DNA of 5,593 nt from Zestosphaera tikiterensis (lineage in GTDB: Archaea; Thermoproteota; Thermoprotei_A; Sulfolobales; NBVN01). How positions within the stretch are numbered: the first letter of the stretch is position 1; every line of letters begins with the position of its first letter. Shown here piece by piece: positions 1-5,593 of this stretch. The stretch lies in assembly GCA_003056265.1 (NCBI GenBank), contig NBVN01000017.1:1-5593 (forward strand), in the 5' to 3' direction. The notes beneath the pieces are model-generated. The model saw only the letters and a program-made list of their open reading frames with translations, made no database searches and was not told where the DNA came from. A program made the translations under genes and the position numbers.

Positions 1-298
1 TAAAAGGTCCTAACCTAAAGCTAAAGCAGTCTATTATCTGAAACGCGCCTTTATCAACGTAACCGTCTATGTCCCAGTTAAAATCTCTAAATAGTGAAAG
101 AACCGCCTCCGAAGAGTCGTCGAAATTCACGTAGACAACGCTACCACCACTCTTAAGGAAATTCCAAGCGATGTGAGCAAGCATTACCGACTTACCGACG
201 CCGCCAGGACCCGCAACAACGGACAGCGAGTTATAGGGAAGCCCTGAAGGTAAGGCCATATCAAGAGGCTCAATACCTAACTTAAACGTCTTAACCAA
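1..298 (-). CDS. RecA-superfamily ATPase of the KaiC/RadB/RAD55 (COG0467-like) type. Only the N-terminal part is present; the gene continues past the left window edge.
   Basis: Minus-strand translation from TTG 298-296 (alternative GTG 307-305) gives VKTFKLGIEPLDMALPSGLPYNSLSVVAGPGGVGKSVMLAHIAWNFLKSGGSVVYVNFDDSSEAVLSLFRDFNWDIDGYVDKGAFQIIDCFSFRLGPF, open to position 1. A GIxxLD motif, then Walker A GPGGVGKS, then FxWD...IID is the layout of archaeal KaiC/RadB-type ATPases. An in-frame stop at 349-347 bounds the ORF upstream. It is absent from the supplied ORF track because the start is non-ATG and the ORF runs off the edge. Confidence 0.75.
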   Translation of the reverse strand, partial: MVKTFKLGIEPLDMALPSGLPYNSLSVVAGPGGVGKSVMLAHIAWNFLKSGGSVVYVNFDDSSEAVLSLFRDFNWDIDGYVDKGAFQIIDCFSFRLGPF

Positions 299-354
299 AT
301 TAAACACCTTAAGATATATGTCTACTTTAAAGTTAAAAATATAGCCCTACGTCG
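299..354. promoter_or_regulatory. Divergent archaeal promoter region between the ATPase gene and the PPC-domain gene.
   Basis: The spacer is A+T-rich and holds TATA-like CTTTAAAG (325-332) and TTAAAAATATA (333-343). These sit about 25-30 nt from ATG 355/364 on the plus strand and from TTG 298 / GTG 307 on the minus strand. That spacing fits leaderless or near-leaderless transcripts. Confidence 0.4.
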
Positions 355-645
355 ATGATATACATGAGGGTAGGAACTATGGGAACCATGATTAAACCTA
401 TTAAAGTTCCGGAACGTTCTGCCTTACCGGACTACGTGGAGAAAGTCGTTCTAGAGAACGGGTTAAAAGGAGGGATGATATTCGGGATAGGAGGGTTTGA
501 AAAAGCCGAGATTGCTTTCTACAACACGCTAACTCAAAAATACGTGGTTAAGGAATACGTAAGTAAGGAAAACAAAATACTTGAAGTGCTCTCGCTTTCA
601 GGTTTCTACAACAGAAAGCGTTCTCCAGATCACGGTATTCCTTGA
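355..645 (+). pseudogene. PPC/DUF296-domain protein, 5' fragment. Native codons run 355-616; from 617 the ORF reads into inserted DNA and stops at 643-645.
   Basis: The translation MIYMRVGTMGTMIKPIKVPERSALPDYVEKVVLENGLKGGMIFGIGGFEKAEIAFYNTLTQKYVVKEYVSKENKILEVLSLSGFYNR has the GIGG...A...Y...(I/L)E(V/I)LSLSG signature of PPC (DUF296) domains. It lacks the following HxH / GGHL half. The last 10 codons (KRSPDHGIP*) are foreign. Confidence 0.8.
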
Positions 646-677
646 TATTCTTAATTACTTTTAGTTCCGTGGTCTGG
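625..677 (+). repeat. Subterminal inverted repeat / long hairpin at the left edge of the insertion.
   Basis: CCAGATCACGG (625-635) pairs with CCGTGGTCTGG (667-677). This gives 11 bp with one T-G wobble on the plus strand (C-A on the minus strand) and a 31-nt A+T-rich loop. The hairpin starts 8 nt inside the insertion boundary. Confidence 0.5.
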
Positions 678-778
678 TTCATCACGTTTCCTCTCGGGGC
701 CCCCCTCACCGCAGTAGCTCTGCTCTAGTTGCCTAGAGCTCCACAGCCCTACGGATCTCGGAACCCCGAGGTCACCAA
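678..778 (-). ncRNA. Candidate structured RNA 'A' of unknown family inside the 235-bp module. Strand is uncertain.
   Basis: This is a G+C-rich island in A+T-rich context. A perfect 7-bp hairpin GCTCTAG/CTAGAGC (722-728 / 733-739) has a loop that reads GCAA (GNRA) on the minus strand. A second hairpin is CTCGG-AACC-CCGAG (757-770). The minus strand carries a GUGAUGA motif (reverse complement of 680-686). The minus-strand start region AACTTATAAATGTATTGG resembles that of RNA 'B'. Counter-evidence: the 754-773 hairpin extends with a T-G wobble only on the plus strand. Confidence 0.3.
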
Positions 779-844
779 TACATTTATAAGTTTAAAAGTT
801 TCAAGTAATTAAGACCTATTCACAATATCTTAGGGTTTCAATAC

Positions 845-851
845 CTTAGAA
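845..851 (+). repeat. CTTAGAA heptamer abutting the IS left end. It is a candidate target/TAM-type motif and is identical to the IS terminal heptamer at 2322-2328.
   Basis: The 7-nt identity is exact. Copy one sits 4 nt upstream of the left subterminal hairpin. Copy two forms the last 7 nt of the insertion, 13 nt after the right subterminal hairpin. Confidence 0.5.
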
Positions 852-855
852 ACAG

Positions 856-875
856 CCTCGTCTTTTGTGGTGGGG
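856..875 (+). repeat. Left-end subterminal hairpin of the IS; also the first part of a repeated promoter module.
   Basis: CCTCGTC (856-862) pairs with GGTGGGG (869-875), giving 7 bp including 3 G-T pairs, with loop TTTTGT. The same arms recur at 2288-2308 and, on the minus strand, at 2647-2666. Confidence 0.55.
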
Positions 876-880
876 AAGGG

Positions 881-888
881 TTTATAAG
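881..888 (+). promoter_or_regulatory. TATA box (TTTATAAG) of the IS-internal promoter. The predicted transcription start is at about G911.
   Basis: TTTATAAG is followed by exactly 22 A+T-rich nt and then the run GGGGCTGG at 911. This matches archaeal TATA-to-start spacing. The same box and the same 22-nt spacing recur on the minus strand at 2640-2633. Confidence 0.5.
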
Positions 889-910
889 TTTTGCGTATTT
901 ATTGTTTTTA

Positions 911-1019
911 GGGGCTGGTTGTGGAGGGCGATCCTCAAGCGGTGGGTGAGGGTTGTGGTTTAGAGGGTGTGTCATGCCATACCTCCCTATCTTCCCTATG
1001 CCCTCCACGGCTGGTTCCC
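911..1019 (+). ncRNA. Structured 5' leader / left-end RNA hairpin of the IS, overlapping the first 33 codons of the tnpB ORF as called in the ORF track.
   Basis: GGGGCTGGTTGTGGAGGGC (911-929) pairs with GCCCTCCACGGCTGGTTCC (1000-1018). The stem is 19 contiguous bp, 6 of them G-U, so it is stable only as plus-strand RNA. An internal hairpin GGGTGTG (965-971) / CATACCT (978-984) has 2 G-U pairs. The 5' arm is G/T-rich and the 3' arm is C/T-rich. Confidence 0.5.
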
Positions 1020-2300
1020 AAATGTAGGAGGGTTAGTGTCGTTAGACTAGTACTAGATAATGAATCTGAAGTAAGGTTAAAGGCCCTATGTAGCTTAACA
1101 TCTAAGCTGTGGAATGAAGTAAACTACGTTAGGAGACGTCAATTCTTCAAAGGAAAAGGAGTTGATTTAAAGGAAACATATAGAGAGTTCTACGAGAAGT
1201 ATAAATCGTTGATAGGTTCTGTGACAGCTCAGCAAGTACTTAATAAGAATGGTGAAGCATGGAGATCGTTCTTCAGCCTACTGAAAGCTAAGAAAGAAGG
1301 AAAGCTACCACCATACATAGCAAAAGTCAACCCACCCGGATATAAAAAGAGAGGGAAAGCTAGAGAGTTATGGGTTGTGTTGAGAAACGATCAGTATAGG
1401 ATTGAAGGAAATAAGATAGTTCTGAAGGGACTGGGAGCCGTAGGGAGGATAGAGATGAAGTACAGAGGGTTAATCCACTTAAAGGGTAAGCAGGGCAGGA
1501 TTGAAATACATTACGATGCCGACTCTAAGAAATGGTATGCATACATATCATTCGAAGTTTATGAGAAAGCTGTTAGAGGTGTGTGGAGGAAGGTTCCTCA
1601 GGCTCCCAAAGGCGATTTGAGGGCTGGAGTGGATATTGGTGTGAATAATTTATTCGCAGTATACGTTGAGAACGGGACATCGCTACTTATTAACGGCAGA
1701 CCGCTTAAAGCTATATCCCACTACTGGAGGGAGAGGATCGCTAAATATCAAAACATTATTAACAAGTATGGTATTAAGTCTTCACGAAAGCTTAGGCTAA
1801 TGTACAGTAAGTGGCGTAGGGAGGTGAAAAGCTTCATAAACACACAAATTAGAAGACTCGTTGAGCGACTCTACGGGAGTGGAGTTTCAGTAATTTACGT
1901 TGGCTACCCGAAGAACATCGCCCAGGAGAGCGGAAACTTCAACACTGTTCAGGTGTGGAGCTACGGATACCTGTTGAGGAGATTAAACGAAGTTAGTGAA
2001 GAATATGGGGTAGCGGTATTATTCGTTGATGAATCCTACACATCTACAACATGCTCAATACACGGCGATAGTTGCGGAAAAAGAATAACGAGAGGACTAT
2101 TTAAATGTACGAAACTGAACAAAGTATTCAATGCAGACATAACAGCGGCATACAACATCTTAATCAAAGGCTTAACCATAACCCCAAACCCCCTAGAAGG
2201 GGTAGGGGTAATGGGCTGGAAACCCAGCCCGGGGCTAAACGAAGCGAATGTAGCCCCAAACCTCCCCACCCTAACAACACCAAGAACCCCCACCCTTTAA
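921..2300 (+). CDS. tnpB: TnpB (IS605 OrfB-type RNA-guided RuvC nuclease). The true start codon is unresolved: in-frame GTGs lie at 921, 942 and 966, and the recognisable TnpB sequence begins at about 1026.
   Basis: The N-terminal region RRVSVVRLVLDNESEVRLKALCSLTSKLWNEVNY is typical of TnpB. RuvC-I is AGVDIGVNNLFAV, with D at 1632-1634. FVDESYTSTTCSIHGDSCGK...C is the zinc-ribbon region. RuvC-III is FNADITAAYNIL, with D at 2136-2138. The ORF is intact, with no frameshift or internal stop. Confidence 0.88.
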   Translation: MEGDPQAVGEGCGLEGVSCHTSLSSLCPPRLVPKCRRVSVVRLVLDNESEVRLKALCSLTSKLWNEVNYVRRRQFFKGKGVDLKETYREFYEKYKSLIGSVTAQQVLNKNGEAWRSFFSLLKAKKEGKLPPYIAKVNPPGYKKRGKARELWVVLRNDQYRIEGNKIVLKGLGAVGRIEMKYRGLIHLKGKQGRIEIHYDADSKKWYAYISFEVYEKAVRGVWRKVPQAPKGDLRAGVDIGVNNLFAVYVENGTSLLINGRPLKAISHYWRERIAKYQNIINKYGIKSSRKLRLMYSKWRREVKSFINTQIRRLVERLYGSGVSVIYVGYPKNIAQESGNFNTVQVWSYGYLLRRLNEVSEEYGVAVLFVDESYTSTTCSIHGDSCGKRITRGLFKCTKLNKVFNADITAAYNILIKGLTITPNPLEGVGVMGWKPSPGLNEANVAPNLPTLTTPRTPTL

Positions 2301-2348
2301 AGGCGGGGAGGAGGTCAGATGCTTAGAAGCGATGGTAGGATATTCACG
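2186..2348 (+). ncRNA. Candidate omega-RNA (right-end RNA). The scaffold overlaps the tnpB 3' end and the right end of the IS, and is followed by about 20 nt of flank-derived guide.
   Basis: G+C rises sharply over the last ~110 nt of tnpB. A three-way junction can be drawn from three elements: a closing stem 2199-2208 / 2264-2272; the hairpin GGGCTGG-AAAC-CCAGCCC (2213-2230); and the hairpin GGGGCTA-13 nt-TAGCCCC (2231-2257). The hairpin at 2288-2308 follows. The IS ends at 2328, so the guide would be GCGATGGTAGGATATTCACG (2329-2348). The placement follows the established TnpB/omega-RNA architecture. The RNA ends are not determinable from sequence. Confidence 0.55.
2288..2308 (+). repeat. Right-end subterminal hairpin of the IS. 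The tnpB stop codon lies in its loop.
   Basis: CCCCACC (2288-2294) pairs with GGCGGGG (2302-2308), with one A-C mismatch on the plus strand that becomes G-U on the minus strand. The loop is CTTTAAA. The arms match the left-end hairpin at 856-875. Confidence 0.55.
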
Positions 2349-2471
2349 CATATCCACGTAGTTTTAGGCTTAGATCATGACGTCTTATGTGGTGGTCATT
2401 TAATAAGAGGTTTTGTAAAACCTCAGGTTGAGGCCTTCCTCGTGGAGGTTGCTGACGGCTCTCCGCCATGA
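2329..2471 (+). pseudogene. PPC/DUF296-domain protein, 3' fragment.
   Basis: In frame with the 5' fragment once 617-2328 is removed, it reads (S)DGRIFTHIHVVLGLDHDVLCGGHLIRGFVKPQVEAFLVEVADGSPP*. This carries the HxH...GGHL half of the PPC domain. The stop TGA is at 2469-2471. Confidence 0.8.
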
Positions 2472-2610
2472 ATGGCGGAGGTTCTCCCCCTAGGGCTTCC
2501 ATCACCTTTCTGAAGCCCCTCACCGGGAGTGCATCACCCATCAGTTCCCGCCGTCAGCTCCGGGAAGGTGTGGGACTCATCCCAAGCTACGGTTACCCAC
2601 ACCCAACCCA
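2451..2610 (-). ncRNA. Candidate structured RNA 'B' of unknown family, with two K-loop/K-turn-like motifs (possible L7Ae sites).
   Basis: On the minus strand the 5' hairpin is GGGTGTGGG/CCCACACCT (2604-2596 paired with 2574-2566; 8 Watson-Crick pairs plus one G-U) with a GGG/CCC extension. A 9-bp helix GCTGACGGC/GCCGTCAGC (2558-2550 / 2459-2451) then encloses three hairpins. These are GGGA..CUGA-UGG-GUGAUG..UCCC (2549-2525), GGGCUUC-AGAAAGGUGAUG-GAAGCCC (2518-2493) and CUCCGCCA-UUCA-UGGCGGAG (2480-2461). The start is predicted from TATA 2640-2633 plus 22 nt. The 3' end is undefined, but a hairpin plus T-run at 2424-2403 is possible. Confidence 0.45.
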
Positions 2611-2632
2611 ATACATATTAAGTTAGAGAAAG

Positions 2633-2666
2633 CTTATAAACATTTACCCCGCCTTAAAAGACGGAG
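2633..2666 (-). promoter_or_regulatory. Hairpin plus TTTATAAG promoter module driving RNA 'B'. It is homologous to the IS left-end module at 856-888.
   Basis: The minus strand reads CTCCGTC-TTTTAA-GGCGGGG (2666-2647; 7 bp, 2 G-U), then TAAATG, then TTTATAAG (2640-2633), then 22 nt, then TGGGTTGGGTGTGG. The IS has CCTCGTC-TTTTGT-GGTGGGG, AAGGG, TTTATAAG, 22 nt, GGGGCTGGTTGTGG. Confidence 0.5.
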
Positions 2667-2761
2667 CCTCAATGATTGGTGAGGTTCTTAAGCAGGAGTT
2701 TAAGCATAGGGACGTAAAGACGTGAGTGTGGAAAGCCTTACTCGTCGATGGGGTCGTGTTT

Positions 2762-4114
2762 ATGGGGAGGAAGTCGGTGTGTATTGTTGGGGGTGGTCTT
2801 GCAGGCCTATCCACAGCTTACCACCTCCTTATTAAGGGTGTGAAGGACATTACTTTGATTGAGTTAAGCGATAGAGTTGGCGGCCTTCTAAAGTCTGAAG
2901 TTATCTCAGGATATACATTCGACGTCGGCGGTTCGCACATATTATTTAGTAAGAATTTAAGGACTCTTAACGAAATGCTTAACTTACTTAAGTGGGATGT
3001 GGTTAAACATTATAGGAATGCTAAGGTATTCTACAAAGGAACTTTCGTGAAATACCCGTTTGAGAATGGGTTAGGTGACCTACCCCCTGAGGAAAGGTTT
3101 GAATGCGTGTGGGATTTAATTAATACCTACGTTAAGAGAGTTAAGGGTGAGTTACCACAACCTAAGAATTTCCGTGAGTGGATAGTCTACGTGTTTGGAA
3201 ACGCTATAGCGAGTAAGTACTTAATACCTTATAATGAGAAGATATGGAAGGTGGACTTAAGCGAAGTAAGTCTTGAGTGGGTTGAGGGAAGGGTTCCAAA
3301 CCCACCTTTAGAAGACGTCGTTAAAAGTGCTGTAGGTTTAAGCGTAGAGGGTTATACACATCAACTTAATTTTTACTACCCATCATCAGGCGGTATAGAG
3401 TCTTTAGCTAAGGCGTTAAGCAAGGAAATCATCAACAAAGGCGTTGAGGTTTTGTTAAACAAGCCTGTGAAGCTTATCCGTAAATCAATAAACGGTATGT
3501 TGTTAGTTGAAGCTGAAGGTGTTGAGAAGGTTTGCGATGCGGTGGTGTATACAGCGCCTTTAAATAGATCTGCTGAAGTCCTAAGTGAGTTACTTAACGA
3601 CTTAAGCAATTCTTTAAAGGCTTTAAGATCCGTTCCCTTAGCGGTCGTGGGGTTGGCGGTAAGGGGGGAGGCGCTACCCTACCATTGGGTTTACTTCCCA
3701 AGCAGTAAGGAGTTATTCCATAGAGTTGCTATATTAAGTAACTTCTCACGAAGTAACGCTCCTGAAGGTGGTGTAGCGTTAATAGCTGAGGTCTCCTTCA
3801 GAAGTTTAGATGAGATGAACGCCGTAAGCGATGATGAACTCATTCATAAGGTTTACCAAGATTTAGAAGGGTCAGGTCTTGTAAGAAATCCAAAGCTGGA
3901 GTTCGGGGTTGTGCGACGTTGGGCTGACGCCTACATAATATACGACACTATTAGAAGCTCAGTTTTAAAGGAGGTCGTTAATAAGTTGAGGAAATACGGT
4001 GTCTACCCACACGGAAGGTTTGGTTCTTGGGAGTATTTAAACATGGATGCCGTATATGAGAAGTCCGCGAAGTTAGCGGATGAGGTTGTGACGTATTTAA
4101 CTAGGGCTTCCTAA
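2762..4114 (+). CDS. FAD-dependent oxidoreductase of the amine-oxidase / protoporphyrinogen-oxidase (HemY-like) / UDP-galactopyranose-mutase-like superfamily.
   Basis: The N-terminal dinucleotide-binding motif is SVCIVGGGLAGLSTAY...ELSDRVGG. Other matching motifs are FDVGGSHILFS, NFREWIVYVFGNAIASKYLIPYNEKIWKVDLSEVSLEWV, FYYPSSGGIESL and the C-terminal HGRFGSWEYLNMD. The ORF track starts at GTG 2726. ATG 2762 places GxGxxG 9 residues from the N-terminus and is preferred. The specific substrate cannot be called. Confidence 0.8.
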   Translation: MGRKSVCIVGGGLAGLSTAYHLLIKGVKDITLIELSDRVGGLLKSEVISGYTFDVGGSHILFSKNLRTLNEMLNLLKWDVVKHYRNAKVFYKGTFVKYPFENGLGDLPPEERFECVWDLINTYVKRVKGELPQPKNFREWIVYVFGNAIASKYLIPYNEKIWKVDLSEVSLEWVEGRVPNPPLEDVVKSAVGLSVEGYTHQLNFYYPSSGGIESLAKALSKEIINKGVEVLLNKPVKLIRKSINGMLLVEAEGVEKVCDAVVYTAPLNRSAEVLSELLNDLSNSLKALRSVPLAVVGLAVRGEALPYHWVYFPSSKELFHRVAILSNFSRSNAPEGGVALIAEVSFRSLDEMNAVSDDELIHKVYQDLEGSGLVRNPKLEFGVVRRWADAYIIYDTIRSSVLKEVVNKLRKYGVYPHGRFGSWEYLNMDAVYEKSAKLADEVVTYLTRAS

Positions 4115-4179
4115 CGTTCGTTTCCTTAACCGTTATTACTTCCCAAACAGATATTTCAACGGGATGTTAGAAGGTGTTG

Positions 4180-5593
4180 ATGCGTTTCTACCTCTTAGAC
4201 GTTAGTTATGAAGTTGAGGGTAACGTACCAGTAATTCTCATGTGGGGTTTAAAAGAGGACTCAACCCCTATCTTAATTAAGGATAATACCTTCAGACCTT
4301 ACTTCTACGCCTTAGTTGAGGATGAGAAGGCATTACCTGAAGTGAGGAAGAGGGTTAAGGCTTTAAGCAGGCCTTCCTCCCCCATACTTGAAGTCGTTGA
4401 AGTCGATAGGAAATACTTCGGTAAGCCGGTGAAAGCTTTAAAAATAACTACTTTAATCCCTGAAAGCGTAAGACATTATAGGGATGAGGTCTCTAAAATA
4501 CCTGGAGTTAAGGAAGTTTTAGAAGCGGATATTAGGTTCTCCATGAGGTACGTAATAGATAGGGACGCCCTCCCATGCGGTTGGTACGAAGCTGAGGTTG
4601 AGGTTTTAAGTAGGGATGCCAGGTATAGAGTTCCTGAGGTCTATCTTTTAAAGAGTGGTTTAAGAAGGATTGAGAGGAACCTACCACCGAAGCTTAAGGT
4701 TTTAGCGTTTGACATAGAGGTTTACAGCCCTTCAGGGTCTTTAAGGCCTTCTAAAGACCCTATAATCATAGTGGCGTTAGCCAACAACGACGGGGACGTT
4801 AAAGTACTTACCGCTGAGGATTTAAACAACGATGGAAAACTTATTGAGGAATTCGTTAATTACGTGTTGACTTACGACCCAGACATCATAGTAGGCTATA
4901 ACTCAAACATGTTTGACTGGCAATACCTACTCAGCAGGTCTGAATTCCTGAAGGTTAAGCTAGATGTTGGCAGAGCTAAGGGCGGCATCCCAAGACAGTC
5001 GGCTTACGGGCATATATCAGTTCCTGGGAGGCTTCACGTAGACCTCTACAACTTCGCCGAGGAAATACCTGAGATTAAGCTAAAGTCCTTAGATGAGGTA
5101 GCCGATTACCTAGGGGTTATGAAGAAAGATGAACGCACTTTAATACCTTGGTATGAAATACATAAGTTCTGGGACGACTTAAGTAAGAGACCCTTACTTG
5201 AGAAATACGCTAAGGAAGACGCGATATCCACGTTAGGCTTAGCTGAGAAGTTCCTACCCTTCGCTATGCAGTTATCAAGCCTTACAGGACTGCCTTTAGA
5301 TCAGGTAGGGGCTGCTTCAGTCGGTTACAGACTTGAGTGGTATTTAATGCGTGAAGCCTTTAAATACGGTGAGCTCATACCGAATAGGGTTGAGAGGGAG
5401 TACGAACCCTACAAAGGAGCTATAGTTTTAGAGCCTGCTAAAGGCGTTCATGAAAATATAGCGGTGTTGGACTTCACCTCAATGTACCCTAACATCATGA
5501 TTAAATATAACATAGGTCCTGACACATACGTTGACGGCGAATGCGGTGTTAACGAATGCTACATCATACCAGAGCTGAAGTATAAGTTTAGAG
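4180..5593 (+). CDS. polB: Family B DNA polymerase, N-terminal 471 codons. The gene continues past the right window edge.
   Basis: The frame is open from ATG 4180 to the window end. The N-terminus MRFYLLDVSYEVEGNVPVILMWG...FRPYFYALV matches family B polymerases. Exo I is LAFDIEV, Exo II is IVGYNSNMFDWQYL, Exo III is YAKEDAISTLGL, and polymerase motif A is VLDFTSMYPNIM. The short N-terminus resembles PolB3 / euryarchaeal PolB more than the crenarchaeal PolB1 type (tentative). A TATA-like ATATTT at 4151-4156 sits about 27 nt upstream of the ATG, which suggests a leaderless mRNA. The ORF is absent from the track because it has no stop in the window. Confidence 0.9.
   Translation, partial: MRFYLLDVSYEVEGNVPVILMWGLKEDSTPILIKDNTFRPYFYALVEDEKALPEVRKRVKALSRPSSPILEVVEVDRKYFGKPVKALKITTLIPESVRHYRDEVSKIPGVKEVLEADIRFSMRYVIDRDALPCGWYEAEVEVLSRDARYRVPEVYLLKSGLRRIERNLPPKLKVLAFDIEVYSPSGSLRPSKDPIIIVALANNDGDVKVLTAEDLNNDGKLIEEFVNYVLTYDPDIIVGYNSNMFDWQYLLSRSEFLKVKLDVGRAKGGIPRQSAYGHISVPGRLHVDLYNFAEEIPEIKLKSLDEVADYLGVMKKDERTLIPWYEIHKFWDDLSKRPLLEKYAKEDAISTLGLAEKFLPFAMQLSSLTGLPLDQVGAASVGYRLEWYLMREAFKYGELIPNRVEREYEPYKGAIVLEPAKGVHENIAVLDFTSMYPNIMIKYNIGPDTYVDGECGVNECYIIPELKYKFR

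Follow-up and report, generated by a model that had tools for sequence, protein, structure and literature searches.

A long-range RNA helix, well supported by covariation, buries the tnpA start codon across an ISDka2-like clade of IS200/IS605 elements in hyperthermophilic archaea. The helix is also present in a tnpB-only (tnpA-deleted) member of this clade from Zestosphaera tikiterensis, a non-autonomous element in which the tnpA-relic helix probably throttles translation of a fusion between the TnpA relic and TnpB. This element occupies positions 847 to 2318 on the plus strand of the window, by which we mean the whole 5,593-nucleotide stretch that was analyzed (contig NBVN01000017.1 of assembly GCA_003056265.1, positions 1 to 5,593, forward strand). 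A literature search did not find a description of a long-range, start-codon-burying tnpA helix in the ISDka2-like clade.

Element boundaries and the tnpA relic

The element was delimited by the left-end (LE) and right-end (RE) sequences that it shares with its relatives. The common LE begins with AACTGAAAGCCTCGCC, which immediately follows TTAC in most left ends read (TATAC in L126), and the common RE finishes with GGCGGGGAGGAGGTCAG. The right end is exact; in 12 copies, homology ends directly after GGTCAG, which corresponds to position 2318. The left boundary is approximate (847 to 850); positions 846 to 849 of the window read TTAG, and the first ~10 nucleotides of its LE are diverged.

Subterminal hairpins are located at both ends, and terminal inverted repeats are absent, as is typical of IS200/IS605 elements. 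The LE hairpin (856 to 875, plus strand) is assigned by family homology and is presumed to be recognized by TnpA. In the family it reads CCTCGCC-TTTTAA-GGCGGGG, and in the window copy it is degenerate, with arms CCTCGTC and GGTGGGG and G.T in three of the seven pairs. The RE hairpin (2287 to 2309) is related to it in sequence (CCTCGNC..GGNGGGG), and both hairpins are conserved in relatives. A Y1_Tnp domain is present in full-length relatives, L134 among them (Pfam E = 3.7e-38 in L134), and the cultivable host Thermogladius sp. 4427co has a full-length copy (L020) of a related element. Only a 105-nucleotide relic of the Y1 (HUH) transposase gene tnpA is present in the window, so this copy is a non-autonomous derivative and an incomplete member of the IS200/IS605 family.

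An archaeal TATA box (TTTATAAG, 881 to 888, plus strand), already recognized in the sequence-only reading, is the former tnpA promoter and is conserved across all aligned left ends. It lies 38 to 44 nucleotides from the start codon in 55 elements, with a mode of 41, and this spacing predicts a transcription start at about position 911, which is where the helix begins.

The 35-codon leader ORF (921 to 1025, plus strand) is, judging from its alignment to full-length L134, the remnant of tnpA after two deletions, and GTG 921 is the tnpA start codon. In full-length relatives, the LE hairpin and TATA box are followed by GTG/TTG-GAG-GGC, which opens a Y1_Tnp protein, and the tnpA stop codon overlaps the tnpB ATG. 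Positions 838 to 1053 of the window align to such a left end with two gaps, of ~145 and ~185 nucleotides. Leader codons 1 to 7 (VEGDPQA) match TnpA residues 1 to 7, and codons 26 to 33 (LCPPRLVP) match residues 74 to 81; TnpA of L134 has the sequence VEGDSQAW...LCPPRLAPAF, its Cys being residue 75, and the window reads VEGDPQAV...LCPPRLVP. The 33 codons that had looked like a translated stem are homologous to tnpA coding sequence (VEGD.QA; LCPPRL.P).

The leader is open and fused in frame to tnpB in nine different copies at the DNA level and in another 16 proteins. Its length (105 or 84 nucleotides) remains a multiple of three, and the frame is preserved across a 21-nucleotide indel and at dS values of up to 1.7. 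A stop-free leader is weak evidence in itself, as frame +1 is also open in six of eight copies, and because a single ancestor gave rise to all eight to nine fusion copies, frame conservation represents few independent events. P0025 was considered as a counterexample with a broken frame, but no stop codon interrupts its leader, which is in frame, and the gene caller picked a later TTG. A pseudogene created by a 1-nucleotide insertion, in which deletion of T1025 gives MRRVSVV, the N-terminus of P0005, was rejected on comparing the junction across copies, which leads to the deletion-fusion model. Searches for records identical to P0001 or to the window protein returned none.

TnpB proper (1026 to 2300, plus strand) begins at the Arg-Arg codons, ends with the stop codon, and lacks its own start codon. 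It contains the OrfB_IS605 and Cas12f1-like zinc-ribbon/TNB domains (PF01385, E = 1.8e-22; PF07282, E = 6.4e-14) and matches solved TnpB/Cas12f structures with E down to 4.7e-9. The RuvC-I (GVDIG) and RuvC-III (NAD..A.NI) motifs are conserved; at the position aligned with the RuvC-II Glu, all family members have IYVGYP, and an AQE close by is not fully conserved. Compared with seven other fusion copies, dN/dS is 0.07 to 0.19 at dS of 0.5 to 1.7, which indicates purifying selection on TnpB.

The right end (2211 to 2318, plus strand), including the RE hairpin, is a predicted 3' guide-RNA (omega RNA) scaffold, and it is conserved in 12 copies up to GGTCAG. Matches to the Rfam family HgcC (RF00062) occur at 2211 to 2331 (21.6 bits) and at 2567 to 2444 (19.0 bits), both below the gathering score of 50. 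HgcC-type RNAs are known noncoding RNAs that overlap the 3' end of tnpB (PMC4615843).

An orphan mini-element is located at 2432 to 2667 on the minus strand. It has the same LE hairpin and TATA box, with 41 nucleotides to a GTG that is kept within a 5' hairpin, and no ORF follows this start codon. The arrangement hints at a role for the helix besides translation control. A relationship between its 'VGNR' start and the leaders of P0036 and P0037 was rejected, because L135 gives only a short and probably chance similarity.

Helix conservation and covariation

The helix in the window copy is formed by a 5' arm at 911 to 929 (GGGGCTGGTTGTGGAGGGC) and a 3' arm at 1000 to 1018 (GCCCTCCACGGCTGGTTCC), both on the plus strand. 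The 5' arm comprises the whole ~10-nucleotide leader, the GTG at 921 to 923, and the next two codons, and the 3' arm consists of former tnpA codons for C-P-P-R-L-V-P. The arms form 19 consecutive pairs, 13 Watson-Crick and six G-U, in agreement with the sequence-only reading. As RNA, the plus strand folds with an energy of -53.3 kcal/mol (z = -3.0, with an equally good fold in 1 of 200 shuffles), and the minus strand, which does not form the long helix, reaches -38.2 (z = -2.0). The plus strand folded as DNA is not better than shuffles (z = -0.37). The proposal that this is a plus-strand-specific RNA structure beside the promoter, not a DNA palindrome, is borne out by these values. The RNA helix is predicted to hold at 80 C (P(pair) = 0.91), where energies at 80 to 90 C are extrapolations. 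The helix interior (930 to 999, plus strand), a diverged tnpA remnant, is variable in sequence and differs by 21 nucleotides in length among copies. No conserved structure was found in this interior; RNAalifold applied to eight copies gives the 19-bp helix alone.

Several other structures were rejected for this region. The 19 uninterrupted pairs have zero bulges, where a bulge-helix-bulge intron would have two 3-nucleotide bulges with a 4-bp helix between them. The 3' arm is not followed by the T-run of an intrinsic terminator, and a DNA cruciform or single-stranded DNA hairpin was dismissed because the DNA fold is not significant. Rfam searches of positions 856 to 1040 revealed no known RNA family, even at E <= 1, and no tRNA genes were found.

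The helix recurs, with strong covariation, in 54 distinct related elements, which places it beyond chance. In these 54 sequences, 95.5% of helix cells are paired, compared with 41 to 54% when the partner is slid by one to three columns; the left ends surveyed are those found through both arms. Changes on both sides are present in 11 of the 19 pairs. None of 500 shuffles reaches the observed percentage paired, number of both-side-changed cells, number of further pair types, or covariation score, and one of the 500 reaches the observed number of pairs changed on both sides. Column 15, where the start codon begins, is paired in every one of the 54 sequences (U-A in 32, G-C in 22). A start GTG lies opposite CAC(GG) and a start TTG opposite CAA(GG), and because this covariation tracks a synonymous CGG/AGG switch in an Arg codon, protein constraint cannot explain it. 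The earlier reading would have been contradicted by left ends that conserve the peptide while synonymous drift breaks the stem; in the alignment, the stem is kept by compensatory changes, and the peptide encoded between the arms differs among copies in both sequence and length.

IS200/IS605 elements transpose as single-stranded DNA of the top strand, the ends of which are structured, and the helix is located on this (sense) strand, adjoining the LE hairpin. Perhaps, then, the complementarity works in single-stranded DNA during TnpA-mediated excision or integration, and not in RNA. This is very improbable, however, as six of the 19 pairs in the window would be G.T in DNA, where the fold is no better than chance, and the common noncanonical pair among relatives is G-U (90 cells, versus 16 for A-C). 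Also, the helix starts at the predicted 5' end of the transcript and is centered on the start codon. To our knowledge, TnpA mechanisms have no known role for so long a helix.

The same pair of arms is found in full-length relatives, with the 3' arm 221 nucleotides after the start codon and a helix of 18 to 19 bp. In these elements, the ~10-nucleotide leader, the start codon, and codons 2 and 3 pair with tnpA codons 75 to 81 (C-P-P-R-x-x-P). The window helix resembles a simple hairpin because its interior has been reduced to 70 nucleotides. Arm spacings among elements are 54, 56, 77, 134, 167, 182, 194, 209, and 221 nucleotides, and both arms are kept in at least five differently deleted derivatives and, indeed, in every deletion derivative found. 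The same layout occurs in distant tnpB-only lineages (L027, L105, L040, and L097). The duplex energy at the true start is -44 kcal/mol in L008 and -39 kcal/mol in L013, versus about -20 at other candidate starts. Among the distant Bathyarchaeia, the helix was not found in L032, the sole testable element, and in L033, L034, L035, and L044 no tnpA was identified.

Translation start of the TnpB fusion

Three in-frame start codons, GTG 921, 942, and 966, lie upstream of TnpB, and the next is a TTG at TnpB codon +62. The observation in the sequence-only reading that no ordinary start codon directly precedes the conserved protein is therefore correct. GTG 921, which is within the 5' arm, is the sole in-frame start conserved in all fusion copies, and this conservation suggests that it is the TnpB start. 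Because the second deletion removed the tnpB ATG, translation of TnpB would have to start at the tnpA GTG and add a 35-residue extension derived from tnpA. Three readings had been offered: a start inside the hairpin that is occluded as in IS200, a separate left-end RNA, and an unusual initiation mechanism. The first fits the comparative data best, and the last is not needed.

The AGGAGG at 1026 to 1031 is present as described, but its suggested role as a Shine-Dalgarno sequence does not hold, because it is a conserved Arg-Arg/Lys-Arg codon pair of the TnpB N-terminus that varies synonymously as AAGAGA, AGAAGA, and AAGAGG in other copies. An ATG at 1022 to 1024 is indeed followed at once by TAG. 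It is restricted to the window and L126, and is absent from L128 and L129-L133, on which ground initiation there with a +1 frameshift or start-stop reinitiation was rejected. Most homologues have M[KR]R[TA]S as their N-terminus, beginning one codon before 1026; among fusion copies, the codon before Arg-Arg varies (TGT, TGC, GTC, CAT, TAT), so there is no fixed alternative start codon.

Alternately, the leader might be untranslated, with TnpB starting at a noncanonical codon near 1023 to 1026, or the fusion clade might consist of decaying pseudogenes. The conserved TnpB N-terminus without an adjacent canonical start and the degenerate left end of the window are compatible with this idea, and a G+C-rich stretch of 35 codons without stops is not improbable. 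We nevertheless consider it very improbable, since TnpB is full length and has a low dN/dS among fusion copies. Moreover, the leader retains a length divisible by three despite the indel and is open in all the DNA copies and proteins counted above, and the codon preceding Arg-Arg is not fixed.

Proposed role and comparison with known systems

In the explanation that we prefer, the Y1 transposase gene was lost through two deletions that spared the LE hairpin, the tnpA TATA promoter, the start GTG 921, and two short, mutually complementary tnpA segments. The second deletion fused the relic in frame with tnpB. The transcript would begin at about position 911, and once the 3' arm is transcribed, the helix would shut, covering the start codon together with the 5' end. 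The closed helix may block initiation on the near-leaderless mRNA, resulting in low expression. In full elements, it would limit TnpA and the translationally coupled TnpB, and in the window, it would limit the TnpB fusion. Repression of translation by hiding the ~10-nucleotide leader and start codon is thus the most likely function of the helix.

The helix could instead be selected mainly for another RNA-level role, such as a 5' stabilizer of the guide-RNA transcript or a left-end sRNA precursor, with the start codon hidden incidentally. The persistence of both arms in every deletion derivative found is consistent with such a role, as is the ORF-less mini-element on the minus strand, which keeps the LE hairpin, TATA box, spacing, and GTG in a 5' hairpin. 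In addition, the IS200 5' UTR hairpin is reported to undergo processing to a regulatory sRNA (PMC5435999). However, the start codon is always in the helix and covaries with its partner, and a 5' clamp alone needs neither. The mini-element is a single example that may be a recent decay product, and on balance an incidental burial of the start codon seems unlikely. It is possible, though doubtful, that the helix is a regulatory RNA module of an archaeal IS clade, retained after the loss of tnpA and, once, of every ORF. Such a module might be a heat-labile switch that frees TnpA/TnpB translation under thermal stress, a precursor of a trans-acting left-end small RNA, or a protector of the guide-RNA transcript.

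With translational repression as the favored role, the helix provides a concrete entry point, open to testing, into the control of TnpA and TnpB levels in archaea whose mRNAs are leaderless. Among archaeal TnpB genes, dozens that seemingly lack a start codon or have odd N-terminal extensions are in-frame tnpA-relic fusions. In annotation, the start of fused TnpB genes belongs at the tnpA GTG, and the leader should be removed for expression of thermostable TnpB nucleases.

The HgcC/sotRNA/omega RNA (PMC4615843) is encoded by the same element, but at the opposite end (2211 to 2318) and with a different function, and the 5' helix is not part of it. Like IS1341-type or other tnpB-only derivatives and PATE-like mini-elements, the window element is non-autonomous, has a hairpin at each end together with a TnpB gene and a 3' guide RNA, and is presumably mobilized in trans by TnpA. 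In ordinary tnpB-only elements, tnpB supplies its own start codon, whereas this element has a tnpA-relic fusion with the tnpA promoter, start, and helix.

A stem-loop in the 5' UTR of IS200 tnpA was reportedly described in Salmonella and E. coli by Beuzon in 1999. The IS200 left end has a terminator hairpin and a 5' UTR stem-loop that masks the Shine-Dalgarno sequence and blocks 30S binding (PMC4513863). Both IS200 (Ellis et al. 2015, PMC4513863) and the present element, which belong to the same IS family, have a subterminal hairpin followed by the tnpA promoter and, after that, an mRNA structure over the initiation region, in cis and on the sense strand; here, the pairing is conserved and covarying, and repression is the probable outcome. 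In IS200, a local stem-loop (nucleotides 69 to 138) within a ~100-nucleotide bacterial 5' UTR masks the Shine-Dalgarno sequence, with backup from the antisense sRNA art200 and from Hfq. In contrast, the archaeal mRNA is near-leaderless (~10 nucleotides) and has no Shine-Dalgarno sequence, and the start codon itself is paired, with a partner in the coding sequence (codons 75 to 81) 221 nucleotides downstream. A structured 5' piece of tnpA could persist here much as does the Salmonella 5'tnpA sRNA, reportedly a processed IS200 5' UTR hairpin (PMC5435999). Unlike its IS200 counterpart, the archaeal helix outlives the loss of tnpA and would then gate TnpB, so that a known kind of transposon self-restraint would appear in a new archaeal form.

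Origin of the leader upstream of tnpB

The window DNA is archaeal, with a TnpB 96% identical to that of a Zestosphaera tikiterensis MAG and with flanking genes for a KaiC-like ATPase, a PCC-domain protein, an amine oxidase and a family-B DNA polymerase. Proteins homologous to the 459-aa ORF are TnpBs of the ISDka2 type (PF01385 and PF07282). These mostly begin M-[KR]-R-[TA]-S-[VI]-V, and their first codon corresponds to TGT at 1023-1025 in the window. In the comparison loci (L-numbers), which were taken from genomes and metagenomes, ordinary ISDka2-type relatives are complete IS200/IS605 elements. Each consists of TTAC followed by the left end (LE), AACTGAAAG, then a subterminal hairpin (CCTCGCC-TTTTAA-GGCGGGG), a TATA box, a spacer of ~33 nt, and a GTG or TTG followed by GAG-GGC that opens a ~146-aa Y1 transposase gene, tnpA, whose stop codon overlaps the tnpB ATG.

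Relative to L134, the nearest full-length relative (TnpB 81% identical; TnpA versus Y1_Tnp, E = 3.7e-38), window positions 838-1053 represent the same type of left end carrying two gaps. The first, of ~145 nt, lies within tnpA, and the second, of ~185 nt, extends from just past the CPPR codons up to the tnpB start. L134 TnpA reads VEGDSQAW...LCPPRLAPAF, in which L is residue 74, and the window leader reads VEGDPQAV...LCPPRLVP. These shared motifs identify GTG 921 as the tnpA start codon. The 33 codons that the sequence-only reading regarded as a translated stem are homologous to two tnpA segments, the two ends left when the tnpA gene collapsed.

The right end of the element is placed at 2318, because similarity among 12 copies ceases directly past GGCGGGGAGGAGGTCAG. 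The left end (841-875) is degenerate, with TTAG in place of the TTAC of most relatives read, divergence over the first ~10 nt, and G.T at three of the seven pairs of the subterminal hairpin. Excision of the window copy by TnpA may no longer be possible, though its TnpB is intact. The RuvC-I Asp (GVDIG) and RuvC-III Asp (NAD..A.NI) are kept in the window and in homologous proteins P0001-P0120. At the RuvC-II Glu position, as aligned to a solved TnpB, the whole family has IYVGYP (window 1860-1930, 'VSVIYVGYPKNIAQESGN'), and several members have Gln in place of the Glu of a nearby AQE. This clade may have its catalytic Glu at another position.

Two further features were observed nearby or in relatives. 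On the minus strand at 650-790, a TATA-like box (~790-784) precedes an irregular, G+C-rich hairpin of ~115 nt (-52.8 kcal/mol, z = -3.9). Rfam has no match for this hairpin, which is 75% similar to L067:3677-3748 and L006:3212-3272 over 62-73 nt and may represent a small RNA gene, not described before, just beyond the element's left end. In Wolframiiraptor-type loci (L011, L012, L017, L024-L026, L099-L125; TnpB 54-59% identity), a distinct ORF lies ~100 nt 5' of tnpB. Its C-terminus, ...YRGYVGKAMDYV..LYEVLGGE*, has a stop codon overlapping the tnpB start and shows no resemblance to the Y1 TnpA C-terminus of ISDka2-like elements.

Conservation of the start-codon helix

The TATA box, TTTATAAG, is present at 881-888, and the proposed pairing of 911-929 with 1000-1018 comprises 19 unbroken pairs, six of them G-U. 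As had been claimed, the structure belongs to the plus-strand RNA, which folds at -53.3 kcal/mol (z = -3.0); the minus strand has no long helix. With energy parameters extrapolated to these temperatures, the predicted pairing probability of the helix is 0.91 at 80 C and 0.75 at 90 C.

Full-length elements have the same two arms, 221 nt apart; in L008, for example, the 5' arm GGGGGTGCCGTGGAGGGC pairs with the 3' arm GCCCTCCACGGCACTCCCC. Both arms were taken by homology from 54 distinct elements and joined by a fixed linker (alignment A1), and pairs were counted. Standard pairs occupy 95.5% of 1026 cells, compared with 41-54% after shifting the 3' partner by 1-3 columns, and 11 of the 19 pairs have changes on both sides. 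None of 500 shuffles matched the observed percent paired, cells changed on both sides, further pair types or covariation score, and one of 500 reached the number of pairs changed on both sides. The best duplex available to the start region is predicted to be this helix (-44 kcal/mol in L008 and -39 kcal/mol in L013, versus approximately -20 for other candidate starts).

The start codon's first base is paired in every sequence, as U-A in 32 and as G-C in 22. TTG lies opposite CCA-AGG and GTG opposite CCA-CGG, such that the 3' arm switches between synonymous Arg codons in step with the start codon 221 nt upstream; at position -2, C/T covaries with AGG/AGA. The covariation between start codon and Arg codon cannot be explained by protein constraint. 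A function of the helix in single-stranded DNA is unlikely, since the plus-strand DNA fold resembles that of shuffled sequence (z = -0.37) and G-U outnumbers A-C 90 to 16 among non-Watson-Crick cells, an excess that implies selection on the sense strand.

Translation start of TnpB and deletion derivatives

The frame from the 5'-arm GTG into TnpB is open in all nine distinct fusion copies, in which the relic leader is joined to tnpB (window, L126, L128, L129-L133 and L136). Their leaders are 105 or 84 nt long, and the sole indel is 21 nt. The lack of stops alone is weak evidence, because frame +1 is likewise open in six of eight copies. A VEG...LC[SP]P extension occurs in 16 more proteins among the top 120 hits. 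The in-frame GTGs of the window are indeed 921, 942 and 966, and the next in-frame start is a TTG at TnpB codon 62. The 5'-arm GTG is the only in-frame start common to all nine copies. L132 has no other start from an ATG 11 codons upstream of the GTG to codon +119. The TnpB body is under strong purifying selection (dN/dS 0.07-0.19, dS 0.5-1.7 among fusion copies) and must therefore be expressed. The possibility that TnpB is a pseudogene or uses a non-canonical start conflicts with this selection and with the open frames.

ATG 1022 is directly followed by TAG, and AGGAGG occupies 1026-1031, as the sequence-only reading stated. The ATG occurs only in the window and L126, AGGAGG reads AAGAGA, AGAAGA or AAGAGG in other copies, and the codon preceding Arg-Arg varies (TGT, TGC, GTC, CAT, TAT); from this variation it follows that none of the three is a signal. 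That reading's observation was confirmed, and its interpretation was right in part. Annotated starts of fusion genes (P0001, P0025, P0003 and others) are inconsistent, some set at a 3'-arm codon and others at a TTG further on or ahead of the TATA box, so database N-termini are unreliable for this clade. Within the helix interior, fusion copies share no conserved structure and no conserved peptide. An unpaired CTCAAGC (codons S/P-Q-A) just past the 5' arm (window 930-940) is kept in L126-L134, L048 and L136, which cover the fusion clade together with its nearest full-length relative and the lineage of L048, and is missing from most other full-length elements.

Both arms persist in derivatives with different deletions. 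Beside the standard 221 nt, arm spacings of 54, 56, 77, 134, 167, 182, 194 and 209 nt occur, and deletion breakpoints are not the same among lineages. The interior alone is deleted in L060, only part of the C-terminal half in L057, and both in L048, at positions unlike the window's. One-arm derivatives are under-sampled, because the main search demanded both arms. L045 is the sole clearly decayed copy, with an in-frame stop in the tnpA remnant and a query TnpB match restricted to residues 34-90; the arm search found no convincing 5' arm there. Distant tnpB-only lineages have the same layout of LE hairpin, TATA box and start-containing hairpin (L027 and L105 from Sulfolobales, L097, and L040). 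In L040:2880-3010, from Thaumarchaeota MAG WYEM01000018.1, a promoter-proximal hairpin of 22 bp carries an ATG in its 5' arm, and the frame of this ATG continues into a TnpB (RRTNVV) without its own start codon. This is the window's design in another phylum-level lineage.

Proposed mechanism and comparison with IS200

The distance from TATA box to start codon is 38-44 nt (mode 41; 55 elements). Archaeal TATA boxes have a usual position relative to the transcription start, which is therefore predicted 9-12 nt before the start codon and would coincide with the first bases of the 5' arm. An mRNA starting there would open with the helix, so that the entire short leader and the start codon are paired. 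Such a helix would restrict initiation, and ribosomes might load only ahead of 3'-arm synthesis or during helix breathing. In full elements, it would throttle TnpA together with the TnpB translationally coupled to it; the relic-TnpB fusion of the window would be throttled in turn, presumably more tightly, because its loop measures only 70 nt.

Alternatively, the helix may have another RNA-level role, as a 5' stabilizer or small-RNA precursor. Consistent with this, the same LE, TATA and GTG-in-hairpin layout is kept at 2432-2667 on the minus strand by what appears to be a mini IS200/IS605 derivative that lacks an ORF and is oriented tail-to-tail with the TnpB element. Its LE-type hairpin is at 2667-2646, its TATA box at 2640-2633, and its GTG at 2600-2598, ~41 nt past the TATA box and within a 5' hairpin. 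The body beyond this hairpin is large and structured (z = -3.0), and a terminal RE-like hairpin, CCTCCGCCATTCATGGCGGAG-AGCCGTCAG, lies at ~2452. It scores 19 bits, sub-threshold, against Rfam HgcC, and nothing similar was found among the fetched loci. It could be a stand-alone guide-RNA gene under a left-end promoter.

For the TnpB element, we infer that a structure for translational occlusion of the transposase was re-used for gating TnpB after tnpA loss. The comparative evidence is strong and of use for annotation. Our literature search found no description of this helix. Translational occlusion of transposases is already familiar as a principle. The IS200 left end carries a terminator hairpin and a 5' UTR stem-loop, which prevents 30S binding and sequesters the SD (PMC4513863). 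As in IS200, a left-end mRNA structure is proposed to limit initiation. In contrast to IS200, these elements have an archaeal host and no SD, and their helix pairs the start codon itself with a partner located within the coding sequence.

Follow-up and report, generated by a model that had tools for sequence, protein, structure and literature searches.

The analysed stretch, hereafter the window, comprises 5,593 nt of contig NBVN01000017.1 of Zestosphaera tikiterensis. It contains a PCC-domain gene interrupted by foreign DNA, a tnpB gene preceded by a remnant of tnpA, and several RNA-like structured segments, whose coordinates are collected in Table 1. The segment 610-2318 is very probably an insertion sequence of the IS200/IS605 family (IS608-like) located inside the PCC-domain gene, with a 3' end that encodes the scaffold of a TnpB guide RNA. 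When genome contigs were searched from the window, the best match showed 71% amino-acid identity.

Table 1. Features assigned in the window (coordinates of the window; LE, left end; RE, right end; L042, sister strain; L043, locus with the empty site)
Feature	Position	Strand	Evidence
PCC-domain gene, portion 5' of the interruption	355-609	+	PF03479; L043 alignment; P0001 collinearity
Predicted TAM/target-site equivalent CTAC, last four bases of the PCC 5' part	606-609	+	
First 7 nt of the transposon LE (AACAGAA), cut off from the remaining LE by element A	610-616	+	
Element A, 237-bp secondary insertion within the LE, 3-nt positional ambiguity	617-853	-	Absent from L042
Remaining LE	854-920	+	LE alignment, 13 relatives
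tnpA relic, 37 codons, fused in frame to tnpB	921-1031	+	Alignment with relatives having intact tnpA
tnpB, OrfB_IS605 and Cas12f1-like TNB domain	1032-2300	+	Pfam, PDB matches, family alignment
Predicted omega-RNA scaffold	2172-2318	+	Covariance model, covariation, folding
Scaffold P1	2182-2192/2199-2208	+	
Scaffold P2	2213-2218/2225-2230	+	
Scaffold P3	2231-2237/2251-2257	+	
Scaffold long-range pairing, CCUCCCC with GGGGAGG	2261-2267/2305-2311	+	
RE hairpin, alternative to the long-range pairing	2288-2295/2301-2308	+	
Predicted guide ATGCTTAGAAGCGATGGTAG, 16-20 nt, also first codons of the PCC 3' part	2319-2338	+	
Middle part of the PCC gene	2319-2451	+	L043 alignment; P0001 collinearity
Element B, PATE-like LE+RNA+RE mini-element without tnpB, position +/- 1 nt	2452-2678	-	Absent from L042
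3'-terminal codons of the PCC gene, including its stop	2679-2725	+	L043 alignment; P0001 collinearity

Boundaries of the insertion and its empty site

The right end is shared by about 27 related elements in the form ...GGGGAGGAGGTCAG or ...GGGCGGGGAGGAGGTCAG, and the similarity is gone immediately beyond it. Past GGTCAG no similarity was found among these relatives, the flank being different in each copy. In the window, the transposon terminates with ...GGAGGTCAG at 2318, and the following ATGCTTAGAA (2319-2328) is coding sequence of the PCC gene, for which an intact homologue carries Met-Leu-Lys/Arg-Ser (ATGCTTAAAAGT) where the window has ATGCTTAGAAGC.

An empty site was found at the syntenic locus L043, where an uninterrupted PCC gene reads GGTTTTTAC/ATGCTTAAAAGTGATGG. 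In the blastn alignment with this locus, 9-610 and 2319-2455 of the window match back to back, with 2319-2455 placed directly after TTTTAC. A target-site duplication is absent, as L043 reads TTTTAC/ATGCTT and the window TTTCTAC/(610-2318)/ATGCTT. When the protein was rebuilt without the three insertions, it was collinear with P0001 (106 of 133 residues identical), and the joined PCC protein matched PF03479. The splitting of a PCC-domain gene by an insertion, already proposed in the earlier note on this DNA, is thus confirmed by the empty site and by the collinearity with P0001. On the basis of the stop of conservation in the relatives and of the empty site in L043, the insertion was assigned to 610-2318, with CTAC as its 5' motif and a predicted guide starting at 2319; in these alignments the true boundaries are placed at 609/610 and 2318/2319. 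The sister strain L042 carries the same insertion, which is fixed in two strains.

Left end, tnpA relic and mini-elements A and B

The left ends of the relatives read TTAC/AAC(T)GAAAGCCTCGCCC, and in each of the 13 relatives whose left end can be read, TTAC was located directly 5' of AAC(T)GAAAG and a hairpin. The left end is uninterrupted in the sister strain (CTAC/AACAGAAAGCCTCGTC or CTAC/AACAGAAAGCCTCG). In the window, the subterminal hairpin CCTCGTC-TTTTGT-GGTGGGG (856-875) is degenerate and is split from the tip of the LE by element A. The corresponding hairpin of the relatives, CCTCGCCC-TTTA-GGGCGGGG, is the same in LE and RE, and the RE hairpin of the window contains two non-canonical pairs. 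A TATA box, TTTATAAG (881-888), was located in the LE and corresponds to the former tnpA promoter.

Relatives carry an intact tnpA at the same position, and the one in L002 matched PF01797 with an E value of 5.7e-41. The tnpA relic of the window has suffered two internal deletions and is devoid of the HUH motif and of the region of the catalytic Tyr; a Pfam search with it matched no family. The GTG at 921 is the counterpart of the tnpA start codon of the relatives and, since the canonical tnpB ATG (1022-1024) is out of frame in the window, translation must begin at this GTG. With no more than this remnant of the Y1 (HUH) transposase TnpA, the copy in the window is a non-autonomous derivative. 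It is probably no longer mobile, given this relic, an LE hairpin that is both degenerate and split, and a CTAC motif instead of TTAC.

Additionally, two mini-elements, A and B, which bear an RNA and lack TnpB, were observed near the tnpB element. The minus strand of element A presents a TATA-like box together with a structured RNA that is conserved. Element A belongs to a family of elements of about 256 nt, matched 103 times by a pattern search of the metagenome collection; the copies have conserved ends and a 5' GGCT that is likewise conserved, and their target is not duplicated. The consensus structure of the RNA comprises 41 pairs, 9 of them with double changes, and the RNA extends to the 3' boundary. 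A scan of viral contigs for the A-type motif gave no match. The segment 617-853 had also been considered as part of a long LE, or as a minus-strand copy of the B type, on account of the shared TTATAA..ATGTATTGG; this was rejected as L042 lacks the segment and the metagenome copies, with ends of their own, constitute a distinct family. The locus L101, where a tnpB gene lies just upstream of an A-type RNA, was rejected as the source of an autonomous partner: the A-type copy sits in that tnpB gene after GGGGCT, just upstream of the gene's own P1. Other ORFs upstream of A-type RNAs were host genes or noise.

Element B is inserted near the 3' end of the PCC gene, after a minus-strand TCAC. Its RE hairpin is CUCCGCCA-UUCA-UGGCGGAG, the element ends in GCCGUCAG, and it shows an LE-like inverted repeat with 859-892. 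A homologue in L054 (TTAC/AAC...) likewise lacks tnpB, and both have their own promoter-like TATA box and an RNA body. Element B was not detected in the search with the covariance model R1 described below; it belongs to a different RNA subfamily, and its assignment is based on its ends and on the L054 homologue.

Predicted guide-RNA scaffold and guide, and TnpB

The tnpB 3' end and the right end have a G+C content of 0.51-0.57, compared with about 0.35-0.45 in the surroundings, and their folding beats that of shuffled sequences (z = -2.3; 0 of 200 shuffles equal). The covariance model R1, built from 19 relatives with the window and L042 left out, gave a full-length match to 2172-2318 of 125.2 bits (E ~1e-34), ending at the boundary that the empty site had set independently. 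Across 21 homologous right ends, double changes were found in 14 pairs (48 cells), a level reached in 0 of 500 shuffles, and 95% of the cells were paired, whereas slid controls reached only 35-57%. Five of the six P2 pairs and five of the seven P3 pairs showed double changes, and the exchanges in P1-P3 were of the type G-C to A-U and C-G to U-A, with G-U intermediates. For the choice between the CCUCCCC/GGGGAGG pairing and the RE hairpin, only L026 is informative: all three partners are changed in it (columns 174, 198, and 216), in a manner that fits both. Upstream of 2172 no convincing internal TATA box was found, and for this reason processing from the tnpB transcript is assumed.

A G+C-rich structured guide-RNA scaffold at this place, as put forward in the earlier note, was therefore borne out by the covariance model, the covariation and the folding. 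The same holds for its terminal hairpin, which is the RE hairpin (2288-2308) and lies beside three conserved hairpins (P1, 2182-2208; P2, 2213-2230; P3, 2231-2257), and the compensatory changes that it proposed to look for in other right ends were present. Its location of the scaffold was also right, although the start given, 2186, has to be moved about 4-14 nt further upstream.

The TnpB protein matched PF01385 (E 1.8e-22) and PF07282 (E 6.4e-14), and TnpB and Cas12f were its matches in the PDB. The Asp residues of GVDIG and of FNAD (the latter being the NAD RuvC-III motif) are retained. By contrast, the canonical RuvC-II Glu position is occupied by Gly (VGYPKNI vs. IQMEDLTNI of 7WJU), which is true family-wide, and the Glu in VDESYTS is conserved across the TnpB family. 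Judging from these motifs, the protein probably falls into the class whose RuvC-II glutamate has been relocated, the position of the candidate substitute Glu being drawn from conservation only. Its predicted activity would depend on this relocated Glu because of the Gly at the canonical position. A relocated Glu was proposed for RuvC-II-rearranged TnpB clades from structural models in a 2023 survey (PMC10691335). Since the activity of the prokaryotic clades was deduced there from such models and no direct activity test for them was found in the literature, a thermostable TnpB of this class for which scaffold and TAM are known is a reasonable candidate for biochemistry.

The true left flank, GGTTTCTAC, ends in CTAC, and the predicted TAM is therefore TTAC-like, with a C at position -4 in the window copy; the consensus motif of the family, TTAC, is the same tetranucleotide as in IS608. 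In the proposed mechanism, transcription would proceed from the left-end promoter through tnpB, and processing would then yield the guide RNA. The body of this RNA would consist of three hairpins and a 3' part, CCUCCCC...(RE hairpin)...GGGGAGGAGGUCAG, and its final 16-20 nt (from 2319, AUGCUUAGAAGCGAUGGUAG) would be copied from the flanking PCC gene. Excision would leave the donor joint GGTTTCTAC/ATGCTTAGAAGCG..., rebuilt here as CTAC/ATGCTTAGAAGCG..., in which the TTAC-like motif is followed by a perfect match to the guide. Such a joint is a known kind of TnpB substrate, and it would be cut to restore the transposon. An reRNA made of the tnpB 3' end, the RE and about 16 nt of flank, the cleavage of the donor joint, and the use of TTAC by IS608 have been described (PMC8612924); for the window system, we infer transcription, TnpB binding, cleavage and TAM use. 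The general idea of the earlier note, a guide read from the flank and a donor joint combining a TAM with the guide match, was thus retained with other coordinates and another motif.

The explanation that competes best is that the element and its RNA are decaying, that nothing is made or used, and that the structure reflects recent descent from an active copy. This is unlikely, although a good deal speaks for it: the tnpA relic, the lost canonical tnpB ATG, the degenerate and split LE hairpin, the CTAC motif, and an insertion fixed in two strains, together with the mismatches of the RE hairpin, the absence of the inner P3 helix that is present in most relatives, and the lowest score of the window RNA among the full-length family (125 vs. 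129-174 bits). However, both strains have an intact tnpB frame of about 1.27 kb and also retain its in-frame fusion to the relic tnpA start; 39 synonymous and 27 non-synonymous differences between the window and the sister strain give a dN/dS of 0.18, near the 0.10-0.14 of the neighbouring housekeeping genes, and P1, P2, and P3 stay fully paired in the window. It could also be imagined that the element, immobile and without tnpA, has been kept as an RNA-guided nuclease module, its RuvC-II-rearranged TnpB being translated from the start of the tnpA relic, under purifying selection and partnering with, or exploited by, the nearby promoter-bearing RNA elements, and that the RNA of element A represents a new class of trans-acting guide RNAs; this proposal is speculative and quite improbable.

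There is very little chance that the hairpins are DNA-only recognition sites of TnpA, or a result of coding constraint on the TnpB C-terminus, with no RNA structure involved. The terminal hairpin is indeed common to both ends of the relatives and is separated by 10 nt from the point of RE cleavage, with GAAAG/GAAC immediately preceding it, as in the TnpA sites of IS608, and P1-P3 fall within the tnpB ORF. Nevertheless, the subterminal hairpin suffices for TnpA, while P1-P3 are located 60-135 nt inside the end; their exchanges are typical of RNA pairing and not demanded by the protein sequence, neither the length nor the sequence of the TnpB tail is constant over this region, and the TnpB-less element B and its L054 homologue retain the TATA box and the RNA body. 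Finally, the version of the earlier note, with junctions at 616/617 and 2328/2329, a guide at 2329-2348 (GCGATGGTAGG...) and a purine-rich TAM, (T/C)AGAA or TTAGAA, taken from 611-616 and 2323-2328, has virtually no probability left, for although AGAA occurs at 613-616 and 2325-2328, and 616 joined to 2329 also yields an open frame with a PCC domain (which stays open solely since the errors of 7 and 10 nt differ by 3 nt), the relatives and the covariance model match end 10 bases earlier, at 2318, 2319-2328 is host gene in the intact homologue, 610-616 fits the conserved LE start AAC(T)GAAAG, the AGAA of the note is transposon on the left side and PCC gene on the right, and the rebuilt empty site ACAGAA/GCGATGG is refuted by the L043 joint.

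Moving the boundaries has practical consequences: had a guide from 2329 been combined with an NNAGAA library, the assay would have failed. With the IS608-like insertion at 610-2318 as the preferred reading, the locus is a clean natural example of an IS608-like tnpA-tnpB family in Desulfurococcales-type archaea, in which the occupied site can be set against both a sister strain and an empty site. A defined omega-RNA scaffold, the start of the guide and a predicted TTAC TAM are obtained from it. It reveals neither a new TAM class nor a new mechanism.

Comparison with known systems

IS608 of Helicobacter pylori inserts 3' of TTAC without target duplication and has the same hairpin near both ends, with the GL AAAG just 5' of the LE hairpin, an RE cleaved at TCAA and the gene order tnpA, tnpB. 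The archaeal relatives resemble it in the GAAAG 5' of the LE hairpin, the RE end 10 nt past the hairpin at TCAG, TCAA or TCAT, the order tnpA then tnpB, and the insertion 3' of TTAC. The window copy differs from IS608 in its unrelated DNA sequence, its CTAC motif and its loss of tnpA.

Palindrome-associated transposable elements (PATEs) are TnpB-less LE+RE derivatives of IS200/IS605. Element B and its L054 homologue are similar to them: both have hairpins at LE and RE, a TATA box and an RNA body, lack an ORF and are inserted after TTAC or TCAC. Element A follows the same general logic (5' GGCT, RNA to the 3' boundary, no duplication), but a pair of LE and RE hairpins could not be recognised in it, and no autonomous partner of it is known.

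The Rfam family HgcC (RF00062) gave matches of 21.6 bits (2211-2331, plus strand) and 19 bits (2444-2567, minus strand), compared with a gathering score of 50, and at this threshold there was none among the relatives (19 sources). Membership was rejected, as the window and the relatives all score below it. HgcC members have been linked to sotRNAs, the IS1341-type tnpB 3' RNAs (PMC4615843). They resemble the window in being high-G+C RNAs of AT-rich hyperthermophiles that overlap tnpB 3' ends, and in the first hairpin, the terminal hairpin followed by GAGGAGGUCAG and, for element B, the UUCA tetraloop.

In ISDra2 of Deinococcus radiodurans (PMC8612924), as predicted for the window, the 3' end of tnpB and the RE encode the guide RNA, whose guide is about 16 nt taken from the flank, TnpB naturally targets the donor joint, which consists of the TnpA target motif and the flank, and the protein has OrfB_IS605/RuvC and Zn-ribbon domains. 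The window differs in its TTAC-like motif (TTGAT in ISDra2), its own scaffold sequence (three hairpins plus CCUCCCC/GGGGAGG), the Gly at the canonical RuvC-II Glu, the archaeal hyperthermophilic host and a tnpA reduced to a relic.

SisTnpB1 of Sulfolobus islandicus REY15A uses the TAM TTTAA, has the canonical D187/E271/D335 triad and cuts at 37-85°C (PMC10640517), and so pre-empts any novelty of a TnpB from a hyperthermophile whose guide and TAM are defined, the kind of system that the earlier note called directly testable. Both are thermophilic crenarchaeal TnpBs with an omega-RNA at the tnpB 3' end and a TAM deduced from the LE flank; the window system differs in its predicted TTAC-like motif and in its putative relocated Glu. 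Moreover, the window TnpB shares with the RIIr-5-type clades (PMC10691335) the Gly in place of the RuvC-II Glu, a NAD-type RuvC-III and another conserved Glu (VDESYTS).

Boundaries of the insertion and the motif at its 5' side

The right boundary of the transposon is at 2318|2319, and not at 2328|2329 as the earlier note had placed it, on three independent lines of evidence. First, similarity among about 27 related elements continues through ...GGGCGGGGAGGAGGTCAG (rare variants of this terminus are TCAA, TCAT or TCGT) and is gone at the next base; the guide position beyond it is variable. Second, a protein search with the PCC product retrieved P0001, an intact homologue of 134 aa (77% identity in the search) that reads ...SGFYMLKSDGKVF... 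at the insertion region. Its contig, L043, is syntenic with the window (KaiC, PCC, amine oxidase and PolB) and has the uninterrupted site GGTTTTTAC|ATGCTTAAAAGTGATGG, on which window positions 9-610 and 2319-2455 abut back to back. Third, a covariance model of the RNA scaffold, built from 19 relatives only and leaving out the window and its sister strain, matched window 2172-2318 over the full length of the model (125.2 bits, E about 1e-34), ending exactly at 2318. Since the boundary lies there, the insertion is 610-2318 and ATGCTTAGAA (2319-2328) is PCC coding sequence, Met-Leu-Arg-Ser. Without this insertion and the two secondary ones, the PCC gene encodes a 133-aa protein collinear with P0001 (106/133 identical). 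The guide, formerly given as 2329-2348, was mis-registered by 10 nt and starts at 2319. The former join of 616 to 2329 also keeps the frame, but only by virtue of a three-base difference between its errors of 7 nt and 10 nt.

In 13/13 relatives the left end has the form flank-TTAC|AAC(T)GAAAG-CCTCGCCC-TTTA-GGGCGGGG-ATG...TTTATAAG, and the right end repeats the LE hairpin and then reads AGGAGGTCAG|. The window junction is GGTTTCTAC|AACAGAA.... L042, a contig of the sister strain from a JGI metagenome, has this insertion at an identical position, with the junction CTAC|AACAGAAAGCCTCGTCTTTTGTGGTGGGGATGG. Directly 5' of the element, therefore, these two strains have CTAC and the family has TTAC. 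The predicted TAM is TTAC-like, with no purine-rich novelty; TTAC is this transposon family's most classical motif. The purine-rich TAM proposed before is thus abandoned: 'ACAGAA' turned out to be the opening bases of the transposon when left ends of the relatives and L042 were compared, and 'TTAGAA' (2323-2328) belongs to the host PCC coding sequence. The intact homologue on L043 has TTAC (TTTTAC) versus CTAC at window 606-609, a synonymous TTT/TTC change in a Phe codon. CTAC reflects either insertion at a non-canonical site or a mutation of the TAM after insertion, and the latter, if true, would shield the joint from TnpB. Separately, the right end of one relative, L019, has the cleavage motif TCAT with GAAA just 5' of the hairpin, versus the usual TCAG with GAAC; in this single lineage the pair looks like the guide/cleavage-site pairing rule of IS608.

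The predicted RNA scaffold at the tnpB 3' end

The G+C content reaches 0.51-0.57 over 2151-2350, versus 0.35-0.45 across most of the window, and this G+C-rich structured segment lies at the tnpB 3' end. The segment originally proposed folds better than its own shuffles (z = -2.3). When one genome per species was scanned with the TnpB protein, 41 related loci came up, most of them in Desulfurococcales-type MAGs (best amino-acid identity 71%); 21 homologous right ends aligned well. RNAalifold and explicit pair counts on this alignment detected four helices, listed in the table below, with 95% of cells paired and double changes in 14 pairs. None of 500 shuffles matched that pairing level, and slid controls were only 35-57% paired. 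The covariation check on other right ends suggested in the earlier note thus bore out its structured region and, essentially, its 'three hairpins plus terminal hairpin'; its general omega-RNA interpretation is right as well. The scaffold start moves slightly upstream of 2186.

Features of the window and helices of the right end
Feature	Position	Strand
KaiC-like ATPase gene	2-259	-
PCC-domain gene, interrupted	start near 355-379	
Element A, secondary insertion (237 bp)	617-853	-
tnpB, long ORF with OrfB_IS605 and Cas12f1-like TNB domains	921-2300	
Helix P1	2182-2192 / 2199-2208	
Helix P2	2213-2218 / 2225-2230	
Helix P3	2231-2237 / 2251-2257	
RE hairpin	2288-2295 / 2301-2308	
Element B, secondary insertion	2452-2678	-
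Amine-oxidase-like flavoprotein gene	2726-4114	
Family-B DNA polymerase gene	from 4180	

Alternatively, CCUCCCC (2261-2267) can pair at long range with GGGGAGG (2305-2311). In L026, a single lineage, a G-to-A change in GGGGAGG is accompanied by C-to-T changes in both candidate partners, in CCUCCCC and in the RE hairpin's 5' arm (right-end alignment columns 174, 198 and 216); the two pairings may therefore both be relevant, the one in the RNA and the other in the DNA.

State of this copy and its secondary insertions

Upstream of their tnpB, the relatives have a Y1 transposase gene, tnpA, that is intact (the L002 copy matches PF01797, E 5.7e-41). In the window, this gene is a relic at 921-1031 with two large deletions, fused in frame to tnpB; no Pfam match or HUH motif was found in it. 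The canonical tnpB ATG (1022-1024) is out of frame, with a TAG after it in its own frame, and therefore translation has to begin at GTG 921, the former tnpA start codon, which lies downstream of the LE TATA box (881-888). TnpB can thus only be produced with an N-terminal extension, and L042 retains this arrangement. Both strains have a degenerate LE hairpin, and in the window the LE is further split by element A, which L042 lacks. Given the tnpA relic, the degenerate hairpin and the split LE, the element is very probably immobile; it was already fixed when the two strains diverged. They share 94% identity over the transposon (window 854-2462, L042 1140-2749) and 98% in the flanks. The tnpB frame is intact in both, with 39 synonymous and 27 non-synonymous differences (dN/dS 0.18; 0.10-0.14 in the flanking flavoprotein and PolB genes). 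Its dS, 0.155, exceeds that of the neighbour genes (0.05-0.07) by a factor of two to three; gene conversion by other copies or an elevated local mutation rate may be the cause.

Element B, absent from L042, was inserted after a minus-strand TCAC in the PCC 3' end and swaps the last 15 codons for ADGSPP-stop. It has an LE-like hairpin and TATA box (an inverted repeat with 859-892), a G+C-rich RNA body, the RE hairpin CUCCGCCA-UUCA-UGGCGGAG and then AGCCGUCAG, and contains no ORF. A homologue occurs in L054 (reverse strand, about 4484-4690) as TTAC|AACTGGAAGCCCCGCC...GGGCGGGGAGCCGTCAG|. The covariance model did not match element B, a PATE-like, TnpB-less mini-element whose ends and target are those of the tnpA-tnpB family and whose RNA body is different; its RNA would bear the guide CAACCUCCACGAGGAAGGCC.

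Element A was inserted after a minus-strand GGCT. Its family comprises elements of about 256 nt, with 103 exact-pattern matches (L045-L147) in the metagenome collection, conserved ends (GTTTCGGTCTTCATA... to ...CTACCGAGAAACGG), a TATA-like palindrome and GGCT kept directly 5' without target duplication. The two-domain RNA, composed of a GNRA hairpin and, on the 3' side, a long hairpin that has a GA-rich internal loop, reaches the 3' boundary; 9 of its 41 predicted pairs show double changes, and it has no Rfam match. No autonomous partner of this family was found. A tnpB adjoins an A-type RNA in L101 only, and was rejected as partner because that gene is itself interrupted by the A-type copy (about 2040-2460, after GGGGCT, just upstream of its own omega-RNA P1 region). 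L101 is the second case, after the window, of an A-type element inside an IS200/IS605 element.

Predicted function and comparison with known systems

The reRNA of ISDra2 consists of the tnpB 3' end, the RE and about 16 nt of flank, and cutting of the donor joint (TAM plus flank) reinstates the transposon (PMC8612924). By homology, the window RNA would be transcribed and processed to 2172-2318 plus a guide from 2319 (AUGCUUAGAAGCGAUGGUAG), and TnpB would bind it and cleave, with use of the TAM, the cognate joint GGTTTCTAC|ATGCTTAGAAGCG. A 'retention' function is moot in this copy because tnpA has been lost.

Rfam HgcC matches the window below its gathering score of 50, with 21.6 bits at 2211-2331 and, on the minus strand at element B, 19 bits at 2444-2567, and none of the relatives reaches that threshold. 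HgcC has been tied both to 3' RNAs of IS1341-type tnpB genes and to an RE tetraloop, UUCA (PMC4615843); the RNA described here is HgcC-like and outside the curated family. The main argument for interest in the earlier note, a hyperthermophile TnpB with defined guide and TAM, fails because SisTnpB1, from a hyperthermophilic archaeon, has been published with its omega-RNA, guide and TAM (TTTAA), along with activity at 37-85 C (PMC10640517).

The window TnpB retains the RuvC-I (GVDIG) and RuvC-III (FNAD) Asp residues. As in all the relatives of this family, Gly occupies the canonical RuvC-II Glu position (VGYPKNIAQE, window 1890-1915; VGYPKNI versus IQMEDLTNI of a Cas12f structure), and the zinc ribbon is a C-x2-H...C...C variant. 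The Glu of V(D/N/S)E..TS (VDESYTS, at about 2020-2040) is invariant in all family members and is the likely substitute catalytic residue. The pattern fits the TnpB clades termed 'RuvC-II rearranged'; using structural models, a 2023 survey that left the consequences for testing proposed a relocated Glu for them (PMC10691335). Related rearrangements in eukaryotic Fanzors have reportedly been studied experimentally.

IS608 targets TTAC, carries AAAG just 5' of the LE hairpin, is cleaved at TCAA 10 nt past the RE hairpin and does not duplicate its target. The family described here has all four features (target, AAAG, cleavage distance and no duplication) in common with it; the TTAC target is also given in PMC8612924. 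The element is an ordinary, probably immobilised, IS608-like transposon.

What the first reader, a model, noticed from the sequence alone, without database searches (positions are those of the whole stretch)
2451..2610. Unassigned, highly structured ~160-nt RNA candidate with two K-loop-like motifs, overlapping the PPC stop codon in antisense
On the minus strand, the region between the PPC gene and the oxidoreductase gene folds into two parts:
- a 5' hairpin;
- a multiloop closed by a perfect 9-bp helix (2451-2459 / 2550-2558), containing three perfect-stem hairpins.

Two of the hairpin loops carry GA...GUGAUG arrangements:
- CUGA-UGG-GUGAUG;
- AGA-AAG-GUGAUG.

These resemble box C'/D'-type K-loops bound by archaeal L7Ae. 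The motifs exist only on the minus strand.

The third hairpin (2461-2480) has the PPC stop codon TGA (2469-2471) in its loop. The RNA therefore overlaps the last ~21 nt of the PPC CDS in antisense, or the element supplied the present C-terminus (ADGSPP*).

I could not match it to SRP RNA, RNase P RNA, or canonical C/D or H/ACA sRNAs.
Basis: partly seen in the sequence, partly recalled or inferred. Interest (0 to 1): 0.65.

Follow-up and report, generated by a model that had tools for sequence, protein, structure and literature searches.

The report
Mobile mini-transposon carrying a guide-like RNA
The structured ~160-nt RNA is real, but it is the RNA module of a 227-bp protein-less mini-transposon (a PATE of the IS200/IS605 family) derived from a TnpB guide RNA, so it is a new member of a known kind rather than a new class of RNA.

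Summary
Window 2610..2451 (minus strand) encodes a highly structured RNA with two CUGA-N3-GUGAUG motifs, and no Rfam family reaches threshold.

It is not an orphan RNA. It fills most of a 227-bp insertion (2452..2678) that is absent from a 98%-identical strain and from three other relatives. The insertion is present at the same site in four other contigs, and a second copy sits about 5.9 kb away in one of them.

The insertion has the parts of an IS200/IS605 element:
- a left-end hairpin;
- a BRE/TATA promoter like that of neighbouring tnpB elements;
- a right-end UUCA hairpin ending GUCAGC.

So it is a PATE (palindrome-associated, protein-less transposable element). Inserting it created the ADGSPP* end of an already broken PCC-domain gene.

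A motif-based metagenome scan recovered five further lineages.

A model of the family matches tnpB-linked ωRNAs (29 bits, E 4e-7).

L7Ae binding is plausible and has a Pyrococcus precedent, but is untested. The TnpB partner is unknown.

The parts
2452..2678 (-). Whole 227-bp non-autonomous IS200/IS605 element (PATE). Its boundaries are ambiguous by 1-3 nt because CAA flanks both ends. If the conserved terminal C belongs to the element, it spans 2451-2677.
   Evidence: BLASTN and junction reading against the empty alleles L001, L002/L003 and L041, and the filled alleles L042-L045.
2679..2683 (-). Target/TAM-like motif CTCAC immediately 5' of the left end.
   Evidence: T(T/C)CAC(C) precedes the left end in the window, L090 and L140, and occurs at the empty site of the second copy in L002. 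The tnpB elements use TTAC/CTAC.
2647..2668 (-). Left-end subterminal imperfect hairpin GGCUCCGUCUUUUAAGGCGGGG.
   Evidence: It aligns with the left ends of tnpB elements in L011, L008, L007, L183 and the window's own IS. The right-end part of model R1 hits it.
2633..2647 (-). BRE-like GTAAAT plus TATA box TTTATAAG, predicting a transcription start near 2609.
   Evidence: The same TATA lies in the left end of related IS elements. It sits exactly 25 nt upstream of GUUGGG in 5 of 6 lineages. The start site is inferred, not measured.
2451..2610 (-). ωRNA-derived structured RNA scaffold of about 160 nt (the finding itself).
   Evidence: Folding, family alignment A6 and covariation, model R2 at 157.5 bits, and similarity to tnpB-linked ωRNAs.
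2566..2604 (-). P0 stem (2604-2596 with 2574-2566) enclosing a K-turn-like unit. That unit is degenerate here: AA at 2594-2593 where relatives have GA, and GAUGA at 2581-2577.
   Evidence: U-A/C-G double changes occur at two P0 pairs. Relatives read GGGC-GA-GCUU..AGGC-NNU-GA-GCCC.
2546..2565 (-). P2 hairpin (2565-2561 with 2550-2546). Its loop GAGCUGACGG carries the 5' strand of the pseudoknot.
   Evidence: Covariation U-A/C-G at the outer pair. This is the same position as hairpin 1 of HgcC, whose loop contains CUGAC.
2451..2458 (-). 3' strand of the pseudoknot (CCGUCAGC), pairing with 2558-2551.
   Evidence: Paired in 100% of cells across 8 sequences, with A-U to G.U and G-C to G.U changes. 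Equivalent pairings exist in HgcC, L183 and L028.
2532..2544 (-). K-loop-like motif 1, CUGA-UGG-GUGAUG, in the P2-P3 linker.
   Evidence: It is kept in all recovered relatives, but the search pattern required it.
2484..2529 (-). P3. Outer helix 2529-2525 with 2488-2484; inner helix 2519-2512 with 2499-2492; capped by K-loop-like motif 2, CAGA-AAG-GUGAUG (2512-2500).
   Evidence: Double changes in both helices; motif located.
2461..2480 (-). P4, the right-end subterminal hairpin with a UUCA tetraloop. On the plus strand its loop provides the TGA stop of the PCC fragment.
   Evidence: Covariation A-U/C-G and U-A/C-G. The UUCA RE-like tetraloop is described for IS1341-type transposase transcripts and the HgcC family in PMC4615843.
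2417..2450 (-). Flank that would be transcribed as the guide segment (AACCUCCACGAGGAAGGCC...), up to a UUUU run at 2420-2417. It is antisense to the PCC fragment.
   Evidence: Read from the sequence. The guide role is inferred by analogy with ωRNAs (PMC10055086).
610..2318 (+). Context: a tnpB-only IS200/IS605 element that splits the PCC gene. tnpB is the ORF 921-2300 and its ωRNA lies at 2168-2318. It carries a further 234-bp insertion at 620-853.
   Evidence: Pfam OrfB_IS605 plus Cas12f1-like TNB. R1 scores 135.7 bits on the ωRNA. Junctions.

Best explanation
Window 2452-2678 is a non-autonomous IS200/IS605-family element (a PATE, a palindrome-associated transposable element). Read on the minus strand, it consists of:
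- a left end with the family's subterminal hairpin;
- the family's BRE/TATA promoter;
- a ~160-nt structured RNA;
- a right-end hairpin ending GUCAGC.

Origin. It most likely arose from a tnpB element by deletion of almost the whole tnpB gene. That deletion fused the left-end promoter to the ωRNA region.

Shown here:
- It inserted 3' of a T(C/T)CAC motif into the 3' end of a PCC-domain gene.
- It replaced the last 15 codons of that gene with ADGSPP*.
- It is polymorphic between near-identical strains and is present at a second site.
- Its RNA belongs to a family conserved in at least six lineages with covarying helices.

Inferred:
- The RNA is transcribed from about 2609 on the minus strand.
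- It folds into P0, P2, P3 and P4, plus a pseudoknot between the P2 loop and the last bases of the scaffold.
- It continues into the flank (AACCUCCACG...), which would act as a guide.
- A TnpB encoded elsewhere could load this RNA in trans and cut the empty site (TAM plus flank), favouring retention of the element, as proposed for PATE-encoded ωRNAs.
- The CUGA-N3-RUGAUG motifs, and in relatives a K-turn in P0, probably recruit L7Ae to stabilise the fold at high temperature.
For: Mobility:
- Empty site CTCGTGGAGGTTG|GTGAGGTT in L001 (98% identical), L041 and L002/L003. Filled site in L042-L045.
- A second copy lies at L042 5941-5981 with a different flank; that site is empty in L002.
- Three contigs end, and one begins, inside the element, as expected for a repeat.

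Transposon ends:
- The left end aligns with the left ends of tnpB elements, including the TATA box.
- The right-end hairpin and GUCAG tail align with tnpB right ends.

Relation to ωRNAs:
- Rfam HgcC hits both the tnpB 3' end (21.6 bits) and the candidate (19 bits).
- The tnpB-family model R1 places its second-best window hit on the candidate, ending exactly at UCAG 2452.
- The candidate-family model R2 hits more than 12 tnpB right ends at their exact ends.
- R2 also hits the ωRNA of a second TnpB family: L183, 29.3 bits, E 3.6e-7. There P0 aligns to the RuvC-III coding part of tnpB.

RNA structure:
- 97.6% of cells are paired, against 37-51% for slid controls.
- 11 pairs carry double changes.
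- G.U pairs mark the minus strand.

Promoter: the TATA spacing is conserved, including in two copies that lack the left-end hairpin.

Literature:
- PATEs often encode ωRNAs that TnpB would act on in trans (PMC10055086).
- HgcC and PATE-derived RNAs are discussed in PMC4615843.
- OrfB-related repeat RNAs of P. abyssi have their own BRE/TATA and K-turns or K-loops that bind L7Ae (PMC3124441).
Against: - No cognate TnpB was found next to any of the six family lineages.
- Similarity to the neighbouring tnpB element's ωRNA is weak: 6.8 bits.
- The Rfam HgcC score is far below the gathering score: 19 against 50 bits.
- The best tnpB-linked relative (L183) lacks both K-loop motifs, so the scaffold has diverged and may no longer fit a TnpB.
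- Relatives were recovered with a pattern that required both K-loop motifs, so their conservation is not independent evidence.
- The P0 K-turn is degenerate in the window copy (AA instead of GA).
- There are no expression data, and the plus strand folds equally well.
Confidence: 0.6

Rival explanations
1. Domesticated or TnpB-independent small RNA. The element is a PATE by origin, but its RNA now works on its own as an L7Ae-bound RNP, for example as a regulator or scaffold. It would have gained K-turn/K-loop motifs after losing tnpB, and would not guide any nuclease.
For: - No tnpB lies next to any member.
- Two lineages (L097, L120) keep the promoter and RNA but lack the left-end hairpin.
- The K-loops and the P0 K-turn are absent from the tnpB-linked relatives L183 and L028.
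- The P. abyssi sRk RNAs are a precedent (PMC3124441).
Against: The pseudoknot and the invariant GAGCCGUCAGC tail, which in ωRNAs position the guide, are fully conserved. The 3' flank differs at every site, as expected for a guide and not for a fixed antisense target.
Confidence: 0.27
2. A DNA-level element only. This would be a MITE whose palindromes serve the Y1 transposase as single-stranded DNA hairpins, with any RNA fold incidental and no functional transcript.
For: Both strands fold equally well. IS200/IS605 transposition needs only the end hairpins (established knowledge; PMC10055086).
Against: - Internal helices that the transposase does not need covary and use G.U pairs that would be A.C on the other strand.
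- The BRE/TATA sits at a fixed 25-nt spacing.
- The RNA part is conserved in copies without the left-end hairpin.
Confidence: 0.08
3. A decaying solo right end of a dead tnpB element, or a canonical C/D-box sRNA, or a dedicated cis-antisense regulator of the PCC gene.
For: It lies next to a tnpB element, has box C/D-like motifs, and overlaps the PCC fragment in antisense.
Against: - All stems are perfect, the element length is the same across six lineages, and the helices covary. This argues against decay.
- There is no terminal C/D pair with a closing stem, and the 18-nt spacer between the motifs is base-paired in P3. This argues against a C/D guide.
- Copies sit at unrelated sites, and the PCC gene is already split by the IS. 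This argues against a PCC-specific role.
Confidence: 0.04

Closest known systems
TnpB ωRNA / reRNA of IS200/IS605 (IS1341-type) elements
   Same: - It occupies the right end and stops at the transposon boundary, followed by flank that would serve as the guide.
- It has a terminal hairpin with a UUCA-type loop.
- A pseudoknot links an upstream hairpin loop (CUGAC) to the GUCAG tail.
- The covariance-model match is reciprocal.
   Different: - There is no tnpB in cis, and it has its own promoter taken from the left end.
- The scaffold is strongly diverged: 6.8 bits with the neighbouring family's model and 29 bits at best to a tnpB-linked ωRNA.
- It carries extra K-loop-like motifs.
PATEs (palindrome-associated transposable elements), e.g. 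Halobacterium VNG_R0052 and the Geobacillus stearothermophilus PATEs
   Same: It is a left end fused to a right end with no ORF. It would be mobilised in trans, transcribed into a small RNA, and often carries an ωRNA (PMC4615843, PMC10055086).
   Different: This is a crenarchaeal (Zestosphaera-like) family with a long, 160-nt covarying RNA. Some copies appear to have lost the left-end hairpin.
Rfam HgcC (RF00062)
   Same: It is the only Rfam family with any signal. It shares a first hairpin with a CUGAC loop, a GAUG-rich linker, a UUCA/UUUA terminal hairpin and a GUCAG tail.
   Different: The score is 19 bits against a gathering score of 50, so it is not a member by Rfam's criterion. Relatives do not score better.
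Pyrococcus abyssi sRk48/sRk52 and sRkB/sRkC (PMC3124441)
   Same: These are repetitive intergenic RNAs related to the 3' ends of orphan OrfB (TnpB) genes. They have their own BRE/TATA and carry K-loops or K-turns that bind L7Ae in gel shifts and footprints.
   Different: They are unrelated in sequence: sRk52 ends ...AACCAGAAC and derives from IS607-type OrfB. They are euryarchaeal. L7Ae binding has not been tested for the present RNA.
Archaeal box C'/D' K-loops of C/D sRNAs
   Same: The CUGA - 3 nt - RUGAUG arrangement allows tandem sheared G.A pairs, a U.U (or A-U) pair and a C-G pair, capped by a 5-nt loop.
   Different: There are no terminal C/D boxes and no free 12-nt guides. The motifs are embedded in a larger pseudoknotted RNA.

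Membership tests
IS200/IS605 non-autonomous element (PATE) | Presence/absence polymorphism with a precise empty site and no target-site duplication. | tested here: met
   Empty in L001, L041 and L002/L003; filled in the window and L042-L045. Only a 3-nt CAA ambiguity remains at the junction.
IS200/IS605 non-autonomous element (PATE) | Left and right ends with subterminal imperfect hairpins like those of autonomous or tnpB-bearing relatives. | tested here: met
   Left-end alignment with L011, L008, L007, L183 and the window IS. Right-end hairpin and tail alignment.
IS200/IS605 non-autonomous element (PATE) | Insertion 3' of a conserved short target motif next to the left end. | tested here: met
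   T(T/C)CAC(C) at four independent sites. Resolution is limited to 1 nt.
IS200/IS605 non-autonomous element (PATE) | No protein-coding gene; more than one copy per genome. | tested here: met
   Indels among relatives are not multiples of three, and no conserved ORF exists. There are two sites on contig L042. Total copy number is unknown.
IS200/IS605 non-autonomous element (PATE) | Mobilisation by a Y1 TnpA supplied in trans. | not testable with these tools
   A tnpA+tnpB element of the same end type exists in a relative (L003). No tnpA is present in the window.
TnpB ωRNA | Sequence/structure homology to RNAs encoded at the 3' end of tnpB. | tested here: met
   R2 against L183/L184 scores 29.3 bits (E 3.6e-7) and against L028 18.9 bits, both ending at the right end of a Pfam-confirmed TnpB. 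The match to the neighbouring family is weak (6.8 bits).
TnpB ωRNA | Pseudoknot or long-range pairing directly upstream of a flank-derived guide. | tested here: met
   2558-2551 pairs with 2458-2451. It is 100% paired in 8 sequences with two wobble-compatible changes but no double change. The flanks differ at every site.
TnpB ωRNA | Physical and functional association with a TnpB nuclease. | tested here: not met
   No tnpB is adjacent in any of the six lineages. Association in trans cannot be tested here.
Rfam HgcC (RF00062) | Score at or above the curated gathering threshold (50 bits). | tested here: not met
   19.0 bits, E 0.045. No gathering-level hit.
L7Ae-binding K-turn/K-loop RNA | Tandem sheared G.A pairs next to a 3-nt bulge or loop in the proper strand polarity. 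| tested here: met
   Both motifs fit the box D'-loop-box C' form. Relatives also have a simple K-turn in P0, GGGC-GA-GCUU...AGGC-NNU-GA-GCCC. This is compatibility at sequence level only.
L7Ae-binding K-turn/K-loop RNA | Conservation of the motif in homologues found independently of it. | tested here: inconclusive
   Relatives were retrieved with a pattern that required both motifs. A motif-independent pattern scan found only chance hits. The P0 K-turn was not in the pattern; it is kept in 5 of 6 lineages but is degenerate in the window.
L7Ae-binding K-turn/K-loop RNA | Binding of L7Ae. | not testable with these tools
   The only precedent is in other OrfB-related RNAs (PMC3124441).
Box C/D sRNA | Terminal C and D boxes closed by a stem, an internal D'/C' pair, and about 12-nt single-stranded guides. 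| tested here: not met
   There is no terminal C/D pair. The 18-nt spacer between the motifs is paired in P3.

The most novel reading that the evidence does not exclude
A lineage of archaeal TnpB guide RNAs shed its nuclease gene, acquired up to three L7Ae-type K-turn/K-loop motifs, and now spreads as a self-transcribed mini-transposon. Its RNP (L7Ae plus RNA) would either program a TnpB in trans or have a TnpB-independent role. More broadly, L7Ae would be an unrecognised structural cofactor of archaeal ωRNA-type guide RNAs.
Probability: 0.25. Interest if true: 0.7.

Novelty: new member of a known kind. Interest (0 to 1): 0.42.

Why it matters
It turns an "unassigned RNA" into an annotated mobile element. 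It also explains three local oddities together: the long intergenic gap, the odd PCC C-terminus and the antisense overlap.

It defines a covarying RNA family that is not in Rfam: a PATE-borne, ωRNA-derived RNA in hyperthermophilic Crenarchaeota. The family can now be modelled and searched.

It also revives an observation that predates the recognition of ωRNAs: OrfB-related archaeal RNAs carry K-turns that bind L7Ae. The papers searched here do not connect this with TnpB biology. If L7Ae is part of archaeal TnpB/ωRNA particles, or replaces TnpB on orphan guide RNAs, that bears on how these guide RNAs fold at high temperature and on engineering thermostable TnpB editors.

Tried and rejected
Searches that found nothing useful:
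- Rfam at gathering score: nothing.
- Exact look-ups of the oxidoreductase with two start codons: not on record.
- Exact 25-mer of the right end in metagenome contigs: 0 hits. The filled alleles later proved to lie on contigs that the scan did not return.
- Three exact or gapped patterns in viral contigs: 0 hits.
- blastn of the element against plasmid and phage collections: nothing meaningful.
- Look-up of the spurious 52-aa ORF inside the element: none.
- A motif-independent pseudoknot pattern in viral contigs: 10 hits, all chance by R2.
- A TnpB search in viral contigs for the Acidianus-type TnpB: none.
- Acidilobus TnpB loci: no R2 match at their 3' ends.

Readings considered and rejected:
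- Canonical C/D sRNA.
- PCC-specific antisense RNA.
- Decayed solo right end.
- A K-turn in the P3 internal loop of the window copy. Its GGUGA/AGG has G, not A, at position 1n. The tnpB-linked relatives have UGUGA/AGA there, which is only K-turn-like.
- Homology of the 234-bp insertion at 620-853 to the PATE. Only an 18-nt promoter-like stretch is shared.

Full report
**1. What is in the window**

Pfam shows that the "PPC gene" is a PCC/DUF296-domain gene (PF03479) in two pieces. ORF 355-645 covers profile positions 5-73 and ORF 2319-2471 covers positions 74-115. Between them lies a TnpB gene (ORF 921-2300; OrfB_IS605 plus Cas12f1-like TNB). An amine-oxidase/FAD gene follows at 2726-4114.

They belong to the 3' fragment of a gene already split by an insertion sequence.

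**2. Checking the observation**

- The stated complementarities exist. 2451-2459 is the exact reverse complement of 2550-2558, and 2461-2480 is a perfect hairpin with TGA in its loop.
- The minus strand folds at -77.2 kcal/mol (z = -4.3). The plus strand folds at -71.7 kcal/mol (z = -5.4). Energy therefore shows structure but not strand.
- CWGANNNGTGATG occurs twice, on the minus strand only, against 0 expected in shuffles. The pattern was chosen after the fact.
- Rfam gives nothing at gathering score.
- At relaxed thresholds the only family with signal is HgcC (RF00062). It hits twice: 2211-2331(+), the 3' end of tnpB, at 21.6 bits, and 2444-2567(-), the candidate, at 19 bits.
- A UUCA "RE-like" tetraloop found in transcripts from the 3' ends of IS1341-type tnpB genes is also present in the HgcC family and in a PATE-derived RNA (PMC4615843).

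**3. The candidate sits in a mobile insertion**

Orthologous loci were fetched through the oxidoreductase.

- Relative to L002/L003 (about 84% identical, intact 134-aa PCC gene), the window carries the tnpB element (610-2318) and a separate 227-bp insertion (2452-2678).
- L001 is 98% identical and has the tnpB element, but it lacks the 227-bp insertion. Its sequence reads CTCGTGGAGGTTG|GTGAGGTTCTT.
- L041 carries a protein identical to one from Zestosphaera tikiterensis and is also empty at this site.
- The insertion is present at the same site in L042, and in L043-L045. The latter were found through the exact 50-aa product ending ADGSPP*.
- L045 carries the whole element with three substitutions. 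One turns an A-U pair of the long-range helix into G.U.
- Model R2 found a second, partial copy at the other end of contig L042 (5941-5981). Its flank is different (…GCCGUCAG|CUACUCAC), and the site is uninterrupted in L002.
- L043 and L044 end, and L042 begins and ends, inside the element, as expected for a repeat.
- The empty allele encodes …LVEVGEVLKQEFKHRDVKT*.

**4. Anatomy of the element (minus strand)**

The left end is TCAC|CAAUCAUUGAGGCUCCGUCUUUUAAGGCGGGGUAAAUGUUUAUAAGCUUU.

- It aligns with the left ends of tnpB elements, TTAC|AACTGAAAGCCTCGCCTTTTAAGGCGGGG…GTTTATAAG. These are L011, L008, L007, L183 and the window's own IS. The alignment includes the subterminal hairpin and the TATA box.
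- The right end (CUCCGCCAUUCAUGGCGGAG…GUCAGC) aligns with their right ends.
- The TATA box lies exactly 25 nt upstream of the conserved GUUGGG in five of six lineages.

Together these are the defining features of a PATE, a non-autonomous IS200/IS605 element. Meers et al. note that PATEs often encode ωRNAs that TnpB proteins encoded elsewhere would have to act on in trans (PMC10055086).

**5. A family of relatives and its structure**

The first exact-pattern scans found nothing. Most were chance hits.

BLASTN singled out six loci, falling into five lineages: L090, L097, L083/L127, L140 and L120. They are 71-76% identical to the candidate over the whole RNA. None has a tnpB next to it. Four have the left-end hairpin. 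Two (L097, L120) keep only the promoter and the RNA.

On the structure-blind MAFFT alignment A6, my model has seven helices: P0, a small stem inside P0, P2, a pseudoknot, P3-outer, P3-inner and P4. Counts:

| Measure | Model | Slid controls |
|---|---|---|
| Cells paired | 97.6% | 37-51% |
| Pairs with changes on both sides | 11 | 1-3 |

- No shuffle out of 500 reaches the observed covariation score.
- G.U pairs that would be A.C on the other strand identify the window's minus strand as the RNA strand.

**6. Relation to TnpB guide RNAs**

- Model R1 was built from 17 tnpB-linked right ends. It scores 135.7 bits on the window's own tnpB element and only 6.8 bits (E 0.034) on the candidate. That weak hit is still the second-best in the window and ends exactly at UCAG 2452.
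- The candidate-family model R2 hits more than a dozen tnpB right ends at their exact termini, at 15-25 bits.
- R2's best outside hit is the ωRNA of a second TnpB family: L183/L184 at 29.3 bits, E 3.6e-7. It also hits Acidianus copahuensis L028 at 18.9 bits. The L028 TnpB is confirmed by Pfam.
- In L183, P0 aligns with the part of tnpB that encodes the RuvC-III motif (EGDRDSIAVLNL).
- The L183 P2 loop (CUCUGAC) can pair with the GUCAG tail, and P3 has the same two-tier form.

This fits an origin by internal deletion of a tnpB element. The deletion would have fused the left-end promoter to the ωRNA region.

The pairing between the P2 loop and the tail recurs across the groups:

| Source | P2 loop | Tail |
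|---|---|---|
| HgcC consensus | CUGACC | GGUCAG |
| This family | GCUGRCGG | CYGUCAGC |
| L183 | CUGAC | GUCAG |

**7. The K-loop question**

- Both motifs fit the archaeal box D'-loop-box C' form. That form has C-G, U.U (A-U in motif 2), G.A and A.G pairs capped by five bases.
- Relatives add a simple K-turn in P0: GGGC-GA-GCUU…AGGC-NNU-GA-GCCC. It was not part of the search pattern and is present in five of six lineages. In the window copy it is degenerate (AA for GA).
- Conservation of the two K-loops cannot be judged without bias, because the search required them.
- The tnpB-linked relatives lack them. Those relatives have only a K-turn-like UGUGA/AGA internal loop in P3.
- The precedent is direct. 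In Pyrococcus abyssi, the repeat RNAs sRk48/52 and sRkB/C are related to the 3' ends of orphan OrfB genes and are transcribed from their own BRE/TATA. They carry a K-loop or two K-turns that bind L7Ae in gel shifts and footprints. The same paper notes similar L7Ae-bound, transposase-linked RNAs in Sulfolobus (PMC3124441).
- A search of the held papers found none linking natural ωRNA K-turns to L7Ae.

**8. Verdict**

The structured RNA is real, and its strand and ends were called almost exactly. It is not a new class of RNA. It is the RNA module of a PATE and derives from a TnpB ωRNA.

Its overlap with the PCC stop codon is an accident of insertion.

What is new is the family itself:
- it is not in Rfam;
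- its helices covary;
- it spans at least six lineages;
- it is rich in K-turn-type motifs.

Unknown are its TnpB partner, if any, and whether L7Ae binds. I rate it a new member of a known kind, of moderate interest.

Noticed in passing
window 620-853: A third insertion of 234 bp sits inside the left end of the tnpB element, between its first 10 nt and its hairpin, and is absent from L001. On the minus strand it shares AACTTATAAATGTATTGG with the PATE promoter region. It has a GC-rich structured core with a homologue in L009 3212-3272 and contains GUGAUGA. No Rfam match. It may have immobilised the IS.
   Followed up: partly
window 355-645 and 2319-2471: The PCC/DUF296-domain gene is a pseudogene. 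It is split by the tnpB element (610-2318, inserted after TCTAC) and truncated at its C-terminus by the PATE. Relatives L002/L003 have an intact 134-aa gene.
   Followed up: yes
L042 1-35 and 5941-5981; ends of L043 and L044: Contigs from independent assemblies break inside the PATE, and L042 has PATE fragments at both ends. This shows at least two copies about 5.9 kb apart in that genome.
   Followed up: yes
L140 1-60: The 3' half of the Rfam HgcC model (positions 71-130) matches the left end of a PATE (hairpin plus TATA region) at 34.3 bits. The left-end and right-end hairpins are therefore near-copies, and the HgcC model may partly describe transposon-end DNA signals.
   Followed up: no
alignment A3 (17 tnpB right ends), columns 119/160: In the tnpB-linked ωRNA family, the variable base in GGCGGNGAGG is compensated in both of its alternative partners: the long-range CCUCNCC and the right-end hairpin. 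This suggests a dual constraint from RNA fold and transposase DNA hairpin.
   Followed up: no
L120 7597-7726 (-): Another HgcC-like or right-end-like element (HgcC 27.5 bits, R2 17.2 bits) lies on the same contig as a family member. It overlaps the start of a 968-aa ORF.
   Followed up: no
L028 5013-6220 and L183 793-1965: A second TnpB family (369-396 aa; Acidianus copahuensis and a hot-spring metagenome) has an ωRNA with a CUGAC loop/GUCAG tail pseudoknot and a K-turn-like UGUGA/AGA internal loop. It shares the same left-end type as the first family.
   Followed up: partly
L001 1153-2649: In the 98%-identical strain the tnpB reading frame runs on past the window's stop codon (498 aa against 459 aa), through the right end and into the PCC fragment.
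   Followed up: no

Follow-up and report, generated by a model that had tools for sequence, protein, structure and literature searches.

The window, that is, the whole 5,593-nt stretch of DNA that was analysed, corresponds to locus L008 of a sister species with three insertions added, as determined by blastn. A PCC/DUF296 host gene, whose intact counterpart is a 134-aa gene in L008 (blastn), is broken by an IS at 610-2318. A second, much shorter element (element 2) lies at 2452-2678, and a third (element 3) is nested in the left end of the IS. The three odd "promoter modules" of this locus are explained as ends of three mobile elements that are stacked within one and the same disrupted host gene. 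The main features are as follows.

355-609, plus strand: 5' part of the PCC/DUF296 host gene (Pfam PCC match), broken by the IS
606-609, plus strand: CTAC, target/cleavage tetranucleotide of the IS and last four bases of the PCC 5' part
610-618, plus strand: opening 9 nt at the left end of the IS, AACAGAAAG
619-855, minus strand: element 3, an unrelated mobile repeat of 237 nt
856-875, plus strand: left subterminal imperfect palindrome (IPL) of the IS, CCTCGTCTTTTGTGGTGGGG, a decayed copy; homology among IS copies begins 9 nt ahead of it
881-888, plus strand: TATA box of the IS left end, TTTATAAG, with a start predicted at about 911 from archaeal promoter geometry
911-1031, plus strand: conserved non-coding leader of the IS, with 88-94% identity between IS copies
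1032-2300, plus strand: tnpB, IS1341-type and "ISDka2 orfB"-like (Pfam OrfB_IS605 and Cas12f1-like_TNB)
2203-2318, plus strand: IS right end and omega-RNA-like region, with GAAC, a palindrome at 2288-2308 and 10 nt ending in TCAG at 2318
2319-2451, plus strand: middle piece of the PCC gene, between two right ends, 86% identical to positions 9784-9920 of L008
2452-2678, minus strand: element 2, a tnpB-less IS200/IS605-type element (PATE) of 227 nt

The host gene, the IS and the nested repeat

The IS is of the ISDka2-like IS1341 group, the name being taken from the homologue P0051 in Vulcanisaeta moutnovskia. The tnpB product contains the RuvC motifs GVDIG, VDESYTS and NADITAAYN, matches solved TnpB/Cas12f structures and shares 96% identity with a protein from a Zestosphaera tikiterensis MAG. 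The gene is apparently intact and lies 150 nt from element 2, and its own right-end RNA differs from RNA B, the RNA-like sequence of element 2. No tnpA was seen in the 5,593-nt window. An ORF beginning at GTG 921 was considered as the true start of tnpB and rejected, since no codon-position bias was found in 921-1031, a stretch that is therefore probably non-coding. Substitutions in the leader (911-1031) are spread evenly over codon positions; those in tnpB are strongly biased to third positions. The IS is the tnpB-only form of a crenarchaeal group that also comprises autonomous elements with tnpA and tnpB and many tnpB-less mini-elements of 200-320 nt.

An earlier reading made from the sequence only had placed the left end of the IS at 856. 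The analysis corrected this boundary to 610, a foreign 237-nt element being nested at 619-855. Locus L007, from a sister strain, reads TAC followed by AACAGAAAG-CCTCGTC without interruption, and the copies of the IS found in L007, L003 and L005 all lack element 3. The last four bases of AACAGAAAG, AAAG, are the guide tetranucleotide under the rule taken from IS608 (PMC3201880); they normally abut the left hairpin and are here separated from it by element 3. TTAC followed by AACTGAAAG-CCTCGCC was found in at least about 40 metagenome left ends. The empty IS site of the sister species reads TTTTTAC joined to ATGCTT, with TTAC at the place where the window has CTAC. The stem of the IPL covaries among IS copies (CCTCGCC/GGCGGGG in L003 and CCTCGCTA/TGGTAGGG in L005), and the TATA box is kept in the same two copies, which were retrieved by protein and not by motif (TTTATAAG and TTTATAAT, respectively). 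At the other end, homology among IS copies stops at GGAGGTCAG. The right-end region matched HgcC weakly (21.6 bits) and model R1 with 11.4 bits (E 0.018), and an 85%-identical IS copy (L006) matched sot0042 with an E of 0.003.

Element 3 holds a third TTTATAAG (783-790) and the hairpin at 754-773. The sequence-only reading had noted that this octamer sits 9 nt downstream of the hairpin. The two do not form a third copy of the module: the hairpin belongs to a structured RNA, of which it is the 5' stem, encoded on the other strand of element 3. This minus-strand RNA is about 170-190 nt long, with 32 pairs by RNAalifold, four of them with compensatory changes, and it has no match in Rfam. With nhmmer, homologues of element 3 were found in L047, L084, L097 and L130, at E values from 1e-9 to 1e-54.

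Element 2 is a multicopy insertion unit with defined ends

Element 2 and the putative RNA that it carries contain the following features, all on the minus strand.

2679-2682: TCAC, target/cleavage tetranucleotide (TAM-equivalent), adjoining the left end
2667-2678: variable linker and TGAGG, ahead of the left palindrome
2647-2666: left palindrome, CTCCGTCTTTTAAGGCGGGG, which as DNA folds on the minus strand only
2633-2640: TATA box, TTTATAAG, with a start predicted at about 2612-2609
2452-2612: RNA B scaffold, about 160 nt (MFE -83.7 kcal/mol, z -2.84)
2562-2609: 5' hairpin of RNA B
2550-2558 with 2451-2459: closing helix of RNA B, GCTGACGGC with GCCGTCAGC
within the scaffold: inner hairpin of RNA B, GGGGCTTC/GAAGCCCC
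2481-2484: GAAC of RNA B
2480-2461: right palindrome, CTCCGCCATTCATGGCGGAG, followed by 9 nt ending in TCAG at the element boundary

Positions 2456-2675 are missing from L007, whose flanks are 98% identical, and from L008 (blastn). The empty site is contiguous and reads GTGGAGGTTG joined to GTGAGGTTC; with CAA at both joints, the boundary of the element is uncertain by as much as 3 nt. The two palindromes lie on the same strand and are alike, with CTCCGTC..GGCGGGG on the left and CTCCGCC..GGCGGAG on the right. At the right end GAAC stands 5' of the palindrome foot and 9 nt follow the palindrome, a geometry that fits IS200/IS605 elements and resembles that of the neighbouring IS (GAAC, palindrome, 10 nt). 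The pairing of TCAC with TGAG/GAGG is complementary only in part. Element 2 has neither inverted terminal repeats nor a target duplication, and its ORFs, of at most 65 aa, are spurious.

Five more copies, 83-91% identical and with different flanks, are present in hot-spring metagenomes (two in L130 and one each in L131, L132 and L133/L134), and a distant relative occurs in L063. The left palindrome is conserved in L131 and is identical at 19 of 20 positions to the left-end hairpin of L128. TCAC precedes all four copies with the TCAC/TGAGG type of left end (the window, L130a, L131 and L132), and the linker between TCAC and TGAGG is different in every copy, which is unexpected under simple copy-and-paste descent. 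The L130b copy is without a left end, and L133 carries the same RNA body behind a different one, TTAC followed by AACCGAAAG. At the TATA position, the copies that were found without the motif have an A/T-rich octamer: TTTATAAG in L131, TTTTTAAG in L132 and L133, and TTTATAAT in L063; the box is degraded in some copies, for example to TTTGTAAG in L130a. Element 2 therefore agrees with PATEs in its ends, its 227-nt length, its coding content, its strain-specific insertion and its presence in several copies.

The structured scaffold of RNA B ends at the right boundary of element 2, in the position and orientation that an omega-RNA scaffold would have. Its helices are kept across seven family members (RNAalifold). 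Since these copies are young, covariation among them is thin (compensatory change in 4 of 38 pairs). In L063 the closing helix covaries (CTTAGCG/CGCTAG). In addition, the 3' end of RNA B is paired to a CTGAC box further upstream, an arrangement shared with canonical mini-elements (CTGACC/GGTCAG), and this pairing shows compensating changes in element 2 and L063.

No Rfam family matches RNA B. Its identity with a known RNA (SRP RNA, RNase P or tRNA) was considered and rejected, as neither Rfam nor ARAGORN gave a match. The score against HgcC (RF00062) was 19.0 bits (E 0.41, 2567-2444, minus strand), below the gathering threshold of 50 bits, and HgcC had no match in L130-L133. Similarly, sot0042 (RF02656, gathering threshold 88 bits) gave no match in the window (E up to 1) or in L130-L133 (E up to 0.1). 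Canonical relatives reach 44 bits against sot0042, and a gene-less element that keeps the tnpB 3' end (L013) matches both sot0042 (E 1e-8) and HgcC (E 6e-7). A covariance model built from eight canonical mini-elements found the 3' end of the IS weakly and missed RNA B (6.3 bits, partial); membership of RNA B in the canonical mini-element RNA family was dropped for this reason. Searching about 1 Mb of related DNA with a profile of the RNA B family returned nothing beyond the family and L063, and no tnpB-linked relative, and two scans of viral contigs for RNA B motifs found nothing. RNA B is marginally similar to the 3' region of the IS itself, a score that 10 of 500 shuffles equalled. The 5' part of RNA B was also compared with the IS leader; their identity was rejected, since as high a score was reached by 301 of 500 and by 66 of 500 shuffles, and homology of RNA A and RNA B was rejected likewise (195 of 500). 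RNA A and RNA B share CGGTGAGGGG, CCGTAG and GTGATG in the same order.

We consider it probable that element 2 is a complete, recently inserted, non-autonomous IS200/IS605 member (a PATE) and that RNA B is a putative omega-RNA-like guide. It is unlikely, in our estimate, that element 2 is a PATE as selfish DNA only, with a TATA box that is left over from the parent IS and an RNA B that is functionless or not made. Internal conservation would then reflect recent common descent and the requirements of ssDNA transposition, and conservation among copies so closely related, with so few compensatory changes, indeed proves little; L130a, L132 and L133 have an altered TATA box, known omega-RNA models do not recognise RNA B, and the profile search found no cognate tnpB. 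Nevertheless, L063 keeps the 3' 100 nt, including an 8-bp long-range closing helix with compensating changes, and an IS608-type DNA mechanism does not need this helix. Moreover, the same design of promoter, scaffold and paired 3' end recurs in the canonical mini-elements that match sot0042/HgcC, and PATE RNAs are transcribed in Halobacterium (PMC4615843).

The left-end module shared with the adjoining IS

The sequence-only reading had noticed that the IS left-end module recurs outside the IS, in opposite orientation and ahead of a different RNA-like sequence, and the present analysis bears this out. Direct counting of 856-924 against the reverse complement of 2597-2666 reproduced the agreement at 15 of 20 hairpin positions, all eight of the TATA octamer (TTTATAAG in both) and 11 of the next 14 bases. 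The two spacers are both 22 nt long, with only 8 of 22 positions identical, and their length reflects archaeal TATA-to-start geometry; the match of 11 in 14 joins G-rich starts and may be partly due to chance. The pair 859-924 and 2663-2597 is the best inter-strand pair in the region (Smith-Waterman score 35, against 16.1 +/- 2.4 for shuffled sequence), none of 1000 dinucleotide shuffles reaching this score (z about 8), and it was also picked up by a repeat finder (I2, I12). The window contains the octamer TTTATAAG three times, where 0.36 occurrences would be expected over the two strands. Downstream of the 14-mer the two sequences diverge as had been claimed, the remaining similarity being matched by 301 of 500 shuffles.

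That both hairpins fold, as the earlier reading had it, was borne out only in part. As ssDNA, the one at 2647-2666 folds (-3.7 kcal/mol on the element's own strand versus -1.3 on the other), and that of the IS at 856-875, with three G.T pairs, does not (0 kcal/mol). Both lie upstream of the adjacent TATA box, so that neither is transcribed from it. Rather than being part of the promoter, as had been assumed, each is a subterminal imperfect palindrome of the kind recognised by IS200/IS605 transposases.

The module was then considered in a pattern search of a metagenome catalogue, a sample in which the window's own contig and L007 are not among the matches listed. The degenerate pattern gave at least 120 matches, about half of which are bacterial terminator-like hairpins followed by T-rich DNA, and the bare pattern is for this reason not specific. 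At least about 58 archaeal matches read TTAC followed by AACTGAAAG-hairpin-ATGG..-TTTATAAG. Those archaeal matches that were listed are left ends of IS or mini-IS elements, and lead into tnpA and tnpB, into tnpB of several lineages, or into gene-less elements of 200-320 nt ending in GGAGGTCAG. L009 (sister species), L077, L086 and L113 each carry a tnpA between ends of the matching kind. A stricter pattern, run on representative genomes of species other than the source, gave only two chance matches, in a cyanobacterium and a Desulfovibrio. Judged by sequence, the hairpin and TATA module is the standard left end of the large crenarchaeal IS200/IS605 group. The left end of element 2 is the same module that heads the tnpA and tnpB, tnpB-only and gene-less elements, the adjoining IS included, and the similarity is therefore one of common descent between two transposon left ends.

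The module was not seen before unrelated host genes among the metagenome matches listed and is a standard IS left end; it is therefore neither a solo relic nor a host promoter. The first of these explanations, a solo left-end relic of an IS with a promoter that has come to drive host sequence or other sequence foreign to the IS, would account for a likeness to the adjoining IS that is confined to the module, with no significant similarity downstream. We regard it as extremely improbable, since the module and RNA B form one 227-nt insertion that is absent as a unit from the orthologous loci L007 and L008 and recurs as a unit at five other loci, and its downstream part ends with a right palindrome and TCAG like the right end of the IS. 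A generic promoter or terminator-promoter element in front of many unrelated host genes, to which the unspecific bare pattern might point, is just as remote: all archaeal-type matches listed carry TTAC and AACTGAAAG before the hairpin and then tnpA, tnpB or a right end, and all three TTTATAAG of the window lie in insertions missing from the sister species. The suggestion of a portable promoter/RNA-start cassette common to the IS family and small non-coding elements came close to the truth.

Element 2 among IS200/IS605 derivatives

PATEs are derivatives of IS605-type elements with fused ends (PMC3119063), and they "often encode omega-RNAs" that are acted on in trans by TnpB (PMC10055086). Described examples are the HqIRS families of Haloquadratum walsbyi (PMC3119063), VNG_R0052 of Halobacterium salinarum (PMC4615843) and the PATE-like elements of Geobacillus stearothermophilus (PMC10055086). 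Element 2 resembles them in being too short for a transposase, in its lack of inverted terminal repeats and target duplication, in near-terminal palindromes related to those of IS605-type elements, in strain-specific insertion, in a heterogeneous terminal stretch past the palindrome, and in an RNA proposed to serve TnpB in trans. Unlike the PATEs of haloarchaea and Geobacillus, it resides in a hyperthermophilic crenarchaeon (Desulfurococcales-like), and its RNA body matches no described family. It also has an explicit left-end TATA box at a fixed 22 nt from the predicted RNA start, unlike the haloarchaeal elements; for haloarchaeal sotRNAs no BRE-TATA was found (PMC4615843).

As in IS608 (PMC3201880), the element does not include its target tetranucleotide, which stands on the 5' side of the left end, and the predicted right cleavage site is close behind the right palindrome (at 10 nt, and at 9 in element 2). 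In the canonical relatives the combination of TTAC with an AAAG guide, set at the left palindrome's foot, is identical to that of IS608, and the hairpins are functional on one strand only, which for element 2 is a prediction. The differences are a cleavage site 9-12 nt from the left palindrome instead of 19 nt, a right cleavage site TCAG with GAAC instead of TCAA and, in element 2, TCAC with (T)GAGG. Element 2 shares the left-end module and the right-end terminal motif with its ISDka2-type neighbour, from which it differs in having no tnpB and no significantly similar internal sequence. RNA B resembles HgcC and sot0042, which canonical mini-elements of the same IS group match significantly, in its right-end position, its predicted transcription toward the boundary, its terminal hairpin, about 10 nt ending in ...GUCAG and a flank as putative guide; it differs in having its own predicted promoter and in not being embedded in a tnpB 3' end.

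For element 2 as a PATE with a guide-like RNA, the following model can be proposed. The Y1 transposase (TnpA) of an autonomous relative would move the element as ssDNA, using both hairpins and the guide and cleavage tetranucleotides by analogy with IS608. The left-end promoter normally would drive tnpA/tnpB mRNA and in element 2 most likely drives RNA B directly. RNA B would then act as an omega-RNA-like guide with a 3' extension copied from the flank (CAACCTCCACGAGG...), and a TnpB encoded elsewhere could use it in trans to cut the TCAC-flanked empty site, restoring the element. Under the TnpB/omega-RNA paradigm, the middle piece of the PCC gene would supply guides to both neighbours, from 2319 rightwards for the IS and from 2451 leftwards for element 2 (CAACCTCCACGAGGAAGG).

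We propose only tentatively that RNA B and, independently of it, the RNA encoded by element 3 are founders of undescribed guide-RNA-like families carried by promoter-equipped, protein-less elements of hyperthermophilic Crenarchaeota. Current understanding is not overturned, PATEs and omega-RNAs having already been described in haloarchaea and Geobacillus. If this proposal is true, such elements would be "guide-only" transposons, dependent in trans on TnpA as well as TnpB, and their target specificity could be reset by a swap of left ends, the same RNA body being found with TCAC/TGAGG and with TTAC/AAAG. The reading of element 2 as a PATE with a guide-like RNA would also suggest how gene-less IS200/IS605 elements may express their RNA: once the ORF is lost, the TATA promoter of the left end stands directly before the right-end RNA. 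In the crenarchaeal mini-elements catalogued here the ends are defined, the TAM-like sites are TTAC and TCAC, and the scaffolds, compact at about 160 nt, are candidate thermostable guide RNAs for TnpB.

Orthologous loci and the three insertions

The window is archaeal DNA. Its TATA-type boxes are A/T-rich, it encodes a family-B DNA polymerase, and its IS1341-type tnpB has its closest named relative in a Zestosphaera tikiterensis MAG (96% identity). Orthologous loci were fetched through their proteins. In a sister species (L008 and L009, ~84% nucleotide identity) the gene order is KaiC-like ATPase, an intact 134-aa PCC gene, FAD amine oxidase (34 nt later) and PolB, and neither the IS nor the RNA genes are present between these genes. 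The sister strain L007, with flanks 98% identical, carries only the IS. By blastn against these loci, the window is the empty locus plus three insertions.

Insertions in the window
610-2318, plus strand: IS, inserted after (T/C)TAC, ending in GGAGGTCAG
619-855: element 3, 237 nt, which splits the IS left end between AACAGAAAG and the hairpin
2452-2678, minus strand: element 2, 227 nt, holding the entire second module and RNA B

The element-2 empty site in L007 reads GTGGAGGTTG followed directly by GTGAGGTTC, with a shared CAA as the sole boundary ambiguity. Since this site lacks both the second module and RNA B, the two arrived together and are not host DNA. The sequence-only reading had considered a solo left-end relic; this was not borne out, the module and RNA B having been inserted as one unit. 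The similarity on which it was built, between 856-924 (plus strand) and 2666-2597 (minus strand), stood on recounting (hairpin 15 of 20, TATA box 8 of 8, spacers of 22 nt each, next bases 11 of 14). Because these counts are exact, local alignment and a repeat finder both picked out the pair, and its alignment score of 35 lies far above that of 1000 dinucleotide shuffles (16.1 +/- 2.4), the similarity is real and non-random.

The insertion point of element 3 is precisely the foot of the IS left palindrome, and the element parts this palindrome from the AAAG guide and the CTAC/TTAC cleavage/target site (610-618 vs 856-875). The palindrome itself (856-875) is decayed, with three G.T pairs and no fold as single-stranded DNA (0 kcal/mol), and TnpA can probably no longer move this copy of the IS. 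IS copies are 88-94% identical in the stretch from the predicted start to the conserved TnpB N-terminus (911-1031). Because its substitutions show no codon-position bias, this stretch is probably a conserved non-coding leader; a TnpB N-terminal extension (gene-caller start GTG 921) is disfavoured on the same ground. No canonical in-frame start codon was found near the conserved N-terminus (~1032).

Between window 854-2318 and L007 1140-2606 the IS shows 94% identity, against 98% in the flanks. Another IS copy could have replaced or converted the one at this site, or the metagenome assembly could be chimeric at this repeat. The IS and element 2 face each other tail to tail across 133 bp of one already-broken PCC gene, and read-through transcripts from the two would be convergent and complementary over 2319-2451.

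Element 2 and its family

Element 2 forms a discrete unit with IS200/IS605 ends that is polymorphic and occurs in several copies. Along the element's strand the sequence runs TCAC, CAATCAT-TGAGG, CTCCGTCTTTTAAGGCGGGG, TAAATG, TTTATAAG, 22 nt, the ~160-nt RNA, GAAC, CTCCGCCATTCATGGCGGAG, AGCCGTCAG and the flank CAACCTCC. The two palindromes are alike. Downstream of the right one are 9 nt, the last four being TCAG; the IS right end is GAAC-CCCCACCCTTTAAAGGCGGGG-AGGAGGTCAG, the last part being 10 nt. As DNA, the left palindrome folds on the element's strand only (-3.7 vs -1.3 kcal/mol) and the right one folds strongly (-9.4). The geometry fits that of IS608, where the active strand carries the subterminal palindromes, cleavage at the right end falls 10 nt 3' of its palindrome, and the foot of each palindrome has a guide tetranucleotide on its 5' side (PMC3201880).

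A protein-database search with a spurious 52-aa ORF inside element 2 returned six likewise spurious ORFs, and their contigs hold five more copies (83-91% identity, unrelated flanks). TCAC, a variable linker of 7-8 nt and TGAGG come before each of the four copies with an element-2-type left end (window 2667-2678, L130a, L131 and L132). The linker is different in each (CAATCAT, TCCATATC, CACATGCT, CTCTTACC), with 83-91% identity elsewhere, and at least part of it is inside the inserted DNA; a variable terminal linker is described for haloarchaeal PATEs (PMC3119063). All copies end in (G/C)CAG, then C; L130b is without a left end. A distant relative, L063, matches the 3' 100 nt of element 2 and ends in CGCTAG.

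The remaining copy, L133, has a canonical left end, TTAC followed by AACCGAAAG-CCTCGCC, on the element-2 RNA body. One RNA body is thus found with two left-end types (TCAC/TGAGG/CTCCG.. and TTAC/GAAAG/CCTCGCC..) and two right palindromes (CTCCGCC..GGCGGAG and CCCCT..AGGGG; L133 331-560 vs L131/L132), which suggests recombination between elements and, possibly, retargeting.

The module as left end of an IS group

The pattern proposed in the sequence-only reading, scanned against metagenomes in reverse-complement form, matched at least 120 loci. About half of the 120 listed matches were bacterial terminator-like noise, and at least ~58 were hot-spring archaeal loci with a common left end, (T/C/A)TTAC followed by AACTGAAAG-CCTCGCCCTTYAGGGCGGGG-ATGGNGN-TTTATAAG, whose TTAC target and AAAG guide are those of IS608. 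Among the listed archaeal matches the module led not into unrelated host genes, as for a generic motif, but into tnpA + tnpB (L077, L086, L113), tnpB alone (at least three lineages) or gene-less elements (at least 16, of 193-318 nt), in agreement with its proposed derivation from the IS. The same tnpA + tnpB structure was found in L009 independently of the motif. The module is common to element 2 and this IS group. An A/T-rich octamer is conserved 5-10 nt downstream of the left palindrome and 22 +/- 1 nt upstream of the RNA 5' hairpin, including in copies retrieved without the motif.

In the gene-less class the promoter runs directly into a short RNA, the right palindrome and a terminal AGGAGGTCAG, with a different 3' flank in each. 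The longer elements L013 and L035 are deletion derivatives retaining omega-RNA, since they keep the final tnpB codons and match sot0042 (44 bits, E 1e-8) and HgcC (42.8 bits, E 6e-7) in Rfam.

In the L030 mini-element (oriented copy, module at 4247), ATGCTTAAG replaces the usual 9 nt AACTGAAAG after TTAC and also forms the 9 nt following the right end, so that a 9-nt direct repeat appears to flank hairpin...GGTCAG; its site TTAC-ATGCTTAAG is similar to the IS target in the window, CTAC-ATGCTTAGAAG. Another pile-up of elements is L115 1215-1480, where a right end in reverse-complement orientation (GAGCTGACCTCCTCCCCGCCCTTTAGGGCGAGG) lies ~30 nt past a canonical left end and the opposite strand has an HgcC-like match.

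RNA bodies and a proposed pathway

A third TTTATAAG with a hairpin at 754-773 proved not to be a module copy; it lies inside element 3, a mobile repeat unrelated to the IS, the hairpin being the first stem of a minus-strand RNA of ~170 nt.

Element-3 RNA in the window and four homologues
window ~612-782, minus strand
L047 3166-3336
L084 342-513
L097 3516-3689
L130 494-653

This RNA is conserved and structured (32 pairs in RNAalifold; three compensatory pairs, all in one hairpin). The element ends in GAGAA(A)CG(G/C) and has no match in Rfam. In L084, TTTATAAG lies 22 nt upstream of the TGGTGACC start; in the window copy this spacing has collapsed. The position of element 3 recalls SMR-A repeats, which in Haloquadratum target the palindromes near the termini of IS605-type elements.

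The fold of the 160-nt RNA B region is more stable than those of shuffled sequences (-83.7 kcal/mol, z -2.84). It comprises a 5' hairpin, a long-range helix closing the body (GCUGACGGC/GCCGUCAGC), an inner hairpin and the right palindrome. These helices are kept in an RNAalifold of seven members, with double changes in only 4 of 38 pairs. Counterparts of the closing helix are CTGACC(A)CC/GGAGGTCAG in canonical mini-elements, where a neighbouring CCCCCC/GGGGGG helix shows compensatory changes, and CTTAGCG/CGCTAG in L063. In published TnpB omega-RNA structures a helix joins the scaffold 3' end to an upstream box. RNA B probably works like an omega-RNA. We call it omega-RNA-like and do not assign it to HgcC or sot, because it reached only 19 bits against HgcC, was missed by a covariance model built from canonical mini-elements, had no tnpB-linked relative found by family profiles in about 1 Mb of related DNA and, as a family, had no match in Rfam.

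In the inner-hairpin loop (2488-2521, minus strand; GGGGCUUC-AGAAAGGUGAUG-GAAGCCCC), CAGA...GGUGAUGG is kept in all family members and L063, and a similar CGUGAUGA is present in the element-3 RNA. The RNA B loop resembles a box C'/D'-type K-loop and is a possible L7Ae site.

We propose that element 2 would be moved as single-stranded DNA by TnpA supplied in trans. Its left-end TATA box would direct a start at ~2610, and the transcript would read past the right end into the flank, where a T4 tract lies 31 nt beyond. Once trimmed, it could serve as a guide with which a TnpB would cut TCAC-flanked empty sites. Each step is backed by literature for related systems (PMC10055086, PMC4615843, PMC3119063, PMC3201880). 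The neighbouring tnpB in the IS is apparently intact and may not be the partner of RNA B, because its own right-end RNA differs.

The second module resolves into a PATE-type element and the left end that is standard in its IS family. Its interest lies in an explicit arrangement in Crenarchaeota from promoter to a putative guide RNA, in two RNA bodies absent from Rfam (RNA B and the element-3 RNA), and in a hint that elements exchange left-end types and, with them, target sites.
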